A stretch of DNA of 64,000 nt. Source: Theionarchaea archaeon. GTDB taxonomy: Archaea > Methanobacteriota_B > Thermococci > Methanofastidiosales > SZ-28-30. The DNA is taken from assembly GCA_018992685.1 (NCBI GenBank), contig JACVGT010000008.1, positions 32,001 to 96,000 on the forward strand, given 5' to 3'. Of the stretch, positions 1 to 64,000 are shown one piece after another; the first letter of the stretch is position 1; each line of letters starts with the position of its first letter. The position numbers were made by a program, and so were the translations under genes. The notes below the pieces were generated by a model, which worked only from the letters and a program-made list of their open reading frames with translations, ran no database searches and was not told where the DNA came from.

Positions 1-163
1 GATTGATGTACTCATGGGTTTTTTCAATCACAGCTCCCGGTGGAATCACAGAGGTCAAAGGGATCAAATTGAAGTTGTTTACTCCTGCTTCAGCCAGGGC
101 AAGATCAAAACTACCTAAGGGAGTTGTTCCCTTCCCTGTACCCCAGACAATCTGTATGTTCAT
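1..163 (-). CDS. pdaD: Pyruvoyl-dependent arginine decarboxylase (N-terminal part; runs off window start)
   Basis: Manual translation MNIQIVWGTGKGTTPLGSFDLALAEAGVNNFNLIPLTSVIPPG matches the PvlArgDC pattern G.G.T.L.SFD.AL..AG..N.NL..L(S/T)SVIP; not in ORF track. Confidence 0.88.
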   Translation of the reverse strand, partial: MNIQIVWGTGKGTTPLGSFDLALAEAGVNNFNLIPLTSVIPPGAVIEKTHEYIN

Positions 164-267
164 AGTAGAGCAAGATGACTGAATCCTATAAGTATCTTTC
201 TCACATATTGGAATCAATACCTTGAAACCAGGAAAACCTTTTTCAACAGCCCCCTCGTAACAGCCTC

Positions 268-1017
268 ATGGAAGACCATACCTTGTCTACAGCAGAGAAT
301 GTCCCCGTATATTATGACATTGCTACGGCGGGTTCACGAGCCGTGGCCTTTCTCGTTGACTACAGTATCATCGTACTGGCCTCTCTCGCATTGATTTTGG
401 TCACGGATGCCCTCGACCATTTCGGGCTCAGGGGGTTCTCTTCCTATGCTGTTGCACTGATCTACGTCGTGGTGGGAACATTGACCTGGGGATATTTTGT
501 TGTCAGTGAGCTGGCACTGAACGGCAGCTCTATTGGAAAGAACATAATGGGGTTGCGAGTCATAAAAGAAGATGCAACTCCCATAGATGTTGTTGACTCT
601 CTCACACGGAATTTTGTCAGATACATTGATTTATGGCCCGGTACATGCCTCGTGGGATTCACCGTGATGATGCTCAATGCGAAATCAAAGAGATTGGGGG
701 ATTTTGCTGCAGGCACGATTGTAGTAAGAACGAGGTCAGTTGGTCTGGACAAGCTGGAACTTGGAGAATCATCCTACGACTACACAGTCAGCAGGAGTCC
801 ATACCTCAGCCAGATCACCCCCGACGAATATCAGCTGATGAGAGAGTTTCTTGTGAGATATGAAAAGATCCCCATTCATAAGGCGTACATGATTGCAGCA
901 AAAATCGCCTCTGAGATGGCAGAGAAGCTTCATCTAGAAGCTCCCAGAGGAATGGAGAATTGCATATTGTTCCTGAAAAGTTGCGCCAAGTACTACAGAC
1001 ACAAACCAAAAGTTTAA
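268..1017 (+). CDS. RDD family membrane protein
   Basis: T.ENV....IA..GSR..AFLVD, TM helices, G.SIGK..MGLRV, KRLGDFAAGTIVV motifs. Confidence 0.9.
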   Translation: MEDHTLSTAENVPVYYDIATAGSRAVAFLVDYSIIVLASLALILVTDALDHFGLRGFSSYAVALIYVVVGTLTWGYFVVSELALNGSSIGKNIMGLRVIKEDATPIDVVDSLTRNFVRYIDLWPGTCLVGFTVMMLNAKSKRLGDFAAGTIVVRTRSVGLDKLELGESSYDYTVSRSPYLSQITPDEYQLMREFLVRYEKIPIHKAYMIAAKIASEMAEKLHLEAPRGMENCILFLKSCAKYYRHKPKV

Positions 1018-1041
1018 ATGGGATCGACGGTTTCCCTCTGT

Positions 1042-1989
1042 ATGGACCGCAATCAGTTTCTAAGACCCATGGGATTGGGTGAACTCCTTGATTCCTCTGT
1101 CAGATTGTACAGAAAGAACTTTCTCTTGCTGGTAATAGCCCAGCTTCCTTTGGCGGTGTTTTACCTCTTGCAGAATGCTTACAATTATTACACTGGTGCT
1201 GGAGGAAGTGGACTTTTGGAGATTTATGAGATATTCAATGATCCCCTTGGCTACACAGCTCCTCAGCAGGCTGCTCCCATATCAGCTTTTTGGAATTTTC
1301 TGATTGTCATGCTGTTCACCCTTTTTCAGATAGGGTTAATATACCCTCTGACTCTCTCTGCAGTTACCAAGGTCGCTTCTGACACCATCCTGGAGGGTGA
1401 AGCATCAGTGAAGAACGCTTACAGATACTCCTTGAAGAACTGGCTCAAACTAGGTGTAACCAATGTCATCTACACCATAGCTCTTATCGTCGTCCTGGCA
1501 GTGGCCGTGAGCATACCTGCAGTTGTAGTCATTTCAATTGTTGCATACGCAGCACTGTCTGGGGGCGCAGGATTCATGTCGGGATTAATTGTAGGCATCA
1601 TTGTAATACTAACGGGTTTTTTCATTGCTGGAATCGTGTGGGTCCGTCTGTCAGTGATGTATCCAATCATGGTCAATGAGAAGGTCTTCATTTTTGAAGC
1701 AATGAGCCGCAGCTGGAAATTGGTGGGAGGACACACCTTCCGTCTGTATGCAGCCTTGATAATAGTTTTCTTGATTCCTACTGTGCTACAGTCCTCCTCA
1801 CTTATCCTGGAAGGTCTGTTTAGCAGGTCGATGTATATGGTAATCATGGCGCTGGGCCTGCTAACTCAGGGAATACTGATTCCACTGGCAGACTGCACCC
1901 GAGTGTTGGCTTACTTCGACTTGCGAACGAGAAAAGAAGGATTCGATCTGGAGATGAGAACGCAGAACCTGTCACTGCCAGCAGAGTGA
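1042..1989 (+). CDS. Multi-pass membrane protein of the RDD/MoxR cluster (DUF7544/GDPD-membrane-domain-like)
   Basis: LRPMGLGELLD at N-terminus and YFDLRTRKEGFDL at C-terminus; TTTAAAT about 30 nt upstream favours ATG at 1042. Confidence 0.75.
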   Translation: MDRNQFLRPMGLGELLDSSVRLYRKNFLLLVIAQLPLAVFYLLQNAYNYYTGAGGSGLLEIYEIFNDPLGYTAPQQAAPISAFWNFLIVMLFTLFQIGLIYPLTLSAVTKVASDTILEGEASVKNAYRYSLKNWLKLGVTNVIYTIALIVVLAVAVSIPAVVVISIVAYAALSGGAGFMSGLIVGIIVILTGFFIAGIVWVRLSVMYPIMVNEKVFIFEAMSRSWKLVGGHTFRLYAALIIVFLIPTVLQSSSLILEGLFSRSMYMVIMALGLLTQGILIPLADCTRVLAYFDLRTRKEGFDLEMRTQNLSLPAE

Positions 1990-2004
1990 TGAACTGCCCA
2001 TCAA

Positions 2005-2583
2005 ATGAGAACCCTGGAGGGGATACCCATGATAGTGTACAGTAGCCCGAGCCCAGAAGAGATTGAGGAAGACCTTGAGGAGATTCTGAGAGAACTTGGG
2101 TACATTAGGTCAGAGTACCCACCTACCGTTCCTCTCCCTGTATCCAAGGCAGTGCTGATCATTTTTGTTCTTGTTCTCATGCTTCTCCTGACGTATCTGG
2201 TGGTAACCTGGATTTCACGTCCCTCGGGAAAAGTCACTATCCCCCGGAAAAGAGAAGAAGAAATTCTGGTGAAAAAAAAGGATTACTATGGACTGTACAA
2301 GACAGCCCTGACCCTGGGATCTAGAAAGGAGTATGCAGAAGCAGTACGCATTCTATACATGGCACTCCTTGTGCTCCTAGACACTCAGAATGTAATTTCA
2401 TATCATCCATCTTTAACAAACTATGAGTACAGGCAGAAAGTTCATGCCTACGCTTTCAGTGGCCTCTTCAACAGGATGACCAGCATCTTTGACGTTGTAT
2501 ACTACGGTGGTACTCCTGCAACAGGACATGACTTTTCCCAGTGCGTGGAAGCTTTCACGCACATTCAGGAGGCGCTATCATGA
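2005..2583 (+). CDS. DUF4129 domain membrane protein
   Basis: One TM, then EAVRILY.ALL..L, SLTNYEY, FDVVYYG motifs; cluster context. Confidence 0.8.
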   Translation: MRTLEGIPMIVYSSPSPEEIEEDLEEILRELGYIRSEYPPTVPLPVSKAVLIIFVLVLMLLLTYLVVTWISRPSGKVTIPRKREEEILVKKKDYYGLYKTALTLGSRKEYAEAVRILYMALLVLLDTQNVISYHPSLTNYEYRQKVHAYAFSGLFNRMTSIFDVVYYGGTPATGHDFSQCVEAFTHIQEALS

Positions 2584-3506
2584 AGTGGGCACATGTTCTC
2601 ACACTCGTGGTGTTCGTGGTGGGAGTGGTGTCAGTGGCTGTCATTGCAGAACAAGTCAATCTCCCGCCTGCTCATTCTTCAAAAGACGCTGAAGAAATGG
2701 GAACCCTGGCCTTTTACCTGCTGATGGAAAAGTACACGGAAGTGGAACGAATTAAAGACACCATAGAAGCGTTGGATCCCGGAAGCCTCCTTCTGATCTA
2801 TCCTGTTCGACCCCTGGCTCCAGAAGAAAAGGAACATGTACTCACCTGGGTGAAGGAGGGGAACAGACTGATCATATTCACTGAATCGCCTGAAATAGCA
2901 GAGGATTTTGGAGTGAACATCACCCCAGCCGAGGACGGACTGGCCTCAATAACCCCCAATGATCACTGGTCAACCAGAGATGTCCACATGGTCAGGGTTC
3001 GCTATCAGCAGTCCATCGACACCGATGTCAATATCATCCTGGCTGATGCTGAGAATGTCCTGGCAGCAGAAATCCCATATGGATTGGGAGAAATCGTCGT
3101 CATCACTTGTACCTCACTGGTTGAAAATTATTCTATTGACCGGGCTGATAATGAGATATTCCTGGTCCGGCTATCCCTCTCTGAGAAAGTGTATTTTGAC
3201 GAGTACCACCTCTACCTGATTGATCAGTCAACGGGGATGACTCTCAGCAAGATCAAGACTGCATTTTCCTCCAGGTACAGCTCGTTTTTCATTCAATTGA
3301 TCATTACAATTACCATATTCATGGTGAGCTATGGTAAGCGATTTGGGAAGGCAAGACCATCTGTTACCAGGGGCGTACAGTCCTCGCAACTGGTGACTTC
3401 TGCAGCAGAACTGTACTACAGGGCACGGAAAAAGGAAATTCTGGATCTGATTGAAGCCCATTCCCCGCTTATTCACAGCAATAAAAACTCTGATATAAAG
3501 CCCTGA
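2580..3506 (+). CDS. DUF4350 domain membrane-anchored protein
   Basis: N-terminal TM, G.LAFY.LM, WVKEGNRL, FDEYH, YGKRFG motifs; ATGA overlap with upstream stop. Confidence 0.8.
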   Translation: MKWAHVLTLVVFVVGVVSVAVIAEQVNLPPAHSSKDAEEMGTLAFYLLMEKYTEVERIKDTIEALDPGSLLLIYPVRPLAPEEKEHVLTWVKEGNRLIIFTESPEIAEDFGVNITPAEDGLASITPNDHWSTRDVHMVRVRYQQSIDTDVNIILADAENVLAAEIPYGLGEIVVITCTSLVENYSIDRADNEIFLVRLSLSEKVYFDEYHLYLIDQSTGMTLSKIKTAFSSRYSSFFIQLIITITIFMVSYGKRFGKARPSVTRGVQSSQLVTSAAELYYRARKKEILDLIEAHSPLIHSNKNSDIKP

Positions 3507-3519
3507 GAGGTGAAAAAAA

Positions 3520-4461
3520 GTGTTTAATGATGTGGTAACCCAGATGAAAACGGAACTCCACAAAGTCATTGTGGGGTATGATTCACTTCTGGAATTGCTG
3601 TTGGTTTCCTTCTTCTCTTCTGGACACTGTCTCCTGGAAGGAGTGCCGGGGACAGCCAAGACCTTGATGGTGAGAGCGTTGTCCAAGATACTGAGTCTTG
3701 ATTTCTGTAGAATTCAGTTCACTCCGGATTTGATGCCTTCAGACATTATTGGAACCAATGTCTTTGACTTGGACACGGGGACATTCCACCTGAAGAAAGG
3801 TCCCATCTTCACCAATCTGCTCCTTGCCGATGAAATCAACAGGGCCCCTCCCAAGACACAGGCTGCTTTGCTGGAAGCCATGGAAGAACGACAGGTGACC
3901 ATAGATGGAGTGACGCATCCTCTTTGTGAGTTCATGGTATGTGCCACTCAGAACCCCATTGAGTACGAAGGAACCTATCCTCTACCTGAGGCGCAGCTGG
4001 ACCGGTTCATGATGAAATTGGCGGTCCCCTATCCTGACATCAAGGAAGAGGTTGACATACTCCAGCTCTATCAGACGGGGTTTGATGCACATAACTTGGA
4101 TGCCATCCACTTTGACTACCGTGTGGACCAGGAACAGATTGAGGCTATCAGGAAGGAGATCTTCCAGGTGAGAATTCAGCCTGAGGTCATGGAGTACATC
4201 ACCAGGATTGTCAGAGCCACCAGAGAGTCACCTCACGTTGTCCTGGGTGCCAGCCCTCGAGCATCTGTGGTGCTCTTCCAGACGGCAAAGAGTTTTACAG
4301 CCATGCAGGACGAACAATTCGTTACTCCTGATACTGTGAAACGGATGGCTTTTCCTGTGATGCGCCACCGGATTATTCTGAAACCTGAAGCTGAAATTGA
4401 AGGGTTGACAGCAGACCAAGTGATTGCAGAGTGCCTGGAAAAGGTGGAGGTGCCCCGGTAG
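3520..4461 (+). CDS. moxR: MoxR family AAA+ ATPase
   Basis: GHCLLEGVPGTAKT, RIQFTPDLMPSDI, LLADEINRAPPKTQAALLEAM, ATQNPIEYEGTYPLPEAQLDRF; GAGGTGA SD. Confidence 0.96.
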   Translation: MFNDVVTQMKTELHKVIVGYDSLLELLLVSFFSSGHCLLEGVPGTAKTLMVRALSKILSLDFCRIQFTPDLMPSDIIGTNVFDLDTGTFHLKKGPIFTNLLLADEINRAPPKTQAALLEAMEERQVTIDGVTHPLCEFMVCATQNPIEYEGTYPLPEAQLDRFMMKLAVPYPDIKEEVDILQLYQTGFDAHNLDAIHFDYRVDQEQIEAIRKEIFQVRIQPEVMEYITRIVRATRESPHVVLGASPRASVVLFQTAKSFTAMQDEQFVTPDTVKRMAFPVMRHRIILKPEAEIEGLTADQVIAECLEKVEVPR

Positions 4462-5744
4462 TGGTTCCTTCTTCTCGATGTGTAATCCTTTTTGCTCTGG
4501 GCTGTCTCGTGGCTGTACTAGGGAAGGCTCCATACTACAATGCTGTGGTCCTTGCCGTAATCATTACTGATTTTCTGATTTCATATAGACAGTCTTTCGT
4601 TCTAACGCGAGATTTTGACCCTGTCCTTTCCATTGGGGTGGAGAATCCAGTCTCCATAGGAGTGGAAAACAATTCACCAGCCCCCCTCCGTCTCCTCATA
4701 AAGGATGAGTACCCTACAGGATTTTCCAGCAGCTGTCCTGAACTCTCAACCACGATCCCTGCCTTTGAATCTGAGACTCTCAGGTATACGGTCACCCCCT
4801 ATAAACGAGGAGAATACCTGTTTGGAACCTGCTTTGTCCGGAGAAGAAGCAGGCTGGGACTGTGGCTTTTTGACGAGGCTGTTCCGATGAAAGAAGATGC
4901 CCGGGTCTATCCCAATGTCCAGATGGTAAGAAAGTATGATCTTCTGTCAAGAAAACAGATGTTGAACCTGGCCGGGATAAAGCCTTCCAGAATCTTTGGG
5001 CAGGGTACAGAATTTGAAATGCTCAGAGATTACCAGGTGGATGATGAGTACAGGGCGATAGACTGGAAGGCCACATCCAAGAAAGGAACACCTGTTTCCA
5101 GAGTGTACCAGGTGGAAAGAACTAAGAGAGTAGTGCTGATGCTGGACACGGGAAGAATCATGGGGGTCAATGTGGGGGATTTGACCAAACTGGAGCATGC
5201 TGTCAATTCTGCCCTGCTGGTCTCTTTTGTTGCCCTGCGACTGGGTGAACGGGTGGGGTTATGTACTTTCTCTTCAGAGATAAAAGAGTACATACCTCCG
5301 CAGGGAAGACAGATCCAGTTCCCAATCATCTTGAAAACACTATACAATGTTAAGGGTGATTCTTTTGAATCTGACTACAAGAAAGCCTTTGAGTTCGTGG
5401 CCTCTCAAAACAAGAAGAGGACCTTGGTGATTGTGTACACTGATTTGATTGAAAGCCATATTTCCAGAGGATTGATTCAGTACTCAGCAGCTCTTCAAAG
5501 AGCTCACCTTCCCATGGTGGTTGCAGTCAAGGATACAAACATAGCCCACATTGCCAATAGCATTCCCGGGTCGGAACGAGAACTGTACCAAAAGGCAGTG
5601 GCTCTGAGTCTGCTAAAAGAGAGGAAGAAGGCCATAGCCGAATTGACGAGAAGAGGAATGCGAGTGGTGGATGAACTCCCCGAGAATCTGACCATTTCCA
5701 CCTTAAACAAATACCTGGAGTTGAAACACACATACAGAATCTAA
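4461..5744 (+). CDS. DUF58 (vWA-like) MoxR partner protein
   Basis: GTEFEMLRDY..DDEYRAIDWKAT, LDTGRIM motifs; GTG start overlaps the moxR stop. Confidence 0.9.
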   Translation: MVPSSRCVILFALGCLVAVLGKAPYYNAVVLAVIITDFLISYRQSFVLTRDFDPVLSIGVENPVSIGVENNSPAPLRLLIKDEYPTGFSSSCPELSTTIPAFESETLRYTVTPYKRGEYLFGTCFVRRRSRLGLWLFDEAVPMKEDARVYPNVQMVRKYDLLSRKQMLNLAGIKPSRIFGQGTEFEMLRDYQVDDEYRAIDWKATSKKGTPVSRVYQVERTKRVVLMLDTGRIMGVNVGDLTKLEHAVNSALLVSFVALRLGERVGLCTFSSEIKEYIPPQGRQIQFPIILKTLYNVKGDSFESDYKKAFEFVASQNKKRTLVIVYTDLIESHISRGLIQYSAALQRAHLPMVVAVKDTNIAHIANSIPGSERELYQKAVALSLLKERKKAIAELTRRGMRVVDELPENLTISTLNKYLELKHTYRI

Positions 5745-6011
5745 TTTTGTGCCCTTTGCAGAAGACGCTTGTGACAAAATCCAGGAGAGAGGGATTGACA
5801 TTCGACCTTCCTCGGACTTCGGAATTCTGTTCCTGTTAAGAGCAGATGTAACTGCTTCACATGCTTCAGCCTGCTTCCTTAAACGTGCCGGGCGCTCACA
5901 GAATTCGGGGGAACCACTCTGTCACGTGTGGATTCACTGTGAAGCTCTTTGAAGATTCATCTAGCATTGCACCTACAGTAATCTATTTAAGATTTAGTTA
6001 GAAGAATTCCT

Positions 6012-7691
6012 ATGGAAGCCCTTACCATTATCAAAAAATACACCTTAATGAATGCTTTAGAATACCAGGGGACAGCGTCTGCAAAAGCTGTCATGGGAAA
6101 AGTCATGGGGGAGAGCGAAGAACTCCGAAGAGACCCCAAGAGGACCATGCAATTAATCCAGGAGGAAGTCATAAAAATCAATCAACTGAATAAAGAAGAA
6201 CAGGAGTCAGAATTAAAAAAGATCTACCCAGAATATTTTCAGGAGAAAGAAGTCAAAGAAAAAAAGGAATTGCCCCCTTTGCCAGATGTCGATCACGTCG
6301 TTACCAGATTACCACCAGAACCCAATGGCCTCCCCCATATTGGGCACGGGCTATCTTTCTACTTCAACTACTACTATGCCCGAAGGTATAATGGCACCGT
6401 CATTTTGCGCTTTGATGACACAAACCCTGAAAAAGAAGAGCTTCTCTACTACGAAAAGATGAAGGAAGGAATTACCTGGCTGAAAATCGACTGGGACAAA
6501 GAACACTACGAATCTGGTGATCTTCCACTATTCTATGACTATGCTGAAAAAATGATTACCAGTGGGGATGCGTACATTTGTTTCTGCCCCCAGTCTAGGA
6601 TCAAGACCGACAGGTATCACATGAGAGAATGCGGGTGCAGAAAGCGAAATGTTTCAGAGAATGTACAATTGTGGAAGGAAATGCTTTCTGGTACGAAGTA
6701 CATCCTCCGATTAAAAGGAGACATGAAAGCTCCTGATTCACAAATGAGAGATCCCACCCTGTTTCGAGTGGTCACTGCTCCCCATCCCATCCAAAAGGAG
6801 AAATACTGTGTGTGGCCCACCTATGATTTCGCCTGCGCTATTGAAGATTCAGTACTGGGTATCACACACGTCCTGCGGTCCAACGAGTTCCACACACGTC
6901 TGCAGAACTACATCAGGGACGCCTTGGGGATGCGACACCCTGTTATCATCCAGTACTCCCGGTTCAACGTCAGAGGTTCACCCGCTTCCAAGAGACAACT
7001 GAGACCCTTGATTGCCCAGGGACTGGTTGAAGGCTGGGATGATATTCGATTGACGACCTTGGTTGCCCTGAAAAGACGCGGCATCGTTCCTGAGACAATT
7101 CACGCTCTGGCCAAAGAGATGGGACTCTCGACGTCAGAGCCGGAGATTGACTGGTCGATTATCGAAGCACTAAACAGGAAAATCATTGATCCCACTGCTA
7201 GAAGGTACTTCTTTGTTCCGAATCCTATCAAGATCACAGTTGAAGGTGCTCCTTCAATAACGGTGAAGCTCAAGCTGCATCCAGACATAGACTACGGAAA
7301 CAGAGAGATAACCACTGGTGGAGTATTCTTCGTGCCCAGATCAGATATTGCAGCTATCAAAGATGAATTCAGGCTCAAGGACCTGTTCAATGTACGTGTT
7401 ACTGGAAAAGGAGAAGAGATCCAGGGAGAGTTTGCAGGAAAGGAAGTCAAGAAAGACCTCGAGAAGATACAGTGGGTCACTGACGATCATGTCAAGGTGC
7501 GAGTCCTTGTCCCTCACGAGCTGTTCAAAGAGGGAGAGTTCAATCCTGATAGTCTTGAGGTGATTGAAGGACTGGCTGAAAAAGCAGCGGGGGAGCTTCC
7601 CGTGGGTGAGATTGTGCAGTTTGAACGGTTTGGATTCTGCCGGATTGATAGGACTGGAGAAGAGATTACTGCATGTTTTGCTCATCGATAG
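6012..7691 (+). CDS. gltX: Glutamate--tRNA ligase (archaeal type)
   Basis: RLPPEPNGLPHIGH (HIGH), RFDDTNP, WPTYDF, GITHVLR, QFERFGF. Confidence 0.96.
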   Translation: MEALTIIKKYTLMNALEYQGTASAKAVMGKVMGESEELRRDPKRTMQLIQEEVIKINQLNKEEQESELKKIYPEYFQEKEVKEKKELPPLPDVDHVVTRLPPEPNGLPHIGHGLSFYFNYYYARRYNGTVILRFDDTNPEKEELLYYEKMKEGITWLKIDWDKEHYESGDLPLFYDYAEKMITSGDAYICFCPQSRIKTDRYHMRECGCRKRNVSENVQLWKEMLSGTKYILRLKGDMKAPDSQMRDPTLFRVVTAPHPIQKEKYCVWPTYDFACAIEDSVLGITHVLRSNEFHTRLQNYIRDALGMRHPVIIQYSRFNVRGSPASKRQLRPLIAQGLVEGWDDIRLTTLVALKRRGIVPETIHALAKEMGLSTSEPEIDWSIIEALNRKIIDPTARRYFFVPNPIKITVEGAPSITVKLKLHPDIDYGNREITTGGVFFVPRSDIAAIKDEFRLKDLFNVRVTGKGEEIQGEFAGKEVKKDLEKIQWVTDDHVKVRVLVPHELFKEGEFNPDSLEVIEGLAEKAAGELPVGEIVQFERFGFCRIDRTGEEITACFAHR

Positions 7692-7703
7692 TGCCAGGCG
7701 AAT

Positions 7704-8645
7704 CTAGCTGTCATGGGTTTGTTTTCTCAGGAACTGATCTCTTTCTTTTTTCAACTGCTGAAGATACAGTCTCAATTGTTCAGAAAATATCTCTCTGTCT
7801 TTGGGATTTCGCGCATTCTCTATCGTGTTTATCAGTTCCTCCAGGTACGTGACCCTCCGAACCGGTATCTCAAAGTTCCCAAAATCCTTCCCCAGCTCTT
7901 CTTCAAAAATCTGTCCCATGGTGACAACTCCCATCCTTGGTGGTTTGTCAGTAGAAATGGAGAAAATATGCCTTATTCGATTGAAAAATCGCTTTGATGC
8001 TGCAGAATGACGCAATTCGTAATCAAGAATGTCAGATCTCTCATGTTCCATGCGACTTCTGCGCGGAACAGTGGTGTCTCCAGACATCCTTTGGTCCTGA
8101 TGGTCCATGACGTGGTTAAATGCATCCAGCCATTTCCTGGACAGAGATTTCCCCTTTATTTCCTTTATCGTCTCCCCCGATATTTCTCCTGCTGTGCTTC
8201 CTGCCTTCCCCCCAATGACGTCACCTATCACCTCACCGACCTTACCAGAAAGAGATTCTCCAATTCTCTCTCCTATCTCACCACCCAGTAGTCCCACGCC
8301 CAGTCCCGCTATTATGTCGAGATACAGAGTTTTTTGCGGCTTCAACAGGAACTTTCTGGTTCGGGCCACTTCATCATAGGTCACCACAATCGTGTTCTCT
8401 AATCGCTTCTTCTTGACCTTTCTCACTGCAGAAGTACGTATCTCGAAATGTTTTCTGCTCCTTCCTGCTGCTACTGAAATAAGATGAAACAATGTCCTAA
8501 TTTCGACCCTGCCAACAAAGACAAAGCGTTTGTTGGTAAGGAAGGCATCACCTGTGTTAAAATGGCCAAAGATCTTGGATTCAGAAAATTTGGCATGCGA
8601 TGAGAGTATCAGTTGCTCATCTGATTCAAGTAAAAGCTCAGCCAT
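7704..8645 (-). CDS. Hypothetical protein, PH/GRAM-like domain with glycine-zipper insert
   Basis: G.AFLTNKRFVF (PH-like), GxxxG-rich stretch; GGTGA SD before ATG at 8645. Confidence 0.6.
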   Translation of the reverse strand: MAELLLESDEQLILSSHAKFSESKIFGHFNTGDAFLTNKRFVFVGRVEIRTLFHLISVAAGRSRKHFEIRTSAVRKVKKKRLENTIVVTYDEVARTRKFLLKPQKTLYLDIIAGLGVGLLGGEIGERIGESLSGKVGEVIGDVIGGKAGSTAGEISGETIKEIKGKSLSRKWLDAFNHVMDHQDQRMSGDTTVPRRSRMEHERSDILDYELRHSAASKRFFNRIRHIFSISTDKPPRMGVVTMGQIFEEELGKDFGNFEIPVRRVTYLEELINTIENARNPKDREIFSEQLRLYLQQLKKERDQFLRKQTHDS

Positions 8646-8791
8646 ATGCTTTCCCTCACCATATGTTAAACTGTGGAGAATAAAAACATTTCCTTTCTTT
8701 ATGTCAGAGCCGAGAATATGTGGCAAAGCTATCAACTAGAGTGTAGTAGTACTCTGGTATCTCAAAAGAACAGACATTCGCCACCAGTTCC

Positions 8792-9001
8792 CTAGAGTCC
8801 CTTGAGTTTCTCCATCACTTTCTCCTTTCCGTCCTGATCCTGGAGCAATCGCTTGAGCTCTTTCCACGTTGAGCTGCAGTCTTTATACTCCACACCCACC
8901 AGGGAATGAAGTGCCCTGTCAATATCCTTCTTGTTTTCCTTGGTGACTGTGACCCCTGCCCTTTGAAAGACATCCGACATATGCCTGAAGTAACACGACA
9001 T
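8792..9001 (-). CDS. Small conserved hypothetical protein (69 aa, MSCYFRH... family)
   Basis: MSCYFRHM..VF..AG..VT.ENKK.IDR..H..VGVEYK.C..TW; TATA-like TTTAAAT about 25 nt upstream. Confidence 0.75.
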   Translation of the reverse strand: MSCYFRHMSDVFQRAGVTVTKENKKDIDRALHSLVGVEYKDCSSTWKELKRLLQDQDGKEKVMEKLKGL

Positions 9002-9167
9002 AAACCGTTCTTGGGATTGCAGATTTAAATACATTTTGAGGAGCAATTGAATAGATTTTGTCCACCGTTCTCTTACCGTTACTGTGCAGCCTGAAATTGG
9101 GCTGAATAAGTGGTCTTCTCTAACCCGGTCAGCCAAAACCCTAATAGGCATCAGTGAAACCCACACC

Positions 9168-10259
9168 ATGAAGAGAATATTCGTTTCCATTACTCTGATT
9201 ACTCTCGTTATCACGCTTGGCTGTGAAGAACAGCAGCCCACAGGGCAGCCAGTGAACGTGACTTCCGGAAAGCTTGGAATATGGATAAATCCCAAAGAGG
9301 GCGACATGGACCATTACGATGAAGCCCTGGGCGTGGCTAGAGAGGCACAGGTTCAGCTTGCACATGTATACGTCCAATGGGGACTCGTAGAAAAGGCAAG
9401 AAACGAATATGACTGGAGGATACCCGACTACGTTCTGGGCAAGTTCGAAACGTATTGGTTTGAAGCGGTGGTGGTTATCCCCATCATTTTTACTACCAAG
9501 CTGGATGTCATGCCCTCAGACATTACGTTCACAGGATTTCAGGATCCAGAAATCGTCAGCAGGTTTGTCACGTTCACAGAACTTTTGCTGAAACGATATG
9601 GATCAACTGTGAAATACCTGATTATTGGAAATGAAGTAGACCTGTATTTATCGATGCACCCTGAGTACATCACTGATTTTAGGGCACTGGTGGAGGCTAT
9701 GGCCAGAACAAGCGATGTCCCTGTAGGGACAGAACTTGCCATTCACTCAGTAATCAAGTCCAGGACCGAAGACATTGCCCGAGACATCATAGCTGGCGAT
9801 ATGATCTTCTATACCCTCTACCCCACTGGTGAAAACTTCTCTTTCAGCCGACGTGTGGAAGAGAAAGCCGGCTACTTTAATGCCATGTTTTCCCTAGCGG
9901 GGAACAGAAAAATAGCGGTGGTAGAAACTAGTTGGAGCTCCTCTCCCAGCCTGGAAAGCTCAGAAGAGACCCAAGCCCAGTACATCAAGGAACTCTTCCA
10001 GATTCTAACGCAGAACAGAGATAGAATTGAGTTTCTCATGTGGATTACCCTCTACGACTCAATCCCACAGACCTGCGAAGAAAGTGCACGATTCTTTGTT
10101 GAAGGAGTGGATGATGAGAAGCTCACGGACACTGTGACAATGGGGAGGTTTGCAGAGTTCATATGCCACCTTGGGTTGAGGAGAGCTGACGGGACTCCAA
10201 AACCTGCCTGGTATCAGTGGTTGGCCGAAGTGGAAACATACTACGCTTCCCACCGGTAG
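9168..10259 (+). CDS. Lipoprotein, clan GH-A-like glycoside hydrolase TIM barrel
   Basis: Lipobox ITLGC after a hydrophobic signal; IGNEVD (acid/base), VVETSWSS (nucleophile), GLRRADGTPKPAW. Confidence 0.75.
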   Translation: MKRIFVSITLITLVITLGCEEQQPTGQPVNVTSGKLGIWINPKEGDMDHYDEALGVAREAQVQLAHVYVQWGLVEKARNEYDWRIPDYVLGKFETYWFEAVVVIPIIFTTKLDVMPSDITFTGFQDPEIVSRFVTFTELLLKRYGSTVKYLIIGNEVDLYLSMHPEYITDFRALVEAMARTSDVPVGTELAIHSVIKSRTEDIARDIIAGDMIFYTLYPTGENFSFSRRVEEKAGYFNAMFSLAGNRKIAVVETSWSSSPSLESSEETQAQYIKELFQILTQNRDRIEFLMWITLYDSIPQTCEESARFFVEGVDDEKLTDTVTMGRFAEFICHLGLRRADGTPKPAWYQWLAEVETYYASHR

Positions 10260-10336
10260 GACATATCTTCATACAGTAACCCTGGAAAGATCAATAGTTC
10301 AAACCCGCGTTTCCGACTCTACCTATCAAACAAAAT

Positions 10337-10351
10337 CGAAAAGTATATATA
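10337..10351 (+). promoter_or_regulatory. BRE + TATA box of the 10388 gene
   Basis: CGAAAAG-TATATATA, consensus archaeal promoter. Confidence 0.7.
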
Positions 10352-10387
10352 CTATTTCTACAGTAAATACATTGGAAATAGCAATAA

Positions 10388-11917
10388 GTGATATTCATGA
10401 TGGAACTTGAAACCAGTGAGAAGCACATTAGAGTTTCAGACTTTCCACCCTTTGTCAGAGTGGCTCTGGATCAGAAAGCTCGGAGGAATATTTTCTCCAG
10501 AGCCATGAAGAGGGTAGGAGAAGTAAAGAGAACATATGAAAAGCCAGATAACTTTCCCGTTGAGTTATATGGAAAGAAAAAGGGAAAAATCATAAGACTA
10601 CTTTCAGAAGGACCACAATCTGCCGCTCATCTGATTGAAGCCAGTGAATTGAGTCCCAGTGCAGTGTATCATTTTCTGGGAAACCTGAACCAACAGGGGA
10701 TTCTAGAGAAGAGACAGCGCCAGTATTCTCTGAAAGAAGACGCTTTCAATGTTCTATCATTGAGCAATTTGGTTAAACTCGAAGAAGATCCCCGTTTGCG
10801 GCGAAAGTATGGCATTTCAGTCAAAGAACTGGAACTGGCATTCTATTTGTGGGACCGATTTGAAGAAGTGGCTCCCAAGGAGAGGGGCTATGCCCAGACG
10901 TACAACAGCACATACACCCTGGCAGATGCAGTGCACCGATGGAGAACAGGCCGGACAGATACGCCTATCTGGGCACTGAAAAAACTTATTGAGCTGGATG
11001 AATCTGATATATTGGATAACAGGAACAGTATCGTAAAATATCATCTTCCTCCTGGAATCCCAGTCAATCCAATGTTCCAGGGAGAATATAAGCTTCCTGT
11101 TGCAGTGGATTCAACGCTGGACAGGATCTTGATTCAACTCCTCCAGAAACTTTCAAAGAATCATCTTTACACATTCCCCAAGAAAAGAAAATGGCTGTTT
11201 GAGAACCTTCATGAAAAATTCGGTGAATTCGACGATTCTACGTCACGCCTTCCCTCAGCCATTACTGTGATTCTTAAATCGTATTACGGATTGCATCGTC
11301 TGAAGCGATCTTCAGCACGGATTCCCTCCAAAATTCCGGATAGATGGTCCACGTTAAGTCCTGTGGATCAAATGCAGGAGAAGTCCCAGCTTCTCCTGCA
11401 TATAATTTCCTTATCAAGCAAATCAAATGGCGGATTTGAAATCACATCACGTTCAGAGTCATTCCTTCAGGACATTTCCAATCTTTCCTCCGATCTAGGA
11501 CTGGGGATGCTCACAGTGCGAAAAAAGCACAAGAGACCCCATTTCAGGGCATACCTTTCTGAGAACAAGACAGTGACTCTGCGAAGGTATGCCTCATTAT
11601 CCCAAGTGTACCCGGAGTTGGATTTGTGGATGAGGATTCCTCTCAACCAGATTGCCCAGAAAATATTGGGTACCGATGGAAGTGCTCACGCCATTGAACG
11701 AGTATGCAGCGAAGAGCTTGTGCGGTTCGTGGAATCCATCATCTATTCACTGCAGAGAAAAAAGAAGTCATACACCTATCCTGCACCAGACTACATGCAG
11801 TACAAGGAGGACATCTCACACCACTTCTGGGAGAACAAAGCCCTCCCCACACCCAAGAAAGTGGAAGAGCTCCTGGAAATGCGTCAAGCTGAAGAGGAGA
11901 ATCTCCTGTACGCTTGA
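10388..11917 (+). CDS. wHTH/HTH DNA-binding protein with degenerate LAGLIDADG-like C-terminal region
   Basis: ArsR-like wHTH (IIRLLSEGPQSAAHL..ASELSPSAVYHFL..L...GIL); FEITSRSESFLQDISNLSSDLGL resembles LAGLIDADG-fold elements. Confidence 0.6.
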   Translation: MIFMMELETSEKHIRVSDFPPFVRVALDQKARRNIFSRAMKRVGEVKRTYEKPDNFPVELYGKKKGKIIRLLSEGPQSAAHLIEASELSPSAVYHFLGNLNQQGILEKRQRQYSLKEDAFNVLSLSNLVKLEEDPRLRRKYGISVKELELAFYLWDRFEEVAPKERGYAQTYNSTYTLADAVHRWRTGRTDTPIWALKKLIELDESDILDNRNSIVKYHLPPGIPVNPMFQGEYKLPVAVDSTLDRILIQLLQKLSKNHLYTFPKKRKWLFENLHEKFGEFDDSTSRLPSAITVILKSYYGLHRLKRSSARIPSKIPDRWSTLSPVDQMQEKSQLLLHIISLSSKSNGGFEITSRSESFLQDISNLSSDLGLGMLTVRKKHKRPHFRAYLSENKTVTLRRYASLSQVYPELDLWMRIPLNQIAQKILGTDGSAHAIERVCSEELVRFVESIIYSLQRKKKSYTYPAPDYMQYKEDISHHFWENKALPTPKKVEELLEMRQAEEENLLYA

Positions 11918-11918
11918 A

Positions 11919-13757
11919 CTACTCGCTTGTTGGAATGAGATTGGACACGCTTCTGAAGGAGGGGTTGGTTCTGGCAAGCCGCTCTCTCACCAGAGGGAAC
12001 AATTCCAGGTTGGAGTGTGGAAAATACATCGCATCCACGAACTCCTGCTGAAAGTCCTTCCGAGATGAAAGCTCCACATAGTTGACAGATTCAGAAATTA
12101 CCCGGGCCTTCTTCCTTTCTTTCACTGAAAGTAAACACAGCTTGGCCCCCACCCCCGCTGCGTTCCCTATACCCTTGATCTTCTCTGTAGGGATGTCAAA
12201 GATCAATCCGATGTCCTTTGCTGCCTCCTTGGGAATGTAGTTACCAAAGGCACCTGCCAATGCGATTTCTTCAACATCCTTCACTGTCACTCCGTACGTC
12301 TTCAGCAGAATCCTCTGGGCTGCAAAAATCGCTCCCTTGGCCAACTGGATCTCTCTCAGGTCTTTCTGAGTAACTGCAATTGCACCATTGATCACGAACG
12401 AATCGTTTTTCATCCTGGAGGCAAACCTCTCACTTGTCTGGAGCTTCCCAGCCGCATTGATCAAACCATTTCTGAGCAGCTCTGCTGTTACACTGATCAA
12501 CCCAGAGCCAGCAATTCCCTGGGGTGGCTCGTCATCAATCGTGTGGACTGTCACGTGGTCATTGATCTCCACCCGTTCGATAGCCCCGGGCGCTGCCCGC
12601 ATCCCGTATCTGATATGGGTGCCTTCAAAAGCAGGGCCTGCAGCAGTAGAACAGGCCAAAACCCTGTCCTCCGTTCCCAGAACTACTTCACAGTTTGTTC
12701 CTATATCAATAAGGAGGCGCAAACGGTCATCAAGAGGATGCGCAATGATATCTGCCACGGTATCTGCTCCCACAAATCCCGCTATCATTGGGAGCACATA
12801 CATTCGCTTTCCATACAGTGTGGAAGGAACAGACAGGGGTTCTTTCACCACAGGAATATAGGGGGAAACAGCCAGACTGCGGGGAGAAATACCCAGGAGC
12901 AGATGCTGCATGCAGGCATTTCCCGCCACTACCAGCTCATAGACTTCGCCTTTTCTTGTTCCAGCTGCATCTGCAAGTTCGGTGATAATGCCCATAAGGC
13001 AGTCTCGCAGTGATCTACGCAACCGGTCCAGATTCTCAGGATTCTGAGCAAAATTGATCCTGGAAATGACGTCATCCCCATAACTGATCTGTGGATTCAT
13101 CCTGGCCTTGACAGCGCATTGTTCTCCTGAATTTAAATCCATGAGGTAACCCACCACAGTGGTCGTTCCGACATCAAAGGCCACTCCGAAACAACGATCA
13201 CTGGTGTCACCTCTCTCGCATCCCACCAGTTCATCTCCCAGGAGAACCAGAGTGACCTCGAATTTGGAATCCCTCATGGCCACGGGTATTTGGTTCAGAG
13301 CTTCCAGGCTGACAGACCTCATATCGTACTCCATCGAGTCCCTCAGCCTCTCTACATCCGTCCTGTTGTCCTCCAGAGACGGTTCTGGGAGCTTGAGGAA
13401 GATCTTCTTGACATTGGGGGCTAATAGTATCTTTCTGGTGACCCCTTCCACCAGGATACGCTGCTTTCTGGCCAGCGATTCCTCGGGTATGTAGACAGTA
13501 AGGTTTTTGTCAACAATAGCCTGACATGCCAATCTGAACCCTCGTCTCAACTCATTCTGGGAGAAGAATTCCATTTCCTCTTCAGTGTATCCTTCGTAGC
13601 CAGATACCTGCACCTTACACTTGCCACACAACCCTTTTCCTCCACATTCAGCGCGCAGCTGGATCCCTGCGGCGTGTGCGGCCTCCAGTACTGTGTGCCC
13701 TGGTTCCACCAGAAGGCGTTTTGCTGAGGGTTGAAAGGTTACCTGAAGGCTGACCAT
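11919..13757 (-). CDS. ASKHA-domain 2Fe-2S reductive activator of corrinoid proteins (RACo/DUF4445)
   Basis: CGGKGLCGKC...LAC 2Fe-2S motif, DVGTTTV, NPQISYGDDVISRI, DIGTNCE, AGPAFEG, LAGAFG. Confidence 0.93.
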   Translation of the reverse strand: MVSLQVTFQPSAKRLLVEPGHTVLEAAHAAGIQLRAECGGKGLCGKCKVQVSGYEGYTEEEMEFFSQNELRRGFRLACQAIVDKNLTVYIPEESLARKQRILVEGVTRKILLAPNVKKIFLKLPEPSLEDNRTDVERLRDSMEYDMRSVSLEALNQIPVAMRDSKFEVTLVLLGDELVGCERGDTSDRCFGVAFDVGTTTVVGYLMDLNSGEQCAVKARMNPQISYGDDVISRINFAQNPENLDRLRRSLRDCLMGIITELADAAGTRKGEVYELVVAGNACMQHLLLGISPRSLAVSPYIPVVKEPLSVPSTLYGKRMYVLPMIAGFVGADTVADIIAHPLDDRLRLLIDIGTNCEVVLGTEDRVLACSTAAGPAFEGTHIRYGMRAAPGAIERVEINDHVTVHTIDDEPPQGIAGSGLISVTAELLRNGLINAAGKLQTSERFASRMKNDSFVINGAIAVTQKDLREIQLAKGAIFAAQRILLKTYGVTVKDVEEIALAGAFGNYIPKEAAKDIGLIFDIPTEKIKGIGNAAGVGAKLCLLSVKERKKARVISESVNYVELSSRKDFQQEFVDAMYFPHSNLELFPLVRERLARTNPSFRSVSNLIPTSE

Positions 13758-14183
13758 GAAGGTACATGCTTGAGAACAGATAAAAAGCTTTGCTATCAAA
13801 TGAAGGAGGTCTATTCTGTGATATGTCCAGCAGAGAGCGTACTTTACATATATCAAGGTTCAGAGGTACCTATCATCTTCATATACCCTGAGACCTCATA
13901 CTCTACATATACCAAGGCCCCAAAGTGATATTCAGGTAGAATTTATGTCACATTATGCTTCTCATGGAGCAGAAGGAGCATACATTCCTGTTAACAGTAT
14001 TCGGTGAGCGGTGGATAATTCTCAAGGAATGTCTCCCTGGGACGCAAGGGTGAGGACTCTGAATTCGGGAAGGTCCTGGGTTCTCTATCCACCTCACCCG
14101 GTCAACCACAGGTCTGGAGACTACTCCACGATGAGCTTCAAGCTGCAAAACCTTTAATAAAGAGCTGCAACAAGAGAGAACAA

Positions 14184-14834
14184 ATGCTCGTGGGAATCGA
14201 TGAATCTGGGAGAGGGCCTGTCATAGGCCCACTGGTGGTGTGTGCTGTGGCAGTATCACCTGGCACTGTTGAAGAGCTAGAAGCATTAGACCTCCATGAT
14301 TCCAAGAAATATACGCGAAAGAAGAGGGAAGCACTTGAGCCACTCATTCTGCCCCTGGTGGACACTGAAATTGCTGAGATTTCTGCACATGAGATCGACG
14401 TCCAGAGGATGTGCAGGACCTTGAATGATATTGAAGCAGAGATGTTCGCCCAGGTGCTGACGAGGTTCTCTGATGCCCGCACCATCATTGTTGATGCCTG
14501 TGATGTAAATCCTCGACGATTTGGCGAGAAAGTGTGCCGCCATTCAGGAGTGCACAAAATCATCTCAGAACATAGAGCAGATGATACATATCCTGTTGTT
14601 TCTGCTGCTTCGATCCTTGCAAAAGTGCAGAGAGATAGAAGAATTGACGAGCTGAAAGACACGTATGGTGACTTCGGGTCTGGGTACTGTTCCGACACCA
14701 GGACTACAACATTCCTCAGAGAGTATCTTCACAGGGAGGGTACATTACCCCCCATTACTCGCTCTTCGTGGGACACAGCCAGAAGAATGCTGGAAGAGTA
14801 CTCTCAGTGTACACTTGATGAGTTCTCCCACTGA
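14184..14834 (+). CDS. rnhB: Ribonuclease HII
   Basis: GIDESGRGPVIGPLV, DSKK, VSAASILAKVQRD, FGSGY. Confidence 0.96.
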   Translation: MLVGIDESGRGPVIGPLVVCAVAVSPGTVEELEALDLHDSKKYTRKKREALEPLILPLVDTEIAEISAHEIDVQRMCRTLNDIEAEMFAQVLTRFSDARTIIVDACDVNPRRFGEKVCRHSGVHKIISEHRADDTYPVVSAASILAKVQRDRRIDELKDTYGDFGSGYCSDTRTTTFLREYLHREGTLPPITRSSWDTARRMLEEYSQCTLDEFSH

Positions 14835-14878
14835 AAAATGACTGAGATACACGTGGTAATTTCACTAGAACCTGAGAA

Positions 14879-15034
14879 TTATTCCTTCTCCTTCACCTTC
14901 TTTATGGCATTCTCCAGAAGATCGTCTGTGTCTCGTTCCCCCTTGGTCAATGCTGAGAGGGGGTCCTGAGGGGGGATCATGTCCTTCAAAGCTTCTCTGA
15001 TGTAATGGTCTCTTGCCTTTTTTCTGGAAGACAT
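14879..15034 (-). CDS. Small hypothetical protein (51 aa)
   Basis: Manual translation MSSRKKARDHYIREALKDMIPPQDPLSALTKGERDTDDLLENAIKKVKEKE; TATA-like element about 25 nt upstream. Confidence 0.6.
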   Translation of the reverse strand: MSSRKKARDHYIREALKDMIPPQDPLSALTKGERDTDDLLENAIKKVKEKE

Positions 15035-15332
15035 ACTCTAATATTCGTTCAGAACTTTAAGAATGTTTTGATGCTGTGATTACTGTGATCTCGTCATTGG
15101 TGGACGTCTTCTTATACTCCCTGCTGGCAAAAGGGAAAAAAGAAGAATTGCAGACTGTGCCCAAATAGCAGGCGACCTTCAGAGCCAGCTGTCCATTGAT
15201 GGCTTTTCTATCCTATCTTTTCAAGAATACCTCTGATATACCCTGGGGAATGATGCAGGGAAAAAATAGGCCAAGAGAGACACGACACCCCGATTCAGAG
15301 CTGTCCTGTCTCACCTCAAAATGAAAGAGTGG

Positions 15333-16232
15333 TTATTGTCTCTTGAAAACCTTCTTGTATGTCATCATCCCTGCAAAGGCCAATGCTGTCAGGAACACGG
15401 CCAGCGGAACAAAGTATCCCAGAAATATGATGATACCTCTGATAGCTCCCAGGAACCCTTCAATTGCCTGGTCCAAAGCTCTTCTCATTCCTGACTCATG
15501 AACGACTTCCTCTGGTTCTGCCATCTGGATATAGATTGCAGAATAGCGTATCTGGGTTTCCATGTAGTTGAGAGTCCCCTGCAGGCTCTCGATTTCCCCC
15601 CGTATCCTTTCAAGCTGGGTTTCCACCCTCAACACTTCTTCCACCGTGGTGGCCATGTCCAGGATTTCCAGGTACCGCTGTTCCTGGTGTTCCAGGTTGT
15701 CAAGGCGAGCTTTCAGATCGATGTACTGCTCTGTCACGTCTTCCAGTGTAAGATTCTCCTCTTTCAGATCCCCCACAGTCTCAATGTCTTTGACTGCTTC
15801 CTCAAACCGATCCTCTGGAACCCTGATGGCGACATGACCAACTTCTCTGTCACCATACTGCTGAACTGCTGAGTCAGCAACATACCCGCCATATGTTGCA
15901 GCTATCTCCTCAACAGCTTTGAGAGCCTGGGAGTAGGAATCAACCTCCAGAGAGAGAAATGCGGTCTTGATGAGCAGCGGCTCTGAAGGAACTGAATACT
16001 GCCCACCAGTGGAAGGAAGAGGCACAGCCTCAGATTCCTTGAACAACGATGGAAAACTGAAAAAATCTCTGGAGAAAGCAGCCTCGCGGGCAACGTATAC
16101 CTCTTCAGGTGGACTTCCTGCATACCTATCTTCCTCAAGATACGAAGACTGACCAATCTGGACGACAGCCAGGAAGGCTGCCAGTACACAGCTGACAGCA
16201 ATGACACCAATCAACAATGTCTTTTCTCTCAT
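15333..16232 (-). CDS. DUF4349 domain membrane protein
   Basis: LIKTAFLSLEV, GGYV, EDVTEQYIDLKARL, coiled coil, C-terminal TM. Confidence 0.9.
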   Translation of the reverse strand: MREKTLLIGVIAVSCVLAAFLAVVQIGQSSYLEEDRYAGSPPEEVYVAREAAFSRDFFSFPSLFKESEAVPLPSTGGQYSVPSEPLLIKTAFLSLEVDSYSQALKAVEEIAATYGGYVADSAVQQYGDREVGHVAIRVPEDRFEEAVKDIETVGDLKEENLTLEDVTEQYIDLKARLDNLEHQEQRYLEILDMATTVEEVLRVETQLERIRGEIESLQGTLNYMETQIRYSAIYIQMAEPEEVVHESGMRRALDQAIEGFLGAIRGIIIFLGYFVPLAVFLTALAFAGMMTYKKVFKRQ

Positions 16233-16291
16233 AATTCTACTGGATTCCTCCACTATTTATAGATTTCCCTATACTTCAACTTCTATTGAAC

Positions 16292-17149
16292 TCATTCTTT
16301 AAGAAAAATAAGATTTGTGCGCTTATACTTCTCTTTTTTGACTACATTTCTGCTTTCAAGGTCTGAAATTATCTTTGAAATCTTTGATTTAGAAAATCCC
16401 GTATTTCTCACCAGGTCTTTCTGAACAATCCTCCCCCCTGCCTTTCGTATTTCCTCCAGGACTTTCTGTTCATCAGCAACAACGTACTCGGGCTGGGGCT
16501 TGCGCCTTCTCCCCAGGTAGAACCCCACGGCAAGTCCGGCAACCAGTGCCGCAGCAAGGTAGTACAGCAGGAATTCGTCAGAGTTGGGAGAACTCACAGG
16601 CTTATACCCCAGTAATACCATGAACTCTTCTCCTTCCGACAGAACGTCTCTTTTCCATTTCACCACTAGGGTTTCCCGATACGAATAGAAGGAGGTGGGT
16701 ACAGGGTAAATGGGAGATACCACAGCCATTTCTGACGGAACGGTAATCTCAATCTGAAAATTCTTTACCGGAACAGAAAACTGGAATATGGGTGAGAATA
16801 CCCACTTTCCCTCCTTCACGGGGCTGATATAGCCAGAGGTATCAAATTCAACGGTAAAGGTATAGGGTCTCGACCCTATGATGTCAAGGTAGCACAGCAG
16901 CAGATCATTCTTGATCTCATGGTTAACCCTACCCTGGCTGTCATATACCTGCAGGTTCTCCAATGGATACAGAAAACTGTATTCAAGAATCGGCAGTGAA
17001 TCATAATTCTCCACAGTAATGGTAATCTCTTCATGGACCTTTCCCTCTGAAATATTGATGGTCACACTGTACTCAGTTATTTCATACGGGTAGTCCGTGG
17101 GTAAGGGCTGCAGCAACAGCATCACAGCAACCAATGCGCTGAGAACCAT
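16292..17149 (-). CDS. Membrane protein with exported beta domain, TM and C-terminal wHTH (COG2512/DUF7343-like)
   Basis: Signal peptide, TM, DEQKVL..I...GG.I.QKDLV..TGFSKSKISKII..LE. Confidence 0.82.
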   Translation of the reverse strand: MVLSALVAVMLLLQPLPTDYPYEITEYSVTINISEGKVHEEITITVENYDSLPILEYSFLYPLENLQVYDSQGRVNHEIKNDLLLCYLDIIGSRPYTFTVEFDTSGYISPVKEGKWVFSPIFQFSVPVKNFQIEITVPSEMAVVSPIYPVPTSFYSYRETLVVKWKRDVLSEGEEFMVLLGYKPVSSPNSDEFLLYYLAAALVAGLAVGFYLGRRRKPQPEYVVADEQKVLEEIRKAGGRIVQKDLVRNTGFSKSKISKIISDLESRNVVKKEKYKRTNLIFLKE

Positions 17150-17203
17150 GCAGTCACATACTGTACCTGCTTTAAAAAAGGTTCGTATTCTTCAAGACAA
17201 CAA

Positions 17204-17947
17204 TCAGACGAACCTGGTCTTCTCTATGCGCACTTTGTCTGGAAAGACTGTAGGTTCAGGAACCAGAAAGGGAATCAAAAGTTCAAAATCAGGCTGTTCA
17301 ATAATCACGTCCACACTTCTACTGAACTCAATAAACTCCTTCTTGAATCCCTTCTCTGCCTCTTCAAGGCACTGCTTCAATCGCTGTGTGAGGTTTGACG
17401 ACGGGTTAAACAAGATTGAGAATCCAACCTCTTGGAACATAGCCCAGTCATTCTCATCATTTCCCACTGCCACACTTTCCTTCTTGGACGATTTCTGGGC
17501 CACAATCTTCCGCACGAGGTCTCCTTTCGACTGCAGGGTGATGAGTGTCTCTGAAACAAGGGATCCCGTGATCTTTCCCTCTCGGATTTCGAGAGTGTTC
17601 CCATAGCACTCTGTAATTCCCAACCTCTCGGCAAAAGCGGCCGCTATCTGCTGCACTCCATTGGTGATGAGAATTGGCTGATACTCTGCTCTCTTCAGCG
17701 CTTCAATGGTTCTTTCAGCTCCTTTCACTACAGGCAGAGTGTCTCCCACTTCCTTCAGTATTGATTCAGGTATATCGCAGAACAGGCTCACTCCTTTCCG
17801 AATTACCCATTCCAGTCCAATCTTCTTGTTTGTCGTCCCAGAAAATATCTTCTTGAGCTCAGCTTCTCTGCCCACCTTTTCTGCAAAGTGAAGAGCGTGT
17901 GCTGTGGGGGTGAGTACCCCATCCATATCAAAGAAAACAAGCTTCAT
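17204..17947 (-). CDS. HAD-IB phosphatase, phosphoserine phosphatase-like
   Basis: FFDMDGVL motif I, ITNG motif II, K motif III, GNDEND motif IV. Confidence 0.82.
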   Translation of the reverse strand: MKLVFFDMDGVLTPTAHALHFAEKVGREAELKKIFSGTTNKKIGLEWVIRKGVSLFCDIPESILKEVGDTLPVVKGAERTIEALKRAEYQPILITNGVQQIAAAFAERLGITECYGNTLEIREGKITGSLVSETLITLQSKGDLVRKIVAQKSSKKESVAVGNDENDWAMFQEVGFSILFNPSSNLTQRLKQCLEEAEKGFKKEFIEFSRSVDVIIEQPDFELLIPFLVPEPTVFPDKVRIEKTRFV

Positions 17948-17949
17948 GG

Positions 17950-18183
17950 TTACAACTCGACAACTACCAATGTCATGGATTCAGTGACACCGTCAATCCT
18001 CTCAATACGGTGAAGGATGATGTCTGTCAACTGGGTCAACCCTTCCACAGCCAAGTAGATCACCATGTCGTACGGGCCTGTAATGGCCTCAGCCTCTATC
18101 ACTTCATCCAGTTCTCTAACTCTCTCCAGTGCCGTCTTCAACATGCCAATACGCACTGTCAGGAGGAGATACGCGTACAGCAT
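17950..18183 (-). CDS. Stand-alone Lrp/AsnC ligand-binding (RAM) domain protein
   Basis: AYLLL.V, V.EA..ITGPYD, I.RIDGVTESMTLV; no HTH. Confidence 0.88.
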   Translation of the reverse strand: MLYAYLLLTVRIGMLKTALERVRELDEVIEAEAITGPYDMVIYLAVEGLTQLTDIILHRIERIDGVTESMTLVVVEL

Positions 18184-18480
18184 ACTCTTTCTTTCGTTAG
18201 GAGTTTATAAAGTCTTTGATTCGCCGCAAGTACTGGATTTTGTAGAAATGAAAGCAGTCTGCAGAACCACCACGACATCCCTGATGCACTCAGACCCGGA
18301 TGAGCATGTCACTTCTGTTGAATTCGATTCTCGGTGGATAATTATAATGGGAGAGGGGCTCTGTGACGGGGAACTCATGGATTCCAAGAGTCTCATGGTG
18401 GAAAAGAGGATGTGATACAGGGAGTTGCTCTTCTTGACTGGAAGCACAAAGGTTTTTAACAGCTGATCGAAGTTTCTCTC

Positions 18481-18639
18481 ATGATGGTGGAAAAAGATTT
18501 ATGTATGTACTGTGGCTGTTGCGCCAGCGTCTGTCCATTCAGCGGTGTTATTGTTACAGATTATGATGTTCAGGTCACAGATACCTGTACAGACTGCAAG
18601 ACCTGCGTCAGAGCTTGCCCCATGGGGGCGATCCAATGA
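18481..18639 (+). CDS. 2x[4Fe-4S] ferredoxin (52 aa)
   Basis: Manual translation MMVEKDLCMYCGCCASVCPFSG...CTDCKTCVRACPMGAIQ; ATGA overlap with the GGR gene; missed by ORF track. Confidence 0.92.
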   Translation: MMVEKDLCMYCGCCASVCPFSGVIVTDYDVQVTDTCTDCKTCVRACPMGAIQ

Positions 18640-19811
18640 GAGAATGTGATGTCCTTGTGGTGGGAGCAGGCCCGGCAGGAAGTATTGCAGCCCTAACTGC
18701 AGCCCCTCACTGCGACGTAGTGGTACTTGAGAAGAGAGCCCACATTGGGGTACCGAAGCAGTGTGCAGAAGGAACCAGTGAAGCGATTTTTGAGAAACTG
18801 GGCATACCACTGAGCCCCAAATGGGTATCCCGAAAGATCGAGTTTGCCCGGTTGATATCGCCTTCCAGAATCGCGGTTGATCTTAAAGATGAAAGAGTTA
18901 AACAACTCAAGTTTGGGTATGTTCTTGAAAGAAAGAAATTTGACAAAGCTCTTGCAGAGTTGGCGGCCAAGAAGGGAGCCGAGTTCTATCTGCGGACGCA
19001 GTATCAGGGACTGAAGCGAGAGGACAACCATGTTGTGATAAAAGCACGACAGTTTGATAAGGACCTGACCTTCAAAGCTCGGATTGTCATCGCTGCAGAT
19101 GGGTTAATGTCACGGGTTGCTAAAGATTTCGGCATTGATTCCACCACCAAGTTGAGACATCTTGAGTCATGCTGCCAGTACGAGATGACAGGAATGGAAC
19201 GAGAAAGCTGTATAGAACTGTATTTTGGAAATGAAATTGCTCCTAAAGGGTATGCATGGGTATTTCCCAAAGAGGGTGATGTGGCAAATGTGGGAATTGG
19301 CATTCTGCCCACCAAAGCCGAATACCCGGCAAAATACTATCTGGATAAATTCGTCAGCTGGTTGGGGCTTTCTGGAACGGTTGTAGAAGTAAATGCAGGG
19401 GGAGTTCCTGTGGGTGGTCCACTGGATCAGACCTATGACGATAACCTACTCATAGCAGGAGACGCGGCACATATGGCAAATCCCATCTCAGGAGGAGGTA
19501 TTCATACTGCCATGCTGTCGGGGAAGTTTGCAGGTGAGACTGCAACAAGAGCCCTGGAGTCGCAGAGTACTGATAAGGAGACTCTCTCTGAATATGAAAC
19601 ACGGTGGAAAGCAGACTTCGGCAGAGAACTTGACCTGTCACTGAAGGGACGGTTCATCTTGGAGGAGTTCACTGATGAAGACTTTGACGCCACAGCGAAA
19701 TGGATGAACGAGAAGGGGGTTGGTCAACTGGGTGCTCTGGACCTGGTAAAATTCGCTTTAAAGAGGCATCCCAAGTTTGCCATCAAGTTTGCGTCATTCC
19801 TTACTTCCTAA
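18636..19811 (+). CDS. Digeranylgeranylglycerophospholipid reductase (geranylgeranyl reductase)
   Basis: GAGPAG, PKQCAEG, APKGYAWVFPK (PxxYxWxFP), GDAA..ANPISGGGI. Confidence 0.92.
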   Translation: MRECDVLVVGAGPAGSIAALTAAPHCDVVVLEKRAHIGVPKQCAEGTSEAIFEKLGIPLSPKWVSRKIEFARLISPSRIAVDLKDERVKQLKFGYVLERKKFDKALAELAAKKGAEFYLRTQYQGLKREDNHVVIKARQFDKDLTFKARIVIAADGLMSRVAKDFGIDSTTKLRHLESCCQYEMTGMERESCIELYFGNEIAPKGYAWVFPKEGDVANVGIGILPTKAEYPAKYYLDKFVSWLGLSGTVVEVNAGGVPVGGPLDQTYDDNLLIAGDAAHMANPISGGGIHTAMLSGKFAGETATRALESQSTDKETLSEYETRWKADFGRELDLSLKGRFILEEFTDEDFDATAKWMNEKGVGQLGALDLVKFALKRHPKFAIKFASFLTS

Positions 19812-20148
19812 TTTCTTCTTTCTCATGCCCAGCATCAGGACTACGAGCTAATTCCAGACAGCTAAGATGTGGTACTAGTGCTTCATGAAAATGCGATAGC
19901 TGCAACACATCGAGGACTTAAAAAGGAAGGTTCTGGTACTGCAAATGGCACATGGATACATGGAGCTAAACAATGTTACTGGGCGGAATATGCGATTATT
20001 GTGATGTGCACAAGAATGATCTCTGCAAGAATATGCTGCTATTGCCGCAGCTGCCTACACCAGGGTGTTGCAACTTCATAATCGCTTCCTGAGAACTGGA
20101 ACACGCTGTGAGGAAGACCAAAACCTCATAAAGGGATACTGACCACAG

Positions 20149-20988
20149 GTGACCATGGATATCAAGACACTGCTCGAATTGACCCGTCCCATAAACGACA
20201 TCATGTCCGGATTTGCTGTCTTCATTGCAGGAGCAATATCAGTGGGATGGCATATGCCACTCATGAGTCTGGCGGCTGCCTCCCTGGGTACTTTTTTTGC
20301 ATCTGCAGGGGGAATGGTAATCAATGATTATTTTGACATTGACATAGACAGCGTCAATCGTCCTCATAGACCCATACCTAGCAACAGAATAACTCGTCGG
20401 GGAGCATTACAATTCTCGCTGTTCTTATTTATGGGAGCTGGAGTATGCGTGCTGTTCACCAATGTGTGGTGCATCGTGGTGGGGCTCCCTGCGCTATTCT
20501 TGATCATTCTGTATTCCTGGAAGTTGAAGAGACGGCTGTTTGTGGGAAATCTGGCAGTAGCCCTGCTTTCTGCCCTGGCCCTACTGTATGGGGGGATTGC
20601 CGCGGGTAATATCCAGCTGGTATCCATCCTGGCCCTGATTGCCTTCTTTGCCACTGTTTCCAGAGAACTGGCAAAAGACATTGAGGATATTAAGGGCGAT
20701 CGAATAGGAGGATCTCAATCTGTGCCTGTCCTCCTTGGAGAGAATCTGAGTGCCCAGATTGCAGGTGGGTTTCTTGCCCTGGCCATTTGTACATCACTGC
20801 TCCCATATGTGCTTGGGATCTTCGGCAACCTGTATCTGGTGCTGATAGTACCCGTAAACCTGGTCATGGGGTTTGTTATGGTGCAGATGTTCCTGAAGAA
20901 CATTGAGAGAATACCAGTGTGGCAGAAAATGCTCAAAGTAGGAATGTACGTTACTCTGGGAATCTTCCTGGCAGCACGATTCATTTGA
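20149..20988 (+). CDS. Digeranylgeranylglyceryl phosphate synthase (UbiA family)
   Basis: LTRPIN, INDYFDIDIDSVNRPHRPIPS, RELAKDIEDIKGD. Confidence 0.9.
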   Translation: MTMDIKTLLELTRPINDIMSGFAVFIAGAISVGWHMPLMSLAAASLGTFFASAGGMVINDYFDIDIDSVNRPHRPIPSNRITRRGALQFSLFLFMGAGVCVLFTNVWCIVVGLPALFLIILYSWKLKRRLFVGNLAVALLSALALLYGGIAAGNIQLVSILALIAFFATVSRELAKDIEDIKGDRIGGSQSVPVLLGENLSAQIAGGFLALAICTSLLPYVLGIFGNLYLVLIVPVNLVMGFVMVQMFLKNIERIPVWQKMLKVGMYVTLGIFLAARFI

Positions 20989-21862
20989 GGGGTGGTACAC
21001 TAAACTTGAGGGCCTTTTCATACATGTGAAAGGTTGCGGGTGTGTCTCCAATGTATTCCCCTTCCACGTGAATCGAAAGAGGCTGATGGGAGTGCAGTTC
21101 CACATGACGCCCCCTGAAAGCTCCCACTTTTGGATTGTTCAGATGCGTTCCGCGGTATAATGTAGGTAATTTCACCAGTGATTCAAGTCTGCTGAGATCT
21201 CCAATGACAATGATGTCGAATAACCCGTCATCTACTTCCGCATGTGGTGCGATATTCATGCCTGCTCCCACATATTTTCCGTTAGCTACATCCACAAACA
21301 TGACCTTCTGATCAATGTGCACATCATCAACAGTCAGAGAAACGTCGATGCTCCGGTAATCTGCCAGATGCTTCAGAATTCCCATGACGTACGGGACAGT
21401 TCCCATTTTAGGTTTTGTGACCTGGCTAGTAGTCTTGGAAACCAACCCGTCGAATCCCATGCCCGCCACGCCAATGAAATACCTCTTTCCACCACTGAAC
21501 GTCACGCATCCTGCATCCACGCTGCGAACCACATCCTGGGAGATGGAACGGGATGCAGCAATGCAATCAGACACCAGTCCTGCAGACTTCACAAAGTCGT
21601 TTCCTGTTCCTGTTGGAATGACTGAGAGTACAATATCCCTCCCCATGATACCATTGATAATCTCGTTTAGAGTGCCGTCTCCCCCCACTGAAGCAATAAC
21701 ATCAAAGCCATTGTTCTCTGCAGCAATAGCAGTAGCGTGACCCCTCTCTTCCGTGTGCTGCACTTCAAAATCGTACTCCATGTCACGAAATACGCTCTTT
21801 ATGGCAGGCCAGTACTTACAGGTCCTTCCTGCCACCGGATTCACTATAGCGAGAATTCGCAC
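20981..21862 (-). CDS. Diacylglycerol kinase family lipid kinase (YegS/DgkB-like)
   Basis: IVNPVAG, GGDGTLNE, PTGTGNDF, GMGFDG, NGKYVGAG. Confidence 0.92.
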   Translation of the reverse strand: MRILAIVNPVAGRTCKYWPAIKSVFRDMEYDFEVQHTEERGHATAIAAENNGFDVIASVGGDGTLNEIINGIMGRDIVLSVIPTGTGNDFVKSAGLVSDCIAASRSISQDVVRSVDAGCVTFSGGKRYFIGVAGMGFDGLVSKTTSQVTKPKMGTVPYVMGILKHLADYRSIDVSLTVDDVHIDQKVMFVDVANGKYVGAGMNIAPHAEVDDGLFDIIVIGDLSRLESLVKLPTLYRGTHLNNPKVGAFRGRHVELHSHQPLSIHVEGEYIGDTPATFHMYEKALKFSVPPLK

Positions 21863-22273
21863 TGTCCTCCCTCAGGTTACAGTTTTCTGATGAGAGGGTA
21901 GAACTTGATGTTTTTAAGACTTTCGGTAGTTGCTGATGAGATTGTATGAAAGGCAGAAGAAAAGCTGAAGTGAGAGTATCTATTGGTGAAAATATTGTGC
22001 AAGAACAGTACACCGCTCCTCAGGAGTATCGACTCAGCATTTCCTGACTCTTTCATCCCGATACGGAGGTTAAGGAAGATTGTCTGATTTTTTTGGACTC
22101 TCGCTTCGAGGAAATTGAGGAAAGTGGCAAATGAGTGCACTGTAGAGTATAGACGACTCCGCCATGCTGAATCTGCTTTCCCACCATAAGACTTATATAC
22201 ATCTTTCTAGAAATGTCTCATTACTATAGTGTCCGGCAACTCTTACAGCACCTGAATACATTAGTGGTGAGAA

Positions 22274-22879
22274 GTGTCCAGAACGTTGTGCAGGCAGGAT
22301 GATGGAATGCAGCTCCCCAAACAAAAAAAACTCTACAGCGATCTTGAAACGAGATTCACAGATTTGGAATCTCTCATCAGAGAGCTGAAAAAAAGGAAGC
22401 TTACAGGAGTGCTAAAACTGACGTTCGATGCGTGTGAGGGAGTGAGCATCTTTGATGAAGGAAGAATTATTGACGGATACGAGATATATGGGGAAGAAAT
22501 GCCTGTCAAGGATCGGAAAGGACATAATATTATGGAACGTTCCCAGATCGAACCAGGAAAGATCGACGTATATGAACTGCCACGGGAGATTCTTCAGATA
22601 TTCATCATGACACTCAGAGAGCGGCCCACTCAGACTCTCCACACCATGTATGCAGATTTCAAGAAGCTGCTCAACTTCTATGTTCAGAGGAAACTCTATG
22701 GCACACTGGAAGTGAAAACATCTCAGGGGAAGGGATATGTCTTGCTGGACGCTGGAAAGCCTATTGATGTTTTTTTTGGCGATAGATGTGGCAGCGAAGC
22801 TCTGGATCAGCTGCTAGAATGTGTTGATAGGGAAGATGTAGAGATCAGCATCTACTCACGAGAGGGAGGTGTTCGATGA
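22274..22879 (+). CDS. DUF2226-like protein with two internal repeats
   Basis: MQLP.....Y..L.T.F.D...L...L....LTG.L pattern occurs twice; start may be ATG 22307. Confidence 0.6.
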   Translation: MSRTLCRQDDGMQLPKQKKLYSDLETRFTDLESLIRELKKRKLTGVLKLTFDACEGVSIFDEGRIIDGYEIYGEEMPVKDRKGHNIMERSQIEPGKIDVYELPREILQIFIMTLRERPTQTLHTMYADFKKLLNFYVQRKLYGTLEVKTSQGKGYVLLDAGKPIDVFFGDRCGSEALDQLLECVDREDVEISIYSREGGVR

Positions 22880-23751
22880 AGCATGAAGGATACCATGACA
22901 TAGGCAGTCGGATGAAGTACAAAGAGTGGTGGGATTTCTATTTCTTTTCCCGGAGAGAGAACCTTGTCTTTTCCTTTATCATGCTGAAGTCCAAGATCAG
23001 GGACCATCTCAGCAGCTGCATATGGAATTTCAAGAAGGACGAGAGGATCGAACTGAGCTTTGATTCAGGAATAGAAGCTTCACAGGAAGACTACACAGAT
23101 TTACACGCTGAAGGAAAATGGGGAACTGCATCAGTGAAGGGGAAATACGAAGAAGGAGGATGGGAACTCAGAATCAAGAATCCAGAATTCTCTGCGGATC
23201 TCTTCTACTCTCCAGATTGTCCTCAGAAGATCATTGAGCGGTTCTGGGATGATCAGTTCAAGTGTGAGTTGTTCCCCAAGGTTACGGTTACCGGGACGCT
23301 TGACGCCTTCGGGAGAACATATGAGATCAACACGTACGGGTGCAGGGAGCATACGTTCTGCGACTTTCCCCGCAATGTTGCATGGAACTGGGTGATTGTA
23401 CTCCACGATGATTATTCCGTTGTGGTTTCCCAGGGAGACTATTCAGGATTTGATTACAAGTATGCCGTCATGTTCTGTGAGGGAAAGTGGGTTGATCTGG
23501 ACGCAGACGTTGATTTTGTGGTGGATGAAGATCACCTTCTGAAAACCTGCAAGGTGACCTCTGCTGACATGAACCTGGATATTTACCCTATCAGGCACCG
23601 GTACGAACATAAAAAGATACTGCTTGGTCTTCTTGTGGACTCTCACTACTGGGAACTCCCCACACGAATTGCGGGAACTGTCACCTTCAAGGATAGGAAG
23701 GTGCCAGTAGAAACCTATGGAATCATGACTCGGTCTAGAATGAAGTGGTAG
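22876..23751 (+). CDS. Lipocalin-like double beta-barrel protein (AttH/CrtC/DUF2804-like)
   Basis: YKEWWDFYF, G.REH, WNW motifs; beta-rich; GGAGG SD and ATGA coupling. Confidence 0.55.
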   Translation: MKHEGYHDIGSRMKYKEWWDFYFFSRRENLVFSFIMLKSKIRDHLSSCIWNFKKDERIELSFDSGIEASQEDYTDLHAEGKWGTASVKGKYEEGGWELRIKNPEFSADLFYSPDCPQKIIERFWDDQFKCELFPKVTVTGTLDAFGRTYEINTYGCREHTFCDFPRNVAWNWVIVLHDDYSVVVSQGDYSGFDYKYAVMFCEGKWVDLDADVDFVVDEDHLLKTCKVTSADMNLDIYPIRHRYEHKKILLGLLVDSHYWELPTRIAGTVTFKDRKVPVETYGIMTRSRMKW

Positions 23752-23822
23752 CTTCCACCCTGTGCTCGAGGTGTACCACATCACATTGACAATAGTTATA
23801 AACTCATTCTCCTATAGCAATT

Positions 23823-24866
23823 ATGGAAGTAAAGGACGAGGACAAGAAACTCCATGATGACGGCATCTTAGACAGTCTCATGGGCTACAAGGAATGGTTC
23901 CACTTTCTGGGCACCTTTTTTGTTGATGAAACTCCGTTGTCATTTATGCTGGGCTTTCCCAGGAGTTTTACTGGGATGGGTGCTTTTGGATGGATTGCTT
24001 TTCAGAAGAACCAATACTCCCTGGTAGGAAACCCGGATCAAGACAAAGATGGATTCTTCGATCTTCAGAGAATCCCTGTTAAGTTCCAGACTACAACGTC
24101 CGGATACGAGCTCTGGTACGTGGCAGAACCACAACCGCGCAACATATACCATGGTATCATTGAGGGGAACTATCCTCACTATGCCCTGGAGATTGAAACA
24201 CCTCAGGTAGACATCAAAATGACCATGGACATCGAGCTTGACCCGTGTTCAGTTACCACCAAAGAGGTTTTCAGCTGGATGCCTTTTGAAAAAAGAATCG
24301 CCAGCTGGTTTCATTCAGGGGATATCACAATGTCGTTGAAGGGCACCGTAAGGGGCGAAGATGTGACAACAAGCAGCAGAAAAAATCGAGGATGGTATGA
24401 ACGCATGTGGTCCAAGATCCCTGTGTGCTGGCCTTCTGAATGGTTGTGGATCATGTCACACCCGGAGACGGGAGCAGTCCTTGACCTGTATATTGCCACA
24501 TCTCTGGGAATTAGAGTGCGGCCCCTGGATGAGTGCTGGCTGTACATCAATGGAAAATTTCATCCTTTTCGTGAGTATACTGCCGAATTTCCCCGCACCC
24601 TGGAGACAGCTATCAGAGAAAAGAAGTATCCTGACATCATTGGGAAAGAAATCCACTGTGAGGGACGTGATGGAGACAATTCTTTTGACCTTACCGCCGA
24701 GATTACCGATTTCCGGCAATATGAATACAAAGATTACAGTGCACGGGTTAAATACGTCAATTTCTTCTTTGATACCACAGGTGAAGCAGTCATCGACGGA
24801 ACTGCCACAACCCTGAACGGGAAAGGAGCTGCAGAGCGCGCTCCTATGCTGTACTGGTGGATTTAG
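23823..24866 (+). CDS. Lipocalin-like double beta-barrel protein (AttH/CrtC-like)
   Basis: LHDD...YKEWFHF, GWYERMW, WLW motifs. Confidence 0.55.
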   Translation: MEVKDEDKKLHDDGILDSLMGYKEWFHFLGTFFVDETPLSFMLGFPRSFTGMGAFGWIAFQKNQYSLVGNPDQDKDGFFDLQRIPVKFQTTTSGYELWYVAEPQPRNIYHGIIEGNYPHYALEIETPQVDIKMTMDIELDPCSVTTKEVFSWMPFEKRIASWFHSGDITMSLKGTVRGEDVTTSSRKNRGWYERMWSKIPVCWPSEWLWIMSHPETGAVLDLYIATSLGIRVRPLDECWLYINGKFHPFREYTAEFPRTLETAIREKKYPDIIGKEIHCEGRDGDNSFDLTAEITDFRQYEYKDYSARVKYVNFFFDTTGEAVIDGTATTLNGKGAAERAPMLYWWI

Positions 24867-24875
24867 AGAGGGGCA

Positions 24876-26939
24876 TCAGTCTGCAGGGACCCTTACACAC
24901 ATGGGACGAGAAAGTGTGTCGTTCATGTCCCAGGCGACCTGCAGTATGCCCATTCGTTCTACGCCACGGGGCCCATCTAGATGAATTTCACCTGCTTCTC
25001 CGCAGTAGATACCCTGTCCCCTGTCATGGGCTTCACAGACGAGAATGGTGTGACCATCAGTGCTGGCCAGAGAATGCTTCCAGCCCAGGGGAGTCTCAGT
25101 AACCTCCACCGGCGAGGTGCACCTCATCGTAATGACAATCCGGGTGAGTGTGCTTCCCTCCTTCAGATTTGTCACCCGCCACCTGTATGTCGTATGCAGC
25201 CCAAAGAAGTCGGCCACGCGATCTGATACTTCAAAGGTCTCTCTCAGCCCAATTTCCCCAAAAGAGCGCCTGGCAGATTCTCGCAGAGATACCAGCTCAG
25301 ACTGATGGACCACAATTCTGATCCTGTCCCTGGTGTACACCCCATGGTACCCTGGAGGACTCAACTTGACAGCCTCTGCGCCCCCTTCCTCATTCTGTAT
25401 TCCAATGGGACCAGACGATATGGCATTGCAGAAAACGGGCCCTCTCTTGAGGGCATTCCCATCTCTCAGAATGACGTGAGGGCCTTCCACCTGGAATATG
25501 CCTGTCCTGTGAGCATGGCCCGTGAGTACGATGTCCACTCCCTTTTCAGGAATGGCTGTGTAGCCCATCCTCCCATAGAGGCTGCTTCCAAGGCACACCC
25601 TGATAAACTCATTCCGTTTCAACCGGAAGGTTCCATCCACCAGATCCTTCTGTGGCTCATAGTGATCTGTCAGCCCGCTGGTGTAGAAGATGTTGGTCTC
25701 AGGATTGGCAGCAACCTCCCGATCCCCTATCTCGGGGAAGGGGTTAAAGACTGAACAGTGCATTGCCACCACCGAGACTACCGGGTTCCTCTTCCTGTGA
25801 TTGATAACTTTCTTCCGCCACAGGGTCAGAGTCTTCCATTGTCTTGGAGAGAGGGCCTTCTCTGCCCAGGGGTTGCCCTCCTCATGATCTTCTCCCAGGT
25901 TCCAATCAAGCATCAGAAAGGCCATGTTCCCGTAAAAGAACTGATAGTCAAGAAGAGGGTTGAGAACAAGAGCATACCATCGCACAGCGTAGGGAGCTTT
26001 TAAAATGTGATTCTTGGTGATGTTGAGTGCGTGAGGGTCTTCATGGAGACCATTCATCTCGGTGCGAGTCAGGTTGACGGTCGGCGCCATGTTGAAGAAC
26101 TCGCGGATCCTCCTGGACAGGATCAAAGGATTGGGGGGATATGGATTAAGCCGGTAATCATGGTTACCCAGCACAGAAAAGAAGGGTTTCTCATAGGTCC
26201 TGTACAGTATCTGGTAAAAGAGAGCCCAGTTTCTGTCCAGGTGATAATCTCTTGACAGGTCGTTTTCCCCATCCGGGTTGTGATATCCTCTGTTGTAGTC
26301 GGTGATGTCTCCTGTGTGAATGATGATGTCCACATCCTTGTTCTGGGCTATCATGGTCAAAAGATGCTCAACCTGAGCATTGTAGTTTGAGAAATCACCT
26401 GGTTTTCCTTCCTCCAGACAGGATTGAGACCGCACATCATGGTAATTGGAATTCCACCTGTCTTCCAGCAGGTAGAGCCTGTTTGCCATGTGACTGTCTG
26501 ACATGTGGGCAATGTTCAGGTAGTCAGACTTCCCGATGTAGAAGGGGTGGTACAGCTTCACAGAGTCATCCAGGAAGGAGTCGGGAGACTCCCGCCTGAG
26601 AATGTGGGCAACCTGTTCATCCGAGGAATGGGCCAACTGGTACAACCCCTTTGACACAGACAGCCTGATCCGTGCCCTCACCAGCCGGGTGAGCCCTTCT
26701 TTCTTGTATGCTGAGAGCACAAACTCTGATATGTGGCAATCTGATGGGACAAAATTTACCATTTCAATATCCTTTCTGTCAAGTGACTTTGATTTTCCTT
26801 TCTTCCATGGTGAATAGGACAGTTCACAGAGTTCGTCCTGATGAAATGATTTGGTCGTCAGAAGAAGAACATCCACTTCATCTCCCTTCTTGAAGAGACC
26901 GGGGCATGCGAGAGCCGGAGTAAGGACAACAAAGCTCAT
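24876..26939 (-). CDS. Large calcineurin-like metallophosphoesterase
   Basis: HMSDSH, HTGDITD, LGNHD, H, TGHAH metal motifs. Confidence 0.85.
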   Translation of the reverse strand: MSFVVLTPALACPGLFKKGDEVDVLLLTTKSFHQDELCELSYSPWKKGKSKSLDRKDIEMVNFVPSDCHISEFVLSAYKKEGLTRLVRARIRLSVSKGLYQLAHSSDEQVAHILRRESPDSFLDDSVKLYHPFYIGKSDYLNIAHMSDSHMANRLYLLEDRWNSNYHDVRSQSCLEEGKPGDFSNYNAQVEHLLTMIAQNKDVDIIIHTGDITDYNRGYHNPDGENDLSRDYHLDRNWALFYQILYRTYEKPFFSVLGNHDYRLNPYPPNPLILSRRIREFFNMAPTVNLTRTEMNGLHEDPHALNITKNHILKAPYAVRWYALVLNPLLDYQFFYGNMAFLMLDWNLGEDHEEGNPWAEKALSPRQWKTLTLWRKKVINHRKRNPVVSVVAMHCSVFNPFPEIGDREVAANPETNIFYTSGLTDHYEPQKDLVDGTFRLKRNEFIRVCLGSSLYGRMGYTAIPEKGVDIVLTGHAHRTGIFQVEGPHVILRDGNALKRGPVFCNAISSGPIGIQNEEGGAEAVKLSPPGYHGVYTRDRIRIVVHQSELVSLRESARRSFGEIGLRETFEVSDRVADFFGLHTTYRWRVTNLKEGSTLTRIVITMRCTSPVEVTETPLGWKHSLASTDGHTILVCEAHDRGQGIYCGEAGEIHLDGPRGVERMGILQVAWDMNDTLSRPMCVRVPAD

Positions 26940-28201
26940 AATAAGGATTCACCTCTCAGAACGTTCAGGAGATCCACAACAGAATAAGAAGCACGGGTGA
27001 TGCCCATGCTCTTCTTGACTGTATCAGTTCCCACAACATAGAGATCAGGGATAGGAGTTGTAATAGGGGGAAAGGGAACAGTGGTCCAGGCAGCCTTGTC
27101 TGGCTGCAGCACCTGGGTATGGATCATGTCGATAGAGATATCAGGAATCATCTCCTCAACGGCTTGTAAGGCCTTCTTTTCGATATTGTCCTCATAGGGG
27201 AAGGCAAATCCAAGAAGCTGATGTCCCTCAGGGGACAGACCCGGGTCATAGAGAGATGTTGGGACCACCCAGCAGGGAGGGTCTGTATCTACCCAGATCT
27301 CAGACCCTGCTCTTTCAATAACGGTGTCAGGTGTTCCCACCCACACAGCGAATGCTGTGGTTGTCTCCAGCTGCGACACTGTGGCCCTGTATTCAGGGGG
27401 CACGTCTGTGATCCTGGGGAGGTCCTTCACCATACCGGAATACACTACAAGATCATAAGGATATTCGTGTTCTTCAGTGGATACCACATGCTGGCCTACA
27501 TCAATGTGGGTTGACTCCTCTCTGATAACTGTTCCCGTGAAGCTTTTCAGTACACAGTCGGTGAGAGATTGGATTCCCCCCACAGGATAGAACTGATCCT
27601 GCCTGGTGTTCTGTCCCAGCAGGCTCAGCGCTTTCTTCACCATGTTACCGTCACCATCTTTGTACTTCTGGGAATCCCAGAACCGTGAAATTGGGACCTC
27701 CTGGGGAGATACACCAGCCAGAAAGTGACACAGTGCAGCCACCAACCTTCCAGTACTGGGAGACAGATCATATCGATTGGTGAATTGTTCCACAGAGAGA
27801 GACTTGTCGGGGAGCAGAATGCCATCCACGATACATCGAATCAGAGTGATGCGCTCTCGTGGTGGGACGGTATCAAAAGTGAGGAAATCCTTGAGGGCCC
27901 ATGGGAACCTGCCACGTGCTCCATTCATTCGCAGGGAATAGTCACCATGGGGGACAAATGTGGGTTCACAGGTGAAATATCTGTCCATCAAGGAGCGAAG
28001 AGGACCTGAGATGAGGCGAGTCAGAATATGGGGTCCTGTATCCACAATATACGTTCCTGAATCACCTTCCACGGGGTACGATCTCACCACATTACCTATT
28101 TCTCCTCTTTCCAGCACTGTAACCTTCTTTCCTTCTCTTTGAAGGGCAAGTCCCGTTAGAAGGCCGCTTATTCCTCCTCCAATGACAGTGACCCGGTTCA
28201 C
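26936..28201 (-). CDS. Phytoene desaturase-like FAD oxidoreductase (COG1233)
   Basis: VIGGGISGL, VDTGPH, YPVGG, LYVVGTD; TATA at 28224-28232 favours a leaderless GTG at 28201; ATGA coupling to the phosphoesterase. Confidence 0.85.
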   Translation of the reverse strand: MNRVTVIGGGISGLLTGLALQREGKKVTVLERGEIGNVVRSYPVEGDSGTYIVDTGPHILTRLISGPLRSLMDRYFTCEPTFVPHGDYSLRMNGARGRFPWALKDFLTFDTVPPRERITLIRCIVDGILLPDKSLSVEQFTNRYDLSPSTGRLVAALCHFLAGVSPQEVPISRFWDSQKYKDGDGNMVKKALSLLGQNTRQDQFYPVGGIQSLTDCVLKSFTGTVIREESTHIDVGQHVVSTEEHEYPYDLVVYSGMVKDLPRITDVPPEYRATVSQLETTTAFAVWVGTPDTVIERAGSEIWVDTDPPCWVVPTSLYDPGLSPEGHQLLGFAFPYEDNIEKKALQAVEEMIPDISIDMIHTQVLQPDKAAWTTVPFPPITTPIPDLYVVGTDTVKKSMGITRASYSVVDLLNVLRGESLL

Positions 28202-28312
28202 GTGAGTCTTGCTATCAAAAGACATATAAAAGGTTTGTGTGTTCACTGATACCCAGCCAGAGGAGAGAGTAATGTATTTAAATGACGGAAATGTAGAGGA
28301 TCGGTGATAAGA

Positions 28313-28486
28313 ATGGAACCTATTGTAACGCTCGTCGGGATCTTCGTGATCATTCTAGGCATAGCTGCTCTTTTTCTTCCAGCAATTGCCAGATTCATTA
28401 ACTTTCCTGGAAATGAGAAGGTCAAATCTATTGGAGTGATTGTCGTAGGAGTTATCATGGTGCTCCTGGGATATTTCTATCTTTGA
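28313..28486 (+). CDS. Small two-TM membrane protein
   Basis: GGTGA SD and upstream TTTAAAT; two hydrophobic helices. Confidence 0.65.
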   Translation: MEPIVTLVGIFVIILGIAALFLPAIARFINFPGNEKVKSIGVIVVGVIMVLLGYFYL

Positions 28487-28491
28487 TTCTT

Positions 28492-29136
28492 TCAGTTTCT
28501 TTTTTCAATATTGAGAGCCTTTCGAACCGCTTCTGCATGTATTTTTCCTGCTTCGTGAATGGAGCCCCTGGGACCTGACGATGATTGACAGTAGTACTGA
28601 GAGAGAAGTCCTGCTTTTTGGCACGCTTCTTCTGCAGGCACTCCCACCAGGTTCTTAGCAACAAAATCTGCATCCCCACATCGAGTATGGCACACGACAG
28701 TAACCTGAGTTATGACATCATCGTGGACGGTAATGGAGAAGGAAGGTGCTCCAAACTCCTGCCGGAACTCCTGGATGACTGAATTCTTTGAAGGGGGGAT
28801 CACACAGCAGGGCTTCAGAACCCCCACCAGGAGAGAGTTAATCTCATGGTAGCCCGGAGGCAGGGGTGCTTTGCTGTACGGCATCAGCAGGACGCTCCTT
28901 TTTGACTTCAGAAGATCAATGACAGCCAGGTTGATATCAGGGTGAAGGGCATACGAGAGGACGAGATCACAGTCACAGAACACTGGTAGCTCTACAGCAT
29001 CGTTCTCCATCAAAGGAGGAAGGTTCTCACTGATATCCCAGGTTTGGGCGAGTAGGTTCTTCTTCCCATGCGTCACGAGCGTCTCCTTCACCACTTTACC
29101 AAGGTTCCCCCTGGTAATCAGGCATACCCTGTTCAT
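28492..29136 (-). CDS. DUF166 family protein
   Basis: DLVLSYALHPD, KPCC, EFG.P, V.V...T.CG...FVA, IH.AG.IH. Confidence 0.8.
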   Translation of the reverse strand: MNRVCLITRGNLGKVVKETLVTHGKKNLLAQTWDISENLPPLMENDAVELPVFCDCDLVLSYALHPDINLAVIDLLKSKRSVLLMPYSKAPLPPGYHEINSLLVGVLKPCCVIPPSKNSVIQEFRQEFGAPSFSITVHDDVITQVTVVCHTRCGDADFVAKNLVGVPAEEACQKAGLLSQYYCQSSSGPRGSIHEAGKIHAEAVRKALNIEKRN

Positions 29137-29255
29137 TACCGATATATTCAGCCATCACCTTAAATGACTTTCTGAAAAAATGGAAGAAAGCCGCATTGAA
29201 AATTCCGCCAACGATGCATTGCAAGTAAAATGTGTAAATCCTTAACAAACTCAAG

Positions 29256-29380
29256 CGAAAACTATATAAGGGGAAACATTTATGTAAGTCTGCCCAAGAC
29301 AGTACCTCAGTCTCTCATCCGTATCGGGGTCGTGCCGGAAGGTGGAGGAAAGCCTTTATTACGACCCCCATTTCTTTTTT
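29256..29380 (+). ncRNA. Candidate small RNA transcription unit (promoter, hairpin, oligo-T)
   Basis: CGAAAA-CTATATAAG promoter; stem GGGGTCGT/ACGACCCC (29326-29368); TTTCTTTTTT tail; no credible ORF. Confidence 0.5.
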
Positions 29381-29452
29381 GTGATTGGTTTATAAGCGTG
29401 TGATCATGATGGTCAGCTACCTACAAGGGGACGTTCTTGTATGCCTCTGCAG

Positions 29453-30325
29453 TTATTCTTGTAAACTTCTTCTGTTGAATATCCAGAATAGAATCACTGC
29501 TCCTGCCAGCAAGACCAGCACCACAATGAGGGGGGACATGGGGTACGTATTTTGTTTTTCTTCAGTAGGTGTTCCTTGATTTTCTGCTGCTTCTTCTGCT
29601 TTCCCTTCTACCGGTTCTCGGCCCCCTTCAACTTCTCCTTCCTGAGCAAATCCAGTCAAAGGGACGAAGCGCACATCGCTGATGTGACTGGTAAACATCT
29701 CACCATTTCGCTTTTCAACAAGGGTAAGAGCCTGGTAGTAGAGTGGGTTGCCCAGAGGGAGGATCAGCCTGCCCCCCTCCTTGAGCTGGCTCACCAGAGG
29801 AGGAGGAATGTGGTCCACAGCAGCCGTGATTATCACAGCATCATATGGGCCGTTTTCTTCCCATCCAAAGTATCCATCTGCATTCCTGACACTGACATTA
29901 CGATACCCCAGCTCACTCAGAACAGTTTCAGCTCTCTGGGCCAGCTCAGGGATGATTTCAATCGTGTACACGTGGTGGACGATTTCTGCAAGCACAGCGG
30001 CCTGGTACCCGGAACCCGTACCCACCTCCAGGACGGTCTCATCCCCTTTAAGCTGCAGAGAAGAGGTCATGAGAGCCACAATATAGGGCTGAGATATGGT
30101 CTGTCCATATCCGATAGGAAGTGGATAGTCGGCATACGCCTGACTTCGGAGATCTTCCGGCACAAACTGGTGACGGGGCACTGTTATCATGGCGCTGATC
30201 GTCCTGGAATCAGTGATTCCCCGAGAGAGGATCTGTCTCTCCACCATGTCATGTCTCTGCTCCGTATACCCATCTGCGGCCATCAATACTAAGAAAGTAA
30301 GTACGATCCCGAGAACGACTTTCAT
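29453..30325 (-). CDS. pcm: Protein-L-isoaspartate O-methyltransferase with N-terminal signal and C-terminal TM
   Basis: [48 protein letters not shown]. Confidence 0.93.
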
Positions 30326-30510
30326 GTATAGATATAGGAAGAGACGTCTAAAAAGGATTTGGATAGTTGCCGGTGTGAGACCCTCTCCAGAACATGGATG
30401 GTGAAGGACATCGTACCAGTCATATCTCAAGGAGTGGAGATGACCACCTGTGGATGAGAAGGTAAAGAGCTCATGAGGTGTTTTCTCCTTCTGTCATCAA
30501 CTGAGCCCTC

Positions 30511-31623
30511 CTAGGATTGCTTGATGGCCTCAACCACAGCATCTCCTACCTGTGAGCATCGAGCTTCTCCTCCCAGGTCGTACGTGAGTGGTTTTCCCCT
30601 TTGAAGAACAGAGCCCACAGCCTTCTCCACAGCCCCTGCAGCCTCTTTCGCCCTGTCATCAGACTTCTTCTCGCCCAAATAAGAGAGCATCATCTGAACT
30701 GAAAGAATACTGGCTATAGGGTTTGCTTTGTCTTGACCCGCATACTTGGGAGCAGAGCCATGAACAGGCTCAAACATGGCATGGCTGTCACCAATATTGG
30801 CAGAAGCAGCCATTCCCATTCCCCCCTGTAGTACTGATGCCAGATCTGTGGCAATGTCTCCCAGCATATTAGAAGTAACAGCGACATCATAAAATTCCGG
30901 GTTCCGAATAATCCACTGAGTGAAAGCGTCGATGTATGAATAATCCCTCTCTACAGGGTATGTAGGAGCGATCTCATCATAGACCTGTCTGAAGAGCTGA
31001 CATCCATTCATGACATTGCTCTTGTCCACACAGGTCACCCGTCGCTTCCCATCTTTGGGCGCCCCTTTTCGGTTCATGCACAATTTAAATGCAAATCGGA
31101 TAACTCTTTCACAGCCCTTTCTGGTGATAATCCTGGAATCCACCGCCAGCTCTGTTATTCCTCCTCTCTTCAAGAATCCCCTGGTAGGAGTGTAGCAGCC
31201 CTCAGTGTTCTCTCTGACAATAACAAAGTCAACACTCTCTGGCTTCCAGACCTGCCTGAACTCGTTGCAGATTCTGTGCCTGACACCCGGATAGAGTTTC
31301 GTGGGCCTCACATTCGCATACAGATCCAGCCCGAACCGAAGACCAAAAACAACTCCAGCTCCCGCCAGGTTTCCATCAGGAAGGGTTGCACCAGGCCATC
31401 CGATGGCTCCCAGTACAACGGCATCAGCCTTTTTACAATCTTCAAAGGCCTCATCAGCGCATTCTTTCCCCGTCTCAAGATAGTATTGACCGCCACAAGA
31501 ATATGATTCACAGTGAAAAGAAATCCCATAATGATCAGAAACTGCTTCCAGAACCTTCCTTCCTTCACGGGTGACCTCACGGCCCACGCCATCTCCTGGC
31601 AAAAAAATGATGCGGTAACTCAT
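30511..31623 (-). CDS. Isocitrate/isopropylmalate/tartrate dehydrogenase family enzyme
   Basis: LPGDGVGREV, YANVRP, VRENTEG, NMLGDI.TD, FEPVHGSAP. Confidence 0.93.
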   Translation of the reverse strand: MSYRIIFLPGDGVGREVTREGRKVLEAVSDHYGISFHCESYSCGGQYYLETGKECADEAFEDCKKADAVVLGAIGWPGATLPDGNLAGAGVVFGLRFGLDLYANVRPTKLYPGVRHRICNEFRQVWKPESVDFVIVRENTEGCYTPTRGFLKRGGITELAVDSRIITRKGCERVIRFAFKLCMNRKGAPKDGKRRVTCVDKSNVMNGCQLFRQVYDEIAPTYPVERDYSYIDAFTQWIIRNPEFYDVAVTSNMLGDIATDLASVLQGGMGMAASANIGDSHAMFEPVHGSAPKYAGQDKANPIASILSVQMMLSYLGEKKSDDRAKEAAGAVEKAVGSVLQRGKPLTYDLGGEARCSQVGDAVVEAIKQS

Positions 31624-31770
31624 GGTTAATATATGGGAGATGCCTTTTTAATGTATGCGGTCATGGCACCCTACCATCAGGATGTCTTTTCTCTTTTTCC
31701 CGCGGGCTGTGCTCTCCTCTGACAATCCATAACTCACTGTCCCTGCTGGCATTCCTGCTGACACACAGAG

Positions 31771-32355
31771 TTACTCAAAGAACCTGTTCAACCGATAGTC
31801 CACCTGCAGTATCTCCAATTCTCTCTCCAGCAGAGAGAGCTGTTTCTTGTCCAGAACAGCGGGATTCAGAGGGATGATCAACGTTGCCCTGCTAAGGATG
31901 ATCCGGTCATTCAATGATTGCAGAAATTTCAGAGTGCTCTCAAACGAGTTCTGGAGGGCTATGTACTCTATTCCATCAAGCAGAATCACTGCTTTCTCAT
32001 TCTGAGAGACAAATTCTTGAACGAAATATTCCAGCTTTTCCAGATCAGAGGGATCAATACTGCCTTCTGTCTTCTCACGGCTCAACCACAAAAAGATGTC
32101 TTTATCCATCTTGTATTTCTGACGGATTTTATCGGGGAACGTACGTGTAATTATCATTCCCTTGGAGGACTGCTTTTCTCTTATCTTCTCGTAGGCTTCG
32201 AATCCCTTTTTTGTATCCTTTGTTTTCAGAATATAGGAAGCACCAAGATCATCAGTAAATCGGAGCGGTTCTCTCCTCCTCATGTGTTTCGCTACCCAAA
32301 AGGCTGCGATTCCCGCTGCGATAGCTATAACTGCAAGACCTACATAGGTTTTCAA
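31771..32355 (-). CDS. DUF835 domain protein with N-terminal TM
   Basis: GMIITR.FP, WLS, IDPSDL, ILLDGIEY..LQNSF, LLEREL. Confidence 0.88.
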   Translation of the reverse strand: MKTYVGLAVIAIAAGIAAFWVAKHMRRREPLRFTDDLGASYILKTKDTKKGFEAYEKIREKQSSKGMIITRTFPDKIRQKYKMDKDIFLWLSREKTEGSIDPSDLEKLEYFVQEFVSQNEKAVILLDGIEYIALQNSFESTLKFLQSLNDRIILSRATLIIPLNPAVLDKKQLSLLERELEILQVDYRLNRFFE

Positions 32356-32585
32356 GTACCGTCACCTGTGATTCCCTATGATCCAGTGATATTTAAATGC
32401 TACCAATAGAGCTTTCTCTGTTGTGGTTTTCGCAGTGAGACGGGTGTTGACCGAGATTTCATTGTCACTATGCTTATCCTGCAGGAGAGAATCCAAGATA
32501 GAAGGGGTTTCCATCAGGTTTGACTGGGTGTAACCAAAACCTTTTTTATGAAGCGAAGTAAGTAAACCAAAAAGAGGTGAGAGCT

Positions 32586-33875
32586 ATGAAAAAGTTGTAC
32601 ATTCAGGGTCTGAAAAACAAAATCGGACAGACGGTGGAGTTGACCGCCTGGGTGCACCGGAAGAGGACTCATGGTAGTCTGCTGTTTCTGGTACTCAGAG
32701 ACTCCTCAGGAACAGTCCAGGCATCAATAAAGAAAGACCAGTGCGGGGAGGAACCCTTCAATAACGCCTGCGCCGTCACCCTTGAATCGATAGTTACCGT
32801 CAAGGGAGTGGTGGTGGAGGACAGGAGAGCTCCTGCTGGCATAGAGATTCGGGTGAGCAACTTCAATAGCTTGAGCCTCTCCGAGGAATTCCCCCTGCAA
32901 GAGGATACAGGGCTGGAAGTCCTCCTGGACCACAGACATCTGCACCTGAGGAGCATCAGACTGACCAACATCATGAAGGCGCGGCACTACCTTCTTCAAT
33001 ACCTGAGGGAATTTTTCATCAAAGACACGTTCTGGGAAGTCTATCCTCCCATTCTGACGGTTGCTGGGTGTGAAGGTGGTTCTACTTTGTTTAGTCTGGA
33101 TTACTATGGGGATACGGTGTACCTGTCCCAGTCCGCTCAGCTGTACCTTGAGGCGTTGATTCTTTCCCTCGAGAAGGTGTATGCCTTTACCCCCTCATTC
33201 AGGGCAGAGAAATCGAGGACTCCAAAGCACGTGACAGAATACTGGCACCTGGAACAGGAAGCCTCGTTCTATGACAATGAGGACAACATGACGTTTCAGG
33301 AGAACATGATCAGCTACGTGTGCCAGAGAATGGCTGACCAGCACGGAGACCTTGTCAGGGAACTGGGGAGAGACCCCGACTACTTGAAGAATGTGAAACC
33401 ACCCTTCTATCGTGTGACCTATGATGAAGCACTTGAGAGGCTGGCAGATGCCGGCATCGAGAAGGAGTGGGGAGATGACCTGGGAACTGAGGATGAATTC
33501 GCACTGACTGAGGAACTGGACAAGCCGCTGTTCGTGTGGAGATGGCCCAAGACTGCAAAGCCATTCTACATGAAGCTCGACCCCCAAAACGAGGAATACG
33601 TGCTGAACGATGATTTGCTGGCGCCAGAGGGTCACTCAGAGCTGATAGGAGGTTCTCAGAGAATACATGACTATGATGAACTGGTGCAGCGGATAGAAGA
33701 AGAGCATATGGACCCTGCGGCTTACCAGTGGTATATTGACCTGAGAAAATACGGGAGTGCTCCTCATTCGGGATTCGGGTTGGGGACAGAACGGCTGCTA
33801 AAGTGGATGCTCAACCTGGAACACATCAGAGATGTTATCCCCTTCCCCAGGACACCGCGGAGATACTACCCTTAA
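32586..33875 (+). CDS. asnS: Asparagine--tRNA ligase
   Basis: OB anticodon domain, EGGSTLF, YLSQSAQLYLE, FRAEKSRT..H..EYWH, PHSGFGLG.ER. Confidence 0.92.
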   Translation: MKKLYIQGLKNKIGQTVELTAWVHRKRTHGSLLFLVLRDSSGTVQASIKKDQCGEEPFNNACAVTLESIVTVKGVVVEDRRAPAGIEIRVSNFNSLSLSEEFPLQEDTGLEVLLDHRHLHLRSIRLTNIMKARHYLLQYLREFFIKDTFWEVYPPILTVAGCEGGSTLFSLDYYGDTVYLSQSAQLYLEALILSLEKVYAFTPSFRAEKSRTPKHVTEYWHLEQEASFYDNEDNMTFQENMISYVCQRMADQHGDLVRELGRDPDYLKNVKPPFYRVTYDEALERLADAGIEKEWGDDLGTEDEFALTEELDKPLFVWRWPKTAKPFYMKLDPQNEEYVLNDDLLAPEGHSELIGGSQRIHDYDELVQRIEEEHMDPAAYQWYIDLRKYGSAPHSGFGLGTERLLKWMLNLEHIRDVIPFPRTPRRYYP

Positions 33876-34044
33876 TTTCCTTTTTTTCTTGAGGTGAAGT
33901 GACTCTTCCTGCTGCATCTTCTGAACCCAGTATTCCCGAGAAACCGGTTATAATCAGCATCAATTTGGAGTAGCGTGACCAGTCTCTCTGTATTCCTGAC
34001 CACAAGAGAGAGCTTTGGGATTTCCTGCCATTCATTGCCTTCCA

Positions 34045-34139
34045 GGCAATCCTCCTTCCGGCAATCCTCCTTCATCCTCCTTCAGTCTGGATCTGGTTTC
34101 GTATCACCCATGCTTTTTCCTCCTTCAGTCTGGATCTGG
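34045..34139. repeat. Nested direct repeats
   Basis: GGCAATCCTCCTTC at 34045 and 34060; TCCTCCTTCAGTCTGGATCTGG at 34075 and 34118. Confidence 0.9.
34082..34111 (-). CDS. Putative 9-aa micro-ORF MGDTKPDPD
   Basis: GGAGGAAAAAGC-ATG RBS directly after the upstream stop; copies the C-terminus of the 46-aa peptide. Confidence 0.35.
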   Translation of the reverse strand: MGDTKPDPD

Positions 34140-34265
34140 CCTGGTATCCCCAAAAGGGCGCAACAGAAATCCAGACACCATGGACCTGGGTCCAACCATG
34201 TCCTCATCCAAAAGTAGTATCCCTCTGCCACCATCACTTCTTCTCAATGAAGTTTTTCTGATCAT
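34125..34265 (-). CDS. Putative 46-aa peptide ending FGDTRPDPD
   Basis: GGAGGAAAAAACA-ATG SD; promoter-like GAAAGA-TATAAATA at about 34334-34347. Confidence 0.55.
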   Translation of the reverse strand: MIRKTSLRRSDGGRGILLLDEDMVGPRSMVSGFLLRPFGDTRPDPD

Positions 34266-34392
34266 TGTTTTTTCCTCCTAAGCTCACGTTCTTCCAAATG
34301 GAAGATACATCATATGAATATCCTTAGAGGGACTATTTATATCTTTCAGTCTGAGTATAACTGGGAGGAATGTACGATGAAGAATTACTCTT

Positions 34393-34542
34393 TCAGACTT
34401 TTTCTTCCAGCAGCCAGCGCGCAAACCGCAGAAGATCCTTCTCAATTACATCAACTTGCAGTTCGTTCTTCTGCAGCCAGTGGGGCATCCGTTCCTTCTG
34501 CATTGTGTCAATGGCGCCCATGATTTCTCCCATGGTTCGCAT
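34393..34542 (-). CDS. Small hypothetical protein (49 aa)
   Basis: MRTMGEIMGAIDTMQKERMPHWLQKNELQVDVIEKDLLRFARWLLEEKV; GGTGA just upstream (spacing fits the ATG at 34533 better) and TTTTAAA promoter. Confidence 0.6.
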   Translation of the reverse strand: MRTMGEIMGAIDTMQKERMPHWLQKNELQVDVIEKDLLRFARWLLEEKV

Positions 34543-34593
34543 ATCACCGTTGTTCGGGTAAAGGTTTAAAAGCCTTTCTAATTACCCACATGT

Positions 34594-35394
34594 ATGCTCT
34601 CACAGATCATTTTAACCCCCTGGGAAGCCAGGCGGCTGATTGCCAAGGCTGTGGTCCAGCTTCCCCCCGTAAAGCACGCATTACGCCAAGGTATCGTCTG
34701 CATTGCCAGAGGAACCACCACCTCATACATTGTGGAAGAGCTTTCAGGCCCAATCAAGAAGGAGGAGTATTGTATTGGGTGTATTGGCCCTGAAAGACTG
34801 TGTCTGGTTCCAGAAAAGAACAGACTACCAGAAATCGCATACATACATGGAACTCCTCAAGAAATTGCCTCAAAAGATATTGTCAAAGACATGGGATCAG
34901 GAGATGTCTTCATCAAAGGGGCAAATGCTGTTGACCCCGACTTTGAAGCGGGTATCCTGCTGGGAAGTGCTGTGGGCGGAACCATAGGAAGTGCTATTGG
35001 AGCACTATATGCCAAAGGAATTCATTTTGTCATCCCTGTAGGGCTGGAGAAACTGGTTCCTTTCTCAGTGCGGAAAGCCAAAACGTTCACTGGATTCACG
35101 CGAGTAGACTCCTCCATGGGGATGGCCGTGGGATTGTTCCCTGTGGTGGGCACTGTTGTGACAGAAATCCAGGCACTGGAGCAGATGGGTGTGACAGCGG
35201 TACCCATTGCAGCAGGTGGATGCAATGGAGCTGAAGGTGCTTCCATTCTGGCCATCCAGGGAGAAGAAGAACGCATGAAAAAGGTCCTGAAAATCATAGA
35301 CAGCATAAAGGGTGAGCCCCCACTGAGAATGCCCACTGAAGACTGTCAGACCTGTGAACATTCCACCTGCCCCTGGAGAGGACGAGCCAGGTGA
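34594..35394 (+). CDS. Conserved hypothetical protein of anaerobes (NagB/RpiA/CoA-transferase-like fold)
   Basis: LTP.EARRLIAKAV, GTTTSYI.EEL, DVFIKGANAVD, PVGLEK, AAGG..GAEGA, C-terminal CxxC-x3-C. Confidence 0.75.
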   Translation: MLSQIILTPWEARRLIAKAVVQLPPVKHALRQGIVCIARGTTTSYIVEELSGPIKKEEYCIGCIGPERLCLVPEKNRLPEIAYIHGTPQEIASKDIVKDMGSGDVFIKGANAVDPDFEAGILLGSAVGGTIGSAIGALYAKGIHFVIPVGLEKLVPFSVRKAKTFTGFTRVDSSMGMAVGLFPVVGTVVTEIQALEQMGVTAVPIAAGGCNGAEGASILAIQGEEERMKKVLKIIDSIKGEPPLRMPTEDCQTCEHSTCPWRGRAR

Positions 35395-35398
35395 TGAG

Positions 35399-36766
35399 AT
35401 GTCTCTCCAGAAGTTCTTCAGTCCCAAAAGTGTTGCAGTGGTGGGTGCTTCCAGAACCTTCGGGAAGGCAGGAAATGTCATCCTTCTAAACTTGCTTAAT
35501 CTCGGATATGAAGGGAGAATATACCCGGTAAACCCCAGGGCAGACACTATTTTTGAGTTGAAATGTTATCCCACTGTATCTTCCATTCCTGAGGTCGTGG
35601 ATGTGGCAGTCATTGCCACACCATCCATTTTTGTGCCTGAAATCATGAGAGACATTCAAGCCAAGGGAGTGACCAACGTCGTCATTATTTCTTCAGGATT
35701 TTCCGAAGGGAGTGAGGAAGGAAAAAGCCTCCACCAGGAGGTTTTAGCCATAGCTCAGAAGGCACACATTCGCATCATAGGCCCCAACACCACGGGCATC
35801 ACGTCAAGTGAGAGCAAATTCTGTACATCTTTTGTGCCCATCGAGGAGGTACCTCCCGGCAAGGTGGCTTTTGTTGCCCAGACAGGACTGTTCCTGGGGG
35901 TTCTGCTGGAGACCATACTATCAGAAGAACATTTCGGCATTTCCAAGGTGGTGGGCCTGGGGAATAAAATGGATGTGGAGGATTCTGAAGTCCTGGAGTA
36001 CCTGGCCCAGGACGGGGAGACTGAAATCATGTGCTTCTACATTGAAGGACTGAAAAAGGCGCGGAAATTCTATGAAGTCGCCAAGAAAGTCACCCCGAAG
36101 AAGCCTGTCCTGGTGGTGAAGTCAGGGGTCACAGGAGAAGGATCGAAAGCAGCCGTTTCTCATACTGCTTCTCTATCAGGGAATGACCAGTTGTTCTCTG
36201 CCATGTGTCAGCAAGCTGGCATCATTCGGGCTTCTGACCTGGAAGAACTGGTGGAAGCTGCCAAAGCATTTGCATTCCAGCCCTTACCAAAGGGGAAGAG
36301 AACAGCGCTTGTCCACTATACCGGGGCGGGGTGTGTGATGGGAGCAGACAGTATTGTAAGGGAAGGGTTGGAAATGGCCAGTCTTTCAGAAGAGACTCTC
36401 GCTCCTCTCCGTAAGATAACACCTGAATGGCACACCCTCCGGAACCCAGTAGATTTATGGCCATCCATAGAGTCAGCTGGAGCAGACAAAGCGTTTTCCA
36501 CCGTTGTCAAGTCACTCATTGAGGATGACGGTGTGGATGCTGTGGTACTTGCTGTGGGCTGCATGAGGGGATTTCCCCTTGAATGGCCCGAGATGCGGGA
36601 GTTTTATGGAAAAAAACCTGTGCTCATTGCAGTGGAAGGGGACAGGGAACTGGGATTTTCCGCACTTGAAAAGCTGGAAGCACAGAAATTTCCCTGTTTC
36701 AAGAGTGTTCAGAGGGCAATTCGTGCTCTGGGCCACATGGTAGCGTACAGGTCACATTTAAAGTAG
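35399..36766 (+). CDS. acdA: ADP-forming acyl-CoA synthetase alpha subunit
   Basis: FFSPKSVAVVGAS, YPVNP, IIGPNTTG, GLGNKMD, SHTASL phospho-His, NPVDL. Confidence 0.88.
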   Translation: MSLQKFFSPKSVAVVGASRTFGKAGNVILLNLLNLGYEGRIYPVNPRADTIFELKCYPTVSSIPEVVDVAVIATPSIFVPEIMRDIQAKGVTNVVIISSGFSEGSEEGKSLHQEVLAIAQKAHIRIIGPNTTGITSSESKFCTSFVPIEEVPPGKVAFVAQTGLFLGVLLETILSEEHFGISKVVGLGNKMDVEDSEVLEYLAQDGETEIMCFYIEGLKKARKFYEVAKKVTPKKPVLVVKSGVTGEGSKAAVSHTASLSGNDQLFSAMCQQAGIIRASDLEELVEAAKAFAFQPLPKGKRTALVHYTGAGCVMGADSIVREGLEMASLSEETLAPLRKITPEWHTLRNPVDLWPSIESAGADKAFSTVVKSLIEDDGVDAVVLAVGCMRGFPLEWPEMREFYGKKPVLIAVEGDRELGFSALEKLEAQKFPCFKSVQRAIRALGHMVAYRSHLK

Positions 36767-36817
36767 ACCCACCAGGTATGTCCAAGAAGACACGGTGCAG
36801 AATATACCTGGACAGCT

Positions 36818-38152
36818 TTATGGCGTGACTGGCTGTTCTGGCCACGGCTGTCCCCGTGTAGCGCACATCCAGGGATCGGGCATGCACACAGTCCCATAGT
36901 GCTGAAGCACTCTCGCTTTGCAGCCGCCTCTGCATTCCTGGACATGAGAACAGGTTCCGCAAGTCATGCTTTCTGTTGTACACTGCCTGAAAGGCTCGAA
37001 AATTGGACTGTTCATCCAAAGGTACTCCATTGATTCTTCTCTGAGGCTGCCTGCTGTATGCTCAGGACTGCTCAACACAGGACACAGCACCACATCCCCA
37101 CTCGCAGTCACCGTCACCATGGACGTCCCCACCCCGCAGAAAGAGTAGGGTGATTCCGTATTCTGCATTTCTGACGCGAATGTGAGCTCTAAACGTTGAG
37201 GAGTTTTCTCCTCAAAGGTCCGACACTGTTGTGATACCTCTTCACCCATTTCCAGAGGCGGAATGAGATGTTCGTGCTCTGTGCCTCTCCCTGCCCCCAT
37301 GAATCGATCGAAAATCATCTCGCGGACACCTAGATCCACCAGCATCTGGATGACGTTGGATAACTCTCCCACATTTTCTGTGTACACCACGGTATTGGAG
37401 CGGACCGGTATCCCATGGTTGACCAGCCGAGTGATACCTTCTACGGTCTTGTCAAAGGTATCCTTCCCCCTGATCTTCTGGTGGAGTTCTCTCGTACCGT
37501 CAAGACTTACCATGACTTTCTCAGGGTTCAAAGCCTCCAACTGGCACACCGTGTCCTCGGTCAGGAGGATACCATTGGTGAACAGGTTCACCCCAACAGT
37601 ATTATCCACGATATATTCCAGAAGATCGAAGATGTCGCTCCGCAGGAGGGGTTCTCCCCCGGTGACAGCAATGCTCACCACACCCAGAGAAGCCAGTGAG
37701 TCTATTGCAGACATCCAGTCTGCTGTATCCAATTCTTCCCCATGTGATGTACCTGCTTTCTTGTAGCAGTGAATACAGGTCAGGTTACACTTATTGGTTA
37801 CCTCAAGATATGCAATATCAATGGGCCACTCCATCTCACTGCTCTTCATGATGACGGGCACATGCACTGGCTGACTGGAACCGTCCAGAAAATGGAGGTC
37901 ACGCAGGAAATCAATGGACTTTGAAGCCTTGTTCCTCACTCCTCTCTCAGGTTCGCTGTACAGCCCGCACAGTTCCTGTACAAGATCATCAGCTGTCCTT
38001 GTGCCGTCGCATAATACCAGTAACTCCTTTAAATCCTCATTTGCTTTCCCCTGAATTCTCCTCTTCAAATCCTTTACTAGATATTTCCCCCCTTTTTGCT
38101 TCTTGATGACAAGAGAGCCCGAACTCACCAAATACTCTTTTTCATCAGTCAT
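36818..38152 (-). CDS. Radical SAM/SPASM peptide maturase with N-terminal PqqD-like RRE
   Basis: RRE-like LLVLCDGTRTADDLVQELCGLY; CNLTCIHC; TGGEPLL; SPASM FCG...GDVVLCP...CGTC-x5-C-RGGC...DPWMC; GGAGG SD; start overlaps the upstream stop. Confidence 0.92.
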   Translation of the reverse strand: MTDEKEYLVSSGSLVIKKQKGGKYLVKDLKRRIQGKANEDLKELLVLCDGTRTADDLVQELCGLYSEPERGVRNKASKSIDFLRDLHFLDGSSQPVHVPVIMKSSEMEWPIDIAYLEVTNKCNLTCIHCYKKAGTSHGEELDTADWMSAIDSLASLGVVSIAVTGGEPLLRSDIFDLLEYIVDNTVGVNLFTNGILLTEDTVCQLEALNPEKVMVSLDGTRELHQKIRGKDTFDKTVEGITRLVNHGIPVRSNTVVYTENVGELSNVIQMLVDLGVREMIFDRFMGAGRGTEHEHLIPPLEMGEEVSQQCRTFEEKTPQRLELTFASEMQNTESPYSFCGVGTSMVTVTASGDVVLCPVLSSPEHTAGSLREESMEYLWMNSPIFEPFRQCTTESMTCGTCSHVQECRGGCKARVLQHYGTVCMPDPWMCATRGQPWPEQPVTP

Positions 38153-39197
38153 ATCCATCCTCCCAGCTTGCTGCAGCCAGCATTTGAGACCACGGGATAG
38201 CCTCATACGGATATGATACCACCTGTTCATCAAAGACCTTCCTGCAGAGGGCAAGAAACCCACGGTGCTGAGGACTGCCGAAATATTCCTGGACCACATC
38301 CATCAACGACTTCTCCCTGATGTTCCCCATGTACAGACGGGGGTTGAGACAGCTGTCAACAGGCACCACATTCCCGTCAGGCAGGATGATGAGCTCCCGG
38401 GGATCATTTTCAGCATGTCTGTGGCATTCTGAGCCAAAGCATGCATATGCATTACAGGGGTGTTCAGTCAGGACCTTCTTGCTGTGGATTCCCATGTATA
38501 CGCTGGTACTGGCCAGGTACTGCCCGTACAGCCTCGTGGTGAATTCAGCCAGTTCATCAATTTCCTTTTCAGACAGACAGGAAGATGCAATTTCCCGGGC
38601 TCTTCCTCCCACGAAGAGGGGCTCCAGTTTCAGACTCTCTGCTCCCAGGTCAGAGGCTGTCTCGGCAATCCATTCTATATATGGAAAGCTCTTCTTCGTT
38701 ACCGTAAACTGGAGGGCAAAAGGGACATCTTTCTTCCTGAGAGCTTCAATACCCCTCATAGCACTTTGAAATGCACCCTTCATCCCCCTGAAGGTATCAT
38801 GGTACTCCTGAGGACCATCGACGCTGATGAGAACACACCTCACCAGGTCCCGCACTTTTTCTGCCAACTCCTCTGTGATGAGCGTCCCATTGGAAACGAA
38901 ATCGGGTGAGAACCCTTCCTCAACTGCTACTTCCAGGATACGGGTAAGGTCTGGATGCAGGGTAGGTTCTCCTCCTGAAAATGCTATTCGGGTGGTGTTC
39001 AGCTTCTTCATGTCCCTGACTATGGACAAGACCTCTTCTGCAGTGAACTGGTGCACGGGGACGTTCTGAGCATTGATGAAGCAGTGCTGACACGAGAGGT
39101 TACACCAGTCAGTGATATGAAAGAGAAACGTCACTTCCTCTTCAAAAAACCTCAGGGCATGCTGGTGCACACCCTGAGAATCAATCGGGGTTGTCAT
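38145..39197 (-). CDS. Radical SAM enzyme with atypical SPASM/twitch-like C-terminus
   Basis: CNLSCQHC, FSGGEP, SNG, ISVDGP..YHD.FRG; GGTGG SD right after the precursor stop. Confidence 0.9.
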   Translation of the reverse strand: MTTPIDSQGVHQHALRFFEEEVTFLFHITDWCNLSCQHCFINAQNVPVHQFTAEEVLSIVRDMKKLNTTRIAFSGGEPTLHPDLTRILEVAVEEGFSPDFVSNGTLITEELAEKVRDLVRCVLISVDGPQEYHDTFRGMKGAFQSAMRGIEALRKKDVPFALQFTVTKKSFPYIEWIAETASDLGAESLKLEPLFVGGRAREIASSCLSEKEIDELAEFTTRLYGQYLASTSVYMGIHSKKVLTEHPCNAYACFGSECHRHAENDPRELIILPDGNVVPVDSCLNPRLYMGNIREKSLMDVVQEYFGSPQHRGFLALCRKVFDEQVVSYPYEAIPWSQMLAAASWEDGYD

Positions 39198-39209
39198 GTA
39201 CAATCCACC

Positions 39210-39302
39210 TTAGTATGCAGGCAGCGAAGGCTGCGGCACGATCTTGGTCGCAACAGACTGTATCTTCAGTGCCATGAATTCAGGCATAAATACGTCTTTC
39301 AT
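39210..39302 (-). CDS. Putative RiPP precursor peptide 1 (30 aa) MKDVFMPEFMALKIQSVATKIVPQPSLPAY
   Basis: GAGGTGA SD, own TATA box, stop 12 nt before the rSAM ATG, paralog upstream. Confidence 0.85.
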   Translation of the reverse strand: MKDVFMPEFMALKIQSVATKIVPQPSLPAY

Positions 39303-39333
39303 GGTCTCACCTCGGTGAGGTATATTCTGAGAA

Positions 39334-39347
39334 CTTATAAATGTTTT
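39334..39347 (-). promoter_or_regulatory. BRE/TATA promoter of precursor 1-rSAM operon
   Basis: AAAACA-TTTATAAG on the minus strand. Confidence 0.7.
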
Positions 39348-39463
39348 GTAGATTGAACATATGTCAGAGATATGAGTAAAAAAAACACCTTCTCCACATG
39401 TCATACGGTCCAGAATAAAAACTCATGAGCAGGGAACAAAGATCGACATACATGCCCAACCCT

Positions 39464-39482
39464 CAGAAAAAAAAGAAAGAAA
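39464..39482 (-). terminator. Oligo-T terminator after precursor 2
   Basis: TTTCTTTCTTTTTTTTCTG on the minus strand about 30 nt after the stop. Confidence 0.55.
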
Positions 39483-39513
39483 TGGACTGCTACCCTGATC
39501 ACTGGAGAAGAAC

Positions 39514-39603
39514 TCACGGCACAATAATCGAAGGAATAGGCCATTGCTTGATAATGATAGCCTGTTCGTTGTCTACCAAGAACTCGGGTTGGAACTTCTT
39601 CAT
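39514..39603 (-). CDS. Putative RiPP precursor peptide 2 (29 aa) MKKFQPEFLVDNEQAIIIKQWPIPSIIVP
   Basis: Perfect GGAGGTGA SD (39610-39617), own TATA box, aligns with precursor 1; not in ORF track. Confidence 0.85.
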   Translation of the reverse strand: MKKFQPEFLVDNEQAIIIKQWPIPSIIVP

Positions 39604-39636
39604 TGAATCTCACCTCCCTCCTCTTTCTCACCCTGT

Positions 39637-39651
39637 CTTTATAAATGTTTC
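39637..39651 (-). promoter_or_regulatory. BRE/TATA promoter of precursor 2
   Basis: GAAACA-TTTATAAAG; 12 bp identical to the precursor 1 promoter. Confidence 0.7.
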
Positions 39652-39810
39652 TGCTTCTAATATACTTTTCATATTCTTGCGTAAAAAAGGTATCATTCTG
39701 GACAGGTGTAAATAATAGACTGGAGAATGGGTCAAACACGGTACTTACTGTCAATAAAAAGAGAGGGCAGAATACAAAAGGTTTATAAACCTCGTGGCGA
39801 ACATGTCTCC

Positions 39811-39996
39811 ATGCCAAAGAGAAAACGTGCAGAAGGTGGTGCACTCCCTCCTACTGGTGCAGGACTGATTCGTTACTTTGACGAGGACACCAGAGGATTC
39901 AAACTGAAGCCTCTCCACATTATCATTGCAGCTGCGGCTGTCGTTGTCCTCGAGATTGTTCTGAGACTTGTGGGTGTGGACATTCTGGGGTTCTAG
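39811..39996 (+). CDS. secG: Preprotein translocase subunit Sec61beta
   Basis: LPPTGAGLIRYFDED...KLKP..I plus one TM. Confidence 0.93.
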   Translation: MPKRKRAEGGALPPTGAGLIRYFDEDTRGFKLKPLHIIIAAAAVVVLEIVLRLVGVDILGF

Positions 39997-41426
39997 ATCT
40001 GATTCCAGGCAAGGACTGGACTTCGTGCAGCTTTTACCTCATCCAGTCTTCCCACCGCCGTGTTGTGTGGAGCTTCTCTCACCATGTGTGGAGTGGTATA
40101 GCATTCATTCTTGATTTGTATCATAACTTCGATGAATCTGTCAAGCTCCTCTTTTGATTCTGATTCTGTGGGTTCAATCATCAATGCTTCGTGGACAATC
40201 AGAGGGAAATAAATGGTCGGTGCGTGAATTCCATAGTCCAGGAGCCGCCTTGCTATGTCCAGCGCCCTGCAGTCAGTCTCTCTCTTGATCTTCTCGCAGG
40301 ACAGGACTATTTCATGCTTTCTCAGGGGCTGATACGGCATTTCGTAATGGTCCCTGAGGTTCTGGGCCAGGTAATTGGCATTTAACACGGCCACCTGGGA
40401 GGCTGTCCTGATATCTGAACCCATGATAACAGCATAGATATAGGCCTTGACTGCTACCTGGAAGTTCCCATAGAATCCATGGACTTTCCCGATGGTCATG
40501 GGGAGATCATTATCAAAATAGTAGTTCTCTCCGTTGTAGTCTACCAAGGGCACAGGAAGATAGTCCTTGAGCTTTTCACATACTCCCACCGGGCCTGATC
40601 CAGGTCCTCCCCCTCCGTGAGGAGTTGAAAATGTTTTGTGCAGGTTAAAATGGACAATGTCAAATCCCATGTCTCCAGGACGACAGATGCCCGCAATCGC
40701 ATTGAGGTTTGCACCATCGTAGTATAGGAGCCCGCCTGCATCATGGACAGTGTCGGCAATCTGTATGATGTCCTTCTCAAAGATACCAAGAGTATTGGGG
40801 TTGGTGAGCATGAGCCCTGCAGTTCTTTCTGTGACCGCACTCTTGAGAGCTTCGAGGTCCACCGTACCCTGGTCATTGGAGGGAATTTCCACCACATCAA
40901 AGCCTGCCATATGGGCTGAGGCAGGGTTTGTCCCATGAGCAGAATCGGGAACCACCATTTCTGTCCGTCCTTTCTGGCACGCTTTTATGATGAGAGCACC
41001 CGTCAGCTCTCCTCCTGCTCCTGCTGCGGGCTGAAGGGTAACGGCAGCCGTTCCCGAAATGAGTTTGAGATACTCCTGCAGGTTGTACAGAACTTCAAGG
41101 CAGCCCTGGATGGTGGACTCATCCTGCAGAGGATGGAATCCTGAAAAGAGTGTGGACAATTCTTCTGTTATCTTGGGATTGTACTTCATGGTACAGGACC
41201 CCAGAGGGTAGGTACCTGTGTCCACCCCAAAATTCATTTCAGATAGCCTGGTATAGTGGCGCACAACATCCACTTCAGATAGTTCGGGAAGTGGCAGTTC
41301 CTCTCGTCGAAGAGACTGAGGTATGGAAACTGGCTCTCCAAGGGGCTCAGGGAGTGAGTACCCTGTCCTCCCGGCAACTGACTTTTCTTTCAGCAAGGGT
41401 TCACAAAACGTCGCCTGCCTATACAT
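39993..41426 (-). CDS. gcvPB: Glycine dehydrogenase (decarboxylating) subunit 2
   Basis: YPLGSCTMKYNPK, SAHGTNPASA, NLHKTFSTPHGGGGPG, LMIEPTESE. Confidence 0.96.
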   Translation of the reverse strand: MYRQATFCEPLLKEKSVAGRTGYSLPEPLGEPVSIPQSLRREELPLPELSEVDVVRHYTRLSEMNFGVDTGTYPLGSCTMKYNPKITEELSTLFSGFHPLQDESTIQGCLEVLYNLQEYLKLISGTAAVTLQPAAGAGGELTGALIIKACQKGRTEMVVPDSAHGTNPASAHMAGFDVVEIPSNDQGTVDLEALKSAVTERTAGLMLTNPNTLGIFEKDIIQIADTVHDAGGLLYYDGANLNAIAGICRPGDMGFDIVHFNLHKTFSTPHGGGGPGSGPVGVCEKLKDYLPVPLVDYNGENYYFDNDLPMTIGKVHGFYGNFQVAVKAYIYAVIMGSDIRTASQVAVLNANYLAQNLRDHYEMPYQPLRKHEIVLSCEKIKRETDCRALDIARRLLDYGIHAPTIYFPLIVHEALMIEPTESESKEELDRFIEVMIQIKNECYTTPHMVREAPHNTAVGRLDEVKAARSPVLAWNQI

Positions 41427-42714
41427 GGAATCCCTCCAGACCAGTTACCAGGGCATCAATATCAAGGGCTGTATGCATCTCTGTAACACAGTAGATCGCA
41501 GTAGTCTTGTCGGTCATGAAGCCTCCCTGGATGTTATGTCGCAGGAGGTGCTCATGCACTTTTGCATACTGGGGGTGGCGGACGGTGAATTCCTTGAAGT
41601 GGGGAGCGTCAAAGATCGGTGACTCGAACCCGGGAATCTCATTAATCTTCTGCATGGTGTAGCCGGCATTTCTCATACAGAGTTCAGCCACCTCTCTGAG
41701 GCCTTGTTTCCCCATGGTGGCCAGGTACATGGCGGCTGCCACTGCGCACAGAGCCTGGTTGGTACATATGTTGGAAGTAGCTTTTTCTCTCCTGATGTGC
41801 TGTTCCCGGGTCTGTAGCGTCATAACAAACCCTCTCTCACCTGATTCTGATTCTGTCATGCCAATGACCCGTCCCGGCATCTTCCGCAGCAATGCTTTCC
41901 TGCAGGCAAAAATCCCCAGCAACGGTCCTCCAAAGTTCTGGGGGAGTCCCAGCCCCTGTCCATCTCCAATAATGACATCGGCTGAGTGTTCCGGGCTGAT
42001 ACAGCCGAGACTGATGGGATCAACCCCTACGGTGAACAGAGCTGATGCATCGTGTGCTATTTCACCCACTGAACTCAAATTCTCATGCAGGAACCCATAA
42101 AAAGAGGGTTGCTCCACATAGACACCTCCCGCATGGGCTACCTTTTTCTTGAGGTCTTCCAGGTCAATATGTCCCCTCGTATCATGAGAAACCTTTACTA
42201 CTTCCAAATCGGGGGCCAATGTGGTTAAAACCTTCTCTCTGAATGGTGATAGTAAATCAGATACCACAAATTTCTTTGAACCAGTACTCCTTTCACAGAG
42301 CAAGGCTGCTTCAGCCAGGGCTGTGGCCCAATCATAGTTAGATGAATTGCACACATCCATGCCAGTGAGGTCACAGATCAGGCTCTGGTATTCAAAGAGG
42401 GCCTGCAGCATCCCCTGGGATATTTCTGGCTGGTATGGTGTATACGCAGTGTAAAACTCACTTCTGGAAAGCAATTCCTTGATATGAGAAGGTATATAAT
42501 GATTGTAGCAGCCTGACCCCAGGAATGAGAGCATGGTCTTATTCTTCTTAACTGTGGCTTCAATTCTCCGTGAGACCTCCAGATCAGACAGAGGAGGATG
42601 AAGTGGGATCTCTCTCTTGAGATGATGGGGAATATCCTTGAAGAGATCCTCCATGGTCATGTTCATCTGTTTGAGCATCAGTTCCTGTTCAGATACATTT
42701 GGGATATATCGCAT
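41419..42714 (-). CDS. gcvPA: Glycine dehydrogenase (decarboxylating) subunit 1
   Basis: FLGSGCY.HYIP, EFYTAYTPYQPEISQG, TREQHIRREKATSNICTNQAL; GGTGA SD. Confidence 0.96.
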   Translation of the reverse strand: MRYIPNVSEQELMLKQMNMTMEDLFKDIPHHLKREIPLHPPLSDLEVSRRIEATVKKNKTMLSFLGSGCYNHYIPSHIKELLSRSEFYTAYTPYQPEISQGMLQALFEYQSLICDLTGMDVCNSSNYDWATALAEAALLCERSTGSKKFVVSDLLSPFREKVLTTLAPDLEVVKVSHDTRGHIDLEDLKKKVAHAGGVYVEQPSFYGFLHENLSSVGEIAHDASALFTVGVDPISLGCISPEHSADVIIGDGQGLGLPQNFGGPLLGIFACRKALLRKMPGRVIGMTESESGERGFVMTLQTREQHIRREKATSNICTNQALCAVAAAMYLATMGKQGLREVAELCMRNAGYTMQKINEIPGFESPIFDAPHFKEFTVRHPQYAKVHEHLLRHNIQGGFMTDKTTAIYCVTEMHTALDIDALVTGLEGFHV

Positions 42715-42963
42715 GGAGTCACCGGTGACCAGTGTTGAAGTGAGATTATAAAGGTTTTCATTTGAAAAGCTGAAAAGGTGAAGGTTTTCAGTTGGAATGT
42801 GACTTGGTTTAGAAGGTGATTCTCCTCTATCTTTTTCAGAATATACTCCCATGGCACCTATACCTTCCAGATTTCAACCCTTTTGATGTATTGCCTCTCA
42901 TCAGAGCACCTCCTGAAGCCAATCGAATAAAACCTTTATATGCATGGACACACTGTACCATAT

Positions 42964-43374
42964 ATGGCACGTAGTGATAAAGGAAGCGAAAAGGAAGAAA
43001 AAGACCAGGAGAAATCTGAGAAAGGAGAAGGAAAATTTCAAAAAGACCCGTTGGGAGGAGTCTTCTTCGGACTGATACTGCTTACTGTTGGTGTTGTCTA
43101 CATTCTACGATCGCAACTTCCCCACCCTGAATTGTGGTGGGCCTGGGTCCTCCTGGGTATCGGCATTGTATCCCTGCTGGACGCCGGTGTCCGGTATTCA
43201 CGACCGGAATGGAGGAGACCTGTTTTCGGCAAAGTGATGCTTGGTGTCATACTGATCACCATTGGAGGAAGTATTGTCTACGATCTGGAATTCTCGTGGG
43301 CCCTTTTCCTGATTGCGATTGGAGCTGTCATGTTGATATATTACCTTGGAAAAGCTACAAGGAAAACCCCATGA
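42964..43374 (+). CDS. Four-TM membrane protein (LiaF/DUF5668-like)
   Basis: EK-rich N-terminus, DPLGGVFFGLIL, W..FLIAIG. Confidence 0.65.
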   Translation: MARSDKGSEKEEKDQEKSEKGEGKFQKDPLGGVFFGLILLTVGVVYILRSQLPHPELWWAWVLLGIGIVSLLDAGVRYSRPEWRRPVFGKVMLGVILITIGGSIVYDLEFSWALFLIAIGAVMLIYYLGKATRKTP

Positions 43375-44473
43375 ACCGGTCCCACCAGTACTTCACTACA
43401 TTGAAGTTCTTTTCCCTGGCAATGCAGGCGATTCCCCCATCACCAAAGCTCTTCACAACATCCCCGATATAATATCGGGGAAATAAACTGGAAGATACGA
43501 TAAGCCTTCCCCTTTCCCCTTTTTTCATTTCGTATAACATTTTTATTCTTTTTCCTGTTTGGACTTCAAAAAAGTAATAATCATAATTGGGAAAGCAGTA
43601 CGGCCTCTCATCCAGCTGCTGGGCATAGAACCCTTCTGTTGCCCCATAGATATCGCGGAGAGCCTTATATCTGTACATTCCGCGCAGGGCAGGGTTATAC
43701 CTGGCGTGTACGTTAGGGAGGCTGCTGGATATTAAGAGGAGGTCCTTCCACTTGTCTTTGGGGTATACTCCGAACTTCTTCTTGGTCACCTTCCCGAAGA
43801 GTAACATCAGTTGGGCAATCCCTATCATGGCAGTGACGTTAAGTGATTCTGCCTTTTCACAGATGTAGTTAAGTCGCTCCCTGCTCTCTGCTTCAACCCG
43901 TTGAGTCCCGAACTGGTTGATCTCTTCCACCGGGTACACCAGGTTCAGCCCCATCTTCTGAGATATATGTTTGGAGTATACACCTGAGGAGTATCCATAG
44001 ACCTGTTCAGTATCCCCAAATGACTCCGTGCCTGCAACTGACGGATAGATGAACAACAGGATGTGGCCCTCAAATAATGAGATATCTCCTGTCTTGTACA
44101 CATAATTCATGAGACACCGGGGGCCCAGGACAAACCGCTCCTCAATTTCTGTCTCTGTATAGGGAATGATCTTGGAGGGTCCTGTGGTGCCCCTGGTGAT
44201 GCCCCAATCGATGGGTTTATCTGTGAGTAAAGCCTGCCAGGAGCCCTTTTTCACCTTCTGGAGCCAGGGAGCAAACTGAGAGAACGTGGCCACAGGGAAC
44301 GTCTTCTGGTATTCCTCTATGGTGTTGATATCCTGTGCCCCAAATGTCTTCCCATATTCTGTTTTCCGGTACTTCCCGATAAGAGTTTGGAACACCCTGT
44401 CCTGGGCTTCCTCTGGATGTTCAAGTGCTGAATACCACGGGCTCACAAAGAACTCCAGGAAGTTGCTGCTCAT
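43355..44473 (-). CDS. GH3 (acyl-acid amido synthetase-like) family protein, short form
   Basis: TEYGK, TRGTTGPSKIIP, YGATEG, YFFE, RYYIGDVV. Confidence 0.85.
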   Translation of the reverse strand: MSSNFLEFFVSPWYSALEHPEEAQDRVFQTLIGKYRKTEYGKTFGAQDINTIEEYQKTFPVATFSQFAPWLQKVKKGSWQALLTDKPIDWGITRGTTGPSKIIPYTETEIEERFVLGPRCLMNYVYKTGDISLFEGHILLFIYPSVAGTESFGDTEQVYGYSSGVYSKHISQKMGLNLVYPVEEINQFGTQRVEAESRERLNYICEKAESLNVTAMIGIAQLMLLFGKVTKKKFGVYPKDKWKDLLLISSSLPNVHARYNPALRGMYRYKALRDIYGATEGFYAQQLDERPYCFPNYDYYFFEVQTGKRIKMLYEMKKGERGRLIVSSSLFPRYYIGDVVKSFGDGGIACIAREKNFNVVKYWWDRFMGFSL

Positions 44474-44535
44474 GACATGGTCAGCCCACCAGCATAAATA
44501 AGGTTATGGGGCTGAAGGGCCACCAGCCCGTCATC

Positions 44536-47055
44536 CTACTTGATTTTCCTGATGAGAGAGCTTCCATCTGGCAGTTCCTCAGCCAGAAATGCCTCTGGCA
44601 GAGCTTCTTTAATCTCATCAAGGTGGGTGATTACCACAATCTGGGCAAAGTGGTTTCGAAGCTCAGCAATGGCCGCAAGCAGCATCCTTCGTCTCTCAAC
44701 ATCAAAGCTGCCAAAACATTCATCCAGGAATAAGCTCTGGATGCGGGCAAAACTCCTCAGGGAGGATAAGGACACCAGAACCTGTGAAATGCCAATTCGC
44801 AAGCACAAGTTAATCAAATCCTTTTCCCCACCGGAAAACCGAGATATGGGGTAGTACTCCCCATCATAGTACACGGTAACTGAGTAGTCCTTCCCCAGGT
44901 CAATATAGGGGTATTTCCCCTCAGTAATCTCTCTCAGCAGAGAGGAAGCTTCGTTCCTGATTCTTGGCCTCAGCCGGGACTGTATCTGCACCGGTATCTG
45001 TCTGAATGACTCCTGCAATACGCCGTAGGTCACAATCATTGACTCAAGGTCTTTCTGGTTTTTCTTCAGATCCTTCACTTCCTCTTTCACGCGGTGCAGT
45101 CTCTGTATCTCTTTTTCCCTTTCCTGGTATACAGTCTTCTTTTCTGTATACTGTCTGGATACGTCCAGCTCTTTCTCCACAAAGCGATCCTTCCTGTCCT
45201 TTGCTGCCTTGAACTTATCTGGAATGGCCACCATCCTTTCAATGCTGGTCTTTATCTCTTTTGCCTCACGCATCTTTCTATCCAGGAGAGCCTCTGCTTC
45301 TGCCATGATCCGTGATATGTCATCTTTTCTGGAAATTCGTTCTGTCAGTTTGATGATCTCCCGCTCCACTGCAGACATGTCTTCCACGTTCTTCTTAGTT
45401 GTCTCATAGGTGACAGGGTCAAAGTGAAGGCGGTCTATCTCCTCTCTCAGGTTCTGGATCTGGATCTTTCCTTTTTCCAGATCGAACAACTTCTTCCTGG
45501 TTTCTTCAGTTTCCTCCTGGACGTCCTTTTTCCTTCTCTTGATCGTCTCAAGGTTGACTTCAGCCTTCATGTACTGCTGCTCATCTTTTCTCAATGCTGC
45601 AAGGTTATCTTCCTTCTTCTTCAACTCCTGTATCCTGGACTCCAGTTCCCTTCTCATTTCAAGAAGGTGTCTCTCCCGTGTGAGACACTTCTCCAGAATC
45701 TTTTCATGAGCCAGAATCTCAGAACGGCAGCGGGTGATCAGCTGCTCCATATGGGCCTTTTCCAGGGGTCTCTTGCACTTGGGGCAGGGTGCGCCCACTC
45801 CCAGTGATTCCACATCTTCAAGTTCAAGGGTAAGATCAGCAATCTTTGCCTGGTATGTTTTTTTCTCTGCTAGGAGCTCAGCCTCCTTGTCCTTCATCTT
45901 GTCCAGTTTGCCTGCTTCCTCTTCTCTTTTCTGGGGGATATCACTCAACGCACTCATTTTCTCCCTTAGAGACTCAAGTGCTACCCTTATACCTTTCAAT
46001 TCTTCTTCCTGGGCTTCCAGGTTCAGAATCTCAGCGGTGCAGCCAGCCAGTCGATCTTCAAGGTGCTTCTGGGTTACTGTGATTTCAGTCTCCAGGTTCT
46101 CCTTCTCCTTCACTTTCCTATCATAGCCTGATTTGAGACGATCCAACCTTGAAAAGGACTCCTTCACCTTCAAGAACTCGTCATACTGCGGCTGCAATTC
46201 CTTTTTCCTCACATCTGCTTTTTCAATCTCTCCAAGGTCTTTCTTCCTTTCCTCGAGAGTCTGTCTGGCATTGGCACTATCTGTTTCCAGGATTTTCAGT
46301 CGGTACTGCTGTTCCTGGTAGTGTTGATACTCTTTCTCCAGCGATGAGTATTCCTGCTTCGCAGATTCAGACTCCTGTCGTGTCCCATCGTACTCCTGTT
46401 TCAGGTGCTCCACTGTCTTCTTCAGCTGTGCTAGGGCCTCCTCCAGTCCCGGCAGTTCACCCATGTCTTTTTCTTTCTCTTTCACAACCCGTGTAATAGC
46501 CTGCAGTTCATTCTCCTTCTCCTTTTTCCTGTTCTTGGCTACGTCTTCAAATTTCTCATAAACTTTCAGGTTGAATAACCGATTAATCAACTTCTTGCGT
46601 TCAGAAGCAATTTTCGAGGTGATCAAATCCAGTTCTTTCTGCCTGATGAATGAGGAGGAGACAAACCCCTTCACATTCAGCCCGATATCCTGCTCAACCC
46701 GGGCCACCACTTCCGTGGACTTTCTCGCCTGCAATTTCCCATCAATCCACAGTCGGGACTTGATCCCACGCTTTGCATTGAGGTACCGGGTTACCTTGTA
46801 CACATGAGAACCCAGCAAAAACTCCACTTCCACTCCCATTTCTTCCTCTCCATCCCTGATGAGATCCTTCTGCTTGACGCCTTCCTTCCCTTCCATGCTC
46901 TGCGCCACTCCGTACAGCCCCCAGGTCACGGCCTCAAGGAGAGAGGATTTGCCTGCCCCGTTATTCCCAAATATGCCAATTAAAGAATTGTCTAGATCTA
47001 TTTTGGCCTTCTTGTACTTCTTGAAGTTTACCAGGTGTACAGACTTCAAAATCAT
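44536..47055 (-). CDS. rad50: Rad50/SbcC SMC-like ATPase
   Basis: GNNGAGKSS, coiled coils, CPKC zinc hook, FSGGE, FLDECFGSFD, ITH. Confidence 0.92.
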   Translation of the reverse strand: MILKSVHLVNFKKYKKAKIDLDNSLIGIFGNNGAGKSSLLEAVTWGLYGVAQSMEGKEGVKQKDLIRDGEEEMGVEVEFLLGSHVYKVTRYLNAKRGIKSRLWIDGKLQARKSTEVVARVEQDIGLNVKGFVSSSFIRQKELDLITSKIASERKKLINRLFNLKVYEKFEDVAKNRKKEKENELQAITRVVKEKEKDMGELPGLEEALAQLKKTVEHLKQEYDGTRQESESAKQEYSSLEKEYQHYQEQQYRLKILETDSANARQTLEERKKDLGEIEKADVRKKELQPQYDEFLKVKESFSRLDRLKSGYDRKVKEKENLETEITVTQKHLEDRLAGCTAEILNLEAQEEELKGIRVALESLREKMSALSDIPQKREEEAGKLDKMKDKEAELLAEKKTYQAKIADLTLELEDVESLGVGAPCPKCKRPLEKAHMEQLITRCRSEILAHEKILEKCLTRERHLLEMRRELESRIQELKKKEDNLAALRKDEQQYMKAEVNLETIKRRKKDVQEETEETRKKLFDLEKGKIQIQNLREEIDRLHFDPVTYETTKKNVEDMSAVEREIIKLTERISRKDDISRIMAEAEALLDRKMREAKEIKTSIERMVAIPDKFKAAKDRKDRFVEKELDVSRQYTEKKTVYQEREKEIQRLHRVKEEVKDLKKNQKDLESMIVTYGVLQESFRQIPVQIQSRLRPRIRNEASSLLREITEGKYPYIDLGKDYSVTVYYDGEYYPISRFSGGEKDLINLCLRIGISQVLVSLSSLRSFARIQSLFLDECFGSFDVERRRMLLAAIAELRNHFAQIVVITHLDEIKEALPEAFLAEELPDGSSLIRKIK

Positions 47056-48110
47056 CCCAAAATCTCCTTAATAATGGTAAGTCCTTCTGACAGGGCTTCT
47101 TCCTTTTGTGCTGCCTCCAGATACCGTTTCAACTCTTCCTGGGGTGTATACATTACGTCTTCATCTTTGATCTCTTCAACCTCTTCAGCTAGGGTGGAGT
47201 CCTTCAGGGAAAAATGCAATGCGTCCTGTGCCTTTTCTCTGATAAGAGTAAAATTGGTGTCCTTCCTGGTCACAGGATCAAGTTCTCCTTTTAGTATCAA
47301 TCGAACGATTTTGTCCTGAATGTTCGTCAGCAACGACTGAGATTCTTCTGTAATTTCAAATCCCGTTTTCCCTGTGCAGGTGTACTCAAAGTCTATCATA
47401 TCTCTGCTGGGGATGGCAACAAAATCATAGTCATCATCATATACTACAAATCCCTTTTTCTCATCTTTTTCATTAAAATCGTATCGCTCAAGAGAACCTG
47501 AATACACCATGTTGGAGAGGGCCTGATGTCTGTGGACGTGCCCGAGAGCACAGTATGCATAGGGGGGCACCAACCCTGCCTTGACTGTATCATCCACGTA
47601 CTCCATGAATCGCTCAGAACCCCAGACTGCCCCCTCTACTACTGCATGAAGCATCAGCACGTTTATTCGCCCCTCCCGGGGAGGTGGAATGTACTGGACT
47701 GGATCTCGGGTAAAGGGGACACCCGCTATGGTGTAGGGCCCCACATCCTTCTGGAAGGGTTCCAGCCTGATATGGATGAAAGGAATATCCAGATACAGAG
47801 AGAGCGGGTTCCTGACGCCCTTTGAACGAGGTGTCTCATGGTTTCCTGGAATCAAGAAGGTGGTAATCGTGTGAGCTGACAGCCGCTTCAGCTGATCCTG
47901 AGCAAACTTGCGAATGAAATTGGTGGGATTTACCCTGTCAAAAAGATCGCCAGAAAACACAAAGGCGTCGGGTCGAATTTCCAGAACGTGTGTGACCACC
48001 TGCTCGAAGGCACTGCAAAAGTCCATCATCCTCACATTGAGGCCCGTTTCTGTGTCAATCCTCTGGTACCTGGTGACTCCCAGATGAGCGTCAGCAGCAT
48101 GCACAATCAT
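47052..48110 (-). CDS. mre11: Mre11/SbcD nuclease
   Basis: DAHLG, SGDLFD, PGNHE, LGHVH, YSGSLERYDFNE. Confidence 0.9.
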   Translation of the reverse strand: MIVHAADAHLGVTRYQRIDTETGLNVRMMDFCSAFEQVVTHVLEIRPDAFVFSGDLFDRVNPTNFIRKFAQDQLKRLSAHTITTFLIPGNHETPRSKGVRNPLSLYLDIPFIHIRLEPFQKDVGPYTIAGVPFTRDPVQYIPPPREGRINVLMLHAVVEGAVWGSERFMEYVDDTVKAGLVPPYAYCALGHVHRHQALSNMVYSGSLERYDFNEKDEKKGFVVYDDDYDFVAIPSRDMIDFEYTCTGKTGFEITEESQSLLTNIQDKIVRLILKGELDPVTRKDTNFTLIREKAQDALHFSLKDSTLAEEVEEIKDEDVMYTPQEELKRYLEAAQKEEALSEGLTIIKEILG

Positions 48111-48336
48111 GAATTGGTTGTTCTTTGAAACGTTATAAAGGTTCCGACAAATGCATGATTCCCTTCAAAGTGGGATACCTAACCCGAGAAGGAGCGCATG
48201 ATCGGTTTGGATATATGATCTCTCATTTCTGAATTATCCACCGTAAATCGAATGCCCATTGAGTTGAACTTCGGTGGATGTACAGCACGTCGTGGCAGAA
48301 AATGCAGGGGTTTCCAGCAGCAGAGTATCCTCAGCG

Positions 48337-50553
48337 TCAGGTAGTATGCTTTGGATCAATACACTGCTTTTCCTTCTTCTTTCCCAGAATAATCAAGGGA
48401 GCACCACACTCACACTTCTCGTTCAGAAAGGTGACATTCCCTCTCTGGGGCAGAGGATATGATCGTGTGCACGCAGGATATCCTGAACATCCCACAAACC
48501 GCTTTCCTGTCTTCTTGGAGTAGATCAGTTTCAAGTCCTTGCCACATGCTGGACAGATACCCACAATTTCCTGATTATTTGCATGACTTTCACAACTCGG
48601 GTTGAGACAGTACGTTCTCCCGCTGATTTTCACCAAGGGCGCCCCACACTCACACACTTCCTCAGTTGGAGCTACCTTCCCCTTCTGAGGCAGGGGATAC
48701 GAATGAGTGCAGTTGGGGTATCCCGAACACCCCACAAACCGCTTCCTGGTCTTCTTTGAGCGGATAATCCTCAGTTTCTCTCCACACAGAGGGCACGTCC
48801 CCACGACATTCTCTCGATCCAGGGTCTCCTTCAATCCCTCATAGATAATCTTTCCAATTTCTGCTTCTTTTTCTTTGAATTTTTCAAAGATTCCCGTCAA
48901 CTCCTTCTGCGCCTCTGTGATGACAGCGTCTTTCTCCTTCTTTCCCTCATAGATTTCATCCATCTCTTTTTCAAAGTGCCTGGTCAGCCGTACCGAGACG
49001 ATCTGGGGACAATCCTTGGTCAGAGCCTCCACCGTCTTCTCCCCGAGAGGTGTAACTTCTATCTGCTTCTCCGTGATGTACCCCCGTTCATACAGGATAT
49101 CAATGATCTGAGCTCGGGTAGCCTTGGTGCCTATCCCCAGCTTCTCCATCATTTTCACTGCTGAAGCAGGGTTGTATCTGGGGGGAGGTTTTGTCTCCTT
49201 GCTCAATACCTGGGGTGTCACCTCAACCTCTTCACCCTTCTCCAGGTGAGGAAGCGGTTCTTCCACAATCTTGGCATAGTCTCTGTAGTACCGCAGCCAC
49301 CCATCCTTCACCGTGATATTTCCCTGAGTAAGGAACGGGTGCTCCCCTACCGTAATCTCCACTTTTGTTGACTGGTAGACAGAAGGGTCAGCAAACCCTG
49401 CAAAGAATCGCTTCACAATCAGATCGTACACCTTGTGCATGGGAGCAGTCAGTTTCTTGGGCTGGTCTCCCGTGGGGTGAATGGCAGGATGTGCAGGGTC
49501 ATCCTTCCGTCCCTGCGCTGAAACCAATGCAGTCTGCATGATCTCTGAGGCGAAGGTGGCATACTGAGGACTCCCCGACAATCCTTTCAATATCCGCTTG
49601 AAATCCAGTTTGGCAGGGAGCTTCTGAGATGCTGTCCGGGGGTAAGAGATTGCTCCCATTTCATAGAGCCCCTGGGCCAGCTTCTGAGTGGTCTGGGGTG
49701 TATATCTGAAATTCTTCCAGCATTCAGACTGCAGCAATCCTAAATCCATGGGAATGGGTGGATTCCTGGTTTTCTTCTTCTGATCCAGATCAGTGACAAC
49801 TCCCGTGGCGCCTAAACACTCCTGGTAGATTCTCTGAGCCTCTTCCTCTGTCGTGAGCCTCTGGGGGTACTTTGCCTGTACCGGTATCCCGTCCTTCTGG
49901 AATTCGATGATCACTTCCCAGTAGGGTTCCGAGATAAAACCAGCAATTTCCCGCTCCCTTTTTTCCAGGAACACCAGGGTTGGAGTCTGCACTCTCCCTG
50001 CTGACAACAGCTTGAACTGTCCCACTGCAGTCTTTAGAGAACTGGACAGAGCCTTGGATACATTCATGCCCCATATCCAGTCCAGTTCGTGGCGGGCCAG
50101 TCCAGCGTCTATCATGGCAAATCCAGGGGGCTCAAGGCTGTCAAATGCACTGGCCAGCTCAGTGGTGGTGAGCGTGGAATACCGCATTCTCCTGGACTGA
50201 GAAATATCTGCCTTACAGGCAAATCGAAGAGCATTATACCCGATAACAGATCCTTCCACATCATAATCACACGCATTAACAAATTCATCTGCGTCCTTTG
50301 CCAGAAACTGAAGGTTCTTCACATAGCTCTTGGCATAGGCCACGTCAGTGGGGACCCATTCAACATCGAAAACTGGATAGTCTCTAAAAGGAACGGCACT
50401 TTTCAAATGGTACAAATGGCCAACTGCAGGTGCTACCACAATATCTCCCACCACGTAGTACGGAGCATTGTTCTTCTTCTTTTTCTCTGGTTTTCCCAGG
50501 GCGCTGGCAATTTTCAAGGCAACCTTGGGTTTCTCTGCCACTATCAGGATCAT
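48337..50553 (-). CDS. topA: DNA topoisomerase IA with duplicated C-terminal zinc-ribbon blocks
   Basis: VAEKP, ACDYDVEG, SAGRVQTPTL, ISYPRT (catalytic Tyr), GTKATR. Confidence 0.96.
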   Translation of the reverse strand: MILIVAEKPKVALKIASALGKPEKKKKNNAPYYVVGDIVVAPAVGHLYHLKSAVPFRDYPVFDVEWVPTDVAYAKSYVKNLQFLAKDADEFVNACDYDVEGSVIGYNALRFACKADISQSRRMRYSTLTTTELASAFDSLEPPGFAMIDAGLARHELDWIWGMNVSKALSSSLKTAVGQFKLLSAGRVQTPTLVFLEKREREIAGFISEPYWEVIIEFQKDGIPVQAKYPQRLTTEEEAQRIYQECLGATGVVTDLDQKKKTRNPPIPMDLGLLQSECWKNFRYTPQTTQKLAQGLYEMGAISYPRTASQKLPAKLDFKRILKGLSGSPQYATFASEIMQTALVSAQGRKDDPAHPAIHPTGDQPKKLTAPMHKVYDLIVKRFFAGFADPSVYQSTKVEITVGEHPFLTQGNITVKDGWLRYYRDYAKIVEEPLPHLEKGEEVEVTPQVLSKETKPPPRYNPASAVKMMEKLGIGTKATRAQIIDILYERGYITEKQIEVTPLGEKTVEALTKDCPQIVSVRLTRHFEKEMDEIYEGKKEKDAVITEAQKELTGIFEKFKEKEAEIGKIIYEGLKETLDRENVVGTCPLCGEKLRIIRSKKTRKRFVGCSGYPNCTHSYPLPQKGKVAPTEEVCECGAPLVKISGRTYCLNPSCESHANNQEIVGICPACGKDLKLIYSKKTGKRFVGCSGYPACTRSYPLPQRGNVTFLNEKCECGAPLIILGKKKEKQCIDPKHTT

Positions 50554-50658
50554 CACCTCCAAAGGAATAGGCCCTACTTATAAAGGTTTGGAACGGTAGG
50601 AAGAACCCTGCAGGATACGGGAAAGATAACTCTTTTAAGGAATGCTGAAAAAAAAAGA

Positions 50659-51036
50659 ATGGTGACTGCTATGGACATGATCAGAAAGGTATTCTGTGGA
50701 GAAGATGTCTCATGTGTAGAAGAATGGGCCAAGTCCAGGCACCTCTCACAGGAACTTATTTCCCACATCTATCAGACTCTCGTGGAGCCCAGGAACGCCC
50801 ATCAACACATTGAAGCCCTGTACACGCTGTTTGAAAAAGAGGAAGATGAGGACACCAAGAATAAGATTCGCATGGCACTGATCCGCGTACAATTATTCTC
50901 TCAGTACCATATGTTTGAGAAATCTGAATTTCGTGATGCTGGAGATATTGCAACCTCTCTGGAGAGAATGTTATTTGGATACAATCTGCTGGAGGGGAAG
51001 AAACCCAAGAAAGAAGAAGAGTCTTCAGAGATGTAG
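50659..51036 (+). CDS. Hypothetical helical protein
   Basis: 125-aa ORF with a TATA-like TTTTAAG about 25 nt upstream. Confidence 0.65.
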   Translation: MVTAMDMIRKVFCGEDVSCVEEWAKSRHLSQELISHIYQTLVEPRNAHQHIEALYTLFEKEEDEDTKNKIRMALIRVQLFSQYHMFEKSEFRDAGDIATSLERMLFGYNLLEGKKPKKEEESSEM

Positions 51037-51156
51037 GAGGCTGCTGGTGGATTGCACGGGAAGGAGCTGCCCTCTGTAACCCAGTGATTAATGCTGTTTC
51101 AACCACGGAATTCCACAAACAACCTTTATAAAGGAGTGGGTCCTAGCTAACAGGCT

Positions 51157-52653
51157 ATGATTCTGCTCATGATCCTGGACGGCTGGGGAATCTCAGAAAA
51201 GGTGGAAGGCAATGCCATACGACAGGCCAGAACGCCAGCGTATTGTGCCCTTCTTTCGAGGTATCCTCACACAGAGCTGGGGGCATCAGGAGAAGATGTC
51301 GGTCTCCCGGAAGGTCAAATGGGAAATTCTGAAGTGGGTCACATGAACCTGGGAGCAGGAAGAATTGTCTACCAGGATTATACCAGGATCAACAGATCCA
51401 TCAGGGACGGAAGTTTCTTCAAAAAAGAACCTCTGATAAGAGCTGTCAAGAGGACGAAGGACAGAAAGTCCACACTCCATCTGATGGGGCTCGTGTCGGA
51501 TGGTGGAGTCCACAGCTCCATGGACCACCTGGTTGCTTTGTTGAAGCTGGCAGCCAGCCACAAGGTGAATACCGTGGTTCATCCCTTTCTGGATGGGAGA
51601 GATGTCCTGCCCAAGAGTGCCCTCACGTATATCCAGCAGTTGAAAGAGAACATGGACGAACTGCATACAGGCAGTATCGGCACTGTCATGGGCAGGTACT
51701 ACGCCATGGACCGCGACAACAGATGGAGGAGAACCCAGAGAGCATATGAAGCTTTGACGGGGGTTACGGGGCTGAGGTGTGGCACTGCAGAAGACGCGAT
51801 TAAGGAGTCCTATACCAAGGGAGAGACTGACGAGTTTGTACAGCCCACCATCATAGGAGAAACCATCAATGACGGAGATTCCCTTATCTTCTTCAATTTC
51901 CGTCCTGACAGGGCCCGTCAGCTGACCAGGGCATTTGTGGATGATCCTTTCCCTCATTTTGAGAGAAAGAAACTGGACGTATTGTTCGTGTGCATGACAG
52001 AATATGAAGATGATATTTCTGCCCCTGTCGTATTTCGTCCCCTCTCCCTCAAGAATACCCTGGGGGAGGTATTGAGCACTCATCATTTGAGGCAGCTGCG
52101 CATTGCAGAAACGGAAAAGTATTATCACGTCACGTATTTCTTTAATGGAGGAAGAGAAGAGCCATTTGACGGAGAAGACCGTGTCTTGATTCCCTCACCA
52201 AAGGTAGCTACCTATGACATGCAGCCCGAAATGTCAGCCCACCGTGTGACAGCAAGAGTTGTCGGAGAAATTGAGTCTGGAAAATACGATGTTATTATCC
52301 TGAATTTCGCCAACCCGGATATGGTGGCCCATACGGGGGATCTTGCTGCAGGGATTGCCGCCATCGAGACGGTGGATACCTGCATGGGACAGATTGTTGA
52401 CGCGTGTAAGGTGAACTCCACAGGCAACGTCGTGATAGTAACAGGCGACCACGGGAATGCAGAGCAGATGGTTGAGGAAACCTCAATGGAACCCTTTACT
52501 GCTCACACACCAAATTCTGTTCCCTTTATCATCACACAGCAGTGTCACGTGCGTTCAGGAATTCTTGCAGATGTAGCACCCACCATTCTTGACCTTCTGG
52601 GCATTGAGAAGCCGCGAGAAATGGATGGGGAAACATTAATAAAGACGTCTTAG
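51157..52653 (+). CDS. gpmI: 2,3-bisphosphoglycerate-independent phosphoglycerate mutase (bacterial type)
   Basis: ILDGWG, GLPEGQMGNSEVGH, GRYYAMDRD, NFRPDRARQ, NPDMVAHTG, DHGNAE. Confidence 0.96.
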   Translation: MILLMILDGWGISEKVEGNAIRQARTPAYCALLSRYPHTELGASGEDVGLPEGQMGNSEVGHMNLGAGRIVYQDYTRINRSIRDGSFFKKEPLIRAVKRTKDRKSTLHLMGLVSDGGVHSSMDHLVALLKLAASHKVNTVVHPFLDGRDVLPKSALTYIQQLKENMDELHTGSIGTVMGRYYAMDRDNRWRRTQRAYEALTGVTGLRCGTAEDAIKESYTKGETDEFVQPTIIGETINDGDSLIFFNFRPDRARQLTRAFVDDPFPHFERKKLDVLFVCMTEYEDDISAPVVFRPLSLKNTLGEVLSTHHLRQLRIAETEKYYHVTYFFNGGREEPFDGEDRVLIPSPKVATYDMQPEMSAHRVTARVVGEIESGKYDVIILNFANPDMVAHTGDLAAGIAAIETVDTCMGQIVDACKVNSTGNVVIVTGDHGNAEQMVEETSMEPFTAHTPNSVPFIITQQCHVRSGILADVAPTILDLLGIEKPREMDGETLIKTS

Positions 52654-52664
52654 AAGATGAGTGC

Positions 52665-53684
52665 ATGGCCAAGACGAAGAAAAGGAAACCGTTGGAAAAG
52701 AAGCCAGCCACCAACATGTTCCTGGGAGGCGGGCTGAATTTCCTGATTCTGGGAGGGTTTATTGCTATCACGTACTACACCCTGTACACTCTGATTATGG
52801 TGGAAGCATCCCCGAAAGACGTGTCGTACACACTCATTCTGCAGGTCCTCAAGGCAGTTGGCATTCTCCTGCTTCTCTTCGGTGTGGTTGTTCTGTCATA
52901 CGCCTTTTTGAAAGAAAGGGGGGAACTGAAAGAGTATGGAGGTGCCCTTCTGGTGTCTGGAGGGGTCGTGTCCATTCCGGCTGTGGTAGTCTCTTCGTAC
53001 TATTTCGTGACTGCGCTGGAAGGACAGACCATGACCCCGCAGTCATTTCTGAGCTTGAACCTGCCCACTCTTTTGACTGATTTCAGTAAAGTGTATGTAT
53101 TTGTGGCCATCCTGTTCCTGGGTATCTTTTTCTGGGAACGCAGGAGGCAGAGATCCTGGGCTGCAGTATGCTGTACAGCTGGGGCTGCGATCTGGAGTGC
53201 TGCGCTTGTGGTAGCCTTTTATAATACCTATGACATGTACAAGACGTTCATGGAGATGTACAGTACCAGCAGGGACCTGATTATTTCTCAGTTTGTGGTT
53301 CCAGATCTCCTGAACAATGCATCCCGGCTGCTGACAGTGGTGGGACTGTTGCTGCTTGGAGCAAGCTATCTCCAAAGACATAACCTGCAGAGATGGGCAG
53401 GCAGGTTCTGGACTTTTGGAGGAGCAGTAGGAGTTTTTCATTGGTTCCTGCGACTGAGCCTGGACTCCAAGATGATACGAAACGAGATGACAGGAGTACG
53501 GCAGTCCATCATGGAGCTGACCCCGTACACCACCACGTTCAAGGACATGTCTCTGAACATTGAGACGATGAAGGAGTTCTATGCGAAGGTGATGATTCCT
53601 ACCTATCTGGAGGAATTCATGCTGATCGCTGTGTTTGCAGCTATTACAGCTATCGGAGTCTACCTGTGGACCAGGAGACGCTGA
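52665..53684 (+). CDS. Polytopic membrane protein of unknown function
   Basis: About 8 hydrophobic helices. Confidence 0.7.
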   Translation: MAKTKKRKPLEKKPATNMFLGGGLNFLILGGFIAITYYTLYTLIMVEASPKDVSYTLILQVLKAVGILLLLFGVVVLSYAFLKERGELKEYGGALLVSGGVVSIPAVVVSSYYFVTALEGQTMTPQSFLSLNLPTLLTDFSKVYVFVAILFLGIFFWERRRQRSWAAVCCTAGAAIWSAALVVAFYNTYDMYKTFMEMYSTSRDLIISQFVVPDLLNNASRLLTVVGLLLLGASYLQRHNLQRWAGRFWTFGGAVGVFHWFLRLSLDSKMIRNEMTGVRQSIMELTPYTTTFKDMSLNIETMKEFYAKVMIPTYLEEFMLIAVFAAITAIGVYLWTRRR

Positions 53685-53765
53685 GATTCCTGTGGTGAGT
53701 TCTTAGGCGGACTCCTGACACGGTACGTAAGGTCAGATAGAAATCCCGGCAGCTGGGAGAAGTAA

Positions 53766-54878
53766 CTACTGTTGGGGAACTTTCAGGAATTCCACTGCCA
53801 GAAACAGTCCTGCACCCCCCAGGACTGTCAGAGCACCCACAGGATATATCATCCCTAAAGGAACGAACCCAAATGCGAAGGATCCCACTGTTATCCCCAG
53901 ATCGAAGGAAGCAGTAAACCAGGCTAGACCGCGTGCCCTGGCTTCATCGTGAACTCTTTCCACCAGCAGTGCAGTCAGCGAGGGATAGACACTGCTGAAC
54001 CCCACTCCATACAGGACCCCTGACACCACCAACATCCAGAGACTTCTGGACTCTGACAACAGACCCAACGCCACAGAAAGCACTATCATCCCTGGCAGGA
54101 TGACCTTACGGTGGCCAACCCTGTCAGAAACTTTTCCCAGGGGCAGCCGTACTGCCACAGAGGCCAGAGCATATCCTGTATAGTAAAGGCCGAAATCTGG
54201 TATTTCTCCCGCAAAAAAGGGAAGAAATGCCACAATAGCTCCAAATGTAATGGTACACAGCATGATGGTCGCAGAAGGAAGATACGTACCTTCCAACGAT
54301 CCACTCTGGACTTCTCTTGGGTGATCCAATGTCTCTTTCACAGTCAGGCACAGCCCAAAAGAAATCCCCGAAAGTCCAACAGTGAGAAGGAACATCTCAC
54401 GAAAGGAGGAGTGATCCAGAACCCACGTGCCTGCTGCCGGAGCTCCTGACAAAGCAATCATGGCTGCCATTCCAAAGGCTCCAAAAGCTTCTCCCCTGCG
54501 GCCTGTGGGGGACATGTCAGCTATCATGGCTATTGAAGCTGTTGTGAAGGCAGCAATTCCTGTACCGTGTAAGATTCTCACCAGAATCAACCCAGTCACA
54601 CTTGACGCTGGTCCGTACAGGGCTGATGATAGCAGGAACAGGAAGGCACCCACCTGCAGCATGAGTTTTCTCCCTTTCCTGTCAGTAATTTTCCCAAAAT
54701 AGGGACGAAACAGGACTGCAGACAGGGTGAGAATACCGATGATGATTCCTGCTTCTTTCTGGGTTCCTCCGATATGCTGCACATACAGGGGGAGCGTGGG
54801 AAGCAGCACGTAAAAACTCGAGAAACAGAGCGATATGGAGACTAACAGGGCCAGAAAGCTCCTGGTGTAGAGAGACAT
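53766..54878 (-). CDS. MFS transporter
   Basis: GKITDRKGRK and GKVSDRVGHRK motif A, RILHG.G. Confidence 0.92.
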   Translation of the reverse strand: MSLYTRSFLALLVSISLCFSSFYVLLPTLPLYVQHIGGTQKEAGIIIGILTLSAVLFRPYFGKITDRKGRKLMLQVGAFLFLLSSALYGPASSVTGLILVRILHGTGIAAFTTASIAMIADMSPTGRRGEAFGAFGMAAMIALSGAPAAGTWVLDHSSFREMFLLTVGLSGISFGLCLTVKETLDHPREVQSGSLEGTYLPSATIMLCTITFGAIVAFLPFFAGEIPDFGLYYTGYALASVAVRLPLGKVSDRVGHRKVILPGMIVLSVALGLLSESRSLWMLVVSGVLYGVGFSSVYPSLTALLVERVHDEARARGLAWFTASFDLGITVGSFAFGFVPLGMIYPVGALTVLGGAGLFLAVEFLKVPQQ

Positions 54879-54973
54879 TGCCTCTCCTTCGAAACGGGGT
54901 ATTAAACTGTTTCGGTTGGAAATGACACCTATCTCAAGAGGACAAGACCTCCTCTCCACATCACACACGAGGG

Positions 54974-55981
54974 TCAGTATATCTGGGGCTCCTCTGAAGC
55001 AATGACAAACATGTTATCACCCTCTTCCAGGATATAATCATATCCAGGATTAACCCGTATGTCAATTGTCGAGTTCCCATCCCCATTCAGTGTTTTCCTT
55101 TCAACAGCTGTCAGGATGACGCCTTCTTCTTCTATGAGCCTCTTCAAGGCCTGTGGAAACGGTTCACCCACGAATCTCTTGGGTACTCGAATCTTGTAGA
55201 ACTCATGTCCATAGTTATGCGTGACAAGCTCAGAAAACAGACGGGACAACCCATGTTTCAACGAAGAGTGTACCATCAGGTTCTGGCTGAGACGGCCCAG
55301 GCACACAATCTCATCGACACCTGCATGCTTGAGGTGCTTCTCGTTTTCGGCGTTCTGGAGTTCCACGCAGGTATATACGTTCCGATTCAGTGATTCCACA
55401 GCCAGGGCAGTCAGAATCACCTTTGCATCTGGATCGTCCGATTTTTTGTCCAGAGAGATTATTGCTGTGTTGGCAGTCATGATGCCTGCTCTCTTGAGAT
55501 CTGTATCTCGGGTGGGATCTCCTTTCACGAATTGAACATCTTCTCTTTCCAAAGGATTCTTGTCCAGGTTTGCCAGGACGACAATCTTACGTCTCGTTTT
55601 TATATCCTCACTGGTGAGCTCTTCCAAAACCTTGGGAGTGCCGGCCGTCCAGCCACATACAAGGATATGATCTTTGACCTTTACCTGTTTCATGATCTTA
55701 CCTCCAGACATCCTTCTCTCCACCAGATGGGCAGCGAACCCAGCAAAAAAGAATCCCAGAAGTACAAAGCCTTCCACAACCAGCAATGTTCCAACGACCC
55801 GCCCCACAGCCGTCTCGGGAATGATTTCAAATCCGCTGGATAAGAAGATAATTATCCACCAGAAGGCTTCCGCCGGAGAATCGAGAACCTCATTGCTTCC
55901 TCTTTCAGAGAAATACAGGACAATACTTTCCACTAGAAAAAGAAATACGAATCCAGCCGCATACTTGTACCGTTCCTTCAT
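54974..55981 (-). CDS. 2TM channel-like protein with RCK/TrkA domains
   Basis: TM, pore helix (EAFWW), P.TAVGR, TM; then HILVCGW, GDPT...DL.RAGI, RCK_C. Confidence 0.88.
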   Translation of the reverse strand: MKERYKYAAGFVFLFLVESIVLYFSERGSNEVLDSPAEAFWWIIIFLSSGFEIIPETAVGRVVGTLLVVEGFVLLGFFFAGFAAHLVERRMSGGKIMKQVKVKDHILVCGWTAGTPKVLEELTSEDIKTRRKIVVLANLDKNPLEREDVQFVKGDPTRDTDLKRAGIMTANTAIISLDKKSDDPDAKVILTALAVESLNRNVYTCVELQNAENEKHLKHAGVDEIVCLGRLSQNLMVHSSLKHGLSRLFSELVTHNYGHEFYKIRVPKRFVGEPFPQALKRLIEEEGVILTAVERKTLNGDGNSTIDIRVNPGYDYILEEGDNMFVIASEEPQIY

Positions 55982-56110
55982 TTGCCCATCCTCCTTCTGT
56001 ATCCTCGTCAATGTATGCGTCAGTCTTTATAAGACTTTCCATTTTACCAGGAGGGTGCCCTGAAAGAGAGCAGAAAGATAACCTTTTAAACCATTGTGGA
56101 AACCAGTACC

Positions 56111-56296
56111 ATGAGTGTTTCAGTGACCCCCGAACGCTGTTCTGGGTGTGGATTCTGCTCCATTGCGTGTCCTCAGGGAGTGTTTGAGATGAAAGAGGGA
56201 AGATCCCATGTCGTCCGTGAGGAAGAATGTCTGGAGTGCCACTTATGTGAAGTGAGCTGTGAGAATGAAGCAATCACGGTGAAGGATTCAGGGTGA
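56111..56296 (+). CDS. 2x[4Fe-4S] ferredoxin
   Basis: CSGCGFCSIACP and CLECHLCEVSC. Confidence 0.92.
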   Translation: MSVSVTPERCSGCGFCSIACPQGVFEMKEGRSHVVREEECLECHLCEVSCENEAITVKDSG

Positions 56297-56311
56297 GAGA
56301 GCCGGTGCAGG

Positions 56312-57004
56312 CTACAGCGTGAGCTGCTCATTATCATGCGAGAAAATGTGGACACCTTCAATTTGTTTCAGCCGGTCCAGGGAATTGAGAGCGTCTACTG
56401 GATTGAACAGGATGCCAACGATATTTCTCTTTTCCAGGTTTTCTCTGAGAGGTGCAGTATCTCCACAGTAAATATAGTCACATGCCCCGTGTACCACCAC
56501 TGACTGATGTCCCGGGGTATGTCCGGGAGTCACGATAATGTCTACATCTTCTGAAAAAGTGTAATCCCCCTTGAGTGTGATGAAGTCCAGTCCCTCCAGG
56601 AACTCTTCGATGTAAGCTCCTCTTTGGAACCTGTGGGGGTTATGTGCATACTGCAATTCCTGTTCCTGGACATAGGTCTTTGCGTTTGAGAACAGTCGAT
56701 TGTTCCCTGCATGATCCATGTGCAAATGTGTGTTAATCACAGCGGTAACCTCTTCAGGAGCAATACCTCGTTGCGCCAGGCTGGACGTGAGCGTCTGTTC
56801 TCTTTCAATTGTGTAGAACTTCTGGTAGGATTCAGGGAGGTCTCCCATACCGCTGTCCACCAGGACAACCTCATCTTCCGTCTTGATCAGTAATGGCTTC
56901 AGTGCTGCCTTGTACAGGTTCCCGTAGTATGACGCTTTCCCGTAAACGAGAAACCCCATATCCAGGAAAAAGAAGCCATCTGACAGCAGAGCGACTTCAA
57001 CCAT
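56312..57004 (-). CDS. Metallo-beta-lactamase fold hydrolase, AHL-lactonase-like
   Basis: THLHMDHAG, TPGHTPGHQSV, GD, SHD. Confidence 0.88.
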   Translation of the reverse strand: MVEVALLSDGFFFLDMGFLVYGKASYYGNLYKAALKPLLIKTEDEVVLVDSGMGDLPESYQKFYTIEREQTLTSSLAQRGIAPEEVTAVINTHLHMDHAGNNRLFSNAKTYVQEQELQYAHNPHRFQRGAYIEEFLEGLDFITLKGDYTFSEDVDIIVTPGHTPGHQSVVVHGACDYIYCGDTAPLRENLEKRNIVGILFNPVDALNSLDRLKQIEGVHIFSHDNEQLTL

Positions 57005-57008
57005 GGAA

Positions 57009-57530
57009 TCACCATTCAATGCCCTTCCGGGCTTTCAGACCTTTCATGTATGGGTGCTTGATATCAAGAACTTCAGTCACATAATCGGCAATCTTCACAA
57101 TATCAGGGGGGCAACTTCTTCCGGTGAGAACCAATTCCACAGGTTCAAGTTTCTCCTTAATCAACGTGATGACACGGTCACGAGAAACGAGCCTGAAATC
57201 CATGGCGACATTGATTTCATCCAGGATAACCATGTCATACTGCCCCGCGGAGATGACGGCTTCAGCATGTTCAAGTCCTTCCTGTGCCAGTCTGATATCC
57301 TCGGGATCTGGGTTCTCCTTAGATACGAAATCTGGTCTCCCCACCTGCTTGATTTCGAAATTAGGTATCAATTTTGCTGTTTCGAGTTCCCCGTAGTTTA
57401 TCCTGCCCTTCATGAACTGGATCATATACACCTTCAATCCATGGCCTGCAGCCCTCATGGCCAGTCCCAGGGCTGCTGTGGTTTTTCCTTTCCCATTTCC
57501 AGTGTAGACATGGACCAATCCCTTTTCCAT
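57009..57530 (-). CDS. cobO: Cob(I)alamin adenosyltransferase (CobA/BtuR type)
   Basis: VHVYTGNGKGKTTAALG, IQFMKG, ILDEI, ELVLTGR, KHPY. Confidence 0.94.
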   Translation of the reverse strand: MEKGLVHVYTGNGKGKTTAALGLAMRAAGHGLKVYMIQFMKGRINYGELETAKLIPNFEIKQVGRPDFVSKENPDPEDIRLAQEGLEHAEAVISAGQYDMVILDEINVAMDFRLVSRDRVITLIKEKLEPVELVLTGRSCPPDIVKIADYVTEVLDIKHPYMKGLKARKGIEW

Positions 57531-57657
57531 GAGCTTCCTCTTCCATACTGAATAAAAGGTTTTCCGTGGTGACGAAGCAGGATCAGAGGAGACTCTCATC
57601 AACCATAGAAGTCCTCCCGAGGTGAACACTTATAAATTCCTGAGGAAAGACAGCATC

Positions 57658-57948
57658 ATGAGAAAACAAGTTGTATGGCTGGCAAACATTGACTCGTCCC
57701 GGAGCCGGTCAGAGGGGAGAAAAATCTCTACAGGACTGGCGGTGAAGGATCCGACCCTCTCTGAGATGCAGAAGGCAGCAGAACATCTCAATATGAAGCC
57801 CGACGTAGAGGAGACCCAGTATCCCAAAGACCAGGGACAGGAGGCGCGAACCCCAGGAAGAATCCTCCTGGAAAAACAGCATGCAAAGCACAAGACCCTC
57901 AAATTACTCTGTGATGAAATTCGTCGAATCCGCCAGGCCAAGGAGTAG
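57658..57948 (+). CDS. srp19: Signal recognition particle protein SRP19
   Basis: VW.ANIDSSRSRSEGRKI...AV..P.L.E...AA..L, YP, GRI. Confidence 0.92.
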   Translation: MRKQVVWLANIDSSRSRSEGRKISTGLAVKDPTLSEMQKAAEHLNMKPDVEETQYPKDQGQEARTPGRILLEKQHAKHKTLKLLCDEIRRIRQAKE

Positions 57949-57956
57949 TGGCACAA

Positions 57957-59444
57957 TCAGTGCGCGAGCCGAGATGGTGGTGGCTCTGGATATGGGGGCT
58001 GTGACCGTCTCCACATGAACAACACGACGATAATGAAGGAAGTGGCTATGACGATGGCTGCCAGAATAGCACGATTTCTCTCCGACGACTTTCGTTCATC
58101 ACTCTGTTCCTTTTGATATTCCTGGATACCTGCCAGAAGATCGTCGCATGCGTCTACTTTTTCAGGTATCTCAAGCGTTTCGAACAGTGATCGGGCCTCT
58201 CTCGTCTTCTCTATGGCCTGCGCGAATTTTCTCTGGTCCACCAGGGTCTGTGCTTCCTCCAGGAGAAGGTTGGCCTGTCTCACCATGGCCAGGGTATCCC
58301 CACATTCGGCGAGCAGTCCCAGACATTCCTCAGTTTTCCCCGTGTTCTCAATGGCCTCGAAGACACTCACTGCTTCCTCAAGCAGCATTGCTGCTGTCTC
58401 GCAATCAGAAGATTCGAGATAGATCTTTGCCTCCTGTAAGAGAAGATCTGCTTCCAGGCCCCGGTTTGCCTTGACGATGAGGACAGAAATCGCCCGTGCC
58501 TTGCCGTACTCCTCAACCAGCATGGCAATGTCACGGGTTCCTTCCAGAACCTGCAAAGCGTCCTGATAGCTCCCTTCCTGAATGAGGGCTTCTGCCTGGC
58601 TGATGCGCTCTGATATCATGGTCTTCTTGGTTTTTTGAGACAGCCACCCCACTGCGTTGAGGGCCAGCCGCTTGTTGTCCAGGTAGTCAAGAGGATTCCT
58701 GGTCCAGGGGGCACCCGCAGCAGATAACCCTCTAAATAAACTCGTATCTCCAATTGCCACTACTCTTCCCTCACCTGACTCACAGTACGCCAGGAGGACG
58801 AGATCTTTCCCTTTTTTTTCCAGACTAGGTTCATACGAGCCTCCCCCATACCCGTACAGTTCAGAAAGTCTATCTCCATAGGTCTGCTCTCCGCCCCATG
58901 CAAGAGGACGGGCTCTCCGAGACACCTCGAGAGAACACCCGGATACCAGAAAAATCCTCCTGACATTACTGGTCACAGGATGCGCAGCAAAATTCTGGAT
59001 AATGGGGATTTCTGGATATGCTTTGTCAAGACTGAGGTTACTTTCCGGATCAATCACCACATCTCTCTGGAATTCTATTCCATACACGGAGGTGAGCGTA
59101 TTGAGGTCTTCTACATTCTCTGACGTCATGACTCCACTTTCTCCCATGACGAAAAGTCCCCCTCCATTCTCCACAAAGAGCCGGATAGCATTGAATTCTT
59201 CTTCTGTAAGAGAAACTGTCGGAACAGCTAATATCAAAATATCATATGGATCAAGATACAGAATACTCTGAGTAAATTCAACATCATAATAGTTAATTTC
59301 AAGTTCTCTGGCCAGCTCTCCGAGAATAAGACTGATATCCAGAGAACTGTGTCCGATATCAATGAGGATTTTTCCCTGGATTTCCTCTTGCTGGACCTGG
59401 GCTGCAAAGACAGCTAGAACAATAATAAAGATGTGCACCTTCAT
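57957..59444 (-). CDS. Exported protein: GldG/IFT52-like (GATase-like) domain, TPR-like helices, C-terminal TM
   Basis: Signal peptide, ILIDIGH, FVENGGGL, HPVT..V, GEGRVVAIGD, helical repeats, TM. Confidence 0.75.
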   Translation of the reverse strand: MKVHIFIIVLAVFAAQVQQEEIQGKILIDIGHSSLDISLILGELARELEINYYDVEFTQSILYLDPYDILILAVPTVSLTEEEFNAIRLFVENGGGLFVMGESGVMTSENVEDLNTLTSVYGIEFQRDVVIDPESNLSLDKAYPEIPIIQNFAAHPVTSNVRRIFLVSGCSLEVSRRARPLAWGGEQTYGDRLSELYGYGGGSYEPSLEKKGKDLVLLAYCESGEGRVVAIGDTSLFRGLSAAGAPWTRNPLDYLDNKRLALNAVGWLSQKTKKTMISERISQAEALIQEGSYQDALQVLEGTRDIAMLVEEYGKARAISVLIVKANRGLEADLLLQEAKIYLESSDCETAAMLLEEAVSVFEAIENTGKTEECLGLLAECGDTLAMVRQANLLLEEAQTLVDQRKFAQAIEKTREARSLFETLEIPEKVDACDDLLAGIQEYQKEQSDERKSSERNRAILAAIVIATSFIIVVLFMWRRSQPPYPEPPPSRLAH

Positions 59445-59771
59445 GTTAACCCTCACGCCTGTAGGCACCTGAAATTATTTAAAGGTTTCCGTGAGGAAGA
59501 GAAGAACTTGGAAGATAATTCTTCTCAAAATCCCTTTCGATTCGAAGCCAGTATTCATGTTTTCCTGTAATGACATGGATTGACTGGCTCTTTTTCCAAT
59601 TGGTCGAGCATCTTATTGAAGCTGGAGTATTTGTCCAGGGCGGGGTCGTCGACAGCAATCCAATATGAAAGAGCGTGGATGACTCAGGAGTTTGATATTC
59701 TTCCTGTCACATGGCACCAAAGCCGAGATTCAAAACGGTATATTTAAATAGATTCAATCAATCGAAAAACA

Positions 59772-62312
59772 ATGAGATCTGGTGGAGCGCAATGGATTCC
59801 TATGTGGGGTGAACACAAATTCCTCCTGAAGAAATACACATTTCTGGGAATCGTTCCGACCTCACTGGGAATTTTCACCTATTGGAAATGCAGATATCTT
59901 TCTCCTTATCAGACAGACATCTCTGCTTTCTTATCCCTTCTCTTACCCTTTTTTGTCATTTTCTTTTTCTCTTACGGTGTCAAAAGAAAACTTGGTTACT
60001 TAGATCATGACTATCTATATCTCGTCAGCGCCGCACCGTTTTTGCTGGCCATCATTGATCTCCTATGGACAGGACAGCAGGGAGAGAGAAGCTCTGTTCT
60101 CTTGTATATTTTCTCCAGGTTTGCGCCTGCAATGCATGTTGAGAGTATCAGGTATCTTCTGAGCGCGATTTCTCAGAGCCTGGCCGCATTATTCGGAATT
60201 GTGTTTTCTCTGACTTTTGTGTGTGCACAACTGTACATTCAGCTGTACGAACCCACCTACACTGGGCACATGTTCAGGAGGCCATCCACCATTTTGCTTG
60301 TAGCAGTTTATGTTTTTTTCATTCTGTACAATCTACTTCTCTTGAAGAAGATATCTACTGATACTGGATATAGCAATTTCCAATTGTATTCTCCTCAATT
60401 TGAGAGATATATTGTCATAAGCTTTTTCGGAACACTCTTATGCTCCACCTTGTTGATTCCCTACCTCATATCAATCAATGCAGAGTTGAATCCTAGAATC
60501 GTGACAAAAACTATACTCAGCGAAGCAAAAGATGGGAGTGACAATGTCAAGAAGAAAGCAGTCGAAAGAATAACACTGAACATGAAATATTGGTATCTGA
60601 AGAGAAAAAATCTGTTTGCTTCTGCCAAAGTGAGTCTAGATTGCTTCTTAATTGACATAAGGGAAAAAGTAAGAAAGGAAACTCTTGAAGAGATAAAGAC
60701 TAGGATAGAATCTTTTGACGACATAATAGATGAAGATCCCGAGCTTGTATCTTTGCTGGTAGAGGAGTATTCAGAATTCATAAGAGGATCAACAGAGAGA
60801 AATGACAAAGCTAAGATTCTGAGAGGCCTTGATTTCTGCAAATGTTATATGTTAAAACTCAGATCAGAGAAATTCACAAAACCCAGCATAAGCAACTGGA
60901 AACTCATTGCGGGCAGCCTCGATCAGCTTCTTCATATAGGATCTGCTGATCTTCCACCTGAGCAAGCAAGGGCTATGGGACCTTCAAATCCATTTACTGT
61001 AGAAGATGCCCAACTAAAAACAGAAACGAGTAATGAGAATCTCTTTGATGTTTGCCTGGTTACAACTCTGGAAAGACTTGGAATCCTTTATTGGAAACTC
61101 AAGGAATTCGGAAATGCAGAACAATGCTACTTGGAAGCTGTCCGTGTATACAGTAACTTGAGGAGAGGGAATCTTGGCATAGCGAGAATGTGGGGCCATC
61201 TTGGAAATCTCTATAGCAGTCAGATTAATACCGATATTGCAGAAGAATCCTGTTCTAGGATTGAGAAATTCGAAGAATACTATCTTAAAGCTGAGGAGTA
61301 TTATATCAGAGCCGAAAGAATCTGCAACAAATTCGTTAAATATAGTCCTGAAGTAAAACTACTTCTTGCGGGGATACGCTATGATCTGGGAAACCTGTAC
61401 TGCAAATGGAAGAAGCTCAAGGAGGGAGAGAACTGCTTGGTAGGAGCCTTGGATATCTATAGATCAGTCGAAGAAGATCCTAGCATTAGATCTGACAAAT
61501 TCATTACATTGTATAAACTAGGAAACCTTTACTGGAACAACAAAGAGTATGAAAAAGCAGTAGAATGCCATAAAGAAGCTTTGGAAACCATCACGGCAGA
61601 GGGCGATTTGGACACAGAACTCGATCTATTCGAGATCCACAGTAATCTCGCACTTTATTACGAAGAGTCATCACATCATTCTGAAGCGATAGATCACTAT
61701 GTCAAGGCTCTTGAAATCTCTAAGAGACTAGTCAAGAGAGATCGCAAGACTTATGAACCATATCTAGCCACAACACTCAATGACCTTGGAAAAGCATACC
61801 GTAGATCTGAGAAGTTCAAAGAGGCGAGAGAATGCTATGGAAGGGCTTTCGGAATTCGAAAGAAACTGGCCAAGAAGAGGCCTGAATTTGAATCAGATGC
61901 TGCCACAACACTTATATCTCTGGGAGGTCTTCACAGCGACCTGAGAGAATACAGGAAAGCAGAGAAATGTTTCAAAGGAGCATTGAAGATCTACAAGAAC
62001 CTACTCACTGAGGACAGCAGGTTTAAAATAGATGTAGCCCTGGCATTCTACAATTTGGGTCTCGTCTACAGGGATGAAAGGAACAACATTGAAGCAGAAG
62101 AGTACTTTGTTCACGCACTGAATGTGCTAGCAGAACTTGATCAAAAAGTTCATAGAATTAGCTCAATTACTACGAAAACACTTATTGAGCTTGGAAAACT
62201 CTCTCTATATTCTGGAAATCTAGAGAAAGCCAAAAAATATTCTGATAGAGCTTCGAAATCTTATCACACATCAGACAACGAAGTGAAGTCTCCTTCCGAA
62301 GACTGTTCTTGA
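59772..62312 (+). CDS. DUF2254-like membrane domain fused to a TPR array
   Basis: RYLLSAISQSLAALFGIVFSLT; repeated ATTLNDLG..Y, A..CY..AL.I TPR units. Confidence 0.8.
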   Translation: MRSGGAQWIPMWGEHKFLLKKYTFLGIVPTSLGIFTYWKCRYLSPYQTDISAFLSLLLPFFVIFFFSYGVKRKLGYLDHDYLYLVSAAPFLLAIIDLLWTGQQGERSSVLLYIFSRFAPAMHVESIRYLLSAISQSLAALFGIVFSLTFVCAQLYIQLYEPTYTGHMFRRPSTILLVAVYVFFILYNLLLLKKISTDTGYSNFQLYSPQFERYIVISFFGTLLCSTLLIPYLISINAELNPRIVTKTILSEAKDGSDNVKKKAVERITLNMKYWYLKRKNLFASAKVSLDCFLIDIREKVRKETLEEIKTRIESFDDIIDEDPELVSLLVEEYSEFIRGSTERNDKAKILRGLDFCKCYMLKLRSEKFTKPSISNWKLIAGSLDQLLHIGSADLPPEQARAMGPSNPFTVEDAQLKTETSNENLFDVCLVTTLERLGILYWKLKEFGNAEQCYLEAVRVYSNLRRGNLGIARMWGHLGNLYSSQINTDIAEESCSRIEKFEEYYLKAEEYYIRAERICNKFVKYSPEVKLLLAGIRYDLGNLYCKWKKLKEGENCLVGALDIYRSVEEDPSIRSDKFITLYKLGNLYWNNKEYEKAVECHKEALETITAEGDLDTELDLFEIHSNLALYYEESSHHSEAIDHYVKALEISKRLVKRDRKTYEPYLATTLNDLGKAYRRSEKFKEARECYGRAFGIRKKLAKKRPEFESDAATTLISLGGLHSDLREYRKAEKCFKGALKIYKNLLTEDSRFKIDVALAFYNLGLVYRDERNNIEAEEYFVHALNVLAELDQKVHRISSITTKTLIELGKLSLYSGNLEKAKKYSDRASKSYHTSDNEVKSPSEDCS

Positions 62313-62516
62313 TTCAAAGATGTTATTCTTCTTTTCATCCTTATATAACTTTCTCACTGTATTGATGACAATAGATTATTAAAAAGAGGGAAAGGTATAA
62401 TTAAATTCCAAAAAAAAGATTCTAATAAAGAAAAAAGAAAAGAATAGAGAGATGCCATTTCTATCCCAAAATAGGTCAGCGCTCCACAGATCCGTCATCT
62501 CGAGAGAAAAAACAGG

Positions 62517-62858
62517 TCATAGATAATGCCACTTGCGCCTCTTCTGCTGGGGGATAAAATACTCCAACTGACGCACTCTTCGAGAGTCACCTACATTGAT
62601 GAGTCTTGAATTACGCTCAACGAATCCATTCTCATACAAGTCCAACAAATAACCGCTAACCGTACTCTCAGCTCTGCCGATCCGTTCAGCGATCTCCCCA
62701 ACAGAGTATGGTTCATTTTCCTCTTCTAGCATCTTGAGAATCTGTCTCCGAACTCCAGAGGGAGTACCTACGCCTGCCTTTTTCATCTCCTCAATACGCT
62801 GAGAGAGCTTTTCAATCGATTCCCTTAGCTCTCTAATCTGCTCCTCTACGCTCGTCAT
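62517..62858 (-). CDS. Coiled-coil plus winged-HTH transcriptional regulator
   Basis: RRQILKML, YSVGEIAERIGRAESTVSGYL.DL...GFVER. Confidence 0.85.
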   Translation of the reverse strand: MTSVEEQIRELRESIEKLSQRIEEMKKAGVGTPSGVRRQILKMLEEENEPYSVGEIAERIGRAESTVSGYLLDLYENGFVERNSRLINVGDSRRVRQLEYFIPQQKRRKWHYL

Positions 62859-62891
62859 AGACTCAACGCCTTTCAATTGTTTTCAATCTTC

Positions 62892-63011
62892 GAATACTAG
62901 TATTCTTAATAATATCACTCTAGGTTATATATAAGCTTTTCTATCCTAATAATCTTAGTATTATTAAGTGTGCATTCTTAAAGAGATCATGGGTAGTATA
63001 AAAGCTTTTCG
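62892..63011 (-). promoter_or_regulatory. Tandem promoters with palindromic operators upstream of the wHTH gene
   Basis: GAAAAGC-TTATATA (62926-62941) and CGAAAAGC-TTTTATA (62997-63011); palindrome GAATACTAGTATTC (62892-62905); inverted repeat 62947-62966. Confidence 0.65.
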
Positions 63012-63589
63012 GTCATACTGCTGCATTGTACACAAATCCTACAAATCCTTAATTTGAATCATACGAAGAATTTTGGCATTATGCTATAATTTCCACCATT
63101 TCAGAACACGGATGGTGAATTCCCAACCTCATATTATTTAGTTCCTGCACCGCACGTACGGTCACATCTTGAAGAAGAAATCTGATTTTTGCTTCCTTAA
63201 TAACGCATTACTTATTATGGCTCTATATGCTCACAATTGTTATCTCGGTTAACATAAGAAATCTTCTTGAATGCTCAGCTTTTCCTGTGTTTGTACTTTG
63301 CTTTTCATTCTTCTGTATTCAGTCTACTCACTCACACACCATAATCTGTGAGACGTCTTCCGGTACGCATAGAGGCATCTTTCCTGTCTTCGGTATTAGT
63401 TCCGACACCTTTTTTTCTTCTTGTGCAGTTACATTCATTTCCTACATTATGTGCTGCGTTCACCAAAGCTCTCCTAATCTTTGTTCCATTCGGTTTTTGT
63501 CGTTATCTCAAATATAGGAATTCTATTCTATCTCACGCTGCTTCATTTTCCACGGGAATGAATCTCCTGTGTCGATGGTGCCATTCTTA

Positions 63590-63626
63590 AAAATACTAGT
63601 ATTTTGCCTAACAATAGATTTATAAG
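63590..63626 (+). promoter_or_regulatory. Palindromic operator plus TATA of the last gene
   Basis: AAAATACTAGTATTTT (63590-63605), then TTTATAAG (63619-63626). Confidence 0.65.
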
Positions 63627-63667
63627 GCAGTAAGAAGAAAAAAATGTTATAGGGAGGAGATGTCCTG

Positions 63668-64000
63668 ATGGATAATATGGAAATTGAGGTCTCAGATCGG
63701 ATAAACACATTCCTTCTACTTTCCTTCAAGAAAAGAAAGCTAAGTCTCGAGATTCATCTAGAAAAAACGAAAACAGGCATTTTTGAAGGAATCAAAGAGT
63801 GGAGAAAAACCTATAGGGAAGAACTTGAGATTCTGCAGAGACTGAATCCAGAAGATAGAGAAGAAAAGATGATCATAGAAGAACTGTGCAGCCGGAAACT
63901 CTTTTTCCAATTCGAAGACGCGGAAAGAGAAGAGAATTCATACAATGATTTTTCACACATTCTCCTCGGAAGACACGATTTTGTTTACCTGCTGGAAAGT
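63668..64000 (+). CDS. Hypothetical protein (partial, runs off window end)
   Basis: GGAGG SD; open frame MDNMEIEVSDRINTFLLLSF... for 111 codons to the window end. Confidence 0.65.
   Translation, partial: MDNMEIEVSDRINTFLLLSFKKRKLSLEIHLEKTKTGIFEGIKEWRKTYREELEILQRLNPEDREEKMIIEELCSRKLFFQFEDAEREENSYNDFSHILLGRHDFVYLLES

What the first reader, a model, noticed from the sequence alone, without database searches (positions are those of the whole stretch)
36818..39650. Candidate new archaeal RiPP system: two paralogous precursor peptides plus two radical SAM maturases
Seen: on the minus strand the order is peptide 2 (29 aa), peptide 1 (30 aa), rSAM-A, rSAM-B. The peptide 1 stop is 12 nt from the rSAM-A start and rSAM-A overlaps rSAM-B. 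rSAM-B carries an N-terminal PqqD-like RRE and a full SPASM cysteine set. Established: RRE-bearing rSAM/SPASM enzymes next to short ORFs (PqqE/PqqD, MftC/MftB, ranthipeptide and streptide maturases) modify ribosomal peptides. Inference: this is a RiPP cluster whose precursors match no class I recognise, and archaeal rSAM RiPPs are little characterised.
Basis: partly seen in the sequence, partly recalled or inferred. Interest (0 to 1): 0.95.

Follow-up and report, generated by a model that had tools for sequence, protein, structure and literature searches.

The report
New archaeal radical-SAM peptide gene cluster
An uncultured marine-sediment archaeon carries a small operon of two related 30-residue peptides and two radical SAM enzymes that looks like a new, cysteine-free family of enzyme-modified ribosomal peptides whose chemistry is still unknown.

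Summary
On the minus strand lie pep2 (29 aa), pep1 (30 aa), rSAM-A (350 aa) and rSAM-B (446 aa). There are 12 nt between pep1 and A, and A and B overlap by 14 nt.

- **rSAM-B:** it has a PqqD-like RRE, the CxxxCxxC motif and a full 7-Cys SPASM set.
- **rSAM-A:** it has no RRE and a reduced, Twitch-like C-terminal domain.
- **Conservation:** the same four genes occur in both other species of the genus.
- **Peptide family:** a profile search of 1.84 billion proteins found 11 more peptides. In all 19 known peptides F5, P7, P23, P25 and S26 are invariant, and 16 of 19 have no Cys.
- **Predicted binding:** a complex model puts the FxPEF leader on the RRE β3 strand and the PxPS core between the barrel and the SPASM domain. 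The score is 0.77 against a best control of 0.02.
- **Known families:** no curated family cut-off is met among the best 25 NCBIfam rows listed for each enzyme. rSAM-A forms its own clade, apart from AhbC and AhbD.

The RiPP reading is supported in silico only. The chemistry, the product and expression are all unknown. I rate it a new variant of a known kind, interest about 0.6.

The parts
39639..39650 (-). TATA/BRE-like promoter element of pep2 (AAACATTTATAA on the minus strand)
   Evidence: An exact 12-nt repeat of the element upstream of pep1, 304 nt away. It is conserved in G001 and G002. Its role as a promoter is inferred.
39608..39616 (-). Shine-Dalgarno GAGGTGAGA of pep2
   Evidence: Invariant in all three species in alignment A2. 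It ends 4 nt before the ATG at 39603.
39514..39603 (-). pep2: precursor peptide of type 2, 29 aa plus stop (MKKFQPEFLVDNEQAIIIKQWPIPSIIVP)
   Evidence: Between G000 and G001 there are 13 synonymous against 5 non-synonymous codon differences.
39465..39480 (-). T-rich tract after pep2, a possible archaeal terminator
   Evidence: Read from the sequence. Its function is inferred and was not tested.
39335..39346 (-). TATA/BRE-like promoter element of pep1
39305..39313 (-). Shine-Dalgarno GAGGTGAGA of pep1
   Evidence: Invariant in three species; position.
39210..39302 (-). pep1: precursor peptide of type 1, 30 aa plus stop (MKDVFMPEFMALKIQSVATKIVPQPSLPAY)
   Evidence: The complex model places it on rSAM-B.
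38145..39197 (-). rSAM-A: radical SAM enzyme without an RRE. It has C32/C36/C39 and a reduced Twitch-like C-terminal domain (C248, C253, C258 invariant; C318 nearly invariant).
36818..38158 (-). rSAM-B: RRE (residues about 9-87), radical SAM barrel (C124/C128/C131) and a SPASM domain with 7 Cys

Best explanation
This is a four-gene operon for radical-SAM-modified ribosomal peptides (RiPP type) in a Theionarchaeon.

Each of the two paralogous precursors has its own TATA element and a strong Shine-Dalgarno site. Each consists of an N-terminal leader (MKxxFxPEF), a spacer of fixed length (17 residues from F5 to P23) and an invariant PxPS core.

rSAM-B docks the leader as an extra β-strand on strand β3 of its N-terminal RRE. 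It threads the K-x-x-P-x-P-S segment between the SAM barrel and the two SPASM clusters. There the 5'-deoxyadenosyl radical abstracts a hydrogen atom from a core residue.

The core has no conserved cysteine, so the product is not a thioether. My best guess, which is inference only, is a C-C or C-O cross-link, or an oxidation, centred on the invariant Ser26/Pro23/Pro25 region. Lys20 or Gln15 is a possible partner.

rSAM-A has no RRE, carries one auxiliary-cluster-type Cys set, and its gene overlaps that of rSAM-B. It most likely adds a second modification to the same peptides.

Shown by computation: the anatomy, the conservation, the family boundaries and the predicted docking. Inferred: that the peptides are translated and modified, what the chemistry is, and what the product does.
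For: **Anatomy.**

**Same cluster in related species.** The four genes are present in G001 and G002 with both peptide types.

**Peptide family.**
- The peptide profile finds 11 further peptides among 1,835,955,588 proteins at E<=1e-3.
- G002 carries 2 extra orphan copies.
- In 19 of 19 peptides F5, P7, P23, P25 and S26 are invariant and the spacing is fixed.
- The combined motif occurs only 2 times in the genome, both here.

**Signs of coding.** pep2 shows 13 synonymous against 5 non-synonymous codon differences between G000 and G001, and the Shine-Dalgarno and TATA elements are invariant.

**Enzyme co-occurrence.**
- There are 35 rSAM-A clusters at 44-88% identity, then a cliff to 31%.
- There are about 34 rSAM-B clusters at 39% identity or more.
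- 11 A/B pairs have the same longest-contig length.
- Peptides P0245 and P0247 (63618) and P0248 (38667) match the contig lengths of enzyme records.

**RRE.**
- 32 of 43 orthologues hit PqqD.
- The model has a β-β-β-α-α-α N-domain at pLDDT 89.6.
- The best structural matches are SkfB, SuiB, PqqE and CteB.

**Complex model.**
- The score is 0.77 against a best control of 0.02.
- The tool's calibration: the mark was reached by 58 of 80 solved complexes and 2 of 110 mismatched pairs.
- The runs agree in at least 53% of contacts, and the partner pLDDT is at least 67.
- Peptide residues 5-12 sit on enzyme residues 37-43 and 63-89.
- Peptide residues 18-28 sit near C341, C359, C409 and C413.
- RRE-leader complexes have been solved, so part of this pass may reflect likeness to known structures.

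**rSAM-A fold.** The model has pLDDT 90.7 and its best matches are the peptide maturases SkfB, SuiB, CteB and anSME.
Against: - No experiment exists and no RNA run holds the locus, so translation and modification are unproven.
- None of the three readable loci has a protease, a transporter or an immunity gene. The flanks are housekeeping genes: GcvP, Sec61β and an ADP-forming acyl-CoA synthetase.
- pep1 shows more non-synonymous than synonymous changes between G000 and G001 (8 against 4). These lie in the variable middle of the peptide.
- Orthologues were found in only 3 of 133 genomes of the phylum.
- The proposed chemistry has no direct support.
Confidence: 0.75

Rival explanations
1. The peptides are precursors of a peptide-derived cofactor, or of an intracellular modified small protein (PQQ-like, mycofactocin-like or QhpC-like), rather than of a secreted natural product.
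For: - The best NCBIfam hit of rSAM-B is the mycofactocin maturase MftC at 171.6 bits, and PqqE scores 135.3.
- 6 of 19 peptides end in Tyr, among them pep1.
- No protease or exporter lies in the three loci, and the neighbours are core-metabolism genes.
Against: - Both scores are below the curated cut-offs of 265 and 381.
- The C-terminal residues vary across the family: Y, P, W, F, K, D, G and E.
- Each genome has two diverged peptide types, and G002 has two orphan copies elsewhere. This is more typical of diversifying precursors than of a cofactor.
- No MftB/D/E/F-like or PqqB/C-like gene lies in the cluster.
- The invariant residues (Pro, Pro, Ser) are not obvious redox-cofactor precursors. 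This last point is my own reasoning.
Confidence: 0.12
2. The two enzymes act on a non-peptide substrate, in tetrapyrrole-type chemistry like AhbC, AhbD or NirJ. The small ORFs would then be incidental or regulatory upstream ORFs.
For: The best NCBIfam hits of rSAM-A are AhbD (126 bits), NirJ1/NirJ2 and AhbC. Its nearest non-orthologous sequence relatives carry the source name 12,18-didecarboxysiroheme deacetylase.
Against: - The scores are far below the cut-offs of 500-650 and cover only the radical SAM core, residues about 25-217.
- rSAM-A orthologues form a clade with 100% support on a stem of 1.23, apart from the AhbC-named and heme-b-synthase-named clades.
- The structural neighbours are peptide maturases.
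- rSAM-B carries an RRE, and the peptide docks on it in the model.
- The peptides also occur away from the enzymes in G002, which a regulatory upstream ORF would not do.
Confidence: 0.05
3. The small ORFs are not translated. The conserved blocks would then be non-coding elements such as promoters or a small RNA.
For: - 5 of the 6 peptides from the three genomes were not called as genes in the 15-billion-protein collection.
- No RNA data exist.
Against: - An invariant GAGGTGAGA lies 4-5 nt before each ATG.
- Third-position changes preserve the residues: 13 synonymous against 5 non-synonymous in pep2.
- 19 peptides keep the reading frame and the invariant residues.
- Rfam gives no match at E<=1.
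- The 29-30-aa length explains why gene callers miss them.
Confidence: 0.03

Closest known systems
RRE-dependent radical SAM/SPASM RiPP maturases with solved structures: CteB (sactipeptide/ranthipeptide type), SuiB (streptide Lys-Trp) and SkfB
   Same: rSAM-B has the same three-domain build of RRE, SAM barrel and SPASM. It matches CteB by sequence profile over residues 52-436 (113.6 bits) and SkfB at 135.4 bits. By fold, SkfB scores E 4.6e-23, and SuiB and CteB align over about 440-454 columns. The precursor lies directly upstream, and the leader is predicted on RRE strand β3.
   Different: The core has no conserved Cys: 16 of 19 peptides have none. Thioether chemistry of the CteB or SkfB kind is therefore excluded for the family. 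A Lys-x-Trp pair is present in only 6 of 19 peptides, so streptide-type chemistry cannot be the family's common reaction. No NCBIfam maturase model shown reaches its cut-off.
Mycofactocin maturase MftC and PQQ enzyme PqqE
   Same: MftC is the best curated-family score for rSAM-B (171.6 bits over residues 110-429), and PqqE scores 135.3. PqqE is also a top PDB hit. Both act on short Cys-independent peptides. That substrate statement is recalled knowledge, not from a call.
   Different: The scores are below the cut-offs of 265 and 381. In those systems the RRE is a separate protein (MftB, PqqD), which is recalled; here it is fused. The peptides lack a conserved C-terminal Val-Tyr or a Glu...Tyr pair. 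No accessory genes of either pathway lie in the cluster.
Two-rSAM peptide systems such as HxsB/HxsC and ScmE/ScmF (NCBIfam models)
   Same: Two radical SAM genes lie side by side with short peptides. ScmE, ScmF and HxsB are among the listed hits.
   Different: Scores of 61-132 bits stand against cut-offs of 370-400. The peptide motifs are different, which I state from recall of those families. rSAM-A has a reduced Cys set in place of a full SPASM domain.
CrpC, an RRE-rSAM-SPASM enzyme of Methanococcus voltae (PMC13692751; I read passages found with paper reading 'find')
   Same: It is an archaeal RRE + radical SAM + SPASM enzyme acting on a ribosomal substrate encoded next to it.
   Different: CrpC installs thioethers in a cysteine-rich protein. 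The peptides here are 29-38 aa in their short forms and essentially free of Cys.

Membership tests
Radical SAM/SPASM peptide maturase with RRE (general RiPP kind) | CxxxCxxC radical SAM cluster motif | tested here: met
   In rSAM-B, C124, C128 and C131 are invariant in 43 sequences. In rSAM-A, C32, C36 and C39 are invariant in 35 sequences. Pfam Radical_SAM scores 93.9 and 84.3 bits.
Radical SAM/SPASM peptide maturase with RRE (general RiPP kind) | SPASM seven-cysteine set (Cx9-15Gx4C ... CxxCx5Cx3C ... C; the motif is recalled) | tested here: met
   rSAM-B meets it: C341, G354, C359, C400, C403, C409 and C413 are invariant and C432 is nearly invariant, and Pfam SPASM scores 31.8 against a cut-off of 21.5. 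rSAM-A does not meet it: SPASM scores 20.8, below 21.5, it has only C248, C253, C258 and C318, and the hairpin-end Cys of CteB aligns to Val.
Radical SAM/SPASM peptide maturase with RRE (general RiPP kind) | PqqD-like RiPP recognition element | tested here: met
   32 of 43 orthologues match PF05402 at E<=0.01. The window copy scores 16.7 bits, below the cut-off of 23.4. The model shows strands at 16-20, 26-30 and 35-39, then helices at 41-49, 56-66 and 71-87. The leader contacts residues 37-43.
Radical SAM/SPASM peptide maturase with RRE (general RiPP kind) | Short precursor gene next to the enzyme, conserved with it | tested here: met
   This holds in 3 of 3 readable loci of the genus. Two metagenomic contig-length matches add indirect support.
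Radical SAM/SPASM peptide maturase with RRE (general RiPP kind) | Demonstrated post-translational modification of the peptide | not testable with these tools
   This needs anaerobic co-expression and mass spectrometry.
Sactipeptide / ranthipeptide | Conserved Cys donors in the core | tested here: not met
   16 of 19 peptides have no Cys. In the other 3 the Cys sits at a non-conserved position.
Mycofactocin system (MftC/MftA) | NCBIfam TIGR03962 cut-off, and a precursor ending in Val-Tyr (the ending is recalled) | tested here: not met
   The score is 171.6 bits, below 265. No peptide among the 19 ends in Val-Tyr.
PQQ system (PqqE/PqqA) | NCBIfam TIGR02109 cut-off | tested here: not met
   The score is 135.3 bits, below 381.35.
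Heme/heme d1 radical SAM enzymes AhbC, AhbD, NirJ | NCBIfam equivalog cut-offs and tree position | tested here: not met
   rSAM-A scores 103.9-126 bits and rSAM-B 117-144.5 bits against cut-offs of 500-650. rSAM-A forms a clade with 100% support, apart from the clades whose members sources name AhbC or heme b synthase.
Streptide (StrB/SuiB) | Lys and Trp pair in the core (recalled) | tested here: not met
   Trp at position 22 occurs in 6 of 19 peptides only.
Anaerobic sulfatase-maturating enzyme | NCBIfam TIGR03942 cut-off | tested here: not met
   rSAM-A scores 73.2 bits, below 349.45. For rSAM-B the model is not among the 25 rows shown.

The most novel reading that the evidence does not exclude
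The FxPEF...PxPS peptides found a new RiPP class. In it an RRE-SPASM enzyme and a partner radical SAM enzyme with a reduced Twitch-like domain would perform a Cys-independent reaction not yet described for radical SAM enzymes, for example a cross-link or oxidation centred on Ser or Pro in the invariant PxPS motif. The type-1 and type-2 peptides may act as a two-component product. More broadly, this Theionarchaeal genus would be an unrecognised peptide-modifying lineage. Its genomes hold 17-27 matches of RRE-rSAM/SPASM type each, against 0-3 in the other 38 relatives searched, and several of these have their own families of roughly 30-aa peptides.
Probability: 0.35. Interest if true: 0.8.

Novelty: new variant of a known kind. 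Interest (0 to 1): 0.6.

Why it matters
Radical SAM RiPPs have been characterised almost entirely in bacteria. The one archaeal RRE-rSAM-SPASM study my searches turned up dates from 2026 and concerns thioethers in a Cys-rich protein (PMC13692751).

This cluster offers a compact and testable archaeal system:
- two 30-aa substrates and two enzymes;
- a clear leader motif;
- a fixed leader-to-core spacing;
- an invariant Cys-free PxPS core.

Any modification found would probably extend the known chemistry of SPASM and Twitch enzymes. It would also give a first look at peptide natural products, or peptide-derived cofactors, in an uncultured sediment archaeon.

The enzyme type itself is well known, and new RiPP families are found by genome mining regularly. 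The finding is therefore a good lead rather than a surprise.

Tried and rejected
- In genome contigs only 2 of 80 loci were orthologue-level: L023 at 79%, which is the G001 contig, and L024 at 37%.
- In metagenome contigs none of the 80 exceeded 40% identity on a best segment, and the full-length matches were 23-32%.

**Phylum-wide search.** Orthologues at E<=1e-60 were found in 3 of 133 genomes, all in the window's genus. They were not found in the other 130 searched.

**Sequencing runs and reads.**
- 14 runs were listed and no RNA holder was among them, so nothing can be said about expression.
- Read laying on 4 DNA runs showed the window's own strain and a second, G001-like strain, plus one further variant at 39526 in pep2.
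- By my own reading of the codon, that variant is Ile26 to Met. It added no new peptide type.

**Predicted complex.** I tested only rSAM-B with pep1.

**Protein Atlas for rSAM-A.** It returned only generic radical SAM clusters.

**Rfam on 36600-40100.** No match.

**Sigma-70 promoter and intrinsic-terminator scan.** The counts were at the shuffle level, and the scan does not suit an archaeon.

**Literature.**
- 'Theionarchaea' + 'radical SAM' gave 2 papers, both general genomics judging by title and abstract.
- 'Theionarchaea' + 'biosynthetic gene cluster' gave 0 papers.
- 'archaeal RiPP' + 'radical SAM' gave 0 papers.
- 'RaS-RiPP' + 'archaea' gave 14 papers, none on this family by title or abstract.
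- The search gave 71 papers, of which 12 were listed. None of the 12 is on this family by title.
A table of archaeal BGCs in a supplement could list this cluster generically.

**Readings considered and rejected.** Sactipeptide or ranthipeptide (no Cys), streptide (Trp in 6 of 19), mycofactocin, PQQ and AhbC/AhbD/NirJ (cut-offs not met).


Full report
**1. The observation**

The region holds, on the minus strand:
- a 29-aa ORF at 39514-39603 (pep2);
- a 30-aa ORF whose ATG is at 39302 and whose stop is at 39210-39212 (pep1). This is the last 30 codons of a 64-aa ORF in the mechanical list;
- a 350-aa radical SAM gene from the ATG at 39197 to the stop at 38145 (rSAM-A);
- a 446-aa gene from the ATG at 38158 to 36818 (rSAM-B).

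Twelve bases separate the pep1 stop from the rSAM-A ATG. rSAM-A and rSAM-B overlap by 14 bases. The two peptides share MK..F.PEF, then Q, then K..P.PS. In a six-frame translation of the whole 3.03-Mb genome the combined motif occurs only at these two places. F.PEF alone occurs 42 times and K..P.PS 80 times.

**2. The organism**

- A protein 78% identical to rSAM-B is named by its source 'Theionarchaea archaeon'.
- The contig of the same-genus genome G001 carries that name in its record title (L023).
- A Sec61β gene lies next to the cluster.
- Each peptide gene is preceded by the same 12-nt element AAACATTTATAA, 304 nt apart, and by an invariant GAGGTGAGA just before the ATG.
- A T-rich tract follows pep2. 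I infer that pep2 is a unit of its own, and that pep1 is read together with the two enzymes.

**3. The enzymes**

rSAM-B:
- It passes the Pfam cut-offs for Radical_SAM and SPASM. Its PqqD match is weak in this copy, at 16.7 bits against a cut-off of 23.4.
- 32 of 43 orthologues match PqqD at E<=0.01.
- In the alignment of 43 sequences the CxxxCxxC cysteines (124, 128, 131) and the SPASM cysteines (341, 359, 400, 403, 409, 413) are invariant. C432 is nearly invariant.
- The AlphaFold model (pLDDT 89.6) has three to four strands followed by three helices at the N-terminus, which is the RRE layout.
- Its best structural matches are SkfB, SuiB, PqqE, CteB and TigE.

rSAM-A:
- It has the radical SAM motif (C32, C36, C39) but no N-terminal domain.
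- Its SPASM score is just below the cut-off, at 20.8 against 21.5.
- Three cysteines (248, 253, 258) are invariant and C318 is nearly invariant in 35 sequences.
- In the profile alignment to CteB, C248 and C258 fall on CteB's first auxiliary-cluster cysteines. The hairpin-end Cys is a Val, and the CxxCx5Cx3C block is missing.
- I therefore call its C-terminal domain reduced and Twitch-like.
- Its model (pLDDT 90.7) is closest to SkfB, SuiB, CteB and anSME.

**4. Known families**

Among the best 25 NCBIfam rows shown for each enzyme, none reaches its curated cut-off.
- rSAM-B: MftC 171.6 against 265, StsB 148.4 against 625, NirJ2 144.5 against 500, AhbD 143.5 against 500, PqqE 135.3 against 381.
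- rSAM-A: AhbD 126 against 500, NirJ1 107.5 against 650, AhbC 107.3 against 650. These matches cover only the SAM core.

The tree used 73 proteins. I chose 13 of the 35 rSAM-A orthologues, 14 of the closest rSAM-B relatives, 44 next-best hits and the two window proteins. In it the rSAM-A orthologues form one clade (SH-aLRT 100, stem 1.23). That clade is apart from the clade whose members sources name 12,18-didecarboxysiroheme deacetylase, and apart from those named heme b synthase. The tool warned of long branches near the rSAM-A clade, so its sister group is uncertain. The clade itself is not.

**5. Conservation of the cluster**

In the 41 relatives searched, only G001 and G002 (same genus) have an orthologue of rSAM-B. 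In the phylum it is 3 of 133 genomes at E<=1e-60. Both genomes carry the same order of pep2, pep1, rSAM-A and rSAM-B.
- In G001 the flanks (GcvP genes, acyl-CoA synthetase) are the same as in the window.
- In G002 the downstream genes differ: a BcrAD/BadFG-type activase and a dehydratase fragment.
- Only the four genes therefore travel together.

Codon comparison:
- pep2 differs between G000 and G001 by 13 synonymous and 5 non-synonymous codons out of 29.
- pep1 differs by 4 synonymous and 8 non-synonymous codons out of 30, all 8 between codons 13 and 24.

G002 also has two further type-2 peptide genes on other contigs, away from any rSAM-B-like gene found.

**6. The wider family**

Protein collection:
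- rSAM-A has 35 relatives at 44-88% identity. The next hit drops to 31%.
- rSAM-B has about 34 relatives at 39% identity or more, and a further group at 36-38%.
- Eleven A/B pairs have the same longest-contig length: 6119, 8424, 8116, 10393, 23875, 63618, 31003, 47969, 2834, 4497 and 22225.
- I take this as indirect evidence that the pairs lie on the same contigs.

Peptide searches:
- A profile of the six peptides, run against 1.84 billion representatives, found 11 proteins at E<=1e-3.
- Two of them (P0245, P0247) have longest contig 63618, the same as rSAM-B P0026 and rSAM-A P0141.
- P0248 has 38667, the same as rSAM-B P0017.
- Only 1 of the 6 genome peptides was in the collection at all, so the family is under-sampled by gene callers.

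Across the 19 peptides:
- F5, P7, P23, P25 and S26 are invariant, and F5 and P23 are always 17 residues apart.
- E8 is present in 16, F9 in 18, Q15 in 17 and K20 in 16.
- 16 have no cysteine.
- None of 14 tested members hits any Pfam or NCBIfam model at E<=10.

**7. Docking**

The complex model of rSAM-B with pep1 scored 0.77 in the median run, against a best control of 0.02.
- By the tool's calibration the mark was reached by 58 of 80 solved complexes and 2 of 110 mismatched pairs.
- The runs agree in at least 53% of contacts, and the partner pLDDT is at least 67.
- The best-defined contacts pair peptide residues 5-12 with enzyme residues 37-43 (RRE strand β3) and with helices 63-89.
- Peptide residues 18-28 touch residues around Y117, 255-258, 279-284 and 305-332, and the SPASM cysteines 341, 359, 409 and 413.

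This is the canonical RRE mode. Because such complexes have been solved (SuiB-SuiA, for example), part of the pass may reflect likeness to known structures. It supports binding but does not show it.

**8. A distant relative**

In a bacterial MAG (L024, enzyme 37% identical) there is no rSAM-A. A 56-aa ORF with a Shine-Dalgarno site lies downstream. It has an F-x-P-x-F motif in its first half and a Cys-rich tail. In the tree this enzyme group (P0035, P0039, P0042, P0043) is sister to the archaeal group that has rSAM-A. This hints that the leader motif is older than the Cys-free core, and that rSAM-A goes with the PxPS core. With one readable locus it is only a hint.

**9. Mechanism**

Shown by computation: the gene order, the domain content, the conservation, the family limits and the predicted docking.

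Inferred:
- The peptides are made, bound through FxPEF by the RRE of rSAM-B, and modified in the K-x-x-P-x-P-S stretch.
- rSAM-A adds a second step.
- The chemistry is open. Thioether formation is excluded for the family.
- Candidates are a C-C or C-O cross-link involving Ser26, an oxidation of Ser26, epimerisation in the Ile/Val-rich stretch, or a reaction at the prolines.
- I give none of these more than about one chance in four.

The lack of a protease, exporter or immunity gene in three loci leaves a cofactor-like or intracellular role open (rival 1).

**10. Verdict**

- The finding is real and the RiPP reading is the best one (confidence 0.75).
- It is a new peptide family and a new rSAM-A clade within a well-known kind of system, so I rate it a new variant of a known kind.
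- Interest is 0.6. It is a clean, testable archaeal system with probable new chemistry, but it comes from uncultured organisms and has no expression or product data.

Noticed in passing
G000 contigs outside the window: C3:57029(+), C19:17841(-), C7:100449(-), each just upstream of an rSAM-B-like gene (C3:57322-58458, C19:16432-17673, C7:98792-100009): A second family of 29-32-aa ORFs with a GGAGG site, ending in W-K-E-x-K-x-x-C-L, sits next to three RRE-rSAM/SPASM paralogues. Other paralogues have different short ORFs nearby, for example at C7:40809 and C17:9218. These may be further peptide-modification clusters.
   Followed up: partly
Whole genomes G000, G001 and G002: The genus holds 17, 27 and 22 matches to rSAM-B at E<=1e-20. 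The other 38 relatives searched hold 0-3 each. This is a strong expansion of RRE-rSAM/SPASM-type genes, including three in tandem at G000:C3:57322-61362.
   Followed up: partly
G002:C38:253-342(-) and G002:C35:13693-13782(-) (L184, L185): Two extra type-2 peptide genes, nearly identical to each other and with the same upstream GAGGTGAGA-type region, lie on contigs without an rSAM-B-like gene. They are orphan precursor copies.
   Followed up: partly
L024:2191-2361(+), bacterial MAG: A 56-aa ORF lies downstream of a 37%-identical rSAM-B relative. It has an F-x-P-x-F motif and a Cys-rich C-terminus, and a HEAT-repeat/cyclophilin protein follows it. No rSAM-A is present.
   Followed up: partly
window 34594-36766(+): In the window a 266-aa ORF with no Pfam family and the 470-aa CoA-binding/ADP-forming acyl-CoA synthetase ORF overlap in different frames. 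In G001 they form a single 676-aa ORF, with residues 1-201 and 236-674 matching. This is either a frameshift or assembly difference, or a real split or fusion.
   Followed up: partly
window 39808-39996(+): A small Sec61β gene (Pfam 50.1 bits) lies head-to-head with the pep2 promoter region.
   Followed up: yes
L021:5308-5440 (G001:C28): The G001 copy of rSAM-B is interrupted by a run that reads as X/N, so it appears as two pieces in searches. I take this to be an assembly gap or masked bases, not a broken gene.
   Followed up: no
window 39526: In two DNA runs (X9, X11) a contig reads C instead of A. By my reading of the codon this changes Ile26 of pep2 to Met. Depth is low, at 3.3-4.3.
   Followed up: no

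What the first reader, a model, noticed from the sequence alone, without database searches (positions are those of the whole stretch)
39210..39603. Hidden second precursor reveals a conserved leader (FxPEF) and core motif (Q-x4-K-x-x-P-x-P-S)
Seen: MKDVFMPEFMALKIQSVATKIVPQPSLPAY and MKK-FQPEFLVDNEQAIIIKQWPIPSIIVP align with one gap, sharing MK, F-x-PEF, Q, K and PxPS while other positions diverge, which suggests selection at the peptide level. Neither has Cys, which excludes sactipeptide and ranthipeptide thioethers. Core aromatics are not shared (C-terminal Tyr versus Trp), so a common aryl cyclophane is unlikely. Inference: FxPEF is the RRE recognition site and the shared chemistry targets Lys/Pro/Ser (for example epimerisation, ether or C-C crosslink, or cyclopropanation). 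The terminal Tyr of peptide 1 recalls the MftC substrate.
Basis: partly seen in the sequence, partly recalled or inferred. Interest (0 to 1): 0.85.

Follow-up and report, generated by a model that had tools for sequence, protein, structure and literature searches.

The report
Conserved archaeal radical-SAM precursor peptides
Two tiny genes in a marine-sediment archaeon encode related 30-residue peptides that are conserved in its relatives, sit in front of two radical-SAM enzymes, and are very probably the raw material of an undescribed, cysteine-free modified peptide.

Summary
Both small ORFs lie on the minus strand (39210-39302, 39514-39603) and align as described.

They are real genes. Orthologues exist in 3 of 133 genomes of the phylum (one Theionarchaea-like genus) and on one metagenome contig. 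Eleven more representatives turned up in a 1.84-billion-protein library. Synonymous sites are saturated while replacements are few, and 9 of 9 copies carry a TATA box and a GAGGTGA ribosome-binding site.

The module is precursor(s), then rSAM1, then rSAM2. rSAM1 has no RRE and probably one auxiliary cluster. rSAM2 has an N-terminal RRE and a full SPASM domain.

A co-fold puts peptide residues 5-11 (FxPEF) on the RRE: ipSAE 0.77 against a best control of 0.02.

The core motif needs revision. P23, P25, S26 and a further Pro are invariant in 20 of 20 peptides. Q15 is kept in 18 of 20 and K20 in 17 of 20. No Cys or aromatic residue is conserved.

No curated family cut-off is reached, so the MftC analogy fails. 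The closest architecture is thuricin CD (two peptides, two rSAMs).

A conserved hairpin plus U-tract follows the precursor gene, inside the start of rSAM1, and is a likely attenuator.

The chemistry is unknown. I read this as a new variant of the rSAM-RiPP kind.

The parts
39514..39603 (-). Distal precursor peptide gene (29 aa, MKKFQPEF...WPIPSIIVP), monocistronic
   Evidence: ORF. Orthologues in G001 and G002. Against the G001 orthologue there are 15.0 synonymous differences on 17.7 sites and 6.0 replacements on 69.3 sites.
39640..39650 (-). Promoter-like AAACATTTATA (TATA box) about 40 nt upstream of the distal ATG; GAGGTGA Shine-Dalgarno at 39607-39613
   Evidence: Read. TTTATA(A/T)A and GAGGTGA are present upstream of 9 of 9 family genes. 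That this is a promoter is inferred.
39467..39474 (-). T8 tract 39 nt after the distal stop codon: likely archaeal oligo-T terminator
   Evidence: A T-rich tract is also present in G001. No significant hairpin here (z -0.74). Function inferred.
39210..39302 (-). Proximal precursor peptide gene (30 aa, MKDVFMPEF...PQPSLPAY), 12 nt upstream of rSAM1
   Evidence: Orthologues. The single peptide of L059 sits in the same position.
39336..39346 (-). Promoter-like AAACATTTATA about 37 nt upstream of the proximal ATG; GAGGTGAGACC at 39303-39313
39144..39179 (-). 13-bp hairpin (39179->39150) plus U6 (39149->39144) inside codons 7-18 of rSAM1: attenuator or 3'-end element for the precursor transcript
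   Evidence: dG -21.9 kcal/mol, z -3.76, 0 of 200 shuffles fold as well. All 13 pairs are kept in 4 of 4 loci, with 3 one-sided changes in L059 although the encoded residues change. The same hairpin plus U-tract also follows the distal peptide of G002, where no rSAM gene follows (z -4.70).
38145..39197 (-). rSAM1: 350-aa radical SAM enzyme without an RRE; CX3CX2C (C32, C36, C39) and a Twitch-like C-terminal domain with C248, C253, C258 invariant and C318 nearly invariant
   Evidence: Pfam Radical_SAM 84.3 bits, SPASM 20.8 bits (below the 21.5 cut-off). Invariant columns in 35 homologues. Model pLDDT 89.5; best fold match SkfB 6efn, E 3.9e-14, TMq 0.66.
36818..38152 (-). rSAM2: 444-aa RRE-rSAM-SPASM enzyme; its start overlaps the end of rSAM1 by 8 nt (14 nt if the upstream ATG is used)
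   Evidence: Radical_SAM 93.5 bits, SPASM 29.9 bits. The profile aligns positions 21-437 to CteB 5wgg 14-441, RRE included. Weak PqqD hits in 3 of 3 orthologues. Invariant or nearly invariant C122/C126/C129 and C339/C357/C398/C401/C407/C411/C430.

Best explanation
The two ORFs are paralogous precursor peptides of an undescribed RiPP-type system. It is cysteine-free, depends on radical SAM enzymes, and is restricted to Theionarchaea-like archaea. The conserved module is one or more precursor genes followed by rSAM1 and rSAM2. The N-terminal MKxxFxPEF(L/V/M)(V/I/A) segment acts as a short leader: residues 5-11 pair as an antiparallel strand with beta-3 of the RRE fused to rSAM2. This feeds the C-terminal part into the cavity between the rSAM barrel and the SPASM domain. 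The modified part is the region from Q15 to the C-terminus. Its invariant signature is P-x-P-S-[LIM]-(xx)-P, preceded by a hydrophobic stretch and a basic residue at position 20 or 22. Ser26 is the only invariant residue with a functional side chain, so it is my first candidate for the radical target or crosslink partner, with K20/22 or Q/E15 as possible second partners. rSAM1 has an intact SAM-cluster motif, probably one auxiliary cluster and no RRE. It most likely works on the same peptide while rSAM2 holds it, possibly as a heterocomplex like TrnC-TrnD of thuricin CD. Each precursor gene has its own promoter and ribosome-binding site. A hairpin plus U-tract just after the proximal precursor, inside the 5' end of rSAM1, probably ends or stabilises most transcripts, so that precursor mRNA exceeds enzyme mRNA. 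Shown here: the genes exist, are conserved and under purifying selection, co-occur with the two enzymes, and fit the RRE in a model. Inferred: that they are modified, which residues are modified, the enzyme complex, the attenuation, and the export and leader removal (no protease or transporter is in the module).
For: Conservation and coding:
- Orthologous peptides lie directly upstream of rSAM1 in 4 of 4 loci (G000, G001, G002, L059).
- Of 36 peptide pairs, 20 have a computable omega, between 0.01 and 0.88. The other 16 have saturated dS with dN 0.09-0.52.
- 9 of 9 genes have TTTATA(A/T)A about 33-40 nt upstream and GAGGTGA at about -13 to -7.

Specificity:
- The peptide profile hits only genus g1: 3 of 133 genomes, 8 copies.
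- 11 further representatives have E 2e-12 to 8e-7 among 1.84 billion proteins.

Enzymes:
- rSAM1 has 35 close clusters (45-88% identity, E <= 7e-79), then a drop to 115 bits.
- rSAM2 has 38 close clusters (35-81% identity, E <= 1.3e-88), then a drop to 246 bits.
- 10 rSAM1 clusters share the exact longest-contig length with an rSAM2 cluster, down to the 46%/41%-identity pair P0156/P0033.
- The flanks differ between loci, so only peptide + rSAM1 + rSAM2 is conserved.

RRE:
- The profile aligns to CteB including its RRE.
- PqqD hits: E 1.2e-3, 0.03 and 1.7e-4.

Co-fold:
- Score 0.77 (runs 0.86, 0.77, 0.67); best of 3 controls 0.02.
- The mark was reached by 58 of 80 solved complexes and 2 of 110 mismatched pairs.
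- The runs agree in at least 48% of contacts, and the partner's pLDDT is at least 68.
- Least-error pairs are peptide 5-11 with enzyme 35-44 and 72-83, including the invariant N38.

Catalytic motifs are intact in both enzymes.

Architecture precedent: in thuricin CD, TrnC has 3 clusters and a canonical RRE, TrnD has 2 clusters, the two form a tight complex, and there are two precursors (PMC12093266, abstract and passages read).

Hairpin.
Against: - No modification, transcript or peptide has been observed.
- The co-fold used my own shallow alignments and carried ligands along, unlike its calibration. RRE-leader complexes of related enzymes are solved (CteB, SuiB entries listed), so the pass may reflect likeness rather than this pair's binding.
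- The 11 library peptides were found with a profile of the first 9, so their agreement with the motif is partly by construction.
- The three genomes are close kin and not independent.
- No protease, transporter or immunity gene is conserved next to the module.
- The PqqD hits are below Pfam's cut-off of 23.4 bits.
- The hairpin shows only one-sided changes and no compensatory double change. It lies in coding sequence in 4 of its 5 occurrences, and hairpin-dependent termination is not established for archaea (recalled knowledge).
- Contig co-occurrence of rSAM1 and rSAM2 beyond my 4 loci rests on equal contig lengths, not on seen DNA.
Confidence: 0.75

Rival explanations
1. The peptides are precursors of a peptide-derived redox cofactor, in the manner of PQQ or mycofactocin, rather than of a secreted natural product or signal.
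For: rSAM2's best curated-model hit is MftC (171.2 bits), and PqqE is also high (134.9 bits). The precursors are very short like PqqA and MftA (recalled). No exporter or protease is in the module. Some members end in Tyr.
Against: Both scores are below the cut-offs (265 and 381.35). No MftB/D/E/F-like or PqqB/C-like neighbour was found. The C-terminal residue and most core positions vary. One genome carries up to 4 divergent copies. That pattern fits diversifying products better than a single cofactor.
Confidence: 0.08
2. The small ORFs encode real small proteins that are not substrates of the neighbouring enzymes, for example regulatory upstream ORFs or membrane-active unmodified peptides. 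The rSAM pair then acts on something else.
For: Two orphan copies in G002 lie far from any rSAM gene. rSAM1's nearest curated models are heme-pathway enzymes (AhbD 126 bits).
Against: The orphans occur only in a genome that also has the full module. The peptide is adjacent to rSAM1 in 4 of 4 loci while the flanks change. The AhbD score is far below its cut-off of 500. The co-fold places the conserved N-terminal motif on the RRE (with the caveats given above). rSAM2 has the RRE-rSAM-SPASM build of peptide maturases.
Confidence: 0.1
3. Only rSAM2 modifies the peptide. rSAM1 is an accessory, non-catalytic partner (as the rSAM activity of TrnD is dispensable for thuricin CD), or it modifies a different substrate.
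For: rSAM1 has no RRE. In thuricin CD only TrnC's radical chemistry is strictly essential (PMC12093266, abstract).
Against: rSAM1 keeps an invariant CX3CX2C, the GGE motif and the auxiliary-cluster cysteines over 35 homologues, which argues for retained catalysis. It is the gene directly coupled to the precursor.
Confidence: 0.2
4. The ORFs are chance open frames and not genes.
For: They are 29-30 codons long, and no RNA evidence could be obtained.
Against:: the motif is unique in the genome, profile E-values reach 1e-19, synonymous sites are saturated with few replacements, and promoter and SD are conserved in 9 of 9 copies.
Confidence: 0.01

Closest known systems
Thuricin CD system (TrnA/TrnB precursors with the rSAM pair TrnC/TrnD; PMC12093266)
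   Same: Two paralogous short precursors sit next to two radical SAM enzymes. One enzyme has a canonical RRE and a full set of clusters, the other has fewer auxiliary cysteines. This gives a precedent for a cooperating heterocomplex (one search compared).
   Different: Thuricin CD is a bacterial sactipeptide with Cys-to-C-alpha thioethers, and these peptides have no conserved Cys. rSAM1 lacks any RRE-like N-terminal domain. The precursor number varies from 1 to 4 per genome, so a two-component product is not implied. Complex formation was not tested.
RRE-fused rSAM-SPASM peptide maturases with solved structures (CteB 5wgg, SuiB 5v1t, PqqE 6c8v, SkfB 6efn)
   Same: rSAM2's profile aligns over its whole length to CteB, E 1.1e-42. 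rSAM1's best fold match is SkfB. The predicted strand pairing of the leader with RRE beta-3 matches this class.
   Different: No curated family threshold is reached. The substrates lack the Cys (CteB, SkfB), the Lys-Trp pair (SuiB) and the Glu/Tyr pair (PqqE) that these enzymes use (substrate residues recalled from knowledge).
Mycofactocin maturase MftC with MftA
   Same: It is the best-scoring curated model for rSAM2. The window's proximal peptide ends in Tyr.
   Different: The score is 171.2 bits against a cut-off of 265. The RRE is fused rather than a separate MftB. The terminal Tyr is not conserved. No other mft genes are nearby.

Membership tests
RRE-dependent radical SAM/SPASM RiPP systems (general kind) | A short precursor gene lies adjacent to the maturase and is conserved with it | tested here: met
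   4 of 4 loci
RRE-dependent radical SAM/SPASM RiPP systems (general kind) | The maturase has CX3CX2C, an RRE (PqqD-like) domain and SPASM cysteines | tested here: met
   rSAM2. The PqqD hits are weak and sub-threshold.
RRE-dependent radical SAM/SPASM RiPP systems (general kind) | The leader motif binds the RRE | tested here: inconclusive
   Model only: ipSAE 0.77 against a best control of 0.02. The mark was reached by 58/80 solved and 2/110 mismatched pairs. The result may rest on likeness to solved complexes.
RRE-dependent radical SAM/SPASM RiPP systems (general kind) | The peptide is post-translationally modified | not testable with these tools
   Needs expression and mass spectrometry
Mycofactocin (MftA/MftC) | MftC equivalog model TIGR03962 at or above 265 bits | tested here: not met
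   171.2 bits
Mycofactocin (MftA/MftC) | Conserved C-terminal Val-Tyr in the precursor (recalled feature) | tested here: not met
   The C-terminus varies: AY, VP, PK, KW, PF and others. Where Tyr is last, A, M or P precedes it.
Sactipeptides / ranthipeptides (including thuricin CD) | Conserved Cys donors in the core | tested here: not met
   Cys occurs in 4 of 20 peptides, at position 3 or 17, and is never conserved
Thuricin-CD-like two-rSAM architecture | Two rSAM enzymes with unequal cluster complements next to the precursors | tested here: met
   rSAM2 has 3+7 conserved Cys and rSAM1 has 3+4. By sequence only.
Thuricin-CD-like two-rSAM architecture | The two enzymes form a complex | not tested
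Aryl cyclophane RiPPs (streptide, darobactin, triceptides) | A conserved aromatic residue in the core motif (recalled feature) | tested here: not met
   2 of 20 peptides have no aromatic residue after position 14. In the others its position varies.
PQQ (PqqA/PqqE) | PqqE model TIGR02109 at or above 381.35 bits | tested here: not met
   rSAM2 134.9 bits, rSAM1 71.9 bits
Anaerobic sulfatase maturase (Ser/Cys to formylglycine) | Model TIGR03942 at or above 349.45 bits | tested here: not met
   rSAM1 73.2 bits. The chemistry on the invariant Ser cannot be excluded.
Peptide epimerases (YydG/EpeE type) | L-to-D epimerisation of aliphatic residues | not testable with these tools
   Only fold likeness: EpeE entries at TMq 0.54-0.55 for rSAM1, below SkfB

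The most novel reading that the evidence does not exclude
This is an archaea-specific RiPP class with a new radical-SAM chemistry. An RRE-SPASM enzyme and an RRE-less single-auxiliary-cluster enzyme work as a heteromeric pair. They act on a cysteine-free, proline-rich core (invariant P-x-P-S-[LIM]-..-P), for example by crosslinking or oxidising the invariant Ser with the basic residue at position 20/22 or with Gln/Glu15. Precursor supply is set by a hairpin/U-tract attenuator embedded in the first enzyme gene. If the leader is cut before Q15, the product may carry an N-terminal pyroglutamate. One orphan copy sits next to a glutamine cyclotransferase that, within the phylum, is found only in this genus.
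Probability: 0.3. Interest if true: 0.8.

Novelty: new variant of a known kind. Interest (0 to 1): 0.6.

Why it matters
Hardly any radical-SAM-modified peptides from archaea have been characterised. The searches I ran found no paper on such a system in Theionarchaea and none describing this peptide family.

The system is compact: one or two 30-residue peptides and two enzymes. That makes it directly testable by co-expression.

The substrate lacks the Cys and the fixed aromatic residues used by nearly all known rSAM crosslinking chemistries. A positive result would therefore probably reveal a new modification on Ser, Pro, Lys or Gln, or a mass-silent epimerisation.

It would also give a second case, after thuricin CD, of two rSAM enzymes sharing one RRE-held substrate. 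It may also provide an example of a structured attenuator between precursor and enzyme genes in an archaeon.

Tried and rejected
- Expression: the look-up of sequencing runs listed no RNA holder. All 13 holders were DNA runs of marine or other sediment, so nothing can be said about transcription.
- Read laying laid only DNA contigs. A related, abundant strain carries many substitutions over the proximal gene, and about 204 other letters replace the 207-nt spacer between the two genes. This added no new peptide type.
- Rfam scan of 38900-39800 at E <= 1: no match.
- The sigma-70 promoter scan is irrelevant for an archaeon and was not above shuffles.
- ESM Atlas for rSAM1 returned only generic radical SAM clusters.
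- The G001 rSAM2 'split' is a scaffold gap of N with duplicated flanks, not a frameshift.
- The long N-termini of P0128, P0129 and P0132 are not peptide-enzyme fusions. They are other-frame extensions over the peptide gene.
- Glutamine cyclotransferase as part of the system: PF05096 is present in only 2 of 133 genomes (G001, G002) and was not found in G000 (91% complete). The adjacency to a peptide copy is a single case, so I keep it as a lead only.
- Literature: five searches. I saw only the listings, apart from passages of PMC13692751 (about Cys-rich proteins, not relevant) and the abstract and passages of PMC12093266. Supplements were not consulted.
- I could not read which core residue lies next to SAM in the co-fold. 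The tool gives only interface residue lists.
Full report
**1. Observation**

The window is G000:C9:32001-96000. On the minus strand lie two small ORFs:
- proximal, 39210-39302: MKDVFMPEFMALKIQSVATKIVPQPSLPAY (30 aa);
- distal, 39514-39603: MKKFQPEFLVDNEQAIIIKQWPIPSIIVP (29 aa).

A six-frame scan of the whole 3.03-Mb assembly found 23 short frames with F.PEF, and only these two also have P.PS.

**2. Surroundings**

The proximal ORF stops 12 nt before rSAM1 (38145-39197, 350 aa). The end of rSAM1 overlaps the start of rSAM2 (36818-38152, 444 aa).

| | rSAM1 | rSAM2 |
|---|---|---|
| Pfam Radical_SAM | 84.3 bits | 93.5 bits |
| Pfam SPASM (cut-off 21.5) | 20.8 bits | 29.9 bits |
| N-terminal extension | none | about 110 residues |
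| Best curated NCBIfam model | AhbD, 126 bits (cut-off 500) | MftC, 171.2 bits (cut-off 265) |

No curated NCBIfam model reaches its cut-off for either enzyme. For rSAM2, PqqE scores 134.9 bits against a cut-off of 381.35. The two peptides match no NCBIfam model at E <= 0.1.

The flanking genes are housekeeping: Sec61-beta, glycine dehydrogenase subunits, and the alpha subunit of ADP-forming acetyl-CoA synthetase.

**3. Organism and distribution**

Orthologous contigs carry the titles 'Theionarchaea archaeon' and 'uncultured Thermococci archaeon'.
- Among 41 relatives, rSAM1 has orthologues only in the two other genomes of the same genus: G001 at 84% and G002 at 71% identity. All other matches are at most 38%.
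- The scan of all species-representative genomes gave the same two, with the other 36 of 38 loci at 36% identity or less.
- The metagenome scan added one ortholog, L059 at 70% (1 of 4 loci returned).
- In the 5.8-billion-protein collection rSAM1 has 35 close clusters (45-88% identity, E <= 7.2e-79), then a gap down to 115 bits.
- rSAM2 has 38 close clusters (35-81% identity, E <= 1.3e-88), then 246 bits.
- The source names that exist read Theionarchaea, Methanofastidiosia or Methanobacteriota MAGs; one reads 'bacterium'.
- Ten rSAM1 clusters have exactly the same longest-contig length as an rSAM2 cluster: 6119, 8424, 10393, 8116, 23875, 47969, 2834, 31003, 63618 and 22225. I read this as the two genes lying on the same contig, but I did not see that DNA.

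**4. The peptides are conserved genes**
- G001 and G002 each have both peptides in the same order upstream of rSAM1.
- L059 has one, MKCVFTPEFLIEQRQATVMKIGPLPSIPPK, in another genomic context with RNase HII upstream and an NB-ARC/TPR gene downstream.
- A profile of the 7 peptides searched over all 133 genomes of the class found 8 places at E 6.4e-19 to 1.0e-15, all in G000 (2), G001 (2) and G002 (4). The next hit had E 0.033. The class is also the whole phylum in this collection. A wider profile gave the same 3 of 133 genomes. These three genomes are kin and not independent.
- The two extra G002 copies are orphans. One lies upstream of an M28/DUF4910 peptidase gene. The other lies downstream of a glutamine cyclotransferase gene (PF05096, 329.8 bits). 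They share about 175 nt at 90% identity.
- Codon analysis of the 9 genes shows purifying selection. For G000-distal against G001-distal there are 15.0 synonymous differences on 17.7 sites and 6.0 replacements on 69.3 sites. Of 36 pairs, 20 have omega between 0.01 and 0.88, and 16 have saturated dS with dN 0.09-0.52.
- All 9 genes have a TTTATA(A/T)A box about 33-40 nt upstream and GAGGTGA about 7-13 nt upstream of the ATG.
- A profile search of 1.84 billion representative proteins found 11 more members, E 2.0e-12 to 8.1e-7. Three of them are longer gene calls that merely end in the peptide.

**5. Revised motif**

This rests on 20 peptides (9 from loci and 11 from the library). The latter were found with a profile of the former, so their agreement with the motif is partly by construction.

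| Position | Conservation |
|---|---|
| K2, F5, P7, P23, P25, S26, and a Pro after [LIM]27 with an optional two-residue insert | 20/20 |
| M1 | 19/20 |
| E8 | 17/20 |
| F9 | 19/20 |
| Q15 | 18/20 (Glu in 2) |
| K20 | 17/20 (the other three have K or R at position 22) |

- Cys occurs in 4 of 20 peptides, at position 3 or 17, and is never conserved.
- Two of 20 have no aromatic residue after position 14, and elsewhere its place varies.
- The C-terminus varies: AY, VP, PK, KW, PF and others.

So FxPEF holds. The core motif is better written (Q/E)-(S/A)-x3-K-x2-P-x-P-S-[LIM]-(xx)-P.

**6. Enzymes**

rSAM2:
- Its profile (51 sequences) aligns over positions 21-437 to CteB (5wgg, residues 14-441, E 1.1e-42), including CteB's N-terminal RRE. 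It also matches SkfB and PqqE.
- PqqD (PF05402) gives weak, sub-threshold hits in 3 of 3 orthologues tested: E 1.2e-3, 0.03 and 1.7e-4.
- C122, C126, C129, the GG(E) motif and seven SPASM cysteines are invariant or nearly so.

rSAM1:
- It keeps C32, C36, C39 and GGE. In the C-terminal part it keeps C248, C253 and C258 (invariant) and C318 (at least 90%). C283 is not conserved.
- Its model (pLDDT 89.5, pTM 0.87) is closest to the Twitch-domain maturase SkfB (E 3.9e-14, TMq 0.66), followed by PqqE and SuiB.

By sequence, then, the pair is one enzyme with three clusters and an RRE, and one enzyme with probably two clusters and no RRE.

**7. Peptide on the RRE**

I co-folded full-length rSAM2 (alignment A4) with three 4Fe-4S clusters, SAM and the peptide (alignment A3, first row the proximal peptide).
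- Score 0.77 (runs 0.86, 0.77, 0.67); best of 3 controls 0.02.
- The mark was reached by 58 of 80 solved complexes and 2 of 110 mismatched pairs.
- The runs agree in at least 48% of contacts, and the partner's pLDDT is at least 68.
- The least-error pairs join peptide residues 5-11 to enzyme residues 35-44 and 72-83 in antiparallel register. They include N38, which is invariant in the 51-row alignment.
- The rest of the peptide touches residues around the SAM-cluster motif, the bridging region and the SPASM domain.

Caveats:
- My own alignments were used.
- Ligands rode along, unlike in the calibration.
- Similar RRE-leader complexes are solved, so the pass may show likeness only.

**8. An RNA element**

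A 13-bp hairpin (39179->39150) followed by U6 (39149->39144) lies inside codons 7-18 of rSAM1, about 30 nt after the proximal stop codon.
- dG is -21.9 kcal/mol, z is -3.76, and 0 of 200 shuffles fold as well.
- All 13 pairs are kept in 4 of 4 loci.
- In L059 three pairs change on one side (UG>UA, GU>AU, UA>UG) while the encoded residues change from VHQHA to MPLRT. The loop varies. There is no double compensatory change.
- The same hairpin plus U-tract follows the distal peptide of G002, where only a remnant of the rSAM1 5' end follows (12 bp, -21.6 kcal/mol, z -4.70).
- The distal genes of G000 and G001 have a T-run (T8 at 39474->39467) but no significant hairpin. The orphan copies have neither.

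I infer a terminator- or attenuator-like or 3'-end-stabilising element that makes precursor mRNA exceed enzyme mRNA. That archaeal termination needs only oligo-T is recalled knowledge, so the role of the stem is uncertain.

**9. Mechanism proposed**

Leader residues 5-11 bind the RRE of rSAM2. The core from about Q15 onward enters the active site. rSAM1 has no RRE and acts on the same held peptide, perhaps in a complex.

Thuricin CD is the precedent. [quoted passage not shown]

The chemistry is not known. The invariant Ser26 between prolines is my first candidate site, with the basic residue at 20/22 and Gln/Glu15 as possible partners. Mass-silent epimerisation of the aliphatic stretch is equally open. 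Leader removal and export are not encoded in the module.

**10. Comparison and novelty**

It works like an RRE-dependent rSAM-SPASM RiPP system, and its gene architecture resembles thuricin CD. It is not a member of the mycofactocin, PQQ, sacti/ranthipeptide, aryl-cyclophane or anSME families, because a defining feature failed for each (see the membership table).

Five literature searches returned nothing on this family or on rSAM peptides of Theionarchaea. Subscription journals and supplements were not covered.

I rate it a new variant of a known kind. It is real, conserved and compact, with an unusual Cys-free, Pro-rich substrate and unknown chemistry.

**11. What could not be done**
- No RNA data were found.
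- The rSAM1-rSAM2 complex was not modelled.

Noticed in passing
window 39144-39179 (minus); L003 201-237: A conserved 13-bp hairpin plus U-tract lies inside the first 20 codons of rSAM1. The same element follows the distal peptide of G002, where no rSAM gene follows. It is a likely attenuator or 3'-end element for precursor transcripts.
   Followed up: yes
L075 5688-5783 (G002:C35) and L076 247-342 (G002:C38): Two orphan copies of the precursor (MKRVFMPEFLVESEQAAVIKKWPIPSII..) share about 175 nt at 90% identity. One lies just upstream of an M28/DUF4910 peptidase gene. The other lies just downstream of a glutamine cyclotransferase gene (PF05096), which was found in only 2 of 133 genomes of the phylum, both in this genus. 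This is a possible hint at leader trimming and pyroglutamate at Q15, but it rests on single cases.
   Followed up: partly
whole genomes G000, G001, G002: The genus has 42-51 matches to a radical SAM query per genome, against 2-10 in the other 38 genomes searched. Several lie in tandem groups, for example G000:C3:57538-60915 and G000:C1:312762-315293. This suggests many more rSAM peptide systems.
   Followed up: no
proteins P0190, P0128, P0129, P0132: Public gene calls misread this locus. P0190 is a 138-aa call that merely ends in the proximal peptide. Three rSAM1 calls carry 35-40-aa N-terminal extensions, at least two of which look like another frame read across the peptide gene. The real precursors are therefore often unannotated.
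   Followed up: partly
L021 about 5340-5440 (G001): rSAM2 of G001 looks split into two ORFs. The break is a run of N with duplicated flanks, which is a scaffolding gap and not a frameshift.
   Followed up: yes
window 39392-39598: In DNA contigs of sediment runs X9, X10 and X12, a related and much more abundant strain has about 204 different letters in place of the 207-nt spacer between the two peptide genes. The genes and their ribosome-binding sites are kept.
   Followed up: partly
window 31771-32355 (minus): A DUF835 protein (126.6 bits) with a weak NACHT-like stretch lies a few kb from the locus. It has no evident link to the locus.
   Followed up: no
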